Source: Rhodothermales bacterium
GTDB lineage: Bacteria > Bacteroidota > Rhodothermia > Rhodothermales > Bin80
NCBI GenBank assembly: GCA_028278205.1
Contig: JANQES010000120.1
Location: forward strand, 27,643 to 91,642
DNA: 64,000 nt
Reading direction: 5' to 3'
Below, one piece after another: positions 1-64,000 of this stretch (the stretch's first letter is position 1; the number at the start of each line of letters is the position of its first letter). The translations under genes and the position numbers were made by a program. The notes under the pieces were generated by a model, which did no database searches, was not told the DNA's origin, and saw only the letters and a program-made list of their open reading frames with translations.

Positions 1-73
1 GAGCGGCTTTTTCTGTCTCTGTGCCTGGGCCGCGCGCGCAGGCTTCACACCGCTGCTGAGAACAGACGATACT

Positions 74-310
74 ATGGCTCGCAAAGATCAGTTGACGGGG
101 AAAGGCCCGATGTCGGGCAATCATGTTTCCCACGCCCATAACAAGGCCAAGCGGCGCTTCGAGGTGAACCTGCAAAAGAAACGGTTCTACCTGCCCGACC
201 AGAAGCGTTGGGTGACGCTCCGCGTGTCGGCCAAGACGCTCAAGACGATCAACAAAAAGGGGATCGAAGCCGTCCTCAGTGAGGCGCGCAAACAGGGCAT
301 CAAAGTCTGA
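74..310 (+). CDS. rpmB: 50S ribosomal protein L28
   Basis: [24 protein letters not shown] motif; 78 aa basic protein. Confidence 0.97.
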
Positions 311-363
311 CGAAGCCCTCGCGTGCTTCGCACCACGACCACGTAAGACCACAGGGTGGCGCC

Positions 364-537
364 ATGGCCAAGAAAGGAAAAGACGTTCGTTTAAACATCA
401 TCCTCGAATGCACCGAGGCCCCGGGCACGTCTCGGTATTCGACGAAGAAAAATCGCCGGAATACCCCGGAGCGCCTGGAACTGAGGAAGTACAACCCGGT
501 GCTTCGTAAGCATACCGTCCACAAAGAAATCAAGTAA
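364..537 (+). CDS. rpmG: 50S ribosomal protein L33 (not in ORF track)
   Basis: Manual translation [57 protein letters not shown]; follows rpmB. Confidence 0.96.
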
Positions 538-555
538 CCTCCAGGAGGACGCTCG

Positions 556-723
556 ATGGCTAAGAAACAAACCTTCGGCGACAAGGTCCGTAAGCGCAGA
601 GAAGAGCGCACGGTGATGGCCAAGATTATCATGGCCGAAAAGAAAGCCAACGGCCAGTACCGCTTCCGCGAGAAGATGGTACCGCTCGACGACGTGCAAG
701 CCGAACTCAAAGCCGCCAGCTAA
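556..723 (+). CDS. Small basic protein, DUF4295-like (not in ORF track)
   Basis: Manual translation MAKKQTFGDK...MAKIIMAEKKANGQYRFREKMV; AGGAGG upstream; position after rpmG is typical of Bacteroidota-like genomes. Confidence 0.8.
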   Translation: MAKKQTFGDKVRKRREERTVMAKIIMAEKKANGQYRFREKMVPLDDVQAELKAAS

Positions 724-725
724 CG

Positions 726-784
726 ATTTTGGATTTTGGATTGTTTTCTTCAGAGCACCCAATCCAAAATCCAAAATCCAAAAT
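726..784. repeat. Inverted heptamer-tandem element (TTTTGGA)n...(TCCAAAA)n, family A
   Basis: ATTTTGGATTTTGGATTG ... CAATCCAAAATCCAAAATCCAAAAT. Confidence 0.85.
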
Positions 785-790
785 GGGAAT

Positions 791-867
791 CGGGGCGTAG
801 CTCAGTCCGGTAGAGCACTGCGTTTGGGACGCAGGGGTCGTCGGTTCAAATCCGGCCGCCCCGACCA
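791..867 (+). tRNA. tRNA-Pro(UGG)
   Basis: Cloverleaf; anticodon arm CTGCG-TTTGGGA-CGCAG; GGTTCAAATCC; encoded CCA. Confidence 0.97.
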
Positions 868-905
868 GGCCGCCCGGCTTGCGTCGTCGTTGTTCTTTAC
901 ATACT

Positions 906-1233
906 GCGCCCGTAGCTCAACCGGATAGAGCAGCGGACTTCTACTGCATGTGGGCCGCCGGGGAGAAATCCTCGGCGTGTAAGTGGTCAAATTCGGGGAA
1001 GCCTAAGGAGGCCCTGTCCAAGAGTCCGTGGTCAAATTCCCAGTGATCTTCCTCTACGGTAATCCCGAGCCAAGTCCCAATGATTTTGGGAAAGGTGTAG
1101 AGACTAGACGGCCACCACCTACGTTCCCCGGTTTCATGAGACTGGGGAATAGGGTGAAGGGATAGTCCAGGGAGTTGGGAAACCAGCACAAACCTGAATC
1201 CGCAGGTTGCAGGTTCGAGTCCTGCCGGGCGTG
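906..1233 (+). tRNA. tRNA-Arg(UCU) split by a group I intron (exons 906-942 and 1197-1233)
   Basis: Joined exons give acceptor GCGCCCG/CGGGCGT, anticodon arm GCGGA-CTTCTAA-TCCGC and T arm GCAGG-TTCGAGT-CCTGC. Confidence 0.93.
943..1196 (+). ncRNA. Group I self-splicing intron, IC3/Azoarcus-like, 254 nt, no ORF
   Basis: Follows U, ends in G; core elements AAATTCGGGGAA (989-1000), AATCCCGAGC (1061-1070), GTGTAGAGACTAGACGG (~1095-1111), AAGGGATAGTCC (1157-1168); GAAA tetraloops in P2 and P9. Confidence 0.93.
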
Positions 1234-1292
1234 CGCTTGAAATGTTGGAGCAGAAGTTGTTTTTTATAGTATAAGACCAGACACCCGGACTC

Positions 1293-1363
1293 GGTGACGT
1301 GGCCGAGTGGCTAGGCAGAGGCCTGCAAAGCCTCGTACGGCGGTTCGAATCCGCCCGTCACCT
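1293..1363 (+). tRNA. tRNA-Cys(GCA)
   Basis: Anticodon arm GAGGC-CTGCAAA-GCCTC; acceptor GGTGACG/CGTCACC. Confidence 0.96.
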
Positions 1364-1368
1364 CCTTC

Positions 1369-1412
1369 AAGGCCCCGCTTGCACGCTTAGCGCAGGCGGG
1401 GCTTTTGTGTTT
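1369..1412 (+). terminator. Intrinsic terminator after the tRNA cluster
   Basis: GCCCCGCTTGC...GCAGGCGGGGC stem followed by TTTTGTGTTT. Confidence 0.75.
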
Positions 1413-1428
1413 AGAAAAGTATGTAGTT

Positions 1429-2452
1429 ATGATTCACATCGACGGATCCCAAGGCGAGGGCGGCGGGCAGGTGGTGCGTACCTCGCTGGCGCTCTCGCTG
1501 ATCACGGGGCAGGCCGTCGAGATCACGCGGATCCGCGCTGGACGCAAGCGGCCCGGCCTCGGACGGCAACACCTGACGGGGGCGCAGGCCGCCGCGCGGA
1601 TCGGCGCGGCGCACGCGGAGGGATTGGCGCTGGGCTCGCAGCACATCACCTTCTCGCCGCAGGCCGTACTGCCGGGCACCTACCACTTCGCCGTCGGGAC
1701 GGCAGGCAGCGCCTCCCTCGTTCTCCAGACCGTCCTGCCGCCGCTGTTGCTGGCCGAGGAGCCGTCGACGCTCGTGCTCGAAGGCGGCACGCACAACTCC
1801 AAAGCGCCCCCGTTCGACTTTTTACAGAAAGCGTTCTTGCCGCTCGTAGGCCGGATGGGACCGCGCGTGAGCGTCGAACTGGAACGACGCGGTTTTTATC
1901 CACGCGGCGGCGGGCGGTTCATCGCCCACGTCGAGCCGGCGTCTGCACTTGAGCCGTTCGACCTGTTGGAGCGCGGTACGGTGCGCAAGCGGCACGCTAC
2001 CGCCCTGGTTGAACCTGCCCCGGCACATCGCCGAGCGCGAGATGGCGGGGCTGGGGGCGTCTCTGAGCCTGCGAGGGCATGAGATGGCTGTGGAGGTCGA
2101 GCGCGGCCACGGCCCCGGCAACGTGGTGATGGTCGAGGTGTAGGGCGAGCACGTGACGGAGGTCGTCACCGGCTTCGGTGAGCGCGGCGTCCGCGCTGAG
2201 GATGTCGCGTGCGGCGTGGCCGATGCGACGCAGCGCTACCTGGCGGCGGGCGTGCCGGTGGGCGAGCACCTGGCCGATCAGCTCGTCCTGCTCATGGCGT
2301 TGGCCGGCAGCGGCACGTTTCGAACCCTCGCGCCGTCGCTACACACCCGCACCAACATAGCCGCCATCCAATCCTTTCTGGACGTGGAGATCAGCGCCGC
2401 TCAAGAAGAGAGCGACGTCTGGCGCATCGAGGTACGGCGGAAGGACGTGTAG
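1429..2452 (+). pseudogene. rtcA: RNA 3'-terminal phosphate cyclase, disrupted (frameshift near 2009, TAG at 2141-2143)
   Basis: IDGSQGEGGGQVVRTSLALS, GGTHN, RGFYPRGGG in one frame; NLPRHIAERE, GPGN, VGEHLADQL in the next frame across an in-frame stop. Confidence 0.88.
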
Positions 2453-2455
2453 CCG

Positions 2456-5400
2456 TTAGAACGGCGCGTCGCCCATCGACGGCGGTTGCGGGGCCGAGCC
2501 GAAGCTCTCGCCGCCGGCGCCGGGCGCGGCGTAGTAGGTCGTCAGGTTTTCGAAGCGGGCGAACTGATGGACGAAGGCGAGTTGCACACTGCCAATCGGC
2601 CCGTTACGCTGCTTGCCGATGATGATCTCGCCGAGGCCTTCGGTGGAGTTGCCGTTTTCATCGACCGTGATGCCGTAGCGCTCGGCGCGGTAGATAAACG
2701 CTACGACGTCGGCGTCCTGCTCGATGGAGTTGTGCGCGATAACATCGTTCGCCACGAAGTTGTGCGGGCCGGGCACTGTCAAATCAAAGACTTCCTCAAC
2801 GCCGTCAGGTTCGATAGCTACAATCTTGTCCCAGTAAACCTCACTTTCGGCGAGAGTGCGGAGGGGTTCTGAAGAAACAGCTTGGGCTACACGAGATGCG
2901 CGGTCGCGGCTCACATTCTGCTTGAAGATCGTCATACCGCTATAGGTCATCTCCAACTCCCGGTGCAAAGCCCGATGCGTAACACCGGCGCGACGCATGG
3001 CAGGTTTGACGAGCTTATGCCATACATCACTTGGGATCACGTCTCGATTGGTATTTGCTGTCTTCTGCGAAATGAAAGTCTCTACATCGCTGAGTGTCCC
3101 TGTCTTGTATTGGCCTACTGCGCCGACATAGTTCACAAATAGCTTGATGTCCTCGTTGCCGCTAACGATGACGTGGAATTGATCGCGGCCTTTTTCTCCC
3201 TGTACGACACGCTTCAAGCGGGCGTTGATGCCTAAGCGGAGCAGCAATGATTGAACGTCGCGACCAAGACGCTCGCTACTTGAGGCGTAATAGATGGCCG
3301 GATAGGGACGTTGGCCCCCGCGCATTTTGATGCAGCCGTCGGTAGACCAAAGGTGCCGGAGGAATCGTGCGATAGCTTGGCTTGATTGCTGAAAGACACG
3401 CTCAGGTACGTGCTTTTCGTACGACCGTAGGCCCCAAATGCCCAGCGATTCGAGCCATTCACTCACTGCACTCCTGACGCCGTGCGTATGGTGCCTTGTC
3501 GATGTGAGATATACCTGATACCACGACCGCTCCGCGTTGATGCGTGGCTCGACTTCATCATTGAACACAGCCTTAGCAAGATCAACAACGGTCTGGGCGA
3601 GATCGTATTCGCGCGTCGTGTACTGAATCGCATGCCTTGGAAGCGTACAGCCGTCGCCGATAAGATGGCCGAGCAGGGCCAGTTCGGCATCCGCCATGTC
3701 CTTGCTCTGTGGGCTTTCGAGCGTGCGTGGCAACGCCATCCGCTCATCGACTCGCAATTCATCCAGGCGTTTCCAGCCGTTGATCGTCAAAAACTTGTGA
3801 TTGCCGGTAGCGCGGATTTGACGGCCTAGTTGTGTCGTGAGTTTGTAGACGGGCTTGATGCCGGTCGAAAACGCCTTACTCACTTCGGCGCGTTCCAGCT
3901 TGTAGGTATGTTGATTCAAGGCCCAGACGGCAAAGCCTGAAGTTCCGGCCAGATCGCGGATGGACACGCGCTTGCCTGAATCGGCCAGCGGAATCAAGGT
4001 GTCGCCCGTGAGGCAACCTGACTCGCGAAGGTCTGAAAGCTGCGGGCGTTTGTCGCCGCCGCGTGTTTCGACGGAGCGGTTGAGCTGCGAGAGCGCGATG
4101 ACGGGCACGTTGAGTTCCTTCGCCAGCGACTTCAACGACCGCGAGATCTGGGCGATTTCCTGCTCGCGGTTGCTGTTGCGCCCGCCGCCGGTGCCGTGCA
4201 TCAACTGGAGGTAATCGACGATGATGATGCCGATGTCGTGCTCGGCTTTGAGGCGGCGGCACTTGGCGCGCAGTTCGAGGATGCCCAGGCCCGGCGTGTC
4301 GTCGATGAAGATGGGTGCGGCGCTGAGGCGTCCGGCGGCGCGCGCGAGGCGGGGCCAGTCGTCGTCGCTAAGGCGGCCCGTACGCGCGGCCTGCGCATTG
4401 ACGCGGGCCTCGGAGGTGAGCAGGCGCTGCGCCAGTTGCTGCGCGCTCATCTCCAACGAAAAGATCGCCACGCCCGCCGGGTGTTCCGGGTGCAACGCTG
4501 CGTTGCGCGCACAGGCGAGACAAAGCGCCGTGTTGTGAACGCACACGTCGTTGGCGACGAAGTTGTGTGTTTCGGGGATCGTCAGATCATACACCTGCTT
4601 CACGCCCACCGCCTCAATCGCCACGATCTCATCCCAGTAAACCTCGCTATCGGCCAGATTTAGTAGGTCGCGGTCGTCCACCGCCTCGGCCAACTGCCGC
4701 AGGCGGCCTCGCGTCAGCGCGCGTTTGCCGACGTGGATGTTCGAATAGCCCTTGATGCTGGCGCGCTTCGCCAGCGATTGCCACGATTCATCGCCCTTCG
4801 CCGCCCGGATGCGTTCCCAGATTTCGACGGGAATAAGATCTCGATTGGTTTGATAGCGTTTTGAGGCGATGGCCTCGACGACACGATCCAGCGCGGCTTC
4901 TTTGCCGAAGATGCCGATCTCGGCAGCGAATGTTTCGATAGAGCGGGCGTCGGTGACGTCGAGTTGCCACGCGTCGCGGCGCTGATCCTGGTATTTGACG
5001 CGGCGCTTCCTCAGTTTGGCGATGACGCCGAAGCGCAGCAGCAGATGTTGGAGTTGCCGGGCTAACTTTTCGCTGGCCGTCGCATAGCCGATTTGTGCCT
5101 GCCCGCTTTTGAGCACCGTCGCCCAGCCGTCTGTCGCAAAAAGTCGATTCAAAAAGAGGGCGACGAGCGCGCGGCGCAGCGTGAAGACAACCGGCGGGAT
5201 CGTCTTGGCGTGAGCGGATTTACCCCAGACGCCCTGCTGCCGGAGCCACAGCGTCAGCGGGTTCTGGCTGCTCCGGCTGATGGCCGCGTGGCCGTGCGGC
5301 GCCAGCGTATCCGGCGCTACGTCGAGCGCGTCGCACAGCCGGTCGAAGTGTGCTCGTCGCGGCGCGATATCGCCGCTTTGCCAGAATCGCACGGCGTCGC

Positions 5401-6781
5401 TCGTCACGCCTACCTCATCGGCGAGGGCAGGTACGGCGACGGCTTGCGTTTCGAGCACGGCGTTGAGCGCGCACGCGAAAGCCTGCCGGTGCTCTTCGAT
5501 GAATGCCGGATCGCCCGAAACGCGCAAGCTCGGCGTCCGTGTGCCGTTCGAGGTCGAGAGCGAGGTCGAGACGCCGCCGAAAGCCGCTGCGGCCTCCTCG
5601 AAGTCCTGCCGGATCGCCGGGTCGCTATTGATGAATTCCGGGCACGACTTCGTCAGGCATCCGTCGCCGAGGAGGTAGGCCAGCAGCTTGACGCGATGGC
5701 GAGGCATCTCTTGCTCGCCGAACACATCGATCCGGCGCGGCACGGCCACGTGATCCCCGACGCGGAGGGCCGAGAGCGGCTTCCAGCCGTCAATCGTCAG
5801 ATACGGATGCGTGAGCGTCGTCTCGATGGTGCGGCCCAGGCGCGTTTCGACACGGAAGACCGGCTTCCAGCCGTCATCGACGAAGGCAGAGGGCTGCGTG
5901 ATGTCGAATTTCCAATCCTCGCGCAGCGTCAGCAGGTCGGCGGTTTTATGTTCGTAGATCTGCGCGATGGTGGCGATGCTGCCATCGGCCAGGACGATCT
6001 CGGCGTCGTGGCCGAGGCATTTGCCCATCGACGGGCGCGCGGCGATGATGATCAGGTCGGAGCGTTGCCAGCCGCCGGTGAGGTCGTCGAGGCGGTGGAA
6101 GCCGCTGGGCACACCGGTGATGCCGCCCTCGCGCCCGTGGATGGCTTCGAGGTGAGCGAGGGTCTCTTTGAGCACCTCGTTCATCGACGTGGCGGCCCGG
6201 CGCAGTTGCGTCTCCGATATGCGGAAGATGTCGCTCTCAGCCGTATCGAGCAGTTCGAAAGCGTCGGCGCTGGTGTCGTAGGCCTGCCCCACGAGCAGCG
6301 TCATCGTCTCGATCATCTGGCGCAAGAGCGACTTCTCGGCGATGATGCGCGCGTGGTATTCGACGTTGGCCGCCGAGGCCACCTGCGTGGTCAGTTCCGT
6401 CAAATAATACGCCCCGCCGATGTCGTCGAGGTCGCCGCGTCGTTTGAGTTCTTCGGTGAGCGTGATCAGATCGACCGGGTTGCCGCGCTCGAAGAGGCTG
6501 AGCATGGCCGTGTAGATCTTCTGATGCTTGGCCAGATAGAATGCCTCCGGCGTCAGAATCTCGATAGCGCGCGGAATAGCCTCTCGCTCAATGAGCATCG
6601 CCCCGAGGACGGACTGCTCGACGTCGGTAGCCTGGGGCGGGATGCGGCCCGTCTGTTCGTGGATGCTGCGGATCGTCGCGCGACGCCCGCGCCCGCCGCC
6701 CATCATCTTTTCGAGCGGATAGCGCTGGCTCTCGTCATCGATGCGCGGGATGCGCGGCGTCTGGTCGTCGGGTTCAGGCAT
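2456..6781 (-). CDS. dnaB: Replicative DNA helicase DnaB with two inteins (about 516 aa after splicing)
   Basis: EQSVLGAML, ARPSMGK|TA Walker A, IIVDYLQLM, LSQLNR, DLRESG|SIEQDAD. Confidence 0.97.
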   Translation of the reverse strand: MPEPDDQTPRIPRIDDESQRYPLEKMMGGGRGRRATIRSIHEQTGRIPPQATDVEQSVLGAMLIEREAIPRAIEILTPEAFYLAKHQKIYTAMLSLFERGNPVDLITLTEELKRRGDLDDIGGAYYLTELTTQVASAANVEYHARIIAEKSLLRQMIETMTLLVGQAYDTSADAFELLDTAESDIFRISETQLRRAATSMNEVLKETLAHLEAIHGREGGITGVPSGFHRLDDLTGGWQRSDLIIIAARPSMGKCLGHDAEIVLADGSIATIAQIYEHKTADLLTLREDWKFDITQPSAFVDDGWKPVFRVETRLGRTIETTLTHPYLTIDGWKPLSALRVGDHVAVPRRIDVFGEQEMPRHRVKLLAYLLGDGCLTKSCPEFINSDPAIRQDFEEAAAAFGGVSTSLSTSNGTRTPSLRVSGDPAFIEEHRQAFACALNAVLETQAVAVPALADEVGVTSDAVRFWQSGDIAPRRAHFDRLCDALDVAPDTLAPHGHAAISRSSQNPLTLWLRQQGVWGKSAHAKTIPPVVFTLRRALVALFLNRLFATDGWATVLKSGQAQIGYATASEKLARQLQHLLLRFGVIAKLRKRRVKYQDQRRDAWQLDVTDARSIETFAAEIGIFGKEAALDRVVEAIASKRYQTNRDLIPVEIWERIRAAKGDESWQSLAKRASIKGYSNIHVGKRALTRGRLRQLAEAVDDRDLLNLADSEVYWDEIVAIEAVGVKQVYDLTIPETHNFVANDVCVHNTALCLACARNAALHPEHPAGVAIFSLEMSAQQLAQRLLTSEARVNAQAARTGRLSDDDWPRLARAAGRLSAAPIFIDDTPGLGILELRAKCRRLKAEHDIGIIIVDYLQLMHGTGGGRNSNREQEIAQISRSLKSLAKELNVPVIALSQLNRSVETRGGDKRPQLSDLRESGCLTGDTLIPLADSGKRVSIRDLAGTSGFAVWALNQHTYKLERAEVSKAFSTGIKPVYKLTTQLGRQIRATGNHKFLTINGWKRLDELRVDERMALPRTLESPQSKDMADAELALLGHLIGDGCTLPRHAIQYTTREYDLAQTVVDLAKAVFNDEVEPRINAERSWYQVYLTSTRHHTHGVRSAVSEWLESLGIWGLRSYEKHVPERVFQQSSQAIARFLRHLWSTDGCIKMRGGQRPYPAIYYASSSERLGRDVQSLLLRLGINARLKRVVQGEKGRDQFHVIVSGNEDIKLFVNYVGAVGQYKTGTLSDVETFISQKTANTNRDVIPSDVWHKLVKPAMRRAGVTHRALHRELEMTYSGMTIFKQNVSRDRASRVAQAVSSEPLRTLAESEVYWDKIVAIEPDGVEEVFDLTVPGPHNFVANDVIAHNSIEQDADVVAFIYRAERYGITVDENGNSTEGLGEIIIGKQRNGPIGSVQLAFVHQFARFENLTTYYAAPGAGGESFGSAPQPPSMGDAPF
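2729..4015 (-). mobile_element. DnaB intein at LRESG/SIEQ site, 429 aa, LAGLIDADG endonuclease
   Basis: Starts CLTGDT, ends HNFVANDVIAHN followed by Ser; LLGHLIGDG and FLRHLWSTDG motifs. Confidence 0.95.
4532..6019 (-). mobile_element. DnaB intein in the P-loop (GK/T), 496 aa, LAGLIDADG endonuclease with HTH-like insert
   Basis: Starts CLGHDAE, ends HNFVANDVCVHN followed by Thr; LLAYLLGDG and FLNRLFATDG motifs. Confidence 0.95.
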
Positions 6782-6830
6782 TCTTTATTCGAATTCCATA
6801 TCAATGGTTTACATCCATCCGAAACAAGAA

Positions 6831-7925
6831 CTAGGTGTTCACAAGCTGGTCGTACCGGGTCCGCAGCAGCTTCATGTCTTCCCACGTCGGGCGTTTCCAC
6901 TGGGGGTTGCGCAAGAGCGCCGCCGGGTGGTAGGTAACCATCAGCGGGATGCCGTAGTAGTCGTGAAACTTATCGCGCAGCGCGCCCAGCGACGAGCGCC
7001 GTCCGAGCAAGGAGTTGCCGGCAGTTTTGCCCACACACAGGATCAGCCGGGGCTTGATCAACGACAGTTGTTTGTAGAGGATCGGAATGTGCGCTTCCAC
7101 CTCGGCGGGCACCGGGTCGCGGTTGTTGGGCGGGCGGCTCTTGAGGATGTTGGTGATGTAGACGTCCTCGCGGGCGAAGTTGATGGCGGCCAGGATCTTG
7201 TTGAGCAGTTGCCCGGCGCGGCCCGTGAACGGCTCGCCCGTGCGGTCTTCGTCGGCCCCCGGCGCCTCGCCGATGATGACGAGGTTGGCGTCGGGGTCGC
7301 CCACACCGAGGACGGCGTGCTGGCGCGCTTCGTCGATCGGCACGAGCACGGTGTTATCGACGTAAGCCTTGATCTCTTCCAACGACTGCATCGAAAACAA
7401 CGGCGAGTCTTTCGGGACGAGGGCGTGAACCCGTTCCCAGAAAGGCCGCGACGGGTCTTTGCTGGGATCCACTTCTTTGCCGAACAGATCGAGATTGGCC
7501 ATCGTATCGACGGATGCTGATGCGGGGGATGCCGCCGGGGCCGAACGGCCTGCCACGGGCGGGGTCCACTGGACGTTGAAAGGCGGCGGCTTCGGCGCGG
7601 CAGGCGCCGCCGGTTTCGCCTCGACGGGTTGCTCCGTCGGCGGCTCGGCAGGCCCCCGCTCTTTCAAGAGAGACCGTTCTTCGCTTACCGCGCGAAATCG
7701 CCTCCTGGCGGGGATGTCCTGAGCGGGCGGGGTCTGATCGACGTCTTCCGCCTGACCGTCATCGGCAGCGACCACGACGGCCTTTGCGGCGGGCGGTGCC
7801 GGCTCGGCCCCGGCATCCGCTGCTTCCGCCACGGCGGGCGCCGGGTCGCCCAGGGGCACGTAGGGGCCGTAGACCGCCAGTTCGTGCTCCAGAACGCGCC
7901 GCAAGGTTTGTAGCGGGTGATGCAT
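6831..7925 (-). CDS. Uracil-DNA glycosylase family 4 with long Pro/Ala-rich N-terminal extension
   Basis: GEAPGADED, PFTGRAGQLL, YITNILKSRPPNNRDP, YHPAALLRNP; start taken at ATG 7925. Confidence 0.9.
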   Translation of the reverse strand: MHHPLQTLRRVLEHELAVYGPYVPLGDPAPAVAEAADAGAEPAPPAAKAVVVAADDGQAEDVDQTPPAQDIPARRRFRAVSEERSLLKERGPAEPPTEQPVEAKPAAPAAPKPPPFNVQWTPPVAGRSAPAASPASASVDTMANLDLFGKEVDPSKDPSRPFWERVHALVPKDSPLFSMQSLEEIKAYVDNTVLVPIDEARQHAVLGVGDPDANLVIIGEAPGADEDRTGEPFTGRAGQLLNKILAAINFAREDVYITNILKSRPPNNRDPVPAEVEAHIPILYKQLSLIKPRLILCVGKTAGNSLLGRRSSLGALRDKFHDYYGIPLMVTYHPAALLRNPQWKRPTWEDMKLLRTRYDQLVNT

Positions 7926-8059
7926 GCCACCGGGTGAGCGTCGAGGCCTCCAGGAGCCGGGCTGATCGATCAAACCGGCTCCAAACCCCCCAAGATAGGG
8001 GGCCGACGCAACATCACACAAGCCTCACATATCATCTTGGCGGGATATTTATGCCCGAA

Positions 8060-8089
8060 ATGTCAACACGTTATCAACATTGGGGATAA
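8060..8089. promoter_or_regulatory. DnaA-box-like pair upstream of the udg-dnaB unit
   Basis: TTATCAACA (8071-8079) and TGGGGATAA (8081-8089, reverse complement TTATCCCCA), each one mismatch from TTATCCACA. Confidence 0.45.
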
Positions 8090-8100
8090 GAAACAGGCTT

Positions 8101-8161
8101 TTTCAAGTTCAAAGTTTAAGGTTCAAGGTTCGTTCTCGAAGAACTTTGAACCTTGAACCTT
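8101..8161. repeat. Inverted heptamer-tandem element (TTCAAGG-like / CCTTGAA)
   Basis: TTCAAGTTCAAAGTTTAAGGTTCAAGGTTC ... GAACTTTGAACCTTGAACCTT. Confidence 0.75.
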
Positions 8162-8273
8162 CCACTCAAGTGAATTCACAGGCAAGCTGAAGGATTGATT
8201 TATGAAGGATCGATCTATGGTCGATTTTATAGAGATAGTGGTGCATGCCATGCCTCTTTAAAACCAGCGACCC

Positions 8274-9374
8274 ATGAAGTTCGTACCCGCCGGAAAAAAA
8301 CAAAGCCTTCCGCCCGTCTCGCATCGATATGCCGCCCTCGTCTTCGTGATGCTCGCCGCCGTATTGTTCAGTGGCGCAGAGGTCTCAAACGCCGTCACGC
8401 CCTTTTACGGCGAGCTTACCATCGCCAGCATGCGGATGGGATGGAGCCAGGGTTTTCTTGAGTATTATCGGGAGGGCGCCGCTGCGATGGTGGCCTCCGA
8501 AATCGATGCGGCTTCGGCCTCGCTCGTCCTGGCCCAGGCCGAACTGCCCTGGCGGTATCAACAAGCGTTTGCCCTGGACGACTACAACAGCCGCATGGAA
8601 GCCGACCTCACCCCCCGAGCGCATCCCATCGACCGGCAGGTGGCGCAGATCAAAAGCTGGTGGAGCCGCGTCTATCAGCGGGTAAGCTACTACCTCGACA
8701 GCAGCACCGGCCAATTCGTCTATCACTCCACCTGTTCGGCCTTCTATGTGAACTTCGGCTACTGGTATGGACGAGCCTATGCCGCGGCCTACGCAGGCCT
8801 GGATAACCGGGCAGAGATTCAGGAGATGCAACGGTCGGTTCGTGGGGGGATGAAGAAAGACAACTGTGCCTTTCTCCTTGAAGATGCCTGGCTCCGGCTC
8901 GGCATGGTCGACGGCACCCCGGCGCGCGCGCGGCCTCTTGCCTTTTTTACGGGAAACTTTGCCGCTACCATGAAAGCGATACGCGCCTTCGGCAGCCGCC
9001 CCGGCGAACCCACCCCGGCCCTGGCGCTTCCCCGCGTTCCAGGTATTTCGCCGGGAACACCGCCGGTGCCGGTCGTGCCCAAAGCTGATCCGCAAGCCGC
9101 GTGGAGCGGGAAGTGGCAAAGCGTCGAATTCGGCACGCTGATCCTTTTGCAAACGGGTCCGGAAGTGACCGGCACGTTTCTCCGGCGCAATGGCAAACTC
9201 TCCGGCACGGTCAACGGCTATACGCTGGCGGGCCGCTGGGAAGAGCGGGACGGCGAGGCCCAGGGCGACTTTGTCTTCAGCCTGACCGAGGGCGGCCAGG
9301 GCTTCGATACGCGCTGGCGCTTCGACGGCGATGAGGGCTGGAAAGCGAAGCCGAATGATGGCACCAGGCGGTGA
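8274..9374 (+). CDS. Hypothetical exported protein with Pro linker and small C-terminal beta domain
   Basis: Hydrophobic signal-like segment; 366 aa; C-terminal WSGKWQSVEFGTLILLQTGPEVTGTF...LSGTVNG. Confidence 0.65.
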   Translation: MKFVPAGKKQSLPPVSHRYAALVFVMLAAVLFSGAEVSNAVTPFYGELTIASMRMGWSQGFLEYYREGAAAMVASEIDAASASLVLAQAELPWRYQQAFALDDYNSRMEADLTPRAHPIDRQVAQIKSWWSRVYQRVSYYLDSSTGQFVYHSTCSAFYVNFGYWYGRAYAAAYAGLDNRAEIQEMQRSVRGGMKKDNCAFLLEDAWLRLGMVDGTPARARPLAFFTGNFAATMKAIRAFGSRPGEPTPALALPRVPGISPGTPPVPVVPKADPQAAWSGKWQSVEFGTLILLQTGPEVTGTFLRRNGKLSGTVNGYTLAGRWEERDGEAQGDFVFSLTEGGQGFDTRWRFDGDEGWKAKPNDGTRR

Positions 9375-9480
9375 TTAGAGCGGTTTTACTTCGTCAGTCG
9401 CGGTGCTCGTGTCAGTTGTTTGTAAACTTTCTGTATTGAAAGGGGGATCAACCTCTTTATTCTCCCTCTCTCCCTTTCGA

Positions 9481-9705
9481 TCAAGGCTTTCGCTTGCGTT
9501 TTATCTCTTCAGCAATCTCTAGCGCTGCTTCTTCCGCTTTGAGCAACTCGCTTTGGCTGATACGCCATCCTTCCATAGTTTTCTGCCAGTTCATGTAACT
9601 GGTCTGCGGGTTATGAATCCACGTATAAACCGTCCGGCGTGTAACGTTATAACGCGCTGCGACACCCGTCGGTGTATAATAGATCTCAGCTACCCGGTCT
9701 TCCAA
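9481..9705 (-). CDS. Excisionase-like (HTH_17/MerR-like) DNA-binding protein
   Basis: YYTPTGVAARYNVTRRTVYTWIH...WRISQSEL. Confidence 0.8.
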   Translation of the reverse strand: MEDRVAEIYYTPTGVAARYNVTRRTVYTWIHNPQTSYMNWQKTMEGWRISQSELLKAEEAALEIAEEIKRKRKP

Positions 9706-9785
9706 TAGTCGAGAGGAGATTGATGAAGGGGAGAAGCCTGAATCAAATGAACGGTCTTACAGAGAGGACATCGAAAGCGGCGCAC

Positions 9786-10115
9786 TTACTCTGACGAGGG
9801 GGAAGGAGTCTCCTTGGCCTGGATTTCTATCTCGTCCGGGGTCGCCGCCGCAGGAGCCACATCGCCGCCCACGTCCACGAATAGACTCTCCTCATAGCGC
9901 CGAAGATCGTCCAGGCGAATGCGCCAGGTGGTGCCTCCTATCTTGCGCCAGCGCATCGGCTTGGTATGAATCCAGTTGTACATGGTGCTCCGGGTGATGC
10001 CGTAACGATCTGCAACCTGCTCAGGCGACAACCAGATATCCTCGGGACCCAAGACACCCATTTCCGCTAAACTCGATATGTCTGTTCGTGAAGGCGATGC
10101 GGGGGAATCAGGCAT
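9786..10115 (-). CDS. Excisionase-like (HTH_17) DNA-binding protein, paralog of neighbour
   Basis: WLSPEQVADRYGITRSTMYNWIH...KIGGTTWRIRLDDL. Confidence 0.85.
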   Translation of the reverse strand: MPDSPASPSRTDISSLAEMGVLGPEDIWLSPEQVADRYGITRSTMYNWIHTKPMRWRKIGGTTWRIRLDDLRRYEESLFVDVGGDVAPAAATPDEIEIQAKETPSPSSE

Positions 10116-10378
10116 GGTATCGATAGGTTTGGGACTTTACTTAAGAAAGAATCGCAGAAATGTACAAAATATTGAACAAATGTCAAGTTCCTTGCCGGTC
10201 CAGGAAAATATTCTTCGACGGATCCGGCGTTGCTAAATCCTTGGACTCTATCGGATTAAAAAAAATTGGGATTTCTCTTTGAATTTTTTCAATGATCTGA
10301 TTATATTTGGACCCCAAGGAAATAAAAAGTAAAAATTTCATATCATCGTAGATCGCGGCGGACGGCTACCCCCAACCC

Positions 10379-10552
10379 ATGAAACTGGAGTACGAAAGAA
10401 AAAGGCCCGGTGCCCCCGACAAGTCGCAGACGCGATTTCACTTCGAAGTTTCGAACTTGTTGATAGTGGCGGCGATCTCCGCGTTTTTGATCTTTAGCAG
10501 CGTCTTTGTCTTTACGCTTCTGAACTCGAAAGAAAAAATGTACGCTTTCTAA
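10379..10552 (+). CDS. Putative 57-aa single-pass membrane protein (not in ORF track)
   Basis: Manual translation MKLEYERKRPGAPDKSQTRFHFEVSNLLIVAAISAFLIFSSVFVFTLLNSKEKMYAF. Confidence 0.5.
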   Translation: MKLEYERKRPGAPDKSQTRFHFEVSNLLIVAAISAFLIFSSVFVFTLLNSKEKMYAF

Positions 10553-10638
10553 GAAAATACGAGTGACGCCTCCAGTGGTGGTTGCGTAGTACTCGATGCC
10601 AGGTAGTTCTCATTGCAAACCATAACCTGAGGGAAAAA

Positions 10639-11466
10639 ATGAAAACACGATTCATCAACGTTGCGCTTTTCAGGGGTATGTTGGCCCTGCTCCTGCTCGC
10701 CCTATGGGGATTCGCCGGCTCTGCGTATAGCTGGGCGCAACAGAAAAAAAGCGATATGGCCATTTCGTGTGCGGATAATTACCTCGGAACTCCTTACTTG
10801 TGGGGAGGCACCACGAAAAATGGCATCGACTGCTCGGCCTTGATGCAGAATTGCTATCGCCACGCCGGGCTCTGGATTCCCAGGACGTCCTGGCAACAGG
10901 CTGACTACTGGAAGGGCCGGGACGTAAGCCGGGACGAATTGAAGCGCGGAGATCTGGTCTTCTTTCGCAGAGGAAAGGGCATCGGGCACGTGGGGCTGGT
11001 CACCAGCGTCAGCGGTAACAGGGTGAGGTTTATCCATTCCTCGTCGAACAATGGAGGCGTGGCCTACAACTACTTGTCTGGGGAGTGGGTGGATAAGTTC
11101 GTGAAAGGCAAGCGCCTTCGGGGAGCCTCCGACGCCATCGCTTCTACCGGCACGCCGCCGGTAAAGCGTGCCAACCTCGGTGGTACCTCATCGTTGCCCG
11201 GCCAATACCCCGAGGCTTCGCAGCGGCGTTTGACCACGTCTGACATCCAGGGAATGAGCCGGCGTCAGGTCAAGATCATGAAGAACGAGATTTTCGCCCG
11301 GCATGGATACAAATTCCACATAAACGGGTCGATGATCAGCTACTTCGAGCAGCAAGCGTGGTATCGGGCCATTCTGAACAAGACCAGGGATGGCGCCCAC
11401 ATCTATAACAACAAGATGTCGGAGATCGAGCGCAGAAATGTGGATCTTCTCAAGCGTTACGAATAA
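10639..11466 (+). CDS. NlpC/P60 (C40) cell-wall peptidase with C-terminal YARHG domain
   Basis: Signal peptide; YLGTPYLWGG, GIDCSAL, GDLVFF, GHVGL, FIHSSS; KNEIFARHGYKF...YFEQQAWY. Confidence 0.92.
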   Translation: MKTRFINVALFRGMLALLLLALWGFAGSAYSWAQQKKSDMAISCADNYLGTPYLWGGTTKNGIDCSALMQNCYRHAGLWIPRTSWQQADYWKGRDVSRDELKRGDLVFFRRGKGIGHVGLVTSVSGNRVRFIHSSSNNGGVAYNYLSGEWVDKFVKGKRLRGASDAIASTGTPPVKRANLGGTSSLPGQYPEASQRRLTTSDIQGMSRRQVKIMKNEIFARHGYKFHINGSMISYFEQQAWYRAILNKTRDGAHIYNNKMSEIERRNVDLLKRYE

Positions 11467-11526
11467 AAAGATCATTTTCGCGTTGGCGTAACATGTATAA
11501 ATCTAGGGCGTACAGGTGTTTAGCGT

Positions 11527-11642
11527 GAAGGGCTCGATGGGTCTTCGGTTGGAGCCGAATCAAGGCGCTTTTTGCGCGGTGCTGCGCATCGGGCGAGGAA
11601 ACGGGCGCCGAGCCGGGTACAATCGAAGACCCATCGACCTTC
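11527..11642. repeat. Long-range inverted repeat (MITE-like or RNA hairpin)
   Basis: TCGATGGGTCTTCGGTTG ... CAATCGAAGACCCATCGA, flanked by GAAGG/CCTTC. Confidence 0.65.
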
Positions 11643-11706
11643 CGGAATTAATGTCAATATGCCCTACGTCTTAGGCGTTCCTTCGGGGCCGTAGACCACT
11701 TTGATC

Positions 11707-12696
11707 ATGTGTAAAAAAATCTATCTTTTGCGCGGTACTCCGGTGGCTTTTTTCCGGAGTCTCTTCCTGCTTGTTTTTGGGGGCATTTGCTTCATCACGA
11801 TGACCTTGCCGGGGACCGCGGCGGCTCAGCAGGATGTTGCCAGAACGATGGAAGCCCTGCGCCGGGAGCCCTTGACGGAGACCCACGAGCGGCAAAAACA
11901 ACGGCTCATCGCAGCGTATCCTGATTTCCTCACACAGAGCGACTATTACCCCAACGCCGTGCAGTGGCGCGATGGCACGATCATGCTGTTTGAAGATGGC
12001 AGGCCGAAGAAGAATTTTGAGACGTTGTTGAACTATCCGGACTTGCAAGACCAGATGGCGATGCGCTATACGCCGGGAGATTCAATCATCATTCTACCGA
12101 ATCACGATCCGGGGCGTGTACGGTATGAGAAGTTCTTCAAGAAGATGTACGGGGCCACCGAAGCCGAGGTGCGAGCCAACCTGGAGACGGTCTACTGGCT
12201 GCCCGGCAGCATCAACCAGCCGCTGCTCGTTACAACAGTCAACGGGGTGAGCGAAAAACTGCAAGCGCTCTCGGACACGTTGGACACCCTGTTGGCGTTT
12301 CAAAAGTATCTCGTCAAGCCGGCCGGCACCTTCAACTGGCGGGTGATCAAAGACACCCATCGCTTGAGCGCGCATAGCTTTGGCATCGCCATCGATATTA
12401 ACGTAGACTTTGCCCACTACTGGGGATGGAATCAAAAACAGCAAGGTGATTACATCGGGTACCATACCGATATCCCTCCTGAAATTTTCAAAATATTTGA
12501 AAAATATGGATTTATATGGGGTGGAAAATGGTCTCACTATGACACCATGCATTTCGAATACCGGCCTGAAATGTTGCCGCTCCACATGATTTATCTGTTG
12601 CAGCCGCACATGCCCGAACCGTTGCCGCTGCGCCCACTCGAAGTCTTGCCGTTTCTCTCAACCGATGTTAACCCGCAATACCGAGAATCCGGTTGA
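11707..12696 (+). CDS. M15-family peptidoglycan metallopeptidase
   Basis: GTFNWRVI, SAHSFGIAIDIN, GFIWGGKWSHYDTMHFEYRPE; signal peptide. Confidence 0.9.
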   Translation: MCKKIYLLRGTPVAFFRSLFLLVFGGICFITMTLPGTAAAQQDVARTMEALRREPLTETHERQKQRLIAAYPDFLTQSDYYPNAVQWRDGTIMLFEDGRPKKNFETLLNYPDLQDQMAMRYTPGDSIIILPNHDPGRVRYEKFFKKMYGATEAEVRANLETVYWLPGSINQPLLVTTVNGVSEKLQALSDTLDTLLAFQKYLVKPAGTFNWRVIKDTHRLSAHSFGIAIDINVDFAHYWGWNQKQQGDYIGYHTDIPPEIFKIFEKYGFIWGGKWSHYDTMHFEYRPEMLPLHMIYLLQPHMPEPLPLRPLEVLPFLSTDVNPQYRESG

Positions 12697-13906
12697 GCAG
12701 CGCCTCGGCCACGTCGCGTTTGGGCATCAGCGGCAGATCTTCGGTGTGGCCGCTGCGGTGGATGAGCGTGACGCGGTTGGTGCCGGGGCCGAAGCCGGCG
12801 CCTTCTTCATTGACGTTGTTGAGGACGATCCAGTCCAGGTTTTTCGCTTCGAGCTTTCGGCGGGCGTTGGCGAGGCCGTCGTCGGTCTCCATGGCGAAGC
12901 CCACGAGCATCTGTTCGGGTCGTTTGTGCGCGCCCAACTCGGCCAGGATGTCCGGCGTGCGGCGCAGGCGGATCGTCAGTTCGTCGTCTTGCTTTTTGAG
13001 TTTTGAGGGGGCGGGATCGAGGGGCGTATAGTCGGCGACGGCGGCGGCCATGATGACGAGGTTGGCGTCGCGATGGGCCTGTACGGCGGCGTGCATCTCC
13101 TCGGCAGTCGTCACGTCGATACGGTCGACGCCGTGGGGGGTGTCGAGCGCGGTGGGGCCGCTGACGAGCGTCACGCGGGCGCCGTGGCCGGCTGCCGCCT
13201 CGGCGATGGCATAACCCATGCTGCCCGACGAATGGTTGGTCACCACGCGCACCGGGTCGATGGGTTCGCGCGTCGGCCCGGCGGAGACCAGGACGTGCTT
13301 GCCTGCCAGCAAGCCCCCGCTCGACGGCCTCAACGGCGCCGTCACCATCTCGACGATGCGGCCGAAGATCTCCTCCGGCTCCGGCATGCGCCCGTGCCCG
13401 ACGAGGCCGCTGGCCAGCTCGCCGTAGCCGGGCGCCATCACGGCATAGCCGAACGCGCGCAGGCGTTCCAGGTTGGCCTGCGTAGCCGGGTGGAGGTACA
13501 TGTCATGATCCATCGCCGGGCAGACCAACATCGGGCAGCGGGCCGCCAGCGCCGTGGCCGTCAGCATCGAATCGCTGAAGCCGTAGGCCATCTTGGCCAG
13601 CGTCTGCGCCGTCGCCGGAGCCACCACGAAGAGGTCGGCCCAGAGGCCCAGCGAGACGTGCTTCGTCCAGCTTCCCTGTTCGTTGTCCGGGAAGATCTCG
13701 GAGAGCACCTCGCGTTCAGAGAGCGTGCCCAGCGTCAGCGGCGTGATGAACCGGGCTGCGTCGGGCGTCATCAACACCTGCACCTCCGCGCCCGCCTTCT
13801 TGCACAGGCGGATCAACTCGGCAGCCTTATACGCCGCGATGCTGCCCGTCACGCCGAGCAACAGCTTCCGGCCTTCCAATCGTTTTTCTTCCGTCGAATC
13901 CACCAT
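12668..13906 (-). CDS. coaBC: Phosphopantothenoylcysteine decarboxylase/ligase
   Basis: GVTGSIAAYKA, PAMDHDM, SAGPTREPIDPVR, AAAVADY, VGFAMET. Confidence 0.96.
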   Translation of the reverse strand: MVDSTEEKRLEGRKLLLGVTGSIAAYKAAELIRLCKKAGAEVQVLMTPDAARFITPLTLGTLSEREVLSEIFPDNEQGSWTKHVSLGLWADLFVVAPATAQTLAKMAYGFSDSMLTATALAARCPMLVCPAMDHDMYLHPATQANLERLRAFGYAVMAPGYGELASGLVGHGRMPEPEEIFGRIVEMVTAPLRPSSGGLLAGKHVLVSAGPTREPIDPVRVVTNHSSGSMGYAIAEAAAGHGARVTLVSGPTALDTPHGVDRIDVTTAEEMHAAVQAHRDANLVIMAAAVADYTPLDPAPSKLKKQDDELTIRLRRTPDILAELGAHKRPEQMLVGFAMETDDGLANARRKLEAKNLDWIVLNNVNEEGAGFGPGTNRVTLIHRSGHTEDLPLMPKRDVAEALLNRILGIAG

Positions 13907-13930
13907 ATTTTTTAGCTGAAGCCGTATCAG

Positions 13931-13975
13931 CCCAATCTGCGTTAATCTGTGTTAATCTGCGTCCATCTGCGGTTC
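13931..13975. repeat. Decamer tandem (ATCTGCGTTA-like) ending ATCTGCGGTT; related copy at 15688-15724
   Basis: AATCTGCGTTAATCTGTGTTAATCTGCGTCCATCTGCGGTT; overlaps the gmk 3' end. Confidence 0.7.
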
Positions 13976-14533
13976 CAAAAACGCCCCAACGAGCCGGATC
14001 GTTTCGTCGACGGCCTGCTCCAGATTGTCGTTGACGACGACGGCGTCGAAGCGATCGGCGTAGGTGAGTTCGTGGCGGGCGCGGTCGAGGCGCACGCGGA
14101 GCGAGGCTTCGGTCTCGGTCTCGCGCAGGTGCAGGCGTTCGGTCAGCACGGCCAGCGAAGGCGGGCGGATGAAGAGCGTCAGGGCGTCGTCGCCGTAGAA
14201 CTGTTTGACATTCACCGCGCCCTCGACGTCGATGTCGAGCAGGATCGGCTGCGCCACCGTGGCGCGCTCGACTTCGGCGCGGAGCGTCCCGTAATAGCAG
14301 CCGGGATAGACTTCTTCATATTCGATAAAGCCCCCGTCGTCGATCAACGCCTGGAATTCATCCTGAGCAATAAAATGGTAATGGACGCCGTCTTCTTCCT
14401 CCTCGCGGCGAGGCCGCGTGGTGGCCGAGACCGAAAAGGTCATCTCCGGAAACGCCGCCAGCACCCGCCGGGCGATGGTCGTCTTTCCCGATCCACTCGG
14501 AGCTGTCAGGGCGATGATTTTCGGTTCGGTCAT
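13952..14533 (-). CDS. gmk: Guanylate kinase
   Basis: APSGSGKTT, SVSATTRPRR, DGVHYHF, YYGT, LDIDVEGA. Confidence 0.97.
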   Translation of the reverse strand: MTEPKIIALTAPSGSGKTTIARRVLAAFPEMTFSVSATTRPRREEEEDGVHYHFIAQDEFQALIDDGGFIEYEEVYPGCYYGTLRAEVERATVAQPILLDIDVEGAVNVKQFYGDDALTLFIRPPSLAVLTERLHLRETETEASLRVRLDRARHELTYADRFDAVVVNDNLEQAVDETIRLVGAFLEPQMDAD

Positions 14534-14743
14534 TGGTTCGCTTCGCTCCCGTCAGTTGCTTCGCGTCATTGGTTCGCTTCGCTCCCGTCAGTTGGCTCGC
14601 CTTCGGCTCGCCGTCATTGATTGTCTTGGATGGACCTTGACAATCAATGACGCGCCGAAGGCGCAATTGACGCACGCGACACGAGCCGAAGGCGACTGAC
14701 GTAGTAAACGTGCCAATGACCAATGACGTGAGCGAAGCGAACA
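14527..14743. repeat. Family B modular repeat (CAATGAC units with GCGAAGC/GCCGAAGGC mini-hairpins)
   Basis: Core GTCATTGATTGTCTTGGATGGACCTTGACAATCAATGACGCGCCGAAGGCGCAATTGAC shared with the 28.1 and 55.7 kb copies. Confidence 0.85.
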
Positions 14744-14747
14744 TACC

Positions 14748-15629
14748 TCATTCAACATTCTGAATCTGCTCGCGGATTTTTTCGACCTCTTCTTTCATGC
14801 CCACGGCCAGGTGGGCGATGGAGGCGTCGTTGGCTTTCGAACTGATGGTGTTGACTTCGCGGTGGATCTCCTGCACGATGAAGTTGAGCTTGCGCCCGAC
14901 GGGCTCGTCGTCGTCGAGGGCTTCGCGGAAGAGTTCGAGGTGCGAGCGCAGGCGCACACATTCCTCGTTGATGTCGAGCTTATCGGCCAGGATGGCGATT
15001 TCCTGGATGAGGCGGTCTTCGTCGATGCGTTCGTCGCGGAGCAGTTCTTCGAGGCGGTCGCGCAGGCGTTGCTGCGACTCGGCCACGCGGTCGGGGGCGC
15101 GCTCTTCGACGGTGCAGAGCGTCGCTTCGATGGCATCGAGGTGCGAGACGAGGTCGGCTTGCAGGGCCTGGCCTTCCTGGCGCCGCATCGCGCGCATCCC
15201 GTCGATGGCTTCGGCCAGGGCCGCCTCGACGGCGTGCCACATCTGCTCCCGGGTGGCCGGATCCTCTTCCGCCGTCATGAAGACATCGTTGTAGCGGACG
15301 ATGTGTTCGAGGCGCACCGGCTCTTCGATACCCGCCGCCCGGCGCAAGTCGTCGAGCAGGCGGCCATAGGCCCGCGCCGCTTTCGTGTTGACCTGGATAG
15401 GCAGCTCCTCTTCGTCCACGCGTTCGATCTCCACCTGCACCTCGATGCGGCCCCGGTCGAAGGCTTGTTTGACGAGCCCCTGGATGTCGGTCTCGCGGCC
15501 CGAAAGCGCCCGGGGCAGGCGCACCGGCACGTCGAGAAACCGGTTGTTGACCGAGCGCATCTCGACCGCAGCCCGGGTCGTGCCCACCTGCGCGCTGCCG
15601 CGCCCGAAGCCGGTCATGCTCGCTATCAT
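14748..15629 (-). CDS. yicC: YicC/YloC family endoribonuclease
   Basis: SMTGFG, EMRSVNNRFLD, DINEECVRL, GRKLNFIVQEIHREVNTISSK, EKIREQIQNVE. Confidence 0.94.
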   Translation of the reverse strand: MIASMTGFGRGSAQVGTTRAAVEMRSVNNRFLDVPVRLPRALSGRETDIQGLVKQAFDRGRIEVQVEIERVDEEELPIQVNTKAARAYGRLLDDLRRAAGIEEPVRLEHIVRYNDVFMTAEEDPATREQMWHAVEAALAEAIDGMRAMRRQEGQALQADLVSHLDAIEATLCTVEERAPDRVAESQQRLRDRLEELLRDERIDEDRLIQEIAILADKLDINEECVRLRSHLELFREALDDDEPVGRKLNFIVQEIHREVNTISSKANDASIAHLAVGMKEEVEKIREQIQNVE

Positions 15630-15765
15630 GATGATCCGTTGTCTAGGGTCCGTGGTCCGTCGATGGCGAACGTCTCACGCGGCCTCACCATCCATCCGCG
15701 TGCATCCGCGTCCATCTGCGGTTGCAATAAAAAAAGCCGAACCCCAAGTCCGGCTTCCTATACAG

Positions 15766-15853
15766 CGGAGAGGGAGGGATTCGAACCCTCGGTACCCGTC
15801 AAAGGTACACTCGCTTTCCAGGCGAGCCCGTTCGACCACTCCGGCACCTCTCC
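15766..15853 (-). tRNA. tRNA-Ser(GGA)
   Basis: Reverse complement gives anticodon arm CTCGC-CTGGAAA-GCGAG and a long variable arm. Confidence 0.96.
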
Positions 15854-15981
15854 TGTTTTAAATTTCCTGGCGGAAATTTAAAAATTGAATGGACGCGTGC
15901 GCGTCCAGGGGGTGCAATATACGATGCGCTGCCGTGCAGGTTCGATCAAAAAAACCAATTTAGATTTTCCGCCAGGAAAAT

Positions 15982-16551
15982 CTAAACTTCCATGATCTCC
16001 TCCTCTTTGCGTCCGAGGATTTTGTCGATCTTACCGACGTAGTCGTTCGTGGCTTGCTGAAGTTTGTCTTCGGCCAGGTAGCGCATGTCTTCGGAGAGAT
16101 GCTCCTCTTCCTGGGTCGATTTGATATCGTCTTTGGCGTGGCGGCGGATGTTGCGGATGGCGATTTTGGCGTCTTCGCCATGCTTGCGGGCCGACTTGAC
16201 GAGGTCGCGGCGGCGTTCTTCCGAGAGCGGCGGCACCGGCACCCGGATGATCGATCCGTCGTTCGAGGGATTGAGCCCCAGGTTTTCGGCGATGATGGCT
16301 TTCTCGACGGCTTGCAAGGCCGAGCTATCCCACGGCGTGACGACGATCAGGTCCGGCTGCGGCGCGCTGACCGAGGCCATCTGGTTGAGCGGCGTGTTGG
16401 TGCCGTAATACTCCACACGGACGTTCTGAAGCATCGTCGGCGAGGCGCGTCCGGCGCGGATGGCGTTCAATTCCGCCTTGAGATGCGCCAGCGTTTTATC
16501 CATGTGCTCCCTGGCGTCTTCCAGGATCAATTCGATCATTTCATCTAACAT
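15982..16551 (-). CDS. frr: Ribosome recycling factor
   Basis: IRAGRASP, VEYYG, LGLNPSNDG, PPLSEERR, AIRNIRR. Confidence 0.97.
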   Translation of the reverse strand: MLDEMIELILEDAREHMDKTLAHLKAELNAIRAGRASPTMLQNVRVEYYGTNTPLNQMASVSAPQPDLIVVTPWDSSALQAVEKAIIAENLGLNPSNDGSIIRVPVPPLSEERRRDLVKSARKHGEDAKIAIRNIRRHAKDDIKSTQEEEHLSEDMRYLAEDKLQQATNDYVGKIDKILGRKEEEIMEV

Positions 16552-16605
16552 CGTGCGACCTCCAAAGGACGTTGACGGAACAACGCTCAAAAATCCTGAC
16601 AGCCT

Positions 16606-17367
16606 TTAAGCGCCGGCGACAGTGGGCGTCTTCCAATATACGAGCGTGCCGACTCGTTCGCCCTGCACGACACGCAGCAGGCTGCCCGGTGTGTTCATGT
16701 TAAACACAATGATCGGCATTTCTGATTCTTTGCACAACGTGAAGGCCGTCATATCCATCACGCGCAGGCCGCGCTTGATGACTTCGTCGCCGTGGATGGT
16801 GGCGTAGTGCTCGGCGTCGGCGTCTTTTTCGGGATCGGCCGAGTAGACGCCGTCGACGCGGGTGCCTTTGATCAAGACGTCGGCGTCGATCTCCAGCGTG
16901 CGCAGCGCCGCCGCCGTGTCGGTGGTAAAGTACGGGTTGCCCGTGCCGGCGCCAAAAATGACGACGCGGTTTTTCTCCAGATGCCGGATGGCCCGTCGCC
17001 GGATGAACGGCTCGGCGATCTCCTCCATCTTGATGCTCGATTGCAAGCGGGTTTGCAGGCCCGCCTGTTCGAGGGCATCTTGCAGGGCCATCGCGTTGAT
17101 CATCGTCGCGAGCATGCCCATATAGTCGGCATGGGCGCGGGTCATGCCTTTGGTGGCATTGTTGACGCCGCGAAAGATGTTGCCCCCGCCGATGACCAGC
17201 GCCACCTCGACGCCGGCCTCGACCACCTGCCTGATCTCGACGGCATACTGGGCCAGCACGTCCTGATCGATGCCATACGGTTTCGTGCCCAACAACGCCT
17301 CGCCGCTGAGTTTGAGCACGATGCGCCGGTAGAACGGGCGCCCCTCTTCATGTGCCAGTGCTTCCAT
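16606..17367 (-). CDS. pyrH: UMP kinase
   Basis: [32 protein letters not shown]. Confidence 0.97.
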
Positions 17368-17486
17368 ACAAATCACTTATTCCGATAACGGACTGCAAAC
17401 TACAGCGAGCCGCCCTCCTTTGCAACGCTCGGCCCTCCATGGGTCACAAAAAAGGGGCAACCCCTTCAACGGAGCCGCCCCTTTTT

Positions 17487-17626
17487 AATTTTGGATTTTG
17501 GATTGGGGATTTTGGATTGATTGCTCTCGACCCCATTCAGTATCTCAAAAAGCCGCGATTCATCCAATCGGTACAGCCTTTCGGTTTGTTCGAAAGGGAT
17601 CGGAAAACAATCTAAAATCCAAAATT
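17487..17626. repeat. Family A element, about 140 bp, with internal segment homologous to the 50-51 kb copy
   Basis: TTTTGGA tandem ... AAGCCGCG ... GGGATCGGAA ... AATCTAAAATCCAAAATT. Confidence 0.8.
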
Positions 17627-17629
17627 CAC

Positions 17630-18460
17630 CTATTCGCCGAGGGCGAAGCGGATGAAGGTGCGCACGTCGGCGTCTGCTCTTTTCAAGACTTCTTTGACCG
17701 TCACCGAGGGGTCTTTGACGAACGCCTGCTCGACGAGCACGTTGTCTTTGAAGTAGCGTTCGAGCTTGCCCGTGGCAATCCGGTCGATGATGTGCTCAGG
17801 CTTGCCTTCGTTGCGCGCTGCCTCGCGGGCGATTTCGAGTTCTTTCTCCTGCAAGTCCTGCGGCACCTCGTCGCGATGTGTCGCTACGGGGTTGAGCGCA
17901 GTCACCTGCATCGCCATGTCCCGGCCGGTTTGGTCGAGCTGGCCGTTGCCCGTCAGGGCGATGAGCACGCCGAGGCGGGCGCCGGGGTGGATGTACGAGA
18001 CCACCTGCCCGTCGTCGCTCGTGAGCACCCGGAAGCGGCGGATGCTGAGCTTCTCGCCGATCTTGCCCGTCAGGTCGCTCAGCGCTTCGCCGACGGTGCG
18101 TCCGTTTTTGAGATCGAGGGCCCTGAGCGCGTCGAGGTCTGCCGGCGTCTGGCTCAGGATGAGCGCCGCCACGTCGTCGGCGAAGCCGGCAAACTCTTCG
18201 TTGCGCGCCACGAAATCAGTCTCGCAGTTGACTTCGACGATGATGCCGGTGGTCTTGTCGTCCGAGATTTTGGTGACGATGAGGCCTTCATTGGCTTGGC
18301 GGTCTTTGCGCTTTTCGATGACCTTCTGGCCCTTCTTGCGCAGGATGTCGATGGCCTTTTCGATGTCGCCGTCGGCCTCCTGGAGGGCGCGCTTCGAGTC
18401 CATCATGCCGGCGCCGGTCCGATCCCGGAGCGCCTTTACGTCTTTTGCGGTAATAGCCAT
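17630..18460 (-). CDS. tsf: Elongation factor Ts
   Basis: MAITAKDVKALRDRTGAGMMD, EVNCETDFVA, RFALGE. Confidence 0.97.
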   Translation of the reverse strand: MAITAKDVKALRDRTGAGMMDSKRALQEADGDIEKAIDILRKKGQKVIEKRKDRQANEGLIVTKISDDKTTGIIVEVNCETDFVARNEEFAGFADDVAALILSQTPADLDALRALDLKNGRTVGEALSDLTGKIGEKLSIRRFRVLTSDDGQVVSYIHPGARLGVLIALTGNGQLDQTGRDMAMQVTALNPVATHRDEVPQDLQEKELEIAREAARNEGKPEHIIDRIATGKLERYFKDNVLVEQAFVKDPSVTVKEVLKRADADVRTFIRFALGE

Positions 18461-18495
18461 TGTATTGGTGAATTTTATTGTTTTCGATTCAGGAT

Positions 18496-19650
18496 TTACG
18501 AGGAAGCCTTGGCTTCTTCCCGTTTTTCTTTTTCGGCCTTTCGGCTGGCCTGCTCGATCTCGCGTTGTTTTTTGCCCTCGCTGATGGCGCTGGCAATCGT
18601 CGTCGTGATCAACTGAATCGACTTGTGGGCGTCGTCGTTGCACGGGATCAGGTAATCGACGAGGTCGGGGTCGCAGTTCGAATCGACCATCGCGATGATC
18701 GGGATACCGAGCTTGCGCGCCTCGGCCACAGCGATGTGCTCGCGGTTGATATCGACGATGAAGAGCGCGCCGGGCATGCGCGCCATGTCGGCGATGCCGC
18801 CGAGGTTGCGTTCGAGCTTTTCGCGCTCGCGGCCTTTCATCAGGCGCTCTTTCTTTTTCAACTGATCGAGCGTGCCGTCTTTTTCCATCTTGACCAGATC
18901 TTCCATGCGCCGGATGCTCTTGCGGATCGTCTGGAAGTTGGTCAACGTACCGCCGAGCCAGCGTTCGACGACGTAGGGCGAGCCGCTGTCTTTGGCCAGT
19001 TGACGGACGGTGTCTTTAGCCTGCTTCTTGGTGCCGACGAAGAGGATACGCTTGCCCTGCTTGGCGAACCGCGCGGCGGCGTCGGCGGCCTTGTCGAGCA
19101 GCGTCTGTGTCTGCATCAGGTCGATAATGTGGATGCCGTTGCGTTCCATGAAGATGTACGTTTTCATCTTCGGATTCCAACGGCTGGTCAGGTGCCCGAA
19201 GTGTGTGCCGGCTTTGAGCAGGTCTTCGATGCGCACCCGATGCGTTCCTTGCTGGACGATCTGATCGGCAGGCTTGGCCTCTTCAGGCTGCGCCGGCAGA
19301 GGCGCTTCGGCAGGCGCCGCTTCGGCGGCAGGCGGCGGTGCCTCTTCGGCAGCAGGCGGTGCCTCTTCAGCAGCGGGCTGTGCTTCTTCAGCGGCGGGCT
19401 GTGCTTCTTCAGCGGCAGGCTGTGCTTCTTCAGCGGCAGACTGTGCTTCTTCAGCAGCGGGCTGTGCTTCTTCAGCGGCAGGCTGTGCTGCTTCGGGCGT
19501 CTCGGCAGGCTGTGCTGCTTCGGCAGGCTGCGCTTCTTCAGCGGGTTGTGCTTCGGCGGCAGCCGGTTGCGCGGCTTCGGGCTGCGCCTCCGCTGCTTCC
19601 GGAGCGGTCTCTGGCGCTTCTTGCTCGGTGTTTTGCGTCGGGGTTTCCAT
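18496..19650 (-). CDS. rpsB: 30S ribosomal protein S2 with long acidic N-terminal repeat extension
   Basis: [33 protein letters not shown]; N-terminal (AAEEAQP)n. Confidence 0.95.
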
Positions 19651-19830
19651 GTGTGTTTGGAGGTTGGGTTTAATCCGCTACTACCGTCCTCTGCATAGCG
19701 AAACCGCCTTTTGAGAAAGGGAGAGAGGGGGAAAGGGGGAAAGGGAGGCTTTAAAAACTCCCTCTCGCCCTCTCCCCCTTTCTCCCGCTCTCAAACGCGG
19801 TCACCCCGCTATTCATCGGGTAGTATGTGA
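19651..19830 (-). promoter_or_regulatory. Putative rpsB 5' leader (S2 autoregulatory RNA) with an inserted purine/pyrimidine hairpin
   Basis: Minus strand CACATACTACC...GCGGGGTGACCGCG-[hairpin]-GGCGGTTTCGC...GGTAGTAG...TAAACCC, resembling the GGGGU/ACCC leader architecture. Confidence 0.55.
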
Positions 19831-19858
19831 TGTTTTTTTCTGGCGAGCCAGAAAAAAA

Positions 19859-20254
19859 TTATCTCTTCGAGAACTGGAAGCGTTTGCGCGCTTTGGGCTG
19901 GCCGTATTTCTTACGCTCGACCATGCGGGGGTCGCGCGTGAGGTAGCCGGCGTCGCGCAGCGGCTTGCGAAGCTCTTCGTTGAATTTGACCAGCGCGCGG
20001 GCGATGCCCAGGCGGATGGCTTCGGCCTGGCCGGTGAGCCCGCCGCCTTTGACGTTGACGAGCACGTCGAACTGGTCGACCGTCTCGGTGACGGTCAGCG
20101 GGCCGAGCAGGGTGCGGCGGCGCCATTCGAGCCCGAAATAGTTATCGATCTCGCGTTTGTTGACGGTCACTTTGCCGGTGCCCGGTCGCAGGTAGACGCG
20201 GGCGGTGGAGGTCTTGCGGCGTCCGACGGCGGCGTATTGTGTTAGTGTTGCCAT
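19859..20254 (-). CDS. rpsI: 30S ribosomal protein S9
   Basis: [48 protein letters not shown]. Confidence 0.98.
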
Positions 20255-20271
20255 GATCGTTGGTCTAAGCT

Positions 20272-20715
20272 TTAGAGCTCGAGTACTTGCGGTTGTTGGG
20301 CTTCGTGCGGATGCGTCGGCGCAGCGTAGACTTTGAGCTTTTTGAGCATCTGCCGCCCCAGCGGGCCTTTGGGCAGCATCCCCTTGACGGCGTGCCGGAC
20401 GATGTATTCGGGCCGGCGCTGGCGCATCACCTTGGCCGTGCGCGTCTTCAGACCGCCGGGATAGCCGCTGTAGCTGTAGTAGAGCTTGTCTTCCTCTTTA
20501 TTGCCGCTAAACCGCGCCTTGTCGGCATTGACGACGATGACGAAGTCGCCGGTGTCGACGTGGGGGGTAAACGAGGGCTTGTGTTTGCCGCGCAGGATCG
20601 TGGCTACTTGCGAAGCCAGCCGACCGACGATCTGGTTCTCCGCGTCGATCACGTACCAGGCGCGCTCGACTTCAGCCGGCTTCGCGCTTATCGTCTTGAA
20701 GCTGTTGACGTCCAT
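20272..20715 (-). CDS. rplM: 50S ribosomal protein L13
   Basis: [34 protein letters not shown]. Confidence 0.98.
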
Positions 20716-21045
20716 GATGTCTTTTCTTCGTGCGTTGGGGTGGCCGGGAACGGCATCCGTTTCCGCCAAATGGTAAAAAGCGAAAGCCTCGCAAAATAAC
20801 GCCTTTCCGGTCTATTGTCAACCAAATCTGGATCCGGAGCGGGCGTCTGCCGGAGCTTTCTCACCGTTTCAGAGAGAGTCCCCTGAGACGCCGGAAGCCG
20901 GGATCAGGTTTTCCGCGCAGGCATTCTTCCTGCAATCTTGACGCTTCCTTGCATAATCTTGACGCGCGAAGCTCCTTTTTTCATATGTTTAGGGGCTACC
21001 CAAGCACCTGCTCGAAGCCCTCTCGTCTGCTTTCGACAATTCGCC

Positions 21046-21684
21046 ATGACGCTGGCGTCTCCATTTCGGTCGTTGGCCTCCGTTGCCCAGCACCTGCCGT
21101 TTCACCTCAATGAGACGGACAAGGTCAATACGGCCTTCCGGCGCTGGCGGCAAGACGACGACGACGAGGCCCAATATCACGTCGAGCTGTGGACCTACTG
21201 TTTCATCCGGCGTTACTTCCTGATGAAGTTTACCCGCGATGCGCTCTTCAACAACCCGGCAGACGTCGATGCGTTGATCGAGCAGGCCTACGTCAAAGTG
21301 CAGGATCATCTTTCGACGGTCGCGGACTCGGCGCATTATGCCAGTTGGGTCAGCGTGGTGTGCAAGAATGCCTTTCTCAACTATCTGCGCAATCTGCCCC
21401 AGGCCGTCTCGATCAATCAGGAAGACGGGCCGCAACTCCAGGGCGACTCGCTCGAAGCCACCTTCGATATCGGGATGTTGCACCAGGGGTTGCGCGAAGC
21501 CGTAGACCGCCTGCCCGAATACTTGTGCGACATCGCCTACTACCGCTTCATCGAGGGCTTATCCTATCAGGAAATCGGGCGTTTTATCGACAAACCGCTG
21601 CCGGTCATCCGCTCGTACGTCAATAAAGCCGTCCGGAAGCTGCGCAAGGATCCGATTTTTTTAGCGTATGTGGGGCGATCCTGA
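21046..21684 (+). CDS. Sigma-70 family (ECF-like) RNA polymerase sigma factor
   Basis: Region 2 YASWVSVVCKNAFLNYLR; region 4 AVDRLP...RFIEGLSYQEIG...VNKAVRKLRK. Confidence 0.8.
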   Translation: MTLASPFRSLASVAQHLPFHLNETDKVNTAFRRWRQDDDDEAQYHVELWTYCFIRRYFLMKFTRDALFNNPADVDALIEQAYVKVQDHLSTVADSAHYASWVSVVCKNAFLNYLRNLPQAVSINQEDGPQLQGDSLEATFDIGMLHQGLREAVDRLPEYLCDIAYYRFIEGLSYQEIGRFIDKPLPVIRSYVNKAVRKLRKDPIFLAYVGRS

Positions 21685-21997
21685 TTGTGAAAATCGGATG
21701 GGAGGGCGTGCAAAAAGCCCTTTTTTCGGTGATTTTCGAGACATCCTCAAAAAAAATTTTATGAAGAGGTTATATTTTCCTCATCTTTGTGTCTAAATGG
21801 GTGAAGACGGTTAGATAAAGCGTTCGGGAAGCCCACCCTTGCCGGCGCATCATCGGCGGTGCTTTAGCCATAGTAGTTTATGTTATTTCGAATAACGTTA
21901 GTGCCTCATGAGTCTGCTTAGTCTGCTATGGAGGAGCCTGTGCATAGGCCGCTTCTCTCTCAAACTAAAACTCCGTGTGGGGAAAATGTAGCGTAGT

Positions 21998-22963
21998 ATG
22001 GAAGACAAAATTTTAATCTACAGCGAGCTTACGCCCGAAGAGCAGCGCGAGGTCGAGCGACACGTACAAGAGCATCCTGAGATGCGCCCGTTGCTCGAAG
22101 AAGCCAAAGCCTTTAGTGCCCTGCTCGGCGATGCTCGGCTTTTGCGCGCCGACTCTCCCGGCGACGAAGCCCTGTCTTATTACATTGCCACGCGTCACGT
22201 CAGCCGAGAGCCGTTGCCGCCCTCGCTGCACGAAGCCTTTGCCGGCATCGAAGAAAAGCTGACCGACGACGCGGCGCTGCGCACGCGCTACGCCGAACTG
22301 GTGCGCCGGATGGCCGTCCTGGAAGCGACCACCGATCCGGTTAAGCAATTCGAACAACTTTCCGGGCGCAGCCTGCCCGGCGCCGTGCCCGAAGCGCTGG
22401 TATCCGAGGCCGATGAGCCTGCCGAAGCCGAGGTGCCGGTCCCCAAACGCGCCGTCATTCACCGGCTCTGGTGGCACGCAGGGCGATGGGCCGTGGCCGC
22501 CGTCTTCTTCGGCGTGGCCGTCTACGGATCGCTCGGCCTCGTTAGCCATTTCTCGCAGTCAGACCTGGATCAACTGGCGGCGTTGTCGACCATCGAGGTG
22601 CAGGACTTCCAGATGCGTGGCGGCAGCGGCGAGCCGGTGCCCGATCTCGTCTCGTCCGAAGAGCTACGGGACCGGGCGGTGTTGTTGCTTCAGGAGGCGC
22701 GCACGCACACACTGGGGCTGTTCCCGCACTACGACCCGGCCACGCTCAGCGAAGCCGCCGACCTGCTCCAACGCGTCGTCGAACAAGAACCTGAAACCTC
22801 GACGCTGCGCTCTGATGCGTACTTCCTGCTGGCAAGGGTCCGCCTGGCGCAGAAGAACGTTGACGGCGCCCGGGCAGCCCTCCACGCCGTCATCAACGGC
22901 TCCGGCTGGAAAGCCGTAGAAGCCCAAGCCCTCCTCAACGACCTGGAACGGCTCTTGAACTAA
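21998..22963 (+). CDS. Single-pass membrane protein with C-terminal TPR-like helices; candidate anti-sigma factor
   Basis: N-terminal ELTPEEQREVERHV; TM WAVAAVFFGVAVYGSL; AYFLLARVRLAQKNVDGARAAL; downstream of the sigma factor. Confidence 0.6.
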   Translation: MEDKILIYSELTPEEQREVERHVQEHPEMRPLLEEAKAFSALLGDARLLRADSPGDEALSYYIATRHVSREPLPPSLHEAFAGIEEKLTDDAALRTRYAELVRRMAVLEATTDPVKQFEQLSGRSLPGAVPEALVSEADEPAEAEVPVPKRAVIHRLWWHAGRWAVAAVFFGVAVYGSLGLVSHFSQSDLDQLAALSTIEVQDFQMRGGSGEPVPDLVSSEELRDRAVLLLQEARTHTLGLFPHYDPATLSEAADLLQRVVEQEPETSTLRSDAYFLLARVRLAQKNVDGARAALHAVINGSGWKAVEAQALLNDLERLLN

Positions 22964-23102
22964 AGGTCCTATTCAATCACAGGTATAGTGGTGCTGTGCT
23001 CTTCGTGAGCATATTCCGGTCGTAATGGTCTCTCATTGGGTTCGAGGCCGGGGCTTGGCCGTTTTTGGTTGTACAGAAGCGTCGTCATTCGACTCTGGAC
23101 CC

Positions 23103-23432
23103 ATGCCGACGGACACAGCAAAGGTCAAGCGCTATATCGAGGCGCATCTCAAGCACATCCGAACGCCGCAAGAGATAGCGCAGCCCTTAGGGCTTTCCTA
23201 CGAGACGCTCCGAAAAGATTTCAAGCGAGCCGAGGGAATTACGCTTGGCCGCTTTATCATGCAGGCTCGAGTCCAACGCATCAAACAGCACCTCGTGGCG
23301 ACGAACCTGCCCTGCTCTGAGATCAGCTACAGAGTCGGCTTTGTGAGGGAAGATGTCGCCGCGCGGGTCTTCAAGCGCGAGACCAGCCTATCCATGCAGG
23401 CCTATCGGAAGCGCTATACAGAGGGAAGCTAA
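23103..23432 (+). CDS. Stand-alone AraC-type HTH regulator
   Basis: IAQPLGLSYETLRKDFKRAEGITL...EISYRVGF...RVFKRETSLS. Confidence 0.85.
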   Translation: MPTDTAKVKRYIEAHLKHIRTPQEIAQPLGLSYETLRKDFKRAEGITLGRFIMQARVQRIKQHLVATNLPCSEISYRVGFVREDVAARVFKRETSLSMQAYRKRYTEGS

Positions 23433-23703
23433 TAGGTTGGAATAGAAGAAGGTGTCATATACCACGATAGTCAACCATGGGAGTCAACCACCTGAGTCAA
23501 TAATCCTTAAGAAATCTAGGCAACGTCTTCGACAGTACTTCATAGCTCTCACGTAGTTTCAGGCGCCCCGAAGCGGGGTTCCGGTTGACGATGCACAGTG
23601 CGGCACACACTCCATACCGTTACCGAGGCGAAGGACGTGCCTACTCCACCGTTTTTTTTGACAACCCAGGCAACGAGCCCAGATACACCAAGAGGTAGCT
23701 TTG

Positions 23704-25086
23704 ATGAACAGATTCAAAACCTATGGATTTTTGGCGTTGTTGTTCATTCTCTTTTGGGGATGTGACACGTTTTCCGGACCAGGAGCCAATGGGCGATCCG
23801 GTGATGAGACGGCAGAGGCGCTCGGGAAACGGGGCGAAATTAAAGCGGACTACGTCAGGCCGTTCAAGACGCACGACGAGTTTATGCTTCACATCGCGAA
23901 GGTAGCCCCTGGTTTCGGTGGGGTCTATCTGGACGAGGCCGGACGCCCTAACATCTTTCTCAAAGATCCCTCCGACCAGGCCGCTGCGATGAAGGTCCTC
24001 GACGAGATGACCGTGGCCGACCCTGCTCGTGGAAGATATCGGACCAGTCTCGCGCGAAAAGATCGGGCGGCGCTTAACAGTGCCCTGATCGTTCACCAGG
24101 CCGACTATGACCTGCTTGAGCTTAACGTGCATTATGAGAAGCTCAAGAACTTTTCGACGGGATTTGGTGTAGTCTCTGTATCTCTTGACGAGGGGGATAA
24201 TCGACTTTCCGTGGCCTTTGAAACCGAGGCTGAACGGTCGGCGGTTGAGGCAAGTCTGGGAGGTCTAGACATTCCAGCCGATATGATCCTCTTCGATCAG
24301 GCTGAGCCCGTGCAGGATATGTTGGAGCTAGACGACCGGGTGCGCCCGGTAGCAGGAGGACTCAGAGGACAACGAGAGAACCACACTGGGGCCTGCACAA
24401 TCGGGTACACCACCTTCGGAGGGCCGCAGGACGTTGCCGGCTTTGTTACCGCTTCGCACTGCACACAGACCATGGGACAGGTGGACGGAGAAAACTGGTA
24501 TCAAAAAAGCAATTCAACGTCCAACGACAAGGTGGGCGAAGAGTTGGTCGATCCGCCCTTCCTGACCCGCGCCCAGAGCGGCGACACGAACTGCCCGAAC
24601 ATCCCTTCCACCCTCGCCTGCCGGTACAGCGACGCGGCTTTCGTGAAGTTTACTATCTCCGGCAACAGCAACCGGCGTATGGATCGCATCATCCCTACTA
24701 CGGGCAAAAAAACAGGCGAGCCAGGGTCAACGACTATATCCACTACCAACTCCAGCAATTGGCTCGTTGGTGGCGATGTGGTGTACTATGCTATAGAGAA
24801 CGATGTCGTCGATAAGATTGGGTTCGTGTCGGGCTGGACCTATGGAGAAGTTAAGGCGACGGGCGTTGAGCCGCGGGAGAGCCAAACGAACCATCTCTTT
24901 CGCATCCTGGATGCAGATAAAGTGGAAGGCATGTATCTCGAACGCGGTGACAGTGGTTCGATGGTGTTTTATGATCCAGGAAATGGTGATGCCATCCTCT
25001 ACGGCGTTCTCTTCCAGGGTAACGAACAGATCAACTACTACAGCCCCATCCGGCACGTAGAGGATGAACTTCAGCTTGACTTGTGA
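23704..25086 (+). CDS. Lipoprotein chymotrypsin-like (S1) serine protease with pro-region
   Basis: Lipobox-like LFWGC; CTIG, FVTASHC, SDAAFV, RGDSGS. Confidence 0.8.
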   Translation: MNRFKTYGFLALLFILFWGCDTFSGPGANGRSGDETAEALGKRGEIKADYVRPFKTHDEFMLHIAKVAPGFGGVYLDEAGRPNIFLKDPSDQAAAMKVLDEMTVADPARGRYRTSLARKDRAALNSALIVHQADYDLLELNVHYEKLKNFSTGFGVVSVSLDEGDNRLSVAFETEAERSAVEASLGGLDIPADMILFDQAEPVQDMLELDDRVRPVAGGLRGQRENHTGACTIGYTTFGGPQDVAGFVTASHCTQTMGQVDGENWYQKSNSTSNDKVGEELVDPPFLTRAQSGDTNCPNIPSTLACRYSDAAFVKFTISGNSNRRMDRIIPTTGKKTGEPGSTTISTTNSSNWLVGGDVVYYAIENDVVDKIGFVSGWTYGEVKATGVEPRESQTNHLFRILDADKVEGMYLERGDSGSMVFYDPGNGDAILYGVLFQGNEQINYYSPIRHVEDELQLDL

Positions 25087-25106
25087 GCTTTAAACGCTTG
25101 AAGTCC

Positions 25107-26786
25107 ATGGAAAAAATCAGTACATATGCTCAGGCGATGCGGTCTCTGAAAAAGAGGCTCAGTATGGCGGTGCTCATGCTCCTGACGATGGCCCCGGCGG
25201 TGGCGCTCGGCCAGGACGGCGCGCTCGACCCCGCCTTCGGTGACAGCGGAAAGGTCGTCGTAGAGTTTCCCCCGCAGCCCGCGCTGGCTGCTTCGCAGAT
25301 CGATGCCTTTGCCGTTGCAGCCCAGCCTGACGGCAAGATCGTCGTTGTGGGGCGTGCCGGGAAACTGAACTTCGACGACGACTTTGCCCTGGTCCGCCTC
25401 GACCTCGAGGGTACGCCGGATCCGGCGTTCGGCCAGGACGGCTTCGCCTTGACGGACTTTGCAGGCTCTCACGACGGCGCTGTCGACGTGGTGATCCAGC
25501 CGGACGGTCGGATCGTTGCAGCCGGGTGGACGGCCACGGGAGAGATATGCGCAGACTGGGCCTTGGCTCGATACGACGCCGAGGGCCGGCTCGACGCGTC
25601 GTTCGGCGACGGGGGCCGCATCACAGCCAACTTCACCGACCGAATCGGCGAGGCTGCTTGTCATCTTCTGGCTGGCGTAGCGGTCGATGAAGCCGAGCGC
25701 ATCCTGATTGCGGGTTCCGTCGCTGGGGAAGTCACGACCAATCTGGACATCGTGCTGGCCCGGTATAACGCTGAGGGCCGACCCGACACGACGTTCGGCG
25801 ACGCTGGCGTGGTGCTGACGGACGTGGCCGGCGACAGCGATTTCTCCAAGGACATGGTGCTCCAAGACGACGGCAAGATCGTGGTGGTCGAGTCGTCGCG
25901 GCTCACGGGCGGGATGTCTGCTGAGATGGTGATTCGCTACACGGCAGACGGCAGCCTCGACCCTACATTTGGAGAGGGAGGGCTGGTCACGGCTCCGGAC
26001 GACGGTTTCGACAGTGTGGATGTAATAACCGTGCAGCCCGACGGCAAGGCGATCGTCGTGGGGCGGGTCGACTCTGGGAACAGGCGCGGCTTCGCGTTGG
26101 CGCGGTTCAACGCAGACGGCAGCCTCGACACGAGCTTCGGCACCGATGGTCTGGTCCTAACCGACTTCTCGTCGGTTACGCAGGAGGGCTTCTCGATTGG
26201 CGGTGTGGCGGCCAGGGCCGTGGTTTTGCAAGAGGACGGACGGATCGTGGTAGCCGGTGACGTTGCCTACATCGATCAACCGGGACAACCCAGACGCCTG
26301 TCTGACTTCCTCCTGGCGCGGTTCAACCCAGACGGCAGCTTCGACACGACCTTCGGCGCTTCGGGTCTAGTCTTCACCGACTTCGACGGCGGCTCAGACG
26401 GGCCCACGGACATGATGTTTCAGGACGATGGAAAGCTTGTTGTAACGGGCGACGACTTTCAATTGGCGCGGTATCTTGTCGGATCCACCGAGACGGGGGT
26501 ATCTGACAAGCCGGTGCCGAAGCGCGCGCCTACGCTGGAGGGATCTTTCCCGAACCCCTTCCGCGAGCAGACCACGATCCGCTTCATGCTACCGGAGCCC
26601 GTACGAGTCCGGCTCGCTGTCTATGACGTGCTCGGCCGAGAGGTAAAGGTGTTGGTAGATGGACCCTATGCGGCGGGCATGCACACAGTGAAGTTCGAAG
26701 CGGATGAATTGCCAAGCGGCACCTACCTCTGCAAGCTTACGGCAGGTGCCCTCAGCCACACGCGATTCTTGACGCTGCTGAAGTAG
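25107..26786 (+). CDS. Delta-60 repeat protein with T9SS-type C-terminal sorting domain
   Basis: Repeats QPDGKIVVVG...LARYNADGSLDTSFG; C-terminal FPNPF...VYDVLGREV...LPSGTYL. Confidence 0.88.
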   Translation: MEKISTYAQAMRSLKKRLSMAVLMLLTMAPAVALGQDGALDPAFGDSGKVVVEFPPQPALAASQIDAFAVAAQPDGKIVVVGRAGKLNFDDDFALVRLDLEGTPDPAFGQDGFALTDFAGSHDGAVDVVIQPDGRIVAAGWTATGEICADWALARYDAEGRLDASFGDGGRITANFTDRIGEAACHLLAGVAVDEAERILIAGSVAGEVTTNLDIVLARYNAEGRPDTTFGDAGVVLTDVAGDSDFSKDMVLQDDGKIVVVESSRLTGGMSAEMVIRYTADGSLDPTFGEGGLVTAPDDGFDSVDVITVQPDGKAIVVGRVDSGNRRGFALARFNADGSLDTSFGTDGLVLTDFSSVTQEGFSIGGVAARAVVLQEDGRIVVAGDVAYIDQPGQPRRLSDFLLARFNPDGSFDTTFGASGLVFTDFDGGSDGPTDMMFQDDGKLVVTGDDFQLARYLVGSTETGVSDKPVPKRAPTLEGSFPNPFREQTTIRFMLPEPVRVRLAVYDVLGREVKVLVDGPYAAGMHTVKFEADELPSGTYLCKLTAGALSHTRFLTLLK

Positions 26787-26823
26787 GGGAGCCCCGAATT
26801 ATTTTTTCGCGCCGCTGCAACAA

Positions 26824-27954
26824 TCAGGCGTACGTGTTGAGCATCACCGGCATGATGAGCATCATGATTTCTTCGCCGGCTTGCTGCTCCTGCGGCGTGA
26901 CCACACCCGCCCGGTTGGGCGAGCTAAACTCGAAGACTACCTCCTCGGCGTCGAGATTTTTAAGCACCTCCGTCAGATAGATCGCGTTGAAGCCGATCAC
27001 CAGCTCGTCGCTGTCATACTCGCACTGGACCGTCTCGCGGGCTTCGCTGGAGCGTTCGATGTCTTCCGCCGAGACTTCCAGCGTGCTGCCGTCGATCTTC
27101 AGGCGGATCTGGTTGGTCATGCTCGACGAATAGAGGCCCACGCGCTGGACGGCAGCCAGCATCGAGAGCCGGTTGACCGTCAGCCGCCGGTCGTTTTCGA
27201 CGGGGATGACGGCTTCGTAGTTGGGGTAGGCTTCGTCGATGAGGCGGGCCAGCACGCGCGAGTTGGTAAATTCGAAGCAGACGTGGCCGCCGTCGACGAT
27301 GATGGCGCACGGCTCGTCGGTGGCGACGCGTCCGGCCAGCGTCATCGCTTTTTCAGGGACGATGAAGTTGACGGGCTCGGTGCTCGTCATGGCCTCCATG
27401 GTCAGTTTGACGAGGCGGTGCCCGTCGGTGGCGACGGTGCGGCCCTGCTCCGGCTGGATCTGAAAGTAGATGCCCATCATGGCCGGTCGCAGGGCGTCTT
27501 TGCTGACGGCAAAGCTGGTCTTGTGGATAGCGCGGCGCAGCAGCGCGCCCTCGGTCTCGATGCGGCGCCCACCGTCGAGTTCGGGCAGGGCCGGATAGTC
27601 GGCGCCGTCGTGGCCTACCATCTTATACATGCCCTGGTCGGTGCGCAGCGTCACGCCGAAGTCTTCGTCCGAGGCAAACTCGACGGGCAGGTCGGGCAGG
27701 GCGCGGAGGGTGTCGAGCAGGCGTTTGGCCGGCACCGCCACGCGGCTTCCTTTGGCCGAGCCGTTGCTCTCGAACTGCACGGCGATCCTCTCGACGATAG
27801 AGATTTCGAGGTCCGTCGCACTCAGGCGCAGCGCGTCGCCGTCGCGTTCGAAGAGGATGCTTTCGAGGATGGGCAGCGTGCTTTTGGAGGGCACCGCACC
27901 GCCGGCGGTGGTGAGGGCTTCTCGGAGCGTAGCGCTCGATGTCGTGAATTTCAT
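26824..27954 (-). CDS. dnaN: DNA polymerase III beta clamp
   Basis: LSATDLEI, VATDGHRL, YPNYEAVIP, IGFNAIYL, LIMPV. Confidence 0.98.
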   Translation of the reverse strand: MKFTTSSATLREALTTAGGAVPSKSTLPILESILFERDGDALRLSATDLEISIVERIAVQFESNGSAKGSRVAVPAKRLLDTLRALPDLPVEFASDEDFGVTLRTDQGMYKMVGHDGADYPALPELDGGRRIETEGALLRRAIHKTSFAVSKDALRPAMMGIYFQIQPEQGRTVATDGHRLVKLTMEAMTSTEPVNFIVPEKAMTLAGRVATDEPCAIIVDGGHVCFEFTNSRVLARLIDEAYPNYEAVIPVENDRRLTVNRLSMLAAVQRVGLYSSSMTNQIRLKIDGSTLEVSAEDIERSSEARETVQCEYDSDELVIGFNAIYLTEVLKNLDAEEVVFEFSSPNRAGVVTPQEQQAGEEIMMLIMPVMLNTYA

Positions 27955-28030
27955 GGATCTCCCGGAGATAAAAACGATGGACGGGCCTTAAGGTACGACA
28001 AAGCAGGGTTATGGATCCAGAGGGTGGGGC

Positions 28031-28201
28031 TTCGCTTCGCTCCGCGTCATTTGGCTCCCTGTGGTCGCCGTCATTTGTTCGCGTTGCTCACGGTCAATTG
28101 CGCCTTCGGCGCGTCATTCGTTGTCCAGGTTGATCCAAGACAATAAATGACAATGAATGACGTGAGCGAAGCGAACCAATGACCATCAATGACGCGAACA
28201 A
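28031..28201. repeat. Family B modular repeat (opposite orientation to the 14.6 kb copy)
   Basis: GTCAATTGCGCCTTCGGCGCGTCATT...AATGACGTGAGCGAAGCGAACCAATGAC. Confidence 0.85.
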
Positions 28202-28213
28202 AGTGAGGACCCC

Positions 28214-29764
28214 TCACCGGCTCCGCAGGTCGATTTTGTGGCGGATCTCGTCGATCATCTCCCGAAACTTCTGATTCGTCTCGATCTGATTCTCGACGCT
28301 CTGGTTGGCGTGGATCACCGTCGAGTGATCGCGTCCGCCGAAGTGCAGGCCGATGGTTTTGAGCGAATGCTGCGTCAGTTGCTTGGCAAAATACATCGCC
28401 ACCTGGCGGGCCTGCACCACCTCGCGTTTGCGCGTCTTGGCCCGCACCAGATCCTCCGGCATGTCGAAATATTCGCACACGATGCGCTGGATCTCCTCGA
28501 TCGTCAGGTTCACCCGCGTGTCTTTGACCATGTCGCGGAGCACCTCTTTAGCCAGCACGAGATCCACCTCCCGCTTGTGCAGCGTCGCGTGCGCCAGCAG
28601 CCGGATCAGGGCGCCCTCCAACTCGCGAATGTTGCTCTTGATGTTGTGCGCGATGAACTCGATGACGTCCGGCGGGAACTGGATGCCGTCGTCGTCGGCT
28701 TTGCGGCGCAGGATGGCGATGCGTGTCTCTAGCTCCGGCGGTTGCAGATCCGCCGTCAGGCCCCACTGAAAGCGCGAGAGCAACCGCTCTTCGATGCCTT
28801 GAATCTCGCGCGGCGGCCGGTCTGCCGAGAGCACAATTTGTTTGCTGCTCTGATGAAGGGCGTTGAAGATGTGGAAGAATTCCTCCTGCGTCTTTTCCTT
28901 GCCGCCGAAGAACTGCACGTCGTCGATGACCAGCAGATCGATCTGGCGATAGAACAGCGAGAACTGGCTGGCGCGGTTGTGCTGGATGGCCTGGACAAAC
29001 TCGTTGGTGAAGCGCTCGCTGGAAACGTAGAGCACCGACTCGACCTTGCGGTTTTGCTGGACGTAGTTGCCGATGGCCTGGATGAGGTGCGTCTTGCCGA
29101 GGCCCACGCCGCCGTAGATCAGAAAGGGGTTGAAGCTCGTCGTGCCGGGTTGTTGGGCGATGGCCAGCGAGGCGCTGCGGGCCAGGCGGTTGCAGTCGCC
29201 CTCGATGAAGCGTTCGAAGGTGTAGCTGGCGTTGAGCTGGCTGTCGATCTGCGCTTTCTGGATGCCCGGAATGACGAACGGGTTGGCGATGGGCAGCGGT
29301 TGTTGCGGGGCGCCGAAGGGCGTGGCCACGGGCGAGGGTTGGCGGCCCGGCGGGTGCGGTCCTCCAGGCGACGGGCCAGCGGGGGTGTTGCCGGGCGGGG
29401 CCGGGGCCTGCGGCATCACCGGCGGCGGTTCATTGGCAGGCTGGCGAGCCGGCAGGTGCATCGAGGCGCCTTCGTCGTCGCTGGCGGCGTCATCTTTTTT
29501 CTCGATCACGATGTTATAATAGAGCCGTCCTTCGGGTCCGAGGACCTTGGTGATCGTCTTGCGCAGCAGCGCGAAATAATGTTCTTCGAGCCATTCATAG
29601 TAGAACCGGCTGGGCAGTTGCACCGTCAGCTTCACCAGATCGCCTTCGGGTTCAAGGCTAACGGCTTTCAGGGGTTCGAACCATGTTTTAAAACTCTGCC
29701 GGGTGATGTTGTCTCGGATGATTTCGAGACAGGCTTTCCAGACCGATTCCGGGGTTTGCTCCAT
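28214..29764 (-). CDS. dnaA: Chromosomal replication initiator DnaA
   Basis: YTFERFIEG, YGGVGLGKTHL, IDDVQF, RELEGAL, FGGRDHSTVIHA. Confidence 0.99.
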   Translation of the reverse strand: MEQTPESVWKACLEIIRDNITRQSFKTWFEPLKAVSLEPEGDLVKLTVQLPSRFYYEWLEEHYFALLRKTITKVLGPEGRLYYNIVIEKKDDAASDDEGASMHLPARQPANEPPPVMPQAPAPPGNTPAGPSPGGPHPPGRQPSPVATPFGAPQQPLPIANPFVIPGIQKAQIDSQLNASYTFERFIEGDCNRLARSASLAIAQQPGTTSFNPFLIYGGVGLGKTHLIQAIGNYVQQNRKVESVLYVSSERFTNEFVQAIQHNRASQFSLFYRQIDLLVIDDVQFFGGKEKTQEEFFHIFNALHQSSKQIVLSADRPPREIQGIEERLLSRFQWGLTADLQPPELETRIAILRRKADDDGIQFPPDVIEFIAHNIKSNIRELEGALIRLLAHATLHKREVDLVLAKEVLRDMVKDTRVNLTIEEIQRIVCEYFDMPEDLVRAKTRKREVVQARQVAMYFAKQLTQHSLKTIGLHFGGRDHSTVIHANQSVENQIETNQKFREMIDEIRHKIDLRSR

Positions 29765-30614
29765 GAGTTGATCCTACATACGCAATAACTCACAGACCCA
29801 GGCCTGCGAGGATGGTGAAACAAGGTGACGATGGGACGCTAGGCGGCCATGACGGCTCCCTCGAAAGCTCCAAAACAGATAACAAAGAAAGCGCACTCGG
29901 GGGAGAGAGCGCTCGTATCGATGCGCTATGCACGATGTTATTAACAATCGCCCCGGGCGCCGGGGGGCCATTGCCAGCCTGCGTCGGGTGAGAACGCTGC
30001 CGTCTCGTAGCTTTTCAACAAAAAATGAACAGGCACTAAATGACTAAAAAGAAAGAGCTTACGAGATGCACGACCTTGCTTATGCACATCGCCATCAGGA
30101 AAGTGCAACCGGAACCTCCTGCTCATTGGCAATACTGCAAGTTATCCACAAGTTGCCAACAATTGAAGCAACTCTGCGACGGTGCGTTTCGAAACGCGTC
30201 TTGACCCATCAGAGCGCACCGTCGCACAGGTGCTTCCTATCGAAGCGCCAGGCCCATCCAGCTTCAATAGGAATGTTCGGTCGGGGTATGAACCGGGGCG
30301 CCGAAAGACGCATGGGGGGCCGGTTCCGTGTTATCCTAATGTTACCTGCCTATGGTAACTATTCCGGCGGGCAACGTCAAGCAGATCAGAGAGGATTTCA
30401 CAACATTTAAGATGAGTCTTATATACCTCCTCAGGAAGGCCGTTTTGGCCGGCGGCTTCATCGATTTTTTTCACAGCCGGCCTTGCGCCGGCGCCTTGCA
30501 GCGGAACTCTCTCTGGCCTATGTTCGTTGGTCTGGGCCTGTTTTTATCCAACGGCCCTCAGGCCCCCTCCCGGCAGGCGGCTCGCTGCCCGCCGGACGAC
30601 CCAACGACCGGACC
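29765..30614. other. Probable oriC region
   Basis: TTATCCACA 30142-30150, TTATGCACA 30080-30088, TTATTAACA 29938-29946 and other near-matches; 850-bp non-coding gap upstream of dnaA; housekeeping genes switch strand here. Confidence 0.75.
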
Positions 30615-31124
30615 ATGCTGCGCATCGATCTGGCGCCCCTTGGCGAAGGGGTACACGCCCTGGCGTTGAACCCGGAGGCCGAAGCCGTCGGGCTCGACCC
30701 GGATCAGTTTGCAGACCTCCACGTCGAGGCGACGCTCGACCTTTTTAACGACCGCATCCTGGTGACGCTCCAGGCCACGGCCACGGCCACGCTCGAATGC
30801 GACCGCACGCTCGCGCGCTTCGAGCAGCCCATCGCCGGCACCTACCGGATTCTCTTCGTCCCGCCGTCGTTTGCCCGGCGCGAGCAGGACGAGGCGCCCT
30901 ACGAGGAGGTGCGGGTGCTCGAAGACACCGACCGCACGCTCGACCTGACCGACGCCGTGCGCGACACCGTGCTGCTGGCCGTGCCGGCGCGCAAGGTGGC
31001 GCCGGGCGCCGAAGACATCGAGATTGAGACCATCTTCGGCGCCCCCGACACCGGCGGCGAGCCCGCCATCGACCCGCGCTGGGAGGCGCTACGGTCGCTA
31101 CAGACCGGCAACGACGCGGACTGA
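30615..31124 (+). CDS. yceD: DUF177/YceD family protein
   Basis: LECDRTL, LDLTDAVRDTVLLAVP, IDPRWEALRSL; upstream of rpmF. Confidence 0.9.
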   Translation: MLRIDLAPLGEGVHALALNPEAEAVGLDPDQFADLHVEATLDLFNDRILVTLQATATATLECDRTLARFEQPIAGTYRILFVPPSFARREQDEAPYEEVRVLEDTDRTLDLTDAVRDTVLLAVPARKVAPGAEDIEIETIFGAPDTGGEPAIDPRWEALRSLQTGNDAD

Positions 31125-31180
31125 TGTGACACTGATCGTCGTGACGTTCGAACGGCGAACCACGCAATCCTGAAAGAGCT

Positions 31181-31372
31181 ATGGCTAACCCGAAGCGAAA
31201 ACATTCGAAAGCGCGCACGCGCAAGCGCCGCAGCCAGTACTACGGCAGCCTGGACAAACCCGAGACGATGGAATGTCCTAATTGCGGCAACATGAAGTTG
31301 CGGCACCGTGCCTGCCCCAGTTGCGGCCACTATCGTGGGCGGCAGGTCATCGAGGCAGAGGAATCGCTCTAA
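31181..31372 (+). CDS. rpmF: 50S ribosomal protein L32
   Basis: MANPKRKHSKARTRKRR; CPNCG...HRACPSCGHYRGRQV. Confidence 0.97.
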   Translation: MANPKRKHSKARTRKRRSQYYGSLDKPETMECPNCGNMKLRHRACPSCGHYRGRQVIEAEESL

Positions 31373-31603
31373 GCCCATACCGGCCTGGTTTCTATTTTCA
31401 CATGCACGTTCTTGCTTCACGCGGGCCACCGGCGCGTGAAGCGGGGCGTGCATCGTTAGTTCTTAGGAATAACGGGCCGGAATTCTTCTTAACACCGGGT
31501 GTCGTATCTTGATGGGCCTTAACGGGTGCGGGGGTGTCTGGCCGGTAGCGCCGGGCATCCGCAACGGTACGACCGTCAAACTCGGAATCCCGAATCTTCG
31601 CAG

Positions 31604-32614
31604 ATGGCTATACGAGTTGCCGTAGATGCAATGGGGGGGGACGATGCGCCCGCCGTCGTCGTTGAGGGTGCTGTGCGCGCGGTGCGGCAGGCCTCGGAGC
31701 CGCTGCGTGTCTTGCTTTTCGGACCCGAAGCCGAGCTTCGCGCCGCCCTCGCCGCGCAAGGCGCCACCGAAGACGAGGCCCTCGCCATCATCGACGCACC
31801 GGAGGTCATCGGTATGGCCGAGGCGCCGGTGGCCGCCGCCAAAGCCAAGCCAAATTCGTCGATTCATCGGGGGTTGGGCGCGCACAAGCAGGGCCTGGCC
31901 GACGCCTTCCTGAGCGCGGGCAACACCGGCGCGGTGATGGCGGCCTCGCTGTTCATCCTGGGGCGCCTGCCGGGCGTGGCGCGGCCTTCGCTCCCGACGT
32001 ATTACCCGACCACCAAAGGCGTCTGCCTGGTGCTCGACGCCGGGTCGAACATGGATTGCAAGCCGGAGCATCTGCTTCAGTTTGCCCGGATGGGCGCCAT
32101 CTATGCGCAACACCTGCTGAAGATCGAACAGCCCGCCGTCGGGTTGCTCAACGTGGGCGAGGAGCCCGGCAAAGGCAATGACGCGGTCAAGGCCGCTTAT
32201 GCGTTGTTGCAGCAAAGGCCGGAACTGCATTTTGTGGGAAACGTCGAAGGCCGCGACGTGATGCACCATCGGGCCGATGTGGTCGTCTGCGACGGGTTCG
32301 TCGGCAACGTCATCCTCAAGCTCGGCGAGAGCATCATGACGGCCTTGCCGAAGATGATCGAGCAGGAGATGGCGGATCTCGGCCTGGCGCCGGAGCATCA
32401 GCAGACGGTCTGGCACGTGCTGGGCAGCCTGCGAAGGCGCTTCAACCCGGAAGACTACGGCGGCGGCTCGCCCCTGCTGGGCATCGAAGGCACGGTCTTC
32501 GTCGGCCACGGCAGTTCCAGCGCCCGCGCCGTCGAGCGCCTGATCCTGACGGCGGCCCGCGCCGCTTCGTTGAACCTGACCCGTTCCATCGCCGACGCCT
32601 TCAACGGCACATGA
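31604..32614 (+). CDS. plsX: Phosphate acyltransferase
   Basis: [37 protein letters not shown]. Confidence 0.96.
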
Positions 32615-32729
32615 GGGTTTAGCAGGTGGATTTACGCATAACGGAGAGAAGAAATCTCCCTTTCACCCGTTCTCCCTCTCGATAAGATCTCTCTCAATCA
32701 ACTCTGACAAAGCTCAAACCGCCCCCACT

Positions 32730-33764
32730 ATGACGCGAGCTGCCATCACCGCCGTCGGGCATTATCTGCCCGAAGATCGCCTGACCAACGAAGACCTCGA
32801 ACGCATGGTCGATACCAACGACGAGTGGATTCGAACACGCACGGGCATCAGCGAACGGCGCATCCTCTGGGACAACGATAAGGCGACCTCGTACATGGCT
32901 ATCAAAGCCGCCAACGAGTTGCTCGACAAGCGCGGCATCGGCGCCGAAGAGATCGATGTCATCCTCGTCGCCACGGTCACGCCAGACATGCTTTTTCCCG
33001 CCACGGCGTGCCTTGTTCAGGCCGGCATCGGCGCGACGAGGGCGTGGGGCTTCGACATCTCGGCGGCGTGCAGCGGCTTTCTGTTTGCCTTGAACACGGG
33101 CGCCCGCTTCGTCGAGAGTGGCCAGCACCAGAAGGTGATGGTCATCGGCGCCGACAAGATGAGCAGCATCATCGATTACACCGACCGCAACACGTGCGTG
33201 CTTTTTGGCGATGGCGCCGCTGCCGTCTTGCTCGAACCCGCCCCCGACGGCTACGGCCTCATCGACTCGGTGCTCAAGTGCGACGGCAACAACTGGGAGG
33301 CCTTGCGGATGCTCGGCGGCGGCAGCCTCAACCCGCCGACCCACGAGACGATCGATCAGCGGATGCATTATATCTACCAGGAAGGCCGGACGGTCTTCAA
33401 GGTGGCCGTCCAGGGTATGGCCGACGTTGCCGCTGAGGTGATGCAGCGCAACGGCCTCACGGGCGACGACATCCGCTACCTCGTGCCGCATCAGGCCAAC
33501 GAGCGTATCATCGGGGCTACGGCGCGTCGTATGGGCATTACCATGGAGAAGGTGATGCTCAACATCAGCCGCTACGGCAACACCACCGCCGCGACGATTC
33601 CGCTGTGCCTCCACGACTGGGAGCGCCAACTCCATCGCGGCGACAACCTCGTGCTGGCGGCTTTCGGCGGCGGCTTTACCTGGGGCGCTACCTACCTCAA
33701 ATGGGCCTACGACGGCGCCGACGTGGCCGCCGAAGCCGAAGCCGAAATGGCGACGGAAGCATAA
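32730..33764 (+). CDS. fabH: Beta-ketoacyl-ACP synthase III
   Basis: [37 protein letters not shown]. Confidence 0.97.
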
Positions 33765-33770
33765 TCTCTC

Positions 33771-33850
33771 ATTGCGGAATTCGGAATTCGGATTGCGGAA
33801 TTGTCTCAAAGGACACCCAATCCAAAATCCAAAATCCAAAATCCAAAATG
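33771..33850. repeat. Family A-related element (CGGAATT)n...(TCCAAAA)n ending in the fabD start codon
   Basis: GCGGAATTCGGAATTCGGATTGCGGAATT ... CCAATCCAAAATCCAAAATCCAAAATCCAAAATG. Confidence 0.8.
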
Positions 33851-34801
33851 AAAACAGCGTTTCTCTTTCCCGGCCAGGGGTCGCAGTACGTGGGGATGGG
33901 GCGGGATCTGTATGAGGCGTTTCCGCAGGCCCGCGCCCGCTTCGAGGCCGCCGATGCCTTGTTGGACATCCCGCTGACCCGGCTCAAGTTCGGCGCAGGG
34001 GGCGATGCCGACGCCGAGGCCGAAGCGCTCACGCAAACCGACGTGACGCAGCCGGCCATCTACGTCCACAGCATGGCCGTGATGGCGGTGCTGGCCGAAC
34101 ACGGCCTGGAGCCGGACATGACCGCCGGCCATAGTCTCGGCGAATACAGCGCGCTGGCGGCTGCCGGCGCCATTCGCTTCGAAGACGGCCTGCGCATCGT
34201 CCGGCTGCGCGGCCAGCTTATGGCCGAAGCCGGCGAGAAGCGGCCCGGCACCATGGCCGCCATCCTGGGCATGGGCGACGAAGACGTCGAACACCTCTGC
34301 CTCGAAGCCTCGGAGGGCAGCCACTACGTCCACCCGGCCAACTTCAATGCGCCCGGCCAGGTAGTCATCTCCGGCGATGTGCGGGCCGTCTACAAAGCCA
34401 TCGCGCTGGCTAAAGAGCGCGGCGCGCGGCGGGCGCTGCCGCTCAAAGTCAGCGGCGCGTTTCATTCTCCGTTGATGGATTATGCCCGCGACGGCCTGGC
34501 CATGGCGCTGATCAAGCTCGATATTCAGGAGCCGCGTTGCCCGGTCTATCTCAACGTCACCGGCGAGCCGACGACCACACCGCTGGAGATCCGCGAGCGC
34601 CTGCTCGAACAACTCATGGCGCCGGTGATGTGGTCGCAAACACTCCAGAACATGCACGCCGACGGGGCGCAGCGCTTCGTGGAGGTCGGCCCCGGCAAGG
34701 TCCTCTCCGGCCTGGTGCGCCGCACCCTGGGCCGCGACCTCGAAACCACCCCCGCCGGCAAAGCCGCCGAATTGCACGGCCTGGCCGAGGCGGTTGGGTA
34801 A
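33848..34801 (+). CDS. fabD: Malonyl-CoA-ACP transacylase
   Basis: FPGQGSQ, TQPAI, GHSLGEY, VSGAFHS, EVGPGKVL. Confidence 0.97.
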   Translation: MKTAFLFPGQGSQYVGMGRDLYEAFPQARARFEAADALLDIPLTRLKFGAGGDADAEAEALTQTDVTQPAIYVHSMAVMAVLAEHGLEPDMTAGHSLGEYSALAAAGAIRFEDGLRIVRLRGQLMAEAGEKRPGTMAAILGMGDEDVEHLCLEASEGSHYVHPANFNAPGQVVISGDVRAVYKAIALAKERGARRALPLKVSGAFHSPLMDYARDGLAMALIKLDIQEPRCPVYLNVTGEPTTTPLEIRERLLEQLMAPVMWSQTLQNMHADGAQRFVEVGPGKVLSGLVRRTLGRDLETTPAGKAAELHGLAEAVG

Positions 34802-34830
34802 ACCTTTTAATTTTTTCGCCAGAAAAAATT

Positions 34831-35574
34831 ATGGATTTCACAGGGAAAAGCGTCCTCGTCACCGGGGGCACACGGGGGATCGGGCGGGCCATCGTCGAGG
34901 CTTTTGCTGAAGCCGGGGCGCGGGTGGCCTTCACGTATCGCTCGTCGTCGGACCAGGCCGAGGCGTTGCGCGCCAGGCTCGAAGAGCAGGGCGTCGAAGC
35001 GCTCGTCTTTCAGGGCGATGCCGCCGATGCCGGGGCCGCCCAGGAAGCCATCGACGGCGTGCTCGAAGCCTGGGGACGGCTCGACGTGCTCGTCAACAAC
35101 GCCGGCATCACCCGCGACAACCTGATGCTGCGCATGAGCGAGGACGACTGGGACGCCGTCATCAACACCAATCTCAAGAGCGTTTTCAACTTTTCCAAAG
35201 CCGCCTACCGGCCCATGATGAAGCAGCGCGGCGGCAAGATCGTCAACATCTCGTCGGTCGTCGGGGTCACGGGCAATCCGGGGCAGACCAACTACGCGGC
35301 TTCCAAAGCCGGCATCATCGGCTTTTCGAAGAGTCTCGCCAAAGAACTCGGACGCCGAGGCATCACGATCAACGTCGTCGCGCCGGGTTACGTCGAGACC
35401 GATATGACGGCGGCCATTGCCGAGAAGGCGCGCGAGGCCATGCTCGGCGCGATCCCGCTGGCACGCCCGGCCACACCCCAGGACATCGCCGGCGCCGTGC
35501 TGTTCCTGGCCTCCTCCCACGCCGACTACATCACCGGCCACGTCCTCCACGTCGACGGCGGACTAGCCATGTGA
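34831..35574 (+). CDS. fabG: 3-oxoacyl-ACP reductase
   Basis: TGGTRGIG, NNAGITRD, NYAASKAG, LHVDGGLAM. Confidence 0.96.
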   Translation: MDFTGKSVLVTGGTRGIGRAIVEAFAEAGARVAFTYRSSSDQAEALRARLEEQGVEALVFQGDAADAGAAQEAIDGVLEAWGRLDVLVNNAGITRDNLMLRMSEDDWDAVINTNLKSVFNFSKAAYRPMMKQRGGKIVNISSVVGVTGNPGQTNYAASKAGIIGFSKSLAKELGRRGITINVVAPGYVETDMTAAIAEKAREAMLGAIPLARPATPQDIAGAVLFLASSHADYITGHVLHVDGGLAM

Positions 35575-35610
35575 TTTTTCTTTTTGATTGCGCGCAATCA
35601 AAAAGAAAAA
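35575..35610. terminator. Perfect AT-rich palindrome after fabG
   Basis: TTTTTCTTTTTGATTGCGCGCAATCAAAAAGAAAAA. Confidence 0.6.
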
Positions 35611-35674
35611 TGAGGATCGCATCCAGCGATGGGGCGTATGAGCCTTTCTGCTCATCACGGAAAACCCACCCACA

Positions 35675-37207
<1,533 letters not shown>

Positions 37208-37212
37208 AGCGT

Positions 37213-37293
37213 TGGGTGTTTTAGTGTTATGGTGTTTGAGTGTTTTGGTTACTCATTCATCGACAAACTAAAACACTTGAACACTATAACACT
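37213..37293. repeat. Inverted octamer-tandem element (GTGTT/AACAC cores)
   Basis: GGGTGTTTTAGTGTTATGGTGTTTGAGTGTTTTGGTT ... AACTAAAACACTTGAACACTATAACACTC. Confidence 0.75.
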
Positions 37294-37309
37294 CGAAATC
37301 AGTCATTTC

Positions 37310-38449
37310 ATGATTCGCGTTTTCCTCCTGATGATCGTGCCATTGCTGCTCGCCGCATCGGTCCAGGCCCAGCCCACGCCCGATTCGACACTGGCCGACT
37401 CGACGCTGGCCGAAGCCTATCGCATCTTCCGCGTCGACGGCCAAAGGGCCACGCTCGACGACGTGTTCGAGGCGATAGCCGCCGTGGACGTGGTCTTCCT
37501 CGGCGAACAACACGACGATCCCGTGGCGCACTACCTCCAGGCCGAACTCCTTACGCAGACTCGCGCCCGTATGGCGTCCGATGAGATGGCGCCGCGTCCC
37601 CTGGCGCTATCGCTGGAGATGTTCGAGCGCGACGTGCAACTCATCCTCGATGAATACCTGGACGATCTGATCACCGAGTCGCATTTCTTACGCAGCAGCC
37701 GGCCCTGGCAGAATTACAAGACCGATTACAGGCCGATGGTCGAGTTTATGAAGGCGCACGGGTTTCGGGTGCTGGCGGCCAACGCGCCGCGCCGGTACGC
37801 CAACCGCGTCTCGCGCAAGGGGCCGGCTTCGCTTGAGGATCTTTCGGTGTGGGCCAAGGGCTGGTTGCCGCCGTTGCCCACCCCCGGCCCCTCGCCCGCC
37901 TACAAGGCCAAGTGGGACAAGCTGATGGCCGAGATGATGGCCCCGAAAGACGAGCCCAAAGAAGACACCCCGCCCGCCGATACGACGGCCGAGCCCACCC
38001 CGGAGGCGCCGTCTCACAAGCCCAGCCACGAGGCGCGCAGAGCCGACACGACCATCACCCACACCCCTCAAAAAGCCGACACGACGGCCCAACACACGAT
38101 GCCGAAGGCCGAAGAAAAACCGGCCTCTCCGATGCACGGCCTCGGCTACATGCTCGACGCGCAGGCCTTCTGGGACGCCAACATGGCCTTCACCCTCCAC
38201 ATCCACCTGGCCGATTATCCGGGCTCGCTCGTGTTTCACGTAACCGGCAGCTTCCACGTCGAAGAGGGCCTCGGCACGCCGGCCCAACTCGAAATCTACC
38301 GCCCCGGCACGCGCCGCCTGATCATCGTCACCAAAGCCACCGACGACTTCACCACCTTCGACGCCGAAGAACACAGCAACCTCGGCGATTTCGTCATCCT
38401 GACCGACAAATCGCTGCCCCGCTCTTACGAATCGTCGATGCGGCAGTAG
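37310..38449 (+). CDS. ChaN-like (haem-uptake family) exported protein with low-complexity insert
   Basis: VVFLGEQHDD, LSLEMFERDVQ, LAANAPR, AQAFWDANMA, GSFHVE. Confidence 0.8.
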   Translation: MIRVFLLMIVPLLLAASVQAQPTPDSTLADSTLAEAYRIFRVDGQRATLDDVFEAIAAVDVVFLGEQHDDPVAHYLQAELLTQTRARMASDEMAPRPLALSLEMFERDVQLILDEYLDDLITESHFLRSSRPWQNYKTDYRPMVEFMKAHGFRVLAANAPRRYANRVSRKGPASLEDLSVWAKGWLPPLPTPGPSPAYKAKWDKLMAEMMAPKDEPKEDTPPADTTAEPTPEAPSHKPSHEARRADTTITHTPQKADTTAQHTMPKAEEKPASPMHGLGYMLDAQAFWDANMAFTLHIHLADYPGSLVFHVTGSFHVEEGLGTPAQLEIYRPGTRRLIIVTKATDDFTTFDAEEHSNLGDFVILTDKSLPRSYESSMRQ

Positions 38450-38515
38450 CGCAAATTTTGAAAAGCCGACGATATAAGTAACCATATCGCGGACACCAAA
38501 ATGCAACCGTGAGCT

Positions 38516-38908
38516 ATGGGAGACCGAAGAGAAAAACAACTCGAAATTGTGCTGAAGCTCAACAAGCTGACCAGACAGGGTCAAATTACCTGGGTGGGTG
38601 GCAATTCTTTATTGGAAGGGCTTCGGTTTTCTGCGAAATTCAAAAACCGAAATTTTCTTCTGACAGACTCGCCCAGTGATCTCTTTGGCAAGATGGTTCA
38701 AGAAGCTAAGGTAGGAGTTTTAGCAGGCAAGACGTCAAAAATTAACTTGTTAATCCGAGACGATGATAAAGAAATATGGATTCCCCCCATGCCAGCCTTG
38801 GATGATCTGGCTCGCACCGTTCACCATCAAGTGACGAGAGGAGACACCCGAGATCTCGATCAGGTACTCAAAGATTTAGAGGAGGCAGAAAATCTCCTCG
38901 AAGATTGA
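38516..38908 (+). CDS. Hypothetical protein, lower GC than neighbours
   Basis: 130-aa ORF filling the gap; no recognised motif. Confidence 0.6.
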   Translation: MGDRREKQLEIVLKLNKLTRQGQITWVGGNSLLEGLRFSAKFKNRNFLLTDSPSDLFGKMVQEAKVGVLAGKTSKINLLIRDDDKEIWIPPMPALDDLARTVHHQVTRGDTRDLDQVLKDLEEAENLLED

Positions 38909-38926
38909 CGTCCTGAAGAAGATGAA

Positions 38927-38961
38927 CAGGTGCCCGGCACCTTGACAATGCCGGGCACCTG
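38927..38961. repeat. REP-like palindrome between convergent genes
   Basis: CAGGTGCCCGGCA-CCTTGACAA-TGCCGGGCACCTG. Confidence 0.7.
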
Positions 38962-38980
38962 CTCGCAACAAATCCACCAA

Positions 38981-41197
38981 TCAACGCGGCTCTTTCAATT
39001 CAAAATCGAGCGTGCGTTCGATGGTCTGGCCGGTGTTCTGGTCGGTGATGCGGACGGTGACGGCGAGGGGGCCTTCGCCGTTGAAGGTGCTCAGATCGAG
39101 CAGGATGTGCTCTCTGGCTGTTCGCGAAGATCCGGTGTAAGGCGTCGTCGCCAGGATCGTCTCCGCATCGCGTCGTCCCAGGAGGGAGGCGAGGGCGCCG
39201 CGCTTCTTGAGGCGGGTGACGCCGTATTCGACGGTGTAGCGCGTCCGGTCGTCGGCGTCGAAGGTGAGGTGATAGATCTCAAAAAACAGCGCCAGCGGCG
39301 TTTCGGGCGTGATGGCAACGAAGGGGTAGGGCGTCCGGGCTTCCGTGTCGTCGAGGTCGATGCCGGCGGTGGCGTAGAGGGGGGCGAGGTCGCTCATCTC
39401 CAGCGTGCCGGGGTTGGCGTCGAGGGCCTTGAGCGAATCGGCCTGGAGGGTGCCGGTTTTGAGGTAGACGAATTTGGGTTTGCCGCCGGCATCGTCCGGG
39501 TTCTCGGCGACCATGTATTCATCCCATTGGAAGGCCAGGTGGTAGGTGCCGGTGTCGCCGCGCAGGGCCATGGCGTAGACGGGGAGGTCTTGCGCAGGGC
39601 CGGTCTCAGACGGTTCGAGGTCGTGGCGTTCGCGGGTGCGTTTTCGGATCTGATAGTCCGCTCCTTTTTGCGCGGCGGTCAGGCTGAGCACGTAGCGGTC
39701 TGTGGCGGCGTGGCCTTGAAAGATGAGTTGGGCTTGTTCGGTAGCCGTGGGCTGGAGCGCATCCGGCGGCGCGGCCCAGTAGAGTTCCGTGCGCGTGGTG
39801 CCGTCGCGTTCGAGGAAGCGCGCCAGGCGTGTTTCGACGCGGAGCGGGCTGGGGCTGACGGTGAACGTGTGCACACGCGGCACCGTCTTCTCGCGTTGCT
39901 TCATCAAGGCGCGGTCGGCCCGTTCATTATCCATCAGCATGCGCCTGACGGCCACGGGCATCGGCTCCAGAAGCAGCGTCAGGTTGAGTGTGCTCGGGCG
40001 GCCCATGTTGACGGTGTCTCGCGGCGACGTTCCGGCGGCGCTGGCAAAGGCAGCTTCTTGCGAGAGATTTATGTATTGATCGAGGGCGAAGTAATTACGG
40101 GCATAATCGGGATTGAGAAACGATAACGTATGATAGTAGTCATGCATGATCATCAGGGTCATAAAGGCCCGCTCCTGGCCGCTCCCGGATGCCGTGGGCA
40201 CCAAGACGCCGCGCAAACTTTTCGGCAGCAGATCGGCGATTTGGGATAGCTGATAGCGCCCTTCCTGGTCGATGAACAGATAGTGAGCATACTGCCCCAG
40301 GTGCAGGTACGTCCAGTATTCATTGCGGGGGATGATGGTGGCGTCGGGGCGGAGATTCGTCTCCGAGAACGGCCCCGGATTTTCCAGATAATCGTTATCG
40401 ATGTGTTCGACGCGCGTCGGCGGACCCAGGCGTACATAGACTTTGCCCCGGTCGTCGAAGCCCACCGGCTTGTAGTCATAAGCGTAGCGCTCTTCCGCCG
40501 TGGCGACGCGTTCCAGATGTTCGACGATGCGTTCGTTCCAGGCGGTGGCCGGCAGCGGATCCCGGCTGTGCCACCACGTCCGCAGCCACGGCCCGGCGCC
40601 CGGCCTCAGGCCGAGCACGCCGTGTCCTAAATACGTCTCTTTATCGATAATCTGCGCTTGCGCCGGCTCTGGCAGTAAGAACGCCATCTGTGCCACGTGC
40701 TTGTAGACGATCGCGTGCGCCTGCCGGGGGAGCGTCTGGCCGGCTTGTTCGAGCAGGGTTAGATAGACCTGCGTGGCGCGGACGTAGAGGTTCTGCCGTC
40801 GTTGCCCAAAGACGGCGCTGAGGTAGGCATCGGCGAGGCGCGTGTCGAAAGCTCCGGCTTCGGTCAACGCCTCCAGGCCTGCGTGCCATGTTTCGAGGGC
40901 ACGCTCGTGATCGTCTTGCATCGTGTAGGCGCGTCCGAGCCAGTAGGCTACGGCGCCTTCGGTGGGATGTTGGAAGGTTGGCCGGGCTTCGAAGAGGGGC
41001 TCCAGGTGCAGCAGGGCCTCGGTATATTCCCCCGTCTCGAAGGCGGCGCGTCCTCTATCGAATGAAGAGGCGGCGTCTTGTGCTGAGGCCGGGCGGCTCA
41101 GGCCGAGCGCGCAAAGCAGCATCAATCCCAGGAAGAGCAGGCAACGCGATGAGCGGGTGAGCGCGGGTGTCATGAATGAAGGCAGGTTGGTGTTCAT
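38981..41197 (-). CDS. GWxTD-domain protein with N-terminal TPR
   Basis: Signal peptide; TPR-like YWLGRAY; WWHSRDPLPAT...NER, GFDDRGKVYVRLGPP, NEYWTY. Confidence 0.8.
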   Translation of the reverse strand: MNTNLPSFMTPALTRSSRCLLFLGLMLLCALGLSRPASAQDAASSFDRGRAAFETGEYTEALLHLEPLFEARPTFQHPTEGAVAYWLGRAYTMQDDHERALETWHAGLEALTEAGAFDTRLADAYLSAVFGQRRQNLYVRATQVYLTLLEQAGQTLPRQAHAIVYKHVAQMAFLLPEPAQAQIIDKETYLGHGVLGLRPGAGPWLRTWWHSRDPLPATAWNERIVEHLERVATAEERYAYDYKPVGFDDRGKVYVRLGPPTRVEHIDNDYLENPGPFSETNLRPDATIIPRNEYWTYLHLGQYAHYLFIDQEGRYQLSQIADLLPKSLRGVLVPTASGSGQERAFMTLMIMHDYYHTLSFLNPDYARNYFALDQYINLSQEAAFASAAGTSPRDTVNMGRPSTLNLTLLLEPMPVAVRRMLMDNERADRALMKQREKTVPRVHTFTVSPSPLRVETRLARFLERDGTTRTELYWAAPPDALQPTATEQAQLIFQGHAATDRYVLSLTAAQKGADYQIRKRTRERHDLEPSETGPAQDLPVYAMALRGDTGTYHLAFQWDEYMVAENPDDAGGKPKFVYLKTGTLQADSLKALDANPGTLEMSDLAPLYATAGIDLDDTEARTPYPFVAITPETPLALFFEIYHLTFDADDRTRYTVEYGVTRLKKRGALASLLGRRDAETILATTPYTGSSRTAREHILLDLSTFNGEGPLAVTVRITDQNTGQTIERTLDFELKEPR

Positions 41198-41493
41198 TAT
41201 TCTAGCCAGTTTGACGCATCAGCATCACGCCGGTTCGGACCAATCGGGGGCAGCCGGAGTGGGGGCTTGCCGGGTATGCGTTTTATTTCCAAATAGTTGA
41301 GTCGCCGGGTGAAGCTGTCTTCGCTCGGCGCGCGGGGTGGGGGCAAAGAAAGGGGGCTTATGCACATGCCAGGGGGTCAAATACGATGCCCGGTTTTACG
41401 TTTCACCTTTTACGCATGAACCCGATTGCAAAGGCGGCGTTTGCATAGGACCCAATCCCCTTTGGCAAAGACCACCATCCCGTACTCGTACCG

Positions 41494-43176
41494 ATGAAAA
41501 CCTTCACGATAGGCGCGACGCTGATGCTTGCGCTCGCTATCGCAGCCTGCGACCCTCCCGATGCCATGCCCGACGAAACTGCCGATGTCATGAACGCAGA
41601 AGCCTCAGCGGAGGCCGAGGAGCTGCTCGCCAAGTACACCTCCGTTACCCTCAACGCCGATCTGAGCGTGCTCACCGAACGCGAGCGTCAGATGATCCCG
41701 CTGCTCATCGAGGCCGGGCAGGCGATGGAGGAGATCTTCTGGATGCAAGCCTACGGCGACAAAGACGCGCTCATGGCCTCGATCGACGATCCGGGCTTGC
41801 GACGCTTTGCCGAGATCAACTACGGGCCGTGGGATCGGCTCGACGATAACGCGCCCTTCATCGGCGGCGCCGGCGAGAAGCCCAAAGGCGCCAACCTCTA
41901 TCCCGCCGACATCACGGAGGAGGAACTCGAAGCCGCTGCCGAGGCCAACCCCGAACTCAAGAGCCTCTACACGATGGTTCGCCGCGACGACGACGGCAAC
42001 CTCGTTGCGATCCCCTATCACGAGTATTTCGAAGAGCAGATGCAGGCGGCTGCCGCCAGGCTCCGCCAGGCCGCCACGCTGGCCGACGAAGGGGGCCTGC
42101 GCCGCTACCTCGAACTCCGCGCCGACGCGCTCCTTTCGGGCAACTACCAGCCCAGCGACCTGGCCTGGATGGACATGAAAGACAACACCATCGATGTGGT
42201 CATCGGCCCCATCGAGACCTACGAGGATCAGCTCCTCGGCGCCAAAGCCGCTGCCGAGACCTACGTGCTCATCAAAGATCAGGCATGGAGCCAGCGCCTG
42301 GCGCGCTACGCCGAACTGCTGCCGGCGCTGCAAGACGGCCTGCCCGTGCCCGAAGACTACAAGCAGGAGACGCCCGGCGCCAACTCGGACCTCGGCGCCT
42401 ACGACGCCATCTACTACGCGGGCGATTGCAACGCCGGCTCGAAGACCATCGCCATCAACCTGCCCAACGACGAGGAGGTGCAACTGCAAAAAGGCACCCG
42501 CCGCCTCCAACTCAAAAACGCCATGCGCGCCAAGTTCGACAAGATCCTGCTGCCCATCGCCGGGGTGCTCATCGCCGAAGACCAGCGCCAGCACATCACC
42601 TTCGACGCTTTCTTCGGCAATACGATGTTCCATGAGGTGGCGCACGGCCTCGGCATCAAGAACACCATCACGGGCCGGGGCACCGTCCGCGAAGCGCTGC
42701 GCAATCACGCTTCGTCGCTCGAAGAAGGCAAGGCCGACGTGCTGGGCCTCTACATGGTCACTTCGCTCAGCGAACAGGGCGAGTGGGACGGCGACATGAT
42801 GAATCATTACGTCACGTTCTTCACCAGCATCTTCCGTTCGATTCGCTTCGGTCTCTCTAGCGCCCACGGGCGGGCCAACCTGATCCGGTTCAATTATTTT
42901 AAGGAAAAGGGCGCCTTCACCCGCGACGAAGCCACCGGCACCTATCGCATCGATTTCGACACGATGCAGCAGGCCGCCAACGATCTCTCCGAAACCATCC
43001 TGCGCCTGCAAGGCGACGGCGACTATGACGCCGTGGACGCGTTCGTCGGGCAATACATGGTCTTCGGCGATCAACTCCAGGTCGACCTCGACCGCCTGGG
43101 CGAGCAAGGCATCCCCCGCGACATCGTCTTCGAACAAGGCCTCTCGGTGCTGGGCCTGGAATCGACCTCGCCCTGA
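41494..43176 (+). CDS. Lipoprotein zinc peptidase, M49/DPP-III-like with HEXXH
   Basis: Lipobox LAIAAC; INYGPWDRL, AINLPNDE, HEVAHG, LEEGKADVLGL. Confidence 0.85.
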   Translation: MKTFTIGATLMLALAIAACDPPDAMPDETADVMNAEASAEAEELLAKYTSVTLNADLSVLTERERQMIPLLIEAGQAMEEIFWMQAYGDKDALMASIDDPGLRRFAEINYGPWDRLDDNAPFIGGAGEKPKGANLYPADITEEELEAAAEANPELKSLYTMVRRDDDGNLVAIPYHEYFEEQMQAAAARLRQAATLADEGGLRRYLELRADALLSGNYQPSDLAWMDMKDNTIDVVIGPIETYEDQLLGAKAAAETYVLIKDQAWSQRLARYAELLPALQDGLPVPEDYKQETPGANSDLGAYDAIYYAGDCNAGSKTIAINLPNDEEVQLQKGTRRLQLKNAMRAKFDKILLPIAGVLIAEDQRQHITFDAFFGNTMFHEVAHGLGIKNTITGRGTVREALRNHASSLEEGKADVLGLYMVTSLSEQGEWDGDMMNHYVTFFTSIFRSIRFGLSSAHGRANLIRFNYFKEKGAFTRDEATGTYRIDFDTMQQAANDLSETILRLQGDGDYDAVDAFVGQYMVFGDQLQVDLDRLGEQGIPRDIVFEQGLSVLGLESTSP

Positions 43177-43194
43177 GTGGGGCTGAGTGATTGA

Positions 43195-43262
43195 AAGGGA
43201 GAAAGGGGGAAAGGGAGATAAAAACCAAATTCTCCCACTCACCCTTTCTCCCTCTCTCCCTT
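43195..43262. repeat. Purine/pyrimidine octamer inverted element (GGGAGAAA / TTTCTCCC); related to 19712-19795
   Basis: AAAGGGAGAAAGGGGGAAAGGGAGA ... TCTCCCACTCACCCTTTCTCCCTCTCTCCCTTT. Confidence 0.7.
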
Positions 43263-43471
43263 TCGTTTTAGGATGTTGCACAATAGCACAGCGGCGCGGC
43301 TCGATGTTGCTTTATACGACATCAACGGCGGCTGCGTAAAGGGGAAAATCATTAAATACTGGCGTTTTTAAGAGGTTTTGTTAAGCCTTTGTGATCAAGT
43401 GGGAGATTGGCATTATTCTCGAATAAGCGAGGGGTAGTCTGTTCGTTTCACCCAACCCTTCGCTTATTCTG

Positions 43472-44101
43472 ATGAAAACGGATACGGTTATAAAATCCTT
43501 CGAGCCGGAGGCCTCGCTGAGCCTTCCTTTTCCCGTGACGCGTCGCATGCTCGTCGGCGCGGGTCTCGGCATCCTGGCGATCTTTGTGATCTGGGCTTCG
43601 ATGGGGTCGATGGCGCAGCCCGCGCCGGTGCTGGACGTCCAGAAGGATGGCTGGCAGCGGTATCAGGCCGAGACCTTTGCTTTTTCCTATCCCGCCGGCT
43701 GGACGGTCAGCGCATCTGACCAGGATGAGGCGGCCTATCGGCTGGCGCCGGACGGGGTGGAGGCCGGCACCCACGTTGCCATCGCCTTGCTGCCGGCGGC
43801 TTCGGCAGATCTGGCACAGATCGAACGCATGGGCATCGCACACGTTGAGCGCGACGACGCCGTGGCGCGGCATTACCTGCGCATCATGCCCAAGACCCGC
43901 CTCGCCGACCACGTGGCCGCCCGCGTGCGCTTCACCACCGACCTGGTCTCCGGCGAACGCGTCGAAGGGCTCTGGGTGGGTGTGCCGCAGGCCGATGGGC
44001 AGGTGCTCTCGCTCGTGCTCAAGGTCTACCCCGATGCCTACTTCAACGGCGTCCATCACACGTTCAAGCGGCTCCTGGCGTCGGTTTCGCTGGGCGAATG
44101 A
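43472..44101 (+). CDS. Hypothetical membrane-anchored protein (PsbP-like signature)
   Basis: TM segment then WQRYQAETFAFSYPAGWTV; ends FKRLLASV. Confidence 0.65.
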   Translation: MKTDTVIKSFEPEASLSLPFPVTRRMLVGAGLGILAIFVIWASMGSMAQPAPVLDVQKDGWQRYQAETFAFSYPAGWTVSASDQDEAAYRLAPDGVEAGTHVAIALLPAASADLAQIERMGIAHVERDDAVARHYLRIMPKTRLADHVAARVRFTTDLVSGERVEGLWVGVPQADGQVLSLVLKVYPDAYFNGVHHTFKRLLASVSLGE

Positions 44102-44244
44102 TGCCGGTTTTACCTGCTCTTATTACGATTTGTAATAGTCGAGGCCATGCCAGCACCGGGCTCTGAACGGCGCCGGTGGTTCGGGCTAATTTTCTTATCG
44201 CAATTCTTTCAGATTCATTATGTCTGGATAGTGGATCTGGGTTA

Positions 44245-44315
44245 CGGGATACGAGATACGGGATATGGGATAATCGTACCGCATCTCGCATCCCGCATCT
44301 CGCCTCCCGTATCCA
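44245..44315. repeat. Inverted heptamer-tandem element (GGGATAC / GCATCTC)
   Basis: CGGGATACGAGATACGGGATATGGGAT ... GCATCTCGCATCCCGCATCTCGCCTCCCGTATCC. Confidence 0.7.
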
Positions 44316-44476
44316 GACACGATGAAACGGAACGGCAGGGTTTAGACCGGGCAAAACGCCCCTTATCGAGCCGTTTAGGCGGATTCTGAGGCGTTCTTGG
44401 AGTCGTTTTTGCACCCGATGGCAGACGCTGACCCGTGAAGCAGGCCCCGTGACGTGAGGATCGTCAGCACCAGCCA

Positions 44477-46609
44477 ATGGGAAAACGATCTCCGAGGATC
44501 CTCATGACGTTTCGTCTGCTAAGCCGGTTGCATAGACGAGACCCTGTTTCCGGACGCACCCCCGGTCCGTATCCGGCGTGGTTCGGTTCGATGGCGGTCT
44601 CTACGCTGATCCTTTCGCTCTTTTTGACGGGGTGTATCGACTCCGTGATGGGCACCGAGGACGACGCGGTGAAGCCGCGCGTCGTCGAGCAGACCGGGCC
44701 TAAGCTCCGCCATTCGCATCTATTAGACCGGGCCTTGAAGCCGATGGCCGGCAAATCAGGCTCGGCGAAGGGTCTCGGCCTGATCATCGCTGTGCAGAGC
44801 GGCGTCGAGAAGCAACGCCTCACCGAACGCTTCCGGCTCAACGGACGCTTCCGGCTCAACGGACGGTTCGATTACAACCACGTCCTCTACGGCCTCGCCA
44901 TTACCATCGAAGATCTCAGCGGCGCGGACGATTACCAGGAATTTCTCGACTCGCTGGCAGCCAATCCCGATGTGCTCTGGTACGAGCCTGATTTCAACGT
45001 GGTTTTGCCACTGTCGAGTGCATCGGGGCGGTCCAACGGCCAGCAGGTGCCCTGGAGTGTGGCCGCTATCGGCGGCATGGATAGCTGGGCCGTCAGCGGC
45101 GACGGCCACGGCAGCGTCAACGCCGAACTCTACGTGCTTGACACCGGCATCACGAATGACGACATCGACATCGTCGAAAACCTCGATTTCCGCGATAGCA
45201 CCCTGACGCTCGACCCGGACGACCGCGACGGGCACGGCACCCACGTGGCCGGCATCGCCGCCGCCATCGACGACACCGACGGCCTCGTCGGCATCGCGCC
45301 CGGCGCCAACGTCCACAACCTCAAGGTGCTCAACGACGACGGCACCGGCGACGTCTCGATGGTCATCGCCGCCGTCGAACACATCACAGCGGCGAAGCTC
45401 GCCAGTCCTTCGACGCCGATGGTGGTCAACCTGAGCCTGGGCGAAGACGTGGGCACCCCGGAGTACACGGCGATGGACGAAGCGATCCAGGCGTCGATAG
45501 CTGCCGGGGTGGTCTACGTGGTCGCTGCGGGCAACCACGGGCAGGATGCCTCGAACGTCACCCCGGCGCACGTCGAAGAAGCCATCACCGTCGGCGCCTA
45601 CGACACGGGCGGCGTCTTTGCGTGGTTTTCGAACTACGGATCGATGGTAGACATCCTGGCGCCCGGCGAAGACGTCGTTTCGTTGAATGCGTCGGATGGC
45701 GGAAACATGCCCTCGCCCTTCTTGTCTCCGACGCCGAGATCCGGCGATCCGGATGCGGTTCTCATGTCCGGCACGTCGATGGCGACGGCGCACGTTTCGG
45801 GGGCGGCAGCGCTGTATCTGGGGCAGAACCCGTCGGCTACACCGGCTCAGGTGCGGCAAGCCCTGCTTGATGCCTCCGAGTCGTTCGTCGTCGGTGCGCC
45901 TTCGGGCACGACGAACCAGAGCGTCTGGGTGGGGGTGAATCCGATGAACTCATCGGTAGGGGTCCTCTTCGTCGTGCCCGACGCCAACGCGCTCAGCGGC
46001 CAGGACGCCGCCAAGAAAGCGCTCTTCGAATCGTGGGATTACGACGTCACGCTCATCAGCGCCAGCGCACCGCAGAGCGCGTTCGATGCCGCTACGGCCT
46101 CCGCCGACGTCGCGTACGTCTCTGAAGAAGTACACTCGTCGCAACTCAATACAAAGCTCAAGCAGGCGACCATCGGCGTGGTCAACGAAGAGAAGATGCT
46201 CTCCGACGATTTCGGGATTTCTTCGGGCCAGGGTGATTTCACCGCCACCTCCATTCACATCGGCAGTGGCGGCGGCAACGACGACGATGACGACGGCGGC
46301 AGCGGCGGCGATCACTACATCACCGAGCCCTTCGGCGCCGGATCGCTGGCGATCTTGACCGCGTCGTCGCCGATGCACACGGCCACGGGGTCGCTGGCCG
46401 GCGGCGCGCAGGTGTTGGCTTCGCCTCCGTCGAACGATCGGGCAGCCCTGCTGGTCATCGAAGCAGGCGGCGCACTTCACGGCGGCGGCGTGGCTGCCGG
46501 GCGCCGCGTGCATCTGCCCTGGGGCAACAACGACTTCGACGTCAACCTGCTCAGCGACGACGGCAAAACCCTCTTGCTGCGCGCCCTCGAATGGGCTGCC
46601 GGCTCCTGA
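44477..46609 (+). CDS. Subtilisin-like S8 serine peptidase, probable lipoprotein (true start may be 44591)
   Basis: LFLTGC; YVLDTG, HGTHVAG, AAGN, MSGTSMATAHVSG; extra C-terminal domain. Confidence 0.92.
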   Translation: MGKRSPRILMTFRLLSRLHRRDPVSGRTPGPYPAWFGSMAVSTLILSLFLTGCIDSVMGTEDDAVKPRVVEQTGPKLRHSHLLDRALKPMAGKSGSAKGLGLIIAVQSGVEKQRLTERFRLNGRFRLNGRFDYNHVLYGLAITIEDLSGADDYQEFLDSLAANPDVLWYEPDFNVVLPLSSASGRSNGQQVPWSVAAIGGMDSWAVSGDGHGSVNAELYVLDTGITNDDIDIVENLDFRDSTLTLDPDDRDGHGTHVAGIAAAIDDTDGLVGIAPGANVHNLKVLNDDGTGDVSMVIAAVEHITAAKLASPSTPMVVNLSLGEDVGTPEYTAMDEAIQASIAAGVVYVVAAGNHGQDASNVTPAHVEEAITVGAYDTGGVFAWFSNYGSMVDILAPGEDVVSLNASDGGNMPSPFLSPTPRSGDPDAVLMSGTSMATAHVSGAAALYLGQNPSATPAQVRQALLDASESFVVGAPSGTTNQSVWVGVNPMNSSVGVLFVVPDANALSGQDAAKKALFESWDYDVTLISASAPQSAFDAATASADVAYVSEEVHSSQLNTKLKQATIGVVNEEKMLSDDFGISSGQGDFTATSIHIGSGGGNDDDDDGGSGGDHYITEPFGAGSLAILTASSPMHTATGSLAGGAQVLASPPSNDRAALLVIEAGGALHGGGVAAGRRVHLPWGNNDFDVNLLSDDGKTLLLRALEWAAGS

Positions 46610-46683
46610 CCAACAACGACTTCCTACCACCTTCCTGCGCTGCGCTTCCAGACGGCACAACCCCGTTCAACCGAACCAAAACC

Positions 46684-47133
46684 ATGGCGACGCTAGACGA
46701 AAAAGCCCGAATCCTGGCTGTTGAGGATGATCCGCACATCCAGATTCTTTTGAGTTATCTCCTTCAGTCTCGCTACGACCTCGTGCTCGTAGCCTCGGCC
46801 GCCGATGCCCTGCGCGTGGCCTCGGACCAACGCTTCGACCTGTTCCTGCTCGACATCAACCTGCAGGAGGACGCCACCGGGGTCGATGTGCTGAATGCCT
46901 TGCGCCGGATGCCGCGCTACCGCGCCACCCCGGCCATCGCCTGCACCGCCTATGCCATGCACGGCGATCACGAGCGCTTCATCAAGCAGGGGTTCCTGGG
47001 CTATGTAGGCAAGCCTTTTTCGCGCGAAGGCCTCCTCCGCGCTGTGGCCGAAGCCCTGACCGTGCCCTCCGAGCGCCACAGCCTGCCGGCGCTTTCCCTC
47101 TCGGCGGAGCCGCTGCACAGCGTCGCCGCGTAG
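46684..47133 (+). CDS. Single-domain response regulator (receiver)
   Basis: ILAVEDD, LFLLDINL, ACTAYA, YVGKPF. Confidence 0.92.
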   Translation: MATLDEKARILAVEDDPHIQILLSYLLQSRYDLVLVASAADALRVASDQRFDLFLLDINLQEDATGVDVLNALRRMPRYRATPAIACTAYAMHGDHERFIKQGFLGYVGKPFSREGLLRAVAEALTVPSERHSLPALSLSAEPLHSVAA

Positions 47134-47222
47134 GTCGGCTGCGCGTGGTCATCGATTTTATTGCGGGGGGAGCAAGCGCGCCCCGGCGCCGGCCATCATC
47201 GGCGCCGGGGCGCTTTTTTATG

Positions 47223-47340
47223 AGTCGGAGAGCCGGAGAGTCGAAGAGCCGGGGATGGTCGGATAGCGGATGGCTGATGATTGATGATTGAAGGGAAACG
47301 CGCATTCAATCCAAAATCCAAAATCCGCAATCTAAAATCC
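47223..47340. repeat. Compound short tandem repeats ending in a family A (TCCAAAA)n arm
   Basis: GTCGGAGAGCCGGAGAGTCGAAGAGCCGG, CGGATAGCGGATGGCTGATGATTGATGATTG, AATCCAAAATCCAAAATCCGCAATCTAAAATC. Confidence 0.7.
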
Positions 47341-47419
47341 CCCAGACCTGCCTTGCCCCTGTCCTGCCAAAGCGCTAACATGCCAGAGCGTACCGATTTT
47401 CGACCGATTCGACGGATCT

Positions 47420-47950
47420 ATGCCGATGCGTCTTTTTATGCTCCGGTGGTGTGGTGTGCTCGGCGTGCTGCTGCTCGTGAGCGCCTGTGGCGGCTCGACG
47501 GAGACGACGGCGCCGCAGCAGGCTACTACTGCCGATGTCAATGCTTTTCTCAAAGAAGCGCTTGAAACCGCGCTGGCGCCCGGCTACGACGATCTCATCG
47601 CGCGGCTCGGCCCGCCCGTCCGCGTCAAAGCCGAACCCATGGCCGGGACGGCGGCCTCGCAGCAAGACACCCTGCGGACGATGATCTATTATGGCCTGGA
47701 GGTGGTGTTTCATGAAGGCGCTGCGCCGTCGCGGCTGGCGCGGCTGGCGCTCACCGATGCCCGGCACACCTCGCCCGAAGGCTTGCGCGTGGGCTATGCC
47801 GAGAGCGAAGTCGTCAGCACCCTCGGCCCGCCCACCCGGCGCGAATCGACGCTCCTGGTCTACGAGAAAGAGACGCCGCAGCCTTGCACGCTGATGGTGT
47901 TTCTCGAACGCCGGGCCATCAGCCGCATGGAGTGGCGGTTTGCGCAATAA
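47420..47950 (+). CDS. Hypothetical lipoprotein
   Basis: LLVSACGG; GLRVG...EVVSTLGPP. Confidence 0.75.
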   Translation: MPMRLFMLRWCGVLGVLLLVSACGGSTETTAPQQATTADVNAFLKEALETALAPGYDDLIARLGPPVRVKAEPMAGTAASQQDTLRTMIYYGLEVVFHEGAAPSRLARLALTDARHTSPEGLRVGYAESEVVSTLGPPTRRESTLLVYEKETPQPCTLMVFLERRAISRMEWRFAQ

Positions 47951-48546
47951 TATCGAATAGCGAGAGGAGTCGATTGGAAATTGGATAGCGGTGTCCGGCC
48001 CTTTCGAAGGCCCGGGCACCTTCGGCGCTGTACACATCTGGGCAACATATAAATAGCCCGTCACGATTCGTTAAGAACACTACCTATTTTCCCTCGATAG
48101 ATTACAAGATGTAATCCGAAAAATCCTCCTCGTGCCAGCCGGACTCTTTTTTTCAGGGGGCCGATTCACCTTTATAATTCTTTCTAAAAGACCTCGTCCG
48201 GCCCGGCGATAGCGGCTTTTTTTTCGATAGAATAATAGAGGGTCGTGGGGGGACGAATGCCCTCGGAACGCTGTTTCTTCCCCTTTTTGATGCGATTTGC
48301 GCCGGTGTGACTGCGAGGCAGTGCAAGAGATTTTGAGGCGATGGAAAGACGACGCCGCCTTCGCCGGGAGGCGCTGCGCCGGGCTTTTGCCGAGACGGCC
48401 TGCGCAAAATTGGTGTCGTTCTTGCCTTAGGTGCTGCCGCCGGACGATGCCGGGGCGACCGACCGTTCGCCCCGGCGTTGATCCGCGTAGTTCCTTCGCG
48501 TCCCTGCTCCGGGGCGGCGAATTCGTAAACGGCAGGAGGTAGTAAC

Positions 48547-48882
48547 TTGAAGCGGATGTTTCGTTTCACGCAAAGCCGGCGTTACGCCGTTTTGCGCTAC
48601 AGCATCTCAGCGCTTTACAGCAGCGGCTTGCTGGCCGGCTGTCCCAGCGGCGTGTCGTCCGAAGACGCGCCGGCGCCGGAGGCCGAGCAGGCTTCGTCTC
48701 AGGATTACCTCTCTTCTACGCTTCGCCCCGCCCCGCTGTGCGAGTGCATGCCGGGCAGTCTCCTCAAGACCAGCGGCAAGGATAAGACCGTCCTCGAAGC
48801 AGACCGTCTCGCTGCGCGCCGCGAAGGATTCCTTCCAACCCTCGAAACCAGGCCCGGCAGGGCAATAACACGCTTTACATAG
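48547..48882 (+). CDS. Possible small lipoprotein or gene remnant
   Basis: AGGAGGT before a TTG start; LLAGC lipobox-like; otherwise no motif. Confidence 0.3.
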   Translation: MKRMFRFTQSRRYAVLRYSISALYSSGLLAGCPSGVSSEDAPAPEAEQASSQDYLSSTLRPAPLCECMPGSLLKTSGKDKTVLEADRLAARREGFLPTLETRPGRAITRFT

Positions 48883-49025
48883 AATGTTGAGGCCTTTGCG
48901 CCTCAGCACCGCGCCGGTCGGGGGGACATGCAGGCCCACCCCGGCCGGCCACCTCCGGGTGCCCTCTACCCGGTCTACCAAAGCGGCCCCCCCTTGAAAA
49001 CGTGATGGAGAACACGGTGAAGACC

Positions 49026-49421
49026 ATGGCGACTCAAGACCCAAAAACACGGATCCTCGTCGTCGAGGATGATCCCCATATCCAGTTGTTGCTGCGCCAT
49101 CTGTTGCGTCCGTGGTTCGAACTCGAACTGGCTGTGACAGTCGATGAGGCGCTCAACATGGCCGCGCGCCACGCCTACGATTTGTTTCTGATCGACATCA
49201 ACCTCGGCGCCGGGCGCACGGGGGTCGATCTACTCTGGGCGCTGCGGCAGATGCCGAGTTACCGCGCCACGCCGGCGGTCTCCTGCACCGCCTACGCCCT
49301 GCGCGGCGACCGCGAACGTTTTCTCTCCTACGGCTTCGATGAGCACATCGACAAACCGTTCGAGCCGCGTCAATTGCATGAGATGCTGGAGTTGGCCTTG
49401 AGCCGTCGTCCGGCAGCCTGA
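49026..49421 (+). CDS. Single-domain response regulator (receiver)
   Basis: ILVVEDD, LFLIDINL, SCTAYA, HIDKPF. Confidence 0.92.
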   Translation: MATQDPKTRILVVEDDPHIQLLLRHLLRPWFELELAVTVDEALNMAARHAYDLFLIDINLGAGRTGVDLLWALRQMPSYRATPAVSCTAYALRGDRERFLSYGFDEHIDKPFEPRQLHEMLELALSRRPAA

Positions 49422-49496
49422 TCCTGCCTTGTCGCTTTCGGTGCCGCCGCCGGTGCTTTCTTTCCCCGGGCCCTTAAAGAACCGTATCCACTAGCC

Positions 49497-49901
49497 ATGA
49501 ACACCAACGGCTCGCGGGCGCGCATCCTCATCGTCGAGGACAACCCGCCCATCCAGATGCTCTTGCGTCACCTTTTGAGCAAAAGCTTCGACGTCGAACT
49601 TGCCAACACCGTCGACGGCGCCATCGAGACGGCCACCCGGCAACATTTCGACCTGTTCCTGCTCGACATCAACCTCGGCGAAGACCGCACCGGCGTCGAT
49701 CTGCTGGGCTTGCTGCGGCAGATGCCGGCCTATACCGCCACGCCGGCGGTGGCCTGCACCGCCTATGCCGGCCCGCAATATCGCGAGCATTTTCTGGCGA
49801 ACGGATTCAATGAATACGTAGACAAGCCGTTCTCGCGGCCCGTGTTGCTGGGCGCCATCGAAGAGGTGCTCACCGCCGGGCGTCTGTGGGGCCACGCTTG
49901 A
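49497..49901 (+). CDS. Single-domain response regulator (receiver)
   Basis: ILIVEDN, LFLLDINL, ACTAYA, YVDKPF. Confidence 0.92.
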   Translation: MNTNGSRARILIVEDNPPIQMLLRHLLSKSFDVELANTVDGAIETATRQHFDLFLLDINLGEDRTGVDLLGLLRQMPAYTATPAVACTAYAGPQYREHFLANGFNEYVDKPFSRPVLLGAIEEVLTAGRLWGHA

Positions 49902-50099
49902 GCAGCAAGGACAACTCGAATAGGACCGCCTCCAGCCAGGCGCGCAGCCCGCGCTGCGCACGACGGTGTTTCTAGACACTCGTTGGGGAAACCGTGAAGA
50001 GGACACGCCCCGGTATCGGCCCATGCGCCGGTGCCGGGGCGGTGTGATTTTGGATTTCCGATTTTGGATTGGCTGCCTGTCGATCTGTAATCAATAATC

Positions 50100-51163
50100 G
50101 AGGGGTGGGCATTAATCGAGAGCGAGCCGAAATGGCTTGGTCGCCTGCAAGGGGTGCTGATGAATCGAATTGAAGACCATCAGCACCTGCAACGAGACCG
50201 TAGCCAAGAGCAAGTACGCCTCTACTTTGACCAACCCTCGATAGGGCAGTTGGTGCTCCCGCTCAAGCGCAAAGAGTTCTTTGATGATCGAAAACACAGG
50301 CTCTATCGAGGGCTTTCGCCACCGGTAGACGAAGGCCGCCCACACCGAAGCAATCATCCGGTTGTACCACGCCTTGTTGGCGCTCTTCTCGGCAAAACCT
50401 GAACGCAGTAAGACAAAGATTCTCAACTGCTTCCATACCCTCATAATCACGGCGATGCTGCGATACCCCGCATCGACGACCACTAACAGGCACGCCGCTG
50501 CAAGCGGGCTTAGCAGCGTCAGCAGTTGATGATAGTCTTTGGCACTGGCGGTCGTCACCGTCGCCATCACCGGAAAACGAAAACGGTTGGCAACGACATG
50601 CAAGCCATAGCCAAAACGCCACCCGTGATAGGGCGATTTGCCCCAACTGGCCTCGGTGTCAATCGAGGCATGGGGAACCACGCCCTGCGATTTGTGCTTC
50701 TTGTGCCAGAGCCCGCCGAGTGCGCGAAAGATCGATTTATCGGCAAAGGCCGTCCGAAACAAGAAGCGCTCGTCGAGCAGGATCGCTTCCTGGGCCAAGC
50801 TGGGCATGAAGCGCTGTAGGAAGGCGGGCAAGGCCAGAAAGCGCCGCCGGAGGGTCTTGCGAGAAGGCGGAGCCTGGAAGCCAAAGCGTCGGTAATGGAC
50901 CTTTGCGTAGTCAGCCATGGTCTTGAAGGCATGGATGCGTTTGAGGGCCATCGTGATAAAGAACAACAACATAGGGACGTGTCCATGTACGAGCGGTCGT
51001 CCCCGTTTGGGTTTGCTGTCTTGCTGGTGGCAGCACTGTTGCAGCCACAGGTAGAGCGGTTGTATACTCTCGGGCATGAGTCATCGCTGGGGGTTGGGTT
51101 GAACAGCTTGGACACTCTTCAACATACAACCTCTGGCGGATGACTCATTTATGCCCACCCCTC
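50100..51163 (-). mobile_element. Insertion sequence, 1064 bp, 17-bp TIRs, 11-bp TSD
   Basis: TIRs GAGGGGTGGGCATTAAT (50100) and ATTTATGCCCACCCCTC (ends 51163); AATCAATAATC at 50089-50099 and 51164-51174. Confidence 0.93.
50112..51077 (-). CDS. DDE transposase (DDE_Tnp_1-like; IS982/IS5-like, family uncertain)
   Basis: FADKS, WRFGYGLH, VDAGY, RKPSIEPVFSIIK. Confidence 0.88.
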   Translation of the reverse strand: MPESIQPLYLWLQQCCHQQDSKPKRGRPLVHGHVPMLLFFITMALKRIHAFKTMADYAKVHYRRFGFQAPPSRKTLRRRFLALPAFLQRFMPSLAQEAILLDERFLFRTAFADKSIFRALGGLWHKKHKSQGVVPHASIDTEASWGKSPYHGWRFGYGLHVVANRFRFPVMATVTTASAKDYHQLLTLLSPLAAACLLVVVDAGYRSIAVIMRVWKQLRIFVLLRSGFAEKSANKAWYNRMIASVWAAFVYRWRKPSIEPVFSIIKELFALEREHQLPYRGLVKVEAYLLLATVSLQVLMVFNSIHQHPLQATKPFRLALD

Positions 51164-51257
51164 AATCAATAATCGAGGAAGCCGCGCCCGTCTCAACCGG
51201 CGCGGCTTCTTCGATTGTTAAACGGGGATCGGAATCTTCCCAATCCAAAATCCAAAA

Positions 51258-52394
51258 TTACCAACGCTTCGGCATTCGTGCCAGGCCGAGGGGGGCCAGC
51301 ACCAGATTGTAGGCCGCATAAAGCAGTTCGAGGAAAGGTTGCACCGGCAGCAGGTCGCGTTCGTCGAGGGCGGCGGCGGCCCGGCTGAGCAGGGCGGTTT
51401 GCACGGCGAGTTTCGCCGCCAGCAGGCCCAGGCCCCACCAGCCCAACCCGAACGGCGCTGCCCAGAGCGCGATGCTCGTGGCGTGGAAAAGTCCGAGGTG
51501 CGCCTGCGTGCCCCGGTCGTAGAACCGCCCCGCCGAAAGATGCCGTCGTTTCTGGTGAAGCCACCGGCGCCACGTCGGGGGCGGGTTGCTGGGCACGAAT
51601 GAGCGGGCGTCGAAGAGATGATTGACGACGGCGGCGCGGCGGCGGTTCACCTCCTGAACCAGCAGGTCGTCGTCGCCGCTCATCGAGTGGAGCGAATGGG
51701 CAAAACCGCCGATGCGCCGAAACACCGACCGCGGATAGCTGATGCTGCGCCCGACGGCCATGTAGGGCCGGCCCAGCCCCACCGTGGCCGCCGTCAGAAA
51801 CCCCGTCACGAACGTCTCGTAGCGCGCCAGCCGGTTGAGCAGCCCCGGCGCCTTCCGAAACGGGCTGTAGCCGATGAGCAGTGTCTCCTGCTGCGCCCCG
51901 GCGTGCTGCTGCGCCAAGCTCGCGAGCCAGCCCGGCGGCGGCGCGCAATCGGCGTCGGTGAAGGCCAGCAATTCGTGTCGGGCCGCGTCGATGCCCTGCG
52001 TCAGCGCGTTTTTTTTGCGCGGTTCTTTGGGATGATCGACGTGAAGGAGCCGCAGGGTGGGATGGGTCTGCTGCCACGATTGGATGATCTCAGGCGTGGC
52101 ATCTTCCGAGTCGTCATCGACCAGGACGACTTCGTAGTGGGGATGGGTCTGCCGGGTGAGCGCGGCCAGCAACGCCGGCAGGTTGGCCGCTTCGTTGCGC
52201 ACCGGCACGATCACCGACATCGGCGGCAGCGACGCTTCGGACACTTTTGCATCCCCCCGCTGCGCCCGCCGAAATCCAGCGTACAAAAGCAGCCAGTAGC
52301 CCATCTGCACGACGAACGCTACGCCGAAGACAATCCCCCAGAAAGCCGAAGCCGTCATAGTGGCCGATACGATTTGATGAATGCTTCCCATCAA
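51258..52394 (-). CDS. Family 2 glycosyltransferase, membrane-bound
   Basis: SVIVPVRNE, VDDDSED, FTDADC, SGDDDL, QKRRH. Confidence 0.9.
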   Translation of the reverse strand: MMGSIHQIVSATMTASAFWGIVFGVAFVVQMGYWLLLYAGFRRAQRGDAKVSEASLPPMSVIVPVRNEAANLPALLAALTRQTHPHYEVVLVDDDSEDATPEIIQSWQQTHPTLRLLHVDHPKEPRKKNALTQGIDAARHELLAFTDADCAPPPGWLASLAQQHAGAQQETLLIGYSPFRKAPGLLNRLARYETFVTGFLTAATVGLGRPYMAVGRSISYPRSVFRRIGGFAHSLHSMSGDDDLLVQEVNRRRAAVVNHLFDARSFVPSNPPPTWRRWLHQKRRHLSAGRFYDRGTQAHLGLFHATSIALWAAPFGLGWWGLGLLAAKLAVQTALLSRAAAALDERDLLPVQPFLELLYAAYNLVLAPLGLARMPKRW

Positions 52395-52446
52395 AGATAA
52401 GCAGGCCGGAGAAAGTAAGAAGAATTGGATCAGTCAAAGAACTTAG

Positions 52447-52494
52447 TTGCCATTTGCCCATTTGCCATTTGCCTATTTACCTCATTTGCCCATT
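52447..52494. repeat. Short tandem (TTGCC[C]AT)n between divergent glycosyltransferases
   Basis: TTGCCATTTGCCCATTTGCCATTTGCCTATTTACCTCATTTGCCCATT. Confidence 0.7.
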
Positions 52495-52500
52495 TTCTAC

Positions 52501-53565
52501 ATGGTGATCTTCCTCGCAATCGTCCACGCGGTGCTTTTCCTGACGCTCCTCGGCAACCTCTTTTATCTGCGGCGCACCCGGCGGCAGGCTACGCCGTCGG
52601 ACTATCCGCTGGTGTCGATTCTTATCCCGGCGCGTAATGAAGCGGAAAATTTGCGACGCCTGCTTCCCTCGCTCAAAGCCCAGGACTACCCTGCCTTCGA
52701 GGTTATTCTTTACGACGACGAATCGGAAGACGAGACGTGGGCGGTGATTCAGGAGACGGCGGACGCGCGCATCCGGGGCGTCCAGAGCGAGGGGCCGCCG
52801 CCGCCCGGCTGGATCGGCAAAGTCCACGCGCTCTATCAGGTGACGAAGCACGCCCGGGGTCGTCTTTACTTCTTCCTCGATGCCGACTCCGAGTTGCTCG
52901 ATCCCGGCGCCCTGCGACGCATCATTGAACGCTACCTGACCTTGCCGGACGACGCCGTCCTGACGGGGATGACGCGGCTGCGCGGTGGCGGCAAGGTGCT
53001 CGTCAGCCTCGTGCCCAACGCCTTGCTGACGGGCCTGCCGTGGCCGCTGGTGCGGCGCTTCCGGGCGCGTTCGCTCGGCGCACTCAACGGCCAGTTCTGG
53101 ATGATCGACGCCGGACACTACCGGCGCCTCGATCCGTTCCTCCAGGTCAAAAACGAAGTGCTCGAAGACGTACAACTCGGGCGGTATTTCAAAACGCAGG
53201 GCCTCACGCCGTACCTCTGCGACGTCACGCGCGAGCTGGCCGTCTACATGTACCGCGACCACGTCGATGCGTGGCGCGGCTTTCGCAAGAATGCCTATCT
53301 CATCCTGGGCGGGCAGCCGGTCTCGTTCGTCCTGCTCTTCGTCCTTTTTTTCTTTACCTACCTGCTCTCGCCCCTGTTCTCGCCCTGGTTTTTGCTATCG
53401 ACCTACATCCTCAAAACCGCCACAGACCGCCTGGCCGGATTTCCACTCTGGGTGTCGCTGCTGACGCCGTTGTCGTTTCTCCTGAGCCCGCTCTTGCAAC
53501 TCGACTCGGCCTTCAACCACTGGACGGGCCGCGTCTCGTGGAAAGGCCGCCGGGTGGGGGGATGA
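52501..53565 (+). CDS. Family 2 glycosyltransferase, resembles carotenoid glycosyltransferases
   Basis: SILIPARNE, PPPGWIGKVHA, FLDAD, NGQF, LEDV, WRGFRKN, VSWKGR. Confidence 0.85.
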   Translation: MVIFLAIVHAVLFLTLLGNLFYLRRTRRQATPSDYPLVSILIPARNEAENLRRLLPSLKAQDYPAFEVILYDDESEDETWAVIQETADARIRGVQSEGPPPPGWIGKVHALYQVTKHARGRLYFFLDADSELLDPGALRRIIERYLTLPDDAVLTGMTRLRGGGKVLVSLVPNALLTGLPWPLVRRFRARSLGALNGQFWMIDAGHYRRLDPFLQVKNEVLEDVQLGRYFKTQGLTPYLCDVTRELAVYMYRDHVDAWRGFRKNAYLILGGQPVSFVLLFVLFFFTYLLSPLFSPWFLLSTYILKTATDRLAGFPLWVSLLTPLSFLLSPLLQLDSAFNHWTGRVSWKGRRVGG

Positions 53566-53757
53566 ATTTTGACCATCGCATTCGGGAAGGCTTGCGCCAG
53601 GCCAACACGCCGCGTCTTGATCCACGGTGGCGTGTCAAAATTCATAACGATTACGGGCAAAACCCAACATTATGAATTTTGACCGGGAAATCCGTGGACG
53701 GTCTTCGGCCTTCAGGATAAGGATATCCGAATACCGAGATCAAACGTCAAAATTCAT
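53562..53757. repeat. Four alternating copies of the 12-mer ATGAATTTTGAC
   Basis: Forward 53562-53573 and 53672-53683; reverse 53634-53645 and 53746-53757. Confidence 0.85.
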
Positions 53758-54584
53758 CACCGTATCTCAAACGTGACCGTGGCCCAGTTCGATTCGTAAT
53801 CGACGCCTTTTTCGTCGCTCTCGACCATGTGGATGAGGCGGACGTACCATTGCCCGGCGGTCATCAACTCGAAGCGCGCCACGCCCTCGCGGTCGGTGCG
53901 TGTCTTGACGGCTTCGGCGTGGCTGCCGTCTTCGCTGTGGCCGTGAAAGCCTGCGTGGCTCGCGTAGACCAGTTGATTAACGACCGGCTCGCCATCTCTG
54001 AGCACGAGCGCCTCAAACGTGTCGCCCACGCCGAGGTCGTACGGGTTCTGGAGCGGCACGATTTCGATGGGATAGCCGAGGCGATGCTGGTAGGTGGCGG
54101 TCCGCTTGTCGCCCACCTGATAGATGGCCTTGACGTGTTTGGAATAGCGCTCGCTGGCGTCCTCGTCGAGCGTGCCGTCCTTTTTGCGGGCTGCCAGCAC
54201 GTCCAGCACGCCGTCGTGCGAGAGATAATTGTTGAAGTCCTTCGCCGAGAGATCGATGATGCGCGAGGCGGTGGAGACGCCCAGCACATAGGTCCCGGCG
54301 TCGCCCGTCTTAAAATCCAGCCACGTAATATTGTCTTTTTCCCACCAATCGGCGGTATCGGGATGGATCACCGAATCGCCGGGGCCGACCATGCTCACGT
54401 CGAGCATGCGGTCACGGGTGATGACGTTTTCGCTCTTGTCGAAGGTGCCGTTGTAGAGCGCGATGGACGTCTCGGTGTGGGGGGCAAGAAAGTAGGTGCT
54501 GAGCTTGAGGAACATGTCGTGGGCGTAGAGCGAGCCCACCACGAGCAGCAGGGCAGCGAAGGTGAGGAGCGTCTTCCTGGTCAT
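53757..54584 (-). CDS. DUF4198 family periplasmic protein
   Basis: Signal peptide then AHDMFL; RYSKHVKA, LGYPIEIVPLQNPY, RTDREG, YESNWATVTF. Confidence 0.85.
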   Translation of the reverse strand: MTRKTLLTFAALLLVVGSLYAHDMFLKLSTYFLAPHTETSIALYNGTFDKSENVITRDRMLDVSMVGPGDSVIHPDTADWWEKDNITWLDFKTGDAGTYVLGVSTASRIIDLSAKDFNNYLSHDGVLDVLAARKKDGTLDEDASERYSKHVKAIYQVGDKRTATYQHRLGYPIEIVPLQNPYDLGVGDTFEALVLRDGEPVVNQLVYASHAGFHGHSEDGSHAEAVKTRTDREGVARFELMTAGQWYVRLIHMVESDEKGVDYESNWATVTFEIR

Positions 54585-54682
54585 CGATCCGATGTTCTGG
54601 TGGGAGGGATTGCCTCGTCAATAAAATAAAAAAACGCCTCAGAATCACCGAAAGCGGTTATTGCTGAGACGTTTTCCTAAAG

Positions 54683-54757
54683 TGGGCGGTACTGGATTCG
54701 AACCAGTGACCTCCTGCTTGTAAGGCAGGCGCTCTAAACCAACTGAGCTAACCGCCC
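54683..54757 (-). tRNA. tRNA-Val(UAC)
   Basis: Reverse complement gives anticodon arm CCTGC-CTTACAA-GCAGG. Confidence 0.96.
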
Positions 54758-54797
54758 TTAAAACTTGAAGGCCCGTACACGGGCCTTCAAGTTTTAA
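54758..54797. repeat. 18-bp perfect hairpin filling the tRNA-Gly/tRNA-Val spacer
   Basis: TTAAAACTTGAAGGCCCG-TACA-CGGGCCTTCAAGTTTTAA. Confidence 0.85.
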
Positions 54798-54798
54798 A

Positions 54799-54874
54799 TG
54801 GAGCGGGAAACGGGATTCGAACCCGCGACCCTCAGCTTGGGAAGCTGATGCTCTACCAACTGAGCTATTCCCGC
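54799..54874 (-). tRNA. tRNA-Gly(CCC)
   Basis: Reverse complement gives anticodon arm TCAGC-TTCCCAA-GCTGA; encoded CCA. Confidence 0.97.
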
Positions 54875-55061
54875 AGGGAGAAAATCATTCTACACTGGTT
54901 TTTTGTGAAAGTCAAGGCGCTTCATGGTTTTCCCGCCGGCTTTTCGTACCTTCTTAATTCTCTGCTTTGCAGAGATTTCGAGGGCGGCGGCAACCCAACG
55001 GGGCTCTCGTCGTTAAAGCCCGCTCGCACGCAGGAAGATCCTTTAGCTATAGAAGCGACCG

Positions 55062-55217
55062 ATGAAACGAACGTATCAACCCAGCCGCCGCAAGCGCAGA
55101 AACAAGCACGGCTTTCGCGAGCGCATGCGCTCGAAGAACGGGCGTAAGCTCCTGGCACGCCGGCGCAAAAAAGGCCGCAAGAGTCTCTCCGTCAGCGACC
55201 GGTATCTCGGTAAATAG
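55062..55217 (+). CDS. rpmH: 50S ribosomal protein L34 (not in ORF track)
   Basis: Manual translation [51 protein letters not shown]. Confidence 0.97.
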
Positions 55218-55229
55218 GCCCCTCTCTCC

Positions 55230-55667
55230 ATGCCTGGTGCGCGCAACAGGGCCGCCTCGCAGACCGGGCGCGCTTTGACGTTTCCGCGCGCTGCCCGGCT
55301 CAAACGGCGCCGCCTGATTCGTTCCCTCTTCGACCGTAACCGGGACGACGTGGGCACGGTGGCGCTTGGGTGTGTGCGCTTGCTCTACCGGGCCGTGCCG
55401 CGCGCGCAGACCGGCTACGACGTCCCGGTACAGGTAGGCTTTGCACCGGGCCGCGTCCGCACCGCCGTCGTGCGCAACCGCATCCGGCGGCTCTTGCGCG
55501 AGGTCTATCGGGTGCATCAACACACGCTGGTAGACCTTTTTGCGCATCGGCCCGAGACGCTCACGGTGATGGTGCTCTTCCGGGGACGCCCCGAAACGGC
55601 GACGGCCTGCATCCCACGCGACTTGCCGCAGGCTTTAGAACGCCTGGCCGGGCAGGTGGCTCGCTGA
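55230..55667 (+). CDS. rnpA: Ribonuclease P protein component
   Basis: TFPRAARLK, VGFA, AVVRNRIRRLLREVYR. Confidence 0.92.
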   Translation: MPGARNRAASQTGRALTFPRAARLKRRRLIRSLFDRNRDDVGTVALGCVRLLYRAVPRAQTGYDVPVQVGFAPGRVRTAVVRNRIRRLLREVYRVHQHTLVDLFAHRPETLTVMVLFRGRPETATACIPRDLPQALERLAGQVAR

Positions 55668-55815
55668 GGCTCGCTGTCATTTGCTTCGCGTCATTCATTG
55701 TCATGGATCGAGCTTGACAATAAATGACGCGCCGCAGGCGCACTTGACGTGAGCGCAGCGAACAAATGACGCCGAAGGCAAATGACAGCGACCGCAGGGA
55801 GCGAATGACGCGAGG
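55668..55815. repeat. Family B modular repeat
   Basis: GTCATTCATTGTCATGGATCGAGCTTGACAATAAATGACGCGCCGCAGGCGCACTTGACGTGAGCGCAGCGAACAAATGAC. Confidence 0.85.
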
Positions 55816-55951
55816 CGCAGCCGAGCTTTTCCAGTGAATCTTCAGTGTATGTGGAACTGCCCTGCCCTCCTTCCGTACCCCCTTCTTCGCGCTTGCCCTT
55901 AACATCTATCAGATCAAGGATCTGGGCTTATCTCTATGAGGAGGATCGACC

Positions 55952-57829
55952 GTGGATCGTAACGTCGTCATTGCGACAATACTTATCGTGCTCATCCTCT
56001 TTGTGTGGATGTATTTCCTGCCACAGCCGCAGCCGCCCACCACCGAGGATGCCGCGCCGGTCGATACCGTGCAGGTGGCCGAGCCGTCCGCTACGCCGGA
56101 AGTCGTGCCCCTGACGGCGCCGCCGCAGGCCGCCACCTCCGCTACGATAGACTCGACGATTGCCGGGGCGCAGGAGGGCGAAGAACGGTTCATCACGGTT
56201 GATACGGATATCTACGAGGCGCGCTTCTCGACCAAAGGCGGCACGCTCGTCTCGTTTCTGCTGAAGGAATATTATCAATTCGATCAAGAAACGCCCATCC
56301 AGATCGTCGATACGACGGCGGGTGGCGCCCTGGGCCTCGTCTTTACGACCCCGGTCAGCCACGTCGTCGATACCCGCACCTTTTTCTTTGAATCCAGCTT
56401 CAGCGGCGATCGGATTGAAGTGACCGATGAGCCCGTCACGCTCTCGTTCGAAAAGGCACTCGGCCAGGGGACGATCCGCCAGACCTACACGTTTACCCCC
56501 GGCGACTATGAGATCGGGCTGAGCGTCGCGCAGGAAAACGTCGTGAGTTTTCAGACCGACGAAGGCTACGAGATGGTCTGGAACGGGGCCGTGCCGTTCA
56601 GCGAGGATCCCCAGAACCGCAAAGAGGAATCCTCCAAGATCGGCGCCTACGCCCGCAGTGGCGATGAGGTGGACGGCATCACGCTTTTGAGTGAAGAGGA
56701 AGAGGACAAGACGCTGCGCGGGGACATCTCGTGGATTGGCGTCAAGACCAAATATTTCGGCGCCGTCGTCCTGACCGACACCAAGGCGCGCGAGGCCGAA
56801 CTCCTGGGCGAACGCACCGCCGATCTCGATGCGGTCGATCTCGACGCGTCGTTCCGCGCCAGCCTGTTCATGGGCCGGCCCACCGACGAAGCCGACACCT
56901 ATCAACTCTACCTCGGCCCGCTCGAATACAACAAAATTAAAAAATACCCCGGCCTCTACGACATGGTCGATTACGGCTGGGACGCCTTCGAGTGGATGAC
57001 CCGCCCGCTGGCGACGTTCATCTTCATCCCGGCCTTTACGCTGCTGAGCAAGTTCATCGCCAACTACGGCCTGGTCATCATCATCTTCGGCCTCATCATC
57101 AAGATTGTGCTCTACCCGCTGACCAAGTCGTCGTACCGCAGTATGGCGAAGATGCGCGAGTTGCAGCCGAAGATGCAAGAGATCAAGGAGAAGTATCCGG
57201 ACAACCCGCAGAAGCAGCAGGAAGCGACGATGAAGCTGTATCGGGAGTCTGGAACGAACCCGCTGGGCAGTTGCCTGCCGATGTTCCTCCAGTACCCGAT
57301 CATCATCGCGCTGTGGCAGTTCCTCCAGCAATCCATCGAGATTCGCCAGCAGGGCTTTTTGTGGGCCAACGACCTCTCAGCCCCCGACGCCATCCTGCAT
57401 CTGCCCTTCGAAATTCCCTTCTACGGCGATTTCGTGGCGGGCTTTACGGTGCTGATGGGCCTGTCGATGATCATCCAGATGCGCATCCAATCGATGCCGA
57501 GCGCGGGGGGGATGCAGACGAAGATTTTTATGTACGTCATGCCCATCTTTATCTTTGTGATTTTCAACAGCTTGCCGTCGGGTCTGAGTCTCTATTATTT
57601 GTGCTACAACGTCGTCACCGCCGTCCAGCAAAAGTGGATCAATAGGCAGATTGAAAAAGAGAAAGAGTTGGCCGAAGCTGGTGGCAAAGGCGGTAAGAAA
57701 CCCGCCAAAGGCGCGAAGGGCGCCGCCGTCTCGAAAAACGGTCGCCAAAAGAAAGGCGGCGGCTCGAAGAAAGGCGGCCAGCGAAAGAAAGCTGCACCGA
57801 GGACGTCGAGAAAGGGCGCAAGACGGTAG
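55952..57829 (+). CDS. yidC: Membrane protein insertase YidC
   Basis: N-terminal TM; LYLGP, NYGLVIII, SMAKMRELQP, NPLGSCLP, FLWANDLSAPD, PSGLSLYY. Confidence 0.96.
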   Translation: MDRNVVIATILIVLILFVWMYFLPQPQPPTTEDAAPVDTVQVAEPSATPEVVPLTAPPQAATSATIDSTIAGAQEGEERFITVDTDIYEARFSTKGGTLVSFLLKEYYQFDQETPIQIVDTTAGGALGLVFTTPVSHVVDTRTFFFESSFSGDRIEVTDEPVTLSFEKALGQGTIRQTYTFTPGDYEIGLSVAQENVVSFQTDEGYEMVWNGAVPFSEDPQNRKEESSKIGAYARSGDEVDGITLLSEEEEDKTLRGDISWIGVKTKYFGAVVLTDTKAREAELLGERTADLDAVDLDASFRASLFMGRPTDEADTYQLYLGPLEYNKIKKYPGLYDMVDYGWDAFEWMTRPLATFIFIPAFTLLSKFIANYGLVIIIFGLIIKIVLYPLTKSSYRSMAKMRELQPKMQEIKEKYPDNPQKQQEATMKLYRESGTNPLGSCLPMFLQYPIIIALWQFLQQSIEIRQQGFLWANDLSAPDAILHLPFEIPFYGDFVAGFTVLMGLSMIIQMRIQSMPSAGGMQTKIFMYVMPIFIFVIFNSLPSGLSLYYLCYNVVTAVQQKWINRQIEKEKELAEAGGKGGKKPAKGAKGAAVSKNGRQKKGGGSKKGGQRKKAAPRTSRKGARR

Positions 57830-57997
57830 GTTCGCTTCGCTCACGTCATTCGTGGTCATTTGTTCGCTTCGCTCACGTCATTGGCACGCTACGCGTGCGT
57901 CATTCATTGTCGAGTTCAATCAATGACGACAAATGACGACAAATGACGGCGAGCGACAGCGAGCCAAATGACAGCGAACAACGTGAGCCAATGACAG
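57829..57997. repeat. Family B modular repeat overlapping the mnmE start
   Basis: GTTCGCTTCGCTCACGTCATT twice; multiple CAAATGAC/CAATGAC units. Confidence 0.85.
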
Positions 57998-59382
57998 CGA
58001 CCGCAGGGAGCGATACCATCGCCGCGATTGCCACGGCGCGCGGGCGGGCGGCGCTCGCCATCGTCCGGCTTTCCGGCCCCGAGGCTGTCTCGGTAGCGGC
58101 GGCTTGTTTTCGCGGGCGTGATCTCCGGGTGGTCGATTCGCACACGGCGCACGTGGGCTATGTGCTGGCCAAAGACGGCGCGGAGATCGACCACGTGGTG
58201 GCGACGGTCTTTCGCGCGCCGCGCTCGGCCACGGGCGAAGACATCGTCGAGATCTCGTGCCACGGCGGCGATTTTGCCCCGGCGTTGATTCTCGAAAGTC
58301 TGATCCATCACGGCGCGCGCCTGGCCGAACCCGGCGAGTTCACGCAACGGGCTTTTCTCAACGGCAAGATGGATCTGGCCCAGGCCGAAGCCGTGGCCGA
58401 GTTGATCCATGCCTCGTCGTCGTTGTCGCATCGCGTGTCGTTGTCGCATCTTCAGGGCCGCTATTCCGACGTGCTGGGCCGCCTCCGCGACGAACTGCTC
58501 GAACTCTGCGCCTTCGTCGAACTCGAAATCGATTTTACGGACGAGGACGTCGAATTCGCAGATCGGGCGCGGCTCGAAGCGCTGCTGGCGCACGCCGATG
58601 ACCTGCTGGCCGGTCTGCTGGCTTCGTATCGTGTGGGCGAACTCGTGCGCGACGGCGTCCGCGTGGTCATCGGCGGACGGCCCAACGCCGGCAAATCGAC
58701 CCTGCTCAACGCGCTCGTCGGGCGCGACCGGGCCATCGTCAGCCACATCCCCGGCACCACCCGCGACGCCATCGAAGCCGACGCCGAGATCGACGGCCTG
58801 CTCTTCCGCTTCGTCGATACCGCCGGCCTACGCGAGACCTCCGACGCCATCGAAGCCGAGGGCGTCCGCCGCGCTCACCATTCCATCGACCGCGCTGATG
58901 TGCTGCTCTACGTCTACGATCTCGCAGCGGGATTAGACGAAGCAGAAGTTCAATTTTTGCAGGATGTTACGGATCAGGATAATCTGCCCATCATTCTCAT
59001 CGGAAACAAGCGCGATCTGGTCGAGCAGCCCGCCGCAGCTTCCCTCAACGGCCTGCCTTTCGTCGATCTCTCCGCCGAGCGCGGCCAGCGCGACACCGGC
59101 GAACTCGACACCCTCGTGCGCCTCCTCCTCGACACCGTCGCCGCCGGCCTCGCCGGCACCGACGCCTCGCACGTCGTCACTAACCAGCGCCACCGTCAAC
59201 ACCTCCGCGAAGCCCTCCGCGCCGTCCGCGCCGCCCGCCACGCCCTCGACACCGGTCTCACAGGCGACCTCTTCACCCTCGACCTCCGCGCCGCGCTCCA
59301 CGAACTCGGCGCTATCACCGGCGAAATCACCAACGAGGACGTGCTCGACCAAATATTCTCGCGGTTTTGCATAGGAAAATGA
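57991..59382 (+). CDS. mnmE: tRNA modification GTPase MnmE
   Basis: DTIAAIAT, SCHGG, GEFTQRAFLNGK, GRPNAGKST, DTAGLR, FSRFCIGK. Confidence 0.97.
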   Translation: MTATAGSDTIAAIATARGRAALAIVRLSGPEAVSVAAACFRGRDLRVVDSHTAHVGYVLAKDGAEIDHVVATVFRAPRSATGEDIVEISCHGGDFAPALILESLIHHGARLAEPGEFTQRAFLNGKMDLAQAEAVAELIHASSSLSHRVSLSHLQGRYSDVLGRLRDELLELCAFVELEIDFTDEDVEFADRARLEALLAHADDLLAGLLASYRVGELVRDGVRVVIGGRPNAGKSTLLNALVGRDRAIVSHIPGTTRDAIEADAEIDGLLFRFVDTAGLRETSDAIEAEGVRRAHHSIDRADVLLYVYDLAAGLDEAEVQFLQDVTDQDNLPIILIGNKRDLVEQPAAASLNGLPFVDLSAERGQRDTGELDTLVRLLLDTVAAGLAGTDASHVVTNQRHRQHLREALRAVRAARHALDTGLTGDLFTLDLRAALHELGAITGEITNEDVLDQIFSRFCIGK

Positions 59383-59519
59383 CCTTCGGCCATTTTCCTA
59401 AAGGGTCTGTTCTGAAACAGTGTCATACATGCAGGAACGTTCCGATCAACTGATTATAAAATCAAAGGCTAAGAGGAGACGGTTGAATCAATGCAAATGA
59501 GCTAAACAGAGAGTGTGCC

Positions 59520-60035
59520 ATGGCAGAGGCAATCGAGCAGACAACGCAGGTAGGGCTGACCTGGGAAGAAGTATGCGCCGATCCGAATCTGGAGGATCTG
59601 CCGTACAAGATCGAAACGAATGCATGGGGGCAAATCGTCATGAGTCCGACGCGGCTGAAGCACGGGGCCTTTCAGTTTAAAATCGGCCAACTCCTTTCAC
59701 GGCTCCTTCAGGAACGCGGCACAATCATCACGGAGGCTGCTATCAAGACCAGTGAGGGCACGAAGGTGGCTGATGTAGCTTGGTTCTCATCAGATCGTTG
59801 GGAGCAGGTGAAAGATGAGTTTGACGCCTCAACGGCCCCGGAAATCTGCGTGGAGATTCTTTCGCCCCGAAACGCCAAAGGCGAGATCGAATTGAAAAAA
59901 TGTCTGTATTTCGAAGCCGGAGCCGAGGAAGTCTGGATCTGTGACGAAAAGGGCGCGCTGCATTTCTTTAATCCGGAAACCACGTTAAAGTCCTCAGCGT
60001 TGGTGCCCGACTTCCCGAAGCACATCGAAGTCTAA
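59520..60035 (+). CDS. Uma2 family endonuclease-fold protein
   Basis: GQIVMSP...HG, VADVAW, APEICVEILSP, YFEAGAEEVWI. Confidence 0.88.
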   Translation: MAEAIEQTTQVGLTWEEVCADPNLEDLPYKIETNAWGQIVMSPTRLKHGAFQFKIGQLLSRLLQERGTIITEAAIKTSEGTKVADVAWFSSDRWEQVKDEFDASTAPEICVEILSPRNAKGEIELKKCLYFEAGAEEVWICDEKGALHFFNPETTLKSSALVPDFPKHIEV

Positions 60036-60065
60036 AAGAACGCGCAGCTTGCTGCGCCCATTAAA

Positions 60066-62012
<1,947 letters not shown>

Positions 62013-62108
62013 GGTGGAAGTCATAGGTAAAAGGTGACCTGTGCTTCATGACGGCCCGCTCGCCATGGTGTATCATAGCATGGCGACGTATCATGGAGCG
62101 CGGTTATC

Positions 62109-64000
62109 ATGGGTCGATTACTGGGATTCTGGTTGTTTCTGGGGGCGATGCTGGCGGTGCCCGGCCGGGCGCAAGAACTGGTTAAAGATATCAATCAGGT
62201 CGATGGAGGCTCCACGCCGTGGAATCTGATCTACGTCGATGGGACGCTTTTCTTTGCCGCCGAAGACAGCTTGCACGGGCGTGAGCTTTGGAAAAGCGAC
62301 GGCACCGCCGAAGGCACGGTTCTGCTCAAAGATATGGTCCCCGGCAGCGCAGGCGGGTATCCGGCGTCGCTTACCAATGTCGAAGGCATCCTCTTTTTTG
62401 TGGGGGGCGAGGAATATGGCCGGCACGAGTTATGGCGCACCGATGGGACCGAGGCCGGCACGATACAACTCCTCGAATTTTCTTTAAAAAGCAGGATACA
62501 CACCCTCACGGTCTACAACGGCCTGCTCTTTTTTATATCGGAAGAAGACAACGGACTTGATCGCCGGTTGTGGAAAAGTGACGGCACGGTCGAGGGGACG
62601 ACGGCGATCAAGGCGTTTCGACCGGGTGGTTCTTCGGACTATCAACTCATTCTCTTTAACGACCTGCTCTATTTTCGATTGTATGAACACGATCTGGGCC
62701 ACCGGCTCTGGCGTAGCGACGGCACGCCTGGCGGCACCTTTCCCATCCCCGGTGCGATGCCGATCTACGTGTACGCCTCGGATGGAGAGAAACTTTATTT
62801 TCAGGGATATGACGATGAACACGGCCAGGAGTTGTGGACGACCGACGGCACCGCCGAGGGGATGCGGCTCGTCAAAGACATCTTCCCCGGCTCGTACTCG
62901 TCAGAGCCCTTCGAGTTAGCCTATCACGACGGCTTCGTGTATTTCACCGCGCACGACGAGGAAAAGGGCCGCGAACTCTGGCGCAGCGACGGCACCGCCG
63001 AGGGCACCGTGATGGTCAAAGATCTTAACCCCGGCCCGGATTCGTCGCATCCGTGGGATCTGGTCTCTTCCGGAGGCTACCTCTACTTTAGCGCGCACGT
63101 CGACGAACACGGGCGCGAACTCTGGCGCAGCGACGGTACCGCCGAGGGCACGTTCATGCTGGAAATCCGCCCCGGCGCAGACAGCGCGCGGCCTCAAGCA
63201 AAAAGAGACATCGACGGCATCCTGTATTTTGAGGCCGATGACGGCGTTTATGGCCGCGAACTCTGGCGCAGCAACGGCACCCCGGCAGGCACCGAACTCG
63301 TCGTCGATATCCATGAAGGCGTCGGCGATTCCAGACCGCGTTGGATCACCCCGGCGGACGGCAGGCTTTTCCTCAGCGCCGGCGATCAGCTACACGGCTA
63401 CGAACTCTGGACGAGCGACGGCACGCCCGACGGCACGCATCTGGTCAAAAATATTGTTCAGGGCGGCACGCTCTCGTCGTCTCCCCGGTACTTCGTCGAT
63501 TTCAACGGATCGCTTTTTTTTCAGGGCGACGACGGCATCCACGGACGCGCACTCTGGAAAAGCGACGGCACGCCCGAGGGCACCCGGCTCGTCAAAGACG
63601 TCGGCGAACGGAGCGTGCTGGATTTGATCGTGCTGGATGATGTGCTCTTCTTTCACTCACAGCGAGCCTTATGGCGTAGCGATGGCGAAGTAGAGGGCAC
63701 GGTTGCGGTGATAGACTTCGGCGACGACTCGCGGATCGCTGAACTGATCCCGTTTAACGGCGCCATCTTTTTCGTCGCCTACACCCCAATGTATGGCCTC
63801 GAATTGTGGAAAAGCGACGGCACGCCCGAAGGCACCCACCTTTTCAAAGATATCACGCCGGGGCCGGACAGCTCCTTCCCCAATTTTGACGGTTTCGCGG
63901 TGCTCAACGGCGTGCTCTACTTCGGCGCCAACGATGGCGTGCATGGGGTGGAACTCTGGCGCAGCGACGGCACCGTCGAGGGCACGGGGATGGTTAAGGA
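62109..64000 (+). CDS. Secreted ELWxxDGT-repeat protein (truncated by window end; not in ORF track)
   Basis: Manual translation MGRLLGFWLFLGAMLAVPGRAQELVKDIN...HGRELWKSDGTAEGT; many ELWRSDGT repeats; frame spot-checked near 62460 and 63660. Confidence 0.9.
   Translation, partial: MGRLLGFWLFLGAMLAVPGRAQELVKDINQVDGGSTPWNLIYVDGTLFFAAEDSLHGRELWKSDGTAEGTVLLKDMVPGSAGGYPASLTNVEGILFFVGGEEYGRHELWRTDGTEAGTIQLLEFSLKSRIHTLTVYNGLLFFISEEDNGLDRRLWKSDGTVEGTTAIKAFRPGGSSDYQLILFNDLLYFRLYEHDLGHRLWRSDGTPGGTFPIPGAMPIYVYASDGEKLYFQGYDDEHGQELWTTDGTAEGMRLVKDIFPGSYSSEPFELAYHDGFVYFTAHDEEKGRELWRSDGTAEGTVMVKDLNPGPDSSHPWDLVSSGGYLYFSAHVDEHGRELWRSDGTAEGTFMLEIRPGADSARPQAKRDIDGILYFEADDGVYGRELWRSNGTPAGTELVVDIHEGVGDSRPRWITPADGRLFLSAGDQLHGYELWTSDGTPDGTHLVKNIVQGGTLSSSPRYFVDFNGSLFFQGDDGIHGRALWKSDGTPEGTRLVKDVGERSVLDLIVLDDVLFFHSQRALWRSDGEVEGTVAVIDFGDDSRIAELIPFNGAIFFVAYTPMYGLELWKSDGTPEGTHLFKDITPGPDSSFPNFDGFAVLNGVLYFGANDGVHGVELWRSDGTVEGTGMVK

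Follow-up and report, generated by a model that had tools for sequence, protein, structure and literature searches.

A group I intron in the only visible tRNA-Arg(UCU) gene of a Rhodothermales bacterium, with the probable remnant of an antisense endonuclease gene

Main finding

We consider it highly likely that a Rhodothermales bacterium depends on splicing for the decoding of AGA codons, because its sole visible tRNA-Arg(UCU) gene is interrupted between bases 36 and 37 by an IC3-type group I intron, and that this intron belongs to a mobile lineage of tRNA-Arg-site introns whose endonuclease has been lost here. The gene occupies positions 906-1233 of the window, the whole stretch of 64,000 nt that was analysed, which derives from a 6.86-Mb assembly (89.9% complete). 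A first-pass annotation of this DNA had described a tRNA-Arg(UCU) gene split by a group I intron, and this observation is confirmed.

The split tRNA-Arg(UCU) gene

The interrupted gene lies between two further tRNA genes, and the following features were assigned to this part of the window:

Positions 791-867, plus strand: tRNA-Pro(UGG), upstream member of a conserved Pro-Arg-Cys tRNA cluster (ARAGORN, Rfam)
Positions 906-942, plus strand: 5' exon of tRNA-Arg(UCU), with acceptor, D arm, 5' anticodon stem, C32, U33 and the anticodon UCU at 940-942 (sequence and ARAGORN with introns)
Positions 943-1196, plus strand: group I intron, IC3-like, 254 nt, its last base G1196 being omega G (Rfam RF00028, ARAGORN with introns, covariation)
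Positions 1197-1233, plus strand: 3' exon of tRNA-Arg(UCU), with A37, A38, 3' anticodon stem, variable loop, T arm, acceptor and discriminator G1233 (sequence and ARAGORN with introns)
Positions 1293-1365, plus strand: tRNA-Cys(GCA), downstream member of the Pro-Arg-Cys cluster (ARAGORN, Rfam)

The insertion point lies between bases 36 and 37, the anticodon loop reading CUUCU up to the intron and AA after the terminal G of the intron. The 3' exon begins with AAUCCGC, completes a normal cloverleaf and encodes no CCA. In a covariance-model search, Rfam Intron_gpI (RF00028) matched positions 931-1189 over the full length of the model with 60.3 bits at a gathering score of 50 (E 6.3e-14), and a search of the whole genome gave the same result. 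When introns were allowed, ARAGORN called tRNA-Arg(tct) i(38,254) with a normal cloverleaf, and both programs agree with the initial reading of the locus. In its plain mode, ARAGORN missed the split gene and called in this cluster only the neighbouring tRNA-Pro(UGG) and tRNA-Cys(GCA) genes. A terminator-like hairpin with a T tail lies 3' of tRNA-Cys(GCA) at 1384-1398, and the order Pro-Arg-Cys was also found in G044, G080, G058 and G008. The two exons are 95-100% identical to the intron-free tRNA-Arg(UCU) genes in other families of the order and match the tRNA-Arg(CCU) of the same genome at only 58 aligned positions, the two tRNAs being 74 and 75 nt long. On this comparison, the exons are evidently native to the Rhodothermales tRNA-Arg(UCU) gene.

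Fold of the intron

The 254-nt insert after base 36, its terminal G, the core, the GAAA loops and the receptor-like motifs were all found in the sequence where the first-pass annotation had located them. The structure model comprises the cloverleaf, P1, P2, P3, P4, P5, P6/6a, the P7 pseudoknot, P8, P9.0 and P9, and the elements of the intron are as follows:

Positions 940-954, plus strand: P1, exon UCU and intron AC (940-944) with the guide GUGGG (950-954) (structure model, all pairs standard)
Positions 956-977, plus strand: P2, 9 bp, with GAAA tetraloop L2 at 965-968 (both sides change in seven of nine pairs)
Positions 983-998, plus strand: 5' strand of P3 (983-988), J3/4 AAA (989-991) and 5' strand of P4 (992-998) (structure model and alignment)
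Positions 1110-1115 and 1063-1069, plus strand: P3' and P4', partners of the 5' strands of P3 and P4 (structure model)
Positions 1001-1060, plus strand: P5 arm, stem 1001-1011 with 1051-1060, receptor-like CCUAAG (1002-1007) and UACGG (1055-1059) (model and alignment)
Positions 1070-1095, plus strand: P6 and P6a (both sides change in six of six P6a pairs)
Positions 1100-1105, plus strand: 5' strand of P7 with unpaired A1101, partner 1164-1168 (pseudoknot with P3)
Positions 1117-1155, plus strand: P8, receptor-like CCUACG (1118-1123) and UAGGG (1150-1154) (seven of seven distal pairs change on both sides)
Positions 1170-1194, plus strand: P9.0 (1170-1171 with 1193-1194) and P9 (1174-1178 with 1183-1187), with GAAA loop L9 at 1179-1182 (model and alignment)

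Covariation was assessed in an alignment of 20 sequences, i.e. 19 Rhodothermales copies and one cyanobacterial tRNA-Arg(CCU) intron. Under the model of P1-P9 and the cloverleaf, 94.1% of 1697 cells were paired, and sliding the partners by one to three columns lowered this share to 34-44%. Compensatory changes on both sides were seen in 41 of the 86 pairs, mostly in P2, P5, P6a, P8 and P9 and also in P3, and none of 500 shuffles reached any of the five measures. P7 (five pairs) and P6 (two pairs) are invariant in the 20 sequences, which is conservation without covariation. Of the 81 nested pairs in the model, 64 are present in the minimum-free-energy fold of the precursor.

P1 consists of the pairs U.G, C-G, U.G, A-U and C-G, the three exon pairs being one C-G between two wobbles, and GGG at 952-954 forms the guide in the strict sense. 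The splice-site wobble U942.G952 is U.G in all 20 aligned sequences, and the first intron pair of P1 covaries (A-U in ten, G-C in six and G-U in three of the 20 sequences). P10, as read off the sequence, has at most one pair, and all 21 family sequences end in ...CCTG, with the omega G as last base. The compact fold without P5abc, the GNRA loops L2 and L9, the receptor-like motifs in P8 and P5 and the site in the anticodon loop are features of the IC3 or Azoarcus type. The Azoarcus-like layout that had been proposed for the intron is borne out by the helix set, the loops and the clustering with betaproteobacterial tRNA(CAU) introns, with which the window intron also has a core string of 19 nt (J6/7-P7-P3') in common. 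The GAAA loops of L2 and L9 presumably dock on the receptor-like motifs in P8 and P5, an assignment made by analogy with the Azoarcus ribozyme. At its gathering score Rfam missed the introns of the relatives L142, L148, L143 and L171, which were assigned by alignment to the window intron.

Decoding of AGA codons

The other tRNA-Arg genes of the window genome have the anticodons tcg, gcg, cct and ccg. A search with the exons gave no further match in this assembly, which is 89.9% complete, so that a second tRNA-Arg(UCU) gene on the missing DNA is possible. A match on contig C48 of the same genome was rejected as a second gene because it is a tRNA-Trp gene inside an array of 20 tRNA genes. In five complete genomes of the family, an intron-free tRNA-Arg(UCU) query matches two halves at the split locus. 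The next-best match is tRNA-Thr(UGU) in four complete family genomes (G001, G002, G004 and G006), and the 88% matches in relatives, which had been considered as a second tRNA-Arg(UCU) gene, were rejected as this tRNA. In the complete genomes G007 and G001, matches of 75-80% turned out to be tRNA-Arg with the anticodons acg, cct and ccg, tRNA-Met, tRNA-Asn and tRNA-Thr; no intron-free tRNA-Arg(UCU) gene was found in either genome, all other query matches being other tRNAs.

In a crude ORF set, AGA accounts for 1.68 per 1000 codons, and 1256 of the 2287 long ORFs contain it. Since no other tRNA-Arg(UCU) gene was found in the window genome or in the two complete relatives, the organism very probably has to remove the intron, by splicing that we infer from sequence, in order to decode AGA. 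The first-pass annotation had made this dependence conditional on the gene being the only one of its kind, and the search for an intron-free gene lends it support.

Contigs from public runs were considered as evidence of splicing and discarded. The joined form (942 to 1197) was found in three contigs of the DNA run X1 besides one RNA run, and because it stands in DNA as in RNA it reflects intron-free relatives in the samples and not splicing. The RNA runs cover small shares of the stretch only, and some of their contigs span the splice sites or end at 1196, although contig ends cannot reveal RNA ends.

Distribution in Rhodothermales

The intron is present in 35 of the 36 genomes of the same family. 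The split gene is full-length in 33 of the 36, with identities of 71-81%, and lies in pieces at an N-gap or contig end in two (G008 and G010); no match to it was found in G003, a genome that is 92% complete and consists of 220 contigs. The guide of the family is GGG without exception. From other families of the order, 24 genomes representing 24 families were inspected. The exon halves are adjacent and uninterrupted in 17 of them (95-100% identity), the same intron is present in G044 and G058, a different intron occurs after U34 in the orthologous gene of G060, and four genomes gave no clear intron state at the locus. A third carrier outside the family, G080, was found through the search with the endonuclease protein described below.

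To judge by these genomes, the intron is conserved and vertically inherited in the window's family. Outside of it, G080 has the intron with its endonuclease and G037, a member of the same genus, has no intron, which speaks for recent mobility. The first-pass annotation had attributed the move into a tRNA-Arg(UCU) gene to this lineage; such a restriction does not hold, because the intron with GGG is fixed across the whole family and present in three other families of the order.

The P5 insert and an antisense HNH endonuclease

The window intron measures 254 nt, more than any other of its family (200-222 nt in 20 relatives), and the difference is due to an insert in the P5 loop. This insert and the record length are additional observations that were absent from the first-pass annotation. 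One further feature was assigned here:

Positions 1012-1050, minus strand: stump of a putative antisense HNH homing-endonuclease gene in the P5 loop (alignment with the C-termini of intact genes)

On the minus strand, positions 1010-1051 read EDHWEFDHGLLDRA, which corresponds to about 13 codons or about 40 nt of the 3' end of the gene. This stump aligns with the C-termini of the intact endonucleases that relatives encode in the corresponding position (...NHHWEFDHGLLSL and ...NHHWELDHGHLDK) and fits the C-terminal ...NHHWE(F/L)DHG(L/H)L of the intact proteins. On the strength of this alignment, the surplus of about 40 nt in P5 can be regarded as the remnant of a lost antisense HNH endonuclease gene with a putative role in homing.

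Among 285 genomes of the order, two have an intact endonuclease ORF in the intron. One is G044, whose P5 loop contains an antisense ORF of 174 aa (Pfam HNH_2, 1.4e-6), and the other is G080, with an ORF of 170 aa in the same loop, also antisense and 59% identical to the first; the window intron has the stump only. The same HNH family, also antisense and 45-51% identical, is present in the tRNA-Arg(CCU) introns L082 (Phormidesmis) and L136 (Anaerolineales). The stop codons of the endonuclease genes lie at precursor positions 81-83 (UCA of P3/J3-4) or 99-101 (P5). The antisense gene ends inside the ribozyme core, and thus protein and RNA would constrain the same bases. Moreover, metagenomes contain at least 517 relatives of the endonuclease, and the genomic contexts were scored for the best 80. 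Among these 80, 13 are antisense inside split tRNA-Arg genes (seven UCU, six CCU), 21 are found at most 200 nt 3' of an intact tRNA-Arg gene (12 UCU, nine CCU), 23 are located in or beside other tRNAs and 23 have no tRNA nearby. The calls inside split genes for other tRNAs (Ile aat, Pyl cta and others) may be ghost exons of ARAGORN and were not used.

An exact repeat of the 12-mer GTGGTCAAATTC connects the core with the insert, one copy being located at 983-994 (P3-J3/4-P4 strand) and the other at 1028-1039 (P5 insert). Read in antisense, the second copy corresponds to the endonuclease codons E-F-D-H. In intact endonuclease genes, this stretch agrees with the core of the respective intron in 8-10 of 12 positions; the exact repeat is therefore a by-product of the coding relic and not a new duplication, and the candidate explanations of a fresh duplication or a decoy were rejected in favour of the relic.

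Relationship to introns in tRNA-Arg(CCU) genes

A scan for the 19-nt core string in one genome per species returned at least 119 loci in many phyla. Among the loci listed, the hosts according to ARAGORN are tRNA(CAU) in 48 cases, tRNA-Leu(CAA) in 17, tRNA-Leu(UAA) in ten, tRNA-Arg(UCU) in seven and tRNA-Arg(CCU) in seven, besides others. A first tree of 76 rows included 56 of the 119 scan loci listed and 20 family rows (the window intron and 19 relatives); introns longer than 330 nt did not enter it, nor did those for which the script located no U/G junction. As long branches, L037 and L067 were removed before the AU test and the larger tree, and G008 was omitted for its Ns. The trees were built on L-INS-i alignments.

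The Rhodothermales tRNA-Arg(UCU) copies form one clade (support 100/99 and 99/98), and their nearest relatives, in one well-supported clade, are the tRNA-Arg(CCU) introns of cyanobacteria and Anaerolineales. The next group outside the Arg clade consists of betaproteobacterial tRNA(CAU) introns of the Azoarcus kind (100/99). These sequence trees give good support to a common origin of UCU- and CCU-hosted introns. In the tree with three CCU rows, the UCU clade is nested inside a CCU grade (99/87), and forcing the CCU rows together costs 7.1 log-likelihood units, with an AU p of 0.044 for a group that was chosen after the tree had been seen and a G080 row of 23 nt only. In a larger tree with 13 additional endonuclease-bearing metagenome introns (seven UCU, six CCU), the Arg clade (96/98, 40 rows) collapses into a polytomy with four UCU lineages and two CCU lineages, and the claim of a direction from CCU to UCU was dropped for this reason. 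The proposal that an intron of the Arg(CCU) type had moved to tRNA-Arg(UCU) is therefore retained as far as the shared clade and HNH family are concerned, and its direction is not. Furthermore, a second deep clade, that of the proteobacterial CCU introns, also holds the UCU-hosted copies L037 (Vibrio) and L184, which means that at least two independent host switches occurred.

The guide sequence had been noted to fit a CCU exon better than the present one. Indeed, the duplex energies are -2.7 kcal/mol for GGG/UCU, -4.5 kcal/mol for GGG/CCU and -3.1 kcal/mol for GGA/UCU. The gain from changing GGG to GGA with a UCU exon is 0.4 kcal/mol at a terminal pair, and because adaptation gains only this much, the guide is weak evidence of origin. 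All UCU-hosted introns examined at this site keep GGG (27 Rhodothermales and seven metagenome copies; L037, L124 and L057 by eye), an observation compatible with descent from CCU hosts as well as with selection for a guide that serves both. Tentatively, and with low confidence, it may be proposed that GGG is retained as a guide for two hosts and that the intron, together with its antisense HNH endonuclease, moves back and forth between tRNA-Arg(CCU) and tRNA-Arg(UCU). The G opposite position 34 would pair with C or U, one ribozyme would serve both isoacceptors, and GGA would lock the intron into UCU. If true, the idea would explain why no G-to-A change is seen in about 37 UCU copies while the neighbouring P1 pair covaries freely, why both hosts occur in both deep clades of Arg-site introns and why the endonuclease family is found in or beside both kinds of tRNA-Arg gene.

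Proposed splicing and history of the intron

According to the reading that we prefer, the Pro-Arg-Cys tRNA cluster would be transcribed and the intron would fold into P1-P9. An external guanosine would attack after U942, which would be held in a U.G wobble with the guide GGG. G1196 would next occupy the guanosine site, and the exons would be joined to give a 75-nt tRNA. The intron belongs to a mobile lineage that inhabits tRNA-Arg genes of both anticodons, CCU and UCU, and would have been spread by a putative HNH homing endonuclease encoded on the opposite strand of the P5 loop, the last codons and stop of its gene overlapping P5, P4 and J3/4. The intron probably entered the native Rhodothermales tRNA-Arg(UCU) gene and was then fixed in the window's family, where the endonuclease gene would have been lost, with about 40 nt of its 3' end left in the window genome.

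Alternative explanations

Two alternatives concern the function of the present copy. The split gene could be a pseudogene created by a dead insertion, AGA being read in some other way. This would be in line with splicing that is only inferred, with the weak P1 (-2.7 kcal/mol) and with the extra unstructured sequence in P5 of the window copy. However, it is highly improbable, given that core and exons are conserved with compensatory changes in 35 of 36 family genomes, that the splice-site U.G stands in 20 of 20 and the terminal G in 21 of 21 sequences, and that no other tRNA-Arg(UCU) gene was found in the two complete relatives while AGA is used in over half of the long ORFs. It is also very unlikely that the second copy of GTGGTCAAATTC acts as a decoy that would draw P3' (1110-1115) away from the true P3 strand and so slow or gate splicing. 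The repeat is exact, about 0.002 such repeats being expected by chance in 254 nt on a rough estimate, and its second copy contains all six P3 bases. Yet the coding relic accounts for this copy, given the 8-10 of 12 matches of intact genes to their own core; the insert occurs in this form only in the window genome, the copy cannot form P4, and shuffled sequences fold as well as the insert RNA (z 0.12).

The other two concern the origin of the split gene. UCU may have been the original host and the CCU-hosted copies derived, which is the opposite of the direction given in the first-pass annotation. We judge this to be rather unlikely, even though the polytomy of four UCU and two CCU lineages in the larger tree leaves their order unresolved and UCU contexts are at least as numerous as CCU contexts among the best 80 endonuclease relatives, both inside (seven vs six) and beside (12 vs nine) the tRNA-Arg genes. 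Against it stand the guide GGG, the perfect partner of CCU, in all UCU-hosted introns examined, the nesting of the UCU clade in a CCU grade in the tree with three CCU rows (99/87; AU p 0.044 for a post hoc group), and the C at position 34 that the next outside relatives, the tRNA(CAU) introns, have as well. The whole interrupted gene, exons included, might also have been imported from a CCU-bearing donor, with a subsequent mutation of the anticodon, as CCU and UCU tRNA-Arg differ by one anticodon base and the first-pass annotation had allowed for an intron 'carried into' the gene. Such an import is extremely improbable, for the exons have the near-identity to the order's intron-free tRNA-Arg(UCU) genes described above and lie in the same Pro-Arg-Cys cluster, whereas they match the genome's own tRNA-Arg(CCU) at those 58 positions only and clearly differ from the exons of CCU-hosted relatives. 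Thus, entry of the intron into a native tRNA-Arg(UCU) gene remains the reading that we prefer.

Comparison with known tRNA introns

The host tRNA-Arg, the position after the fifth base of the anticodon loop (base 36), the U at -1 and the terminal G place the window intron in the known site class Arg.5Ug. This class is among the four classical kinds in a survey of 5292 split tRNA genes in 21 settings (Williams 2020; bioRxiv 10.1101/2020.01.27.920355). The classical tRNA-Arg(CCU) intron shares with the window intron the isotype, the site after base 36, the U at -1, the terminal G, the guide GGG and the compact IC3-type fold. The anticodon of the present host is UCU vs CCU in the classical examples (ARAGORN with introns), and P1 has a U.G where the classical host has a C-G. 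The tRNA-Arg(CCU) introns of cyanobacteria and Anaerolineales have clade and endonuclease family in common with the window intron, whereas the proteobacterial ones (L055, L064, L091 and L134) belong to a different clade (100/99). Agrobacterium was reportedly the first host in which a group I intron of tRNA-Arg(CCU) was described.

The tRNA-Ile(CAU) intron of Azoarcus sp. BH72 is an IC3 intron of about 205 nt, and 20 betaproteobacterial tRNA(CAU) introns at the same site stood in for Azoarcus in the present comparison. They have the insertion site, size, helix set and L2/L9 GAAA loops of the window intron but differ in host tRNA and guide, and the CAU-hosted copies examined, all 202-223 nt long, showed neither an endonuclease gene nor a stump. 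The intron of G060 resides in the same host tRNA, but it is inserted between bases 34 and 35 instead of 36 and 37 and represents a different lineage, being unmatched in the DNA search. Moreover, a group I intron in tRNA-Arg(UCU) of the gammaproteobacterium Thiomargarita nelsonii, which standard annotation had missed, is reported by Flood et al. (2016; PMC4853749, citing MacGregor et al. 2013a); it shares with the window intron the host tRNA and the group I type. As intron-split tRNA-Arg-TCT genes are already in print and Arg.5Ug is classical, the novelty of the present gene is lower than the first-pass annotation had assumed. In the literature searched, which took in few subscription journals, no paper was found that names a tRNA-Arg(UCU) intron from Rhodothermales or an HNH gene encoded antisense within an intron of tRNA-Arg.

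Like the lineage of the window intron, the tRNA-fMet intron of Synechocystis is a tRNA group I intron with its own homing endonuclease, I-Ssp6803I (PDB 2OST). However, I-Ssp6803I is a PD-(D/E)XK protein encoded on the sense strand, whereas the endonuclease of the window lineage is of the HNH type and antisense, with a stump left in the window. As a separate observation, another contig of the window genome contains a copy of a tRNA-fMet-type intron with an intact ORF.

Significance

The antisense endonuclease history and the idea about the guide leave the class of the element unchanged. The set of introns is useful for studying the life cycle of mobile introns, as it includes intact endonucleases (in two relatives), a stump, clean loss and an intron-free sister species, and the unchanged GGG across both Arg isoacceptors gives rise to the testable idea of a guide that may permit host switching. 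For annotation, it matters that plain ARAGORN missed the gene: standard finders report no tRNA for AGA in the family, and one might wrongly conclude that the tRNA is missing or the codon reassigned. Instead, a whole bacterial family appears to be reliant on a ribozyme for one sense codon.

Further introns and endonuclease genes in tRNA loci

The genome of the Rhodothermales bacterium (G000) contains a second group I intron, which interrupts tRNA-fMet(CAU) after U33 and carries an endonuclease-like gene.

L002 (G000, contig C120, outside the window), ~1071-1717: group I intron in tRNA-fMet(CAU), Rfam score 56.7 bits
L002, 1097-1543, sense strand: intact 149-aa ORF within this intron, TTG start, matching PDB 2OST

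The match of the ORF to PDB 2OST has an E value of 2.7e-66; the entry is titled 'Putative endonuclease' and we take it to be I-Ssp6803I. Because core-like matches occur at second loci in the genomes of many family members, the data suggest that the tRNA-fMet(CAU) intron is common across the family too.

In the tRNA-Arg(UCU) introns of two genomes of the same order, G044 and G080, an HNH endonuclease is encoded on the opposite strand, and this ORF runs into the ribozyme.

L142 (G044), 332-856: antisense HNH ORF, 3' end inside the ribozyme core
L148 (G080), 1079-1591: antisense HNH ORF, 3' end inside the ribozyme core

The codons that close these ORFs (...LPRI in L142 and ...VPRI in L148), together with their TGA stop, are reverse-complementary to the P5, P4 and J3-4 strands, and therefore the same bases are constrained by the protein and by the ribozyme. 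The protein family of the intron endonuclease also occurs without the intron. On metagenome contigs, free-standing genes of this family (L179, L181, L182, L190 and others) lie in tRNA clusters and terminate some 2 nt away from an uninterrupted tRNA-Arg(UCU) gene on the opposite strand.

A second, distinct antisense HNH family (...CxxCHAEIHNP...) is encoded in tRNA-Leu introns.

L025, L045, L072, L078, L084, L102, L112, L141 (genome contigs): introns of ~610-620 nt in tRNA-Leu (CAA, CAG, UAA)

In many Leu(CAA) introns, the junction script did not find the combination of U at -1 and a terminal G. A 'Leu.3Cg' intron type with C at -1 has been mentioned (Williams 2020, bioRxiv 10.1101/2020.01.27.920355), to which these introns may belong.

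Other repeats and tRNA genes of the genome

Two further elements were recorded in G000.

Window 726-785: long perfect hairpin of tandem heptamers (GATTTTG.../...CAAAATC), directly upstream of tRNA-Pro
G000:C48:38000-40600, outside the window: array of 20 tRNA genes, single strand, 2.6 kb

The hairpin belongs to a very abundant, heptamer-built, REP-like palindromic repeat family, its 16-mer TTTTGGATTTTGGATT being present in 553 copies in the 6.86-Mb assembly, summed over both strands; an Rfam search of the hairpin returned only spurious sub-threshold microRNA matches. The array, which looks mobile or phage-derived, comprises most of the duplicate tRNAs of the genome. Among its anticodons, those of Arg(gcg), Arg(tcg) and Phe(aaa) are unusual; Arg(UCU) is absent from the array.

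A second insertion site in tRNA-Arg(UCU)

The orthologous tRNA-Arg(UCU) of G060, a member of family f25 of the same order, is also split.

L171 (G060:C1:22700-23180): different intron, 210 nt, inserted after U34 (CUU/...G/CUAA)

ARAGORN wrongly calls this gene tRNA-Ser, and the intron had no Rfam match at the gathering score. Since it differs from the 254-nt intron in the window, two intron lineages have invaded one gene at two sites within one order.
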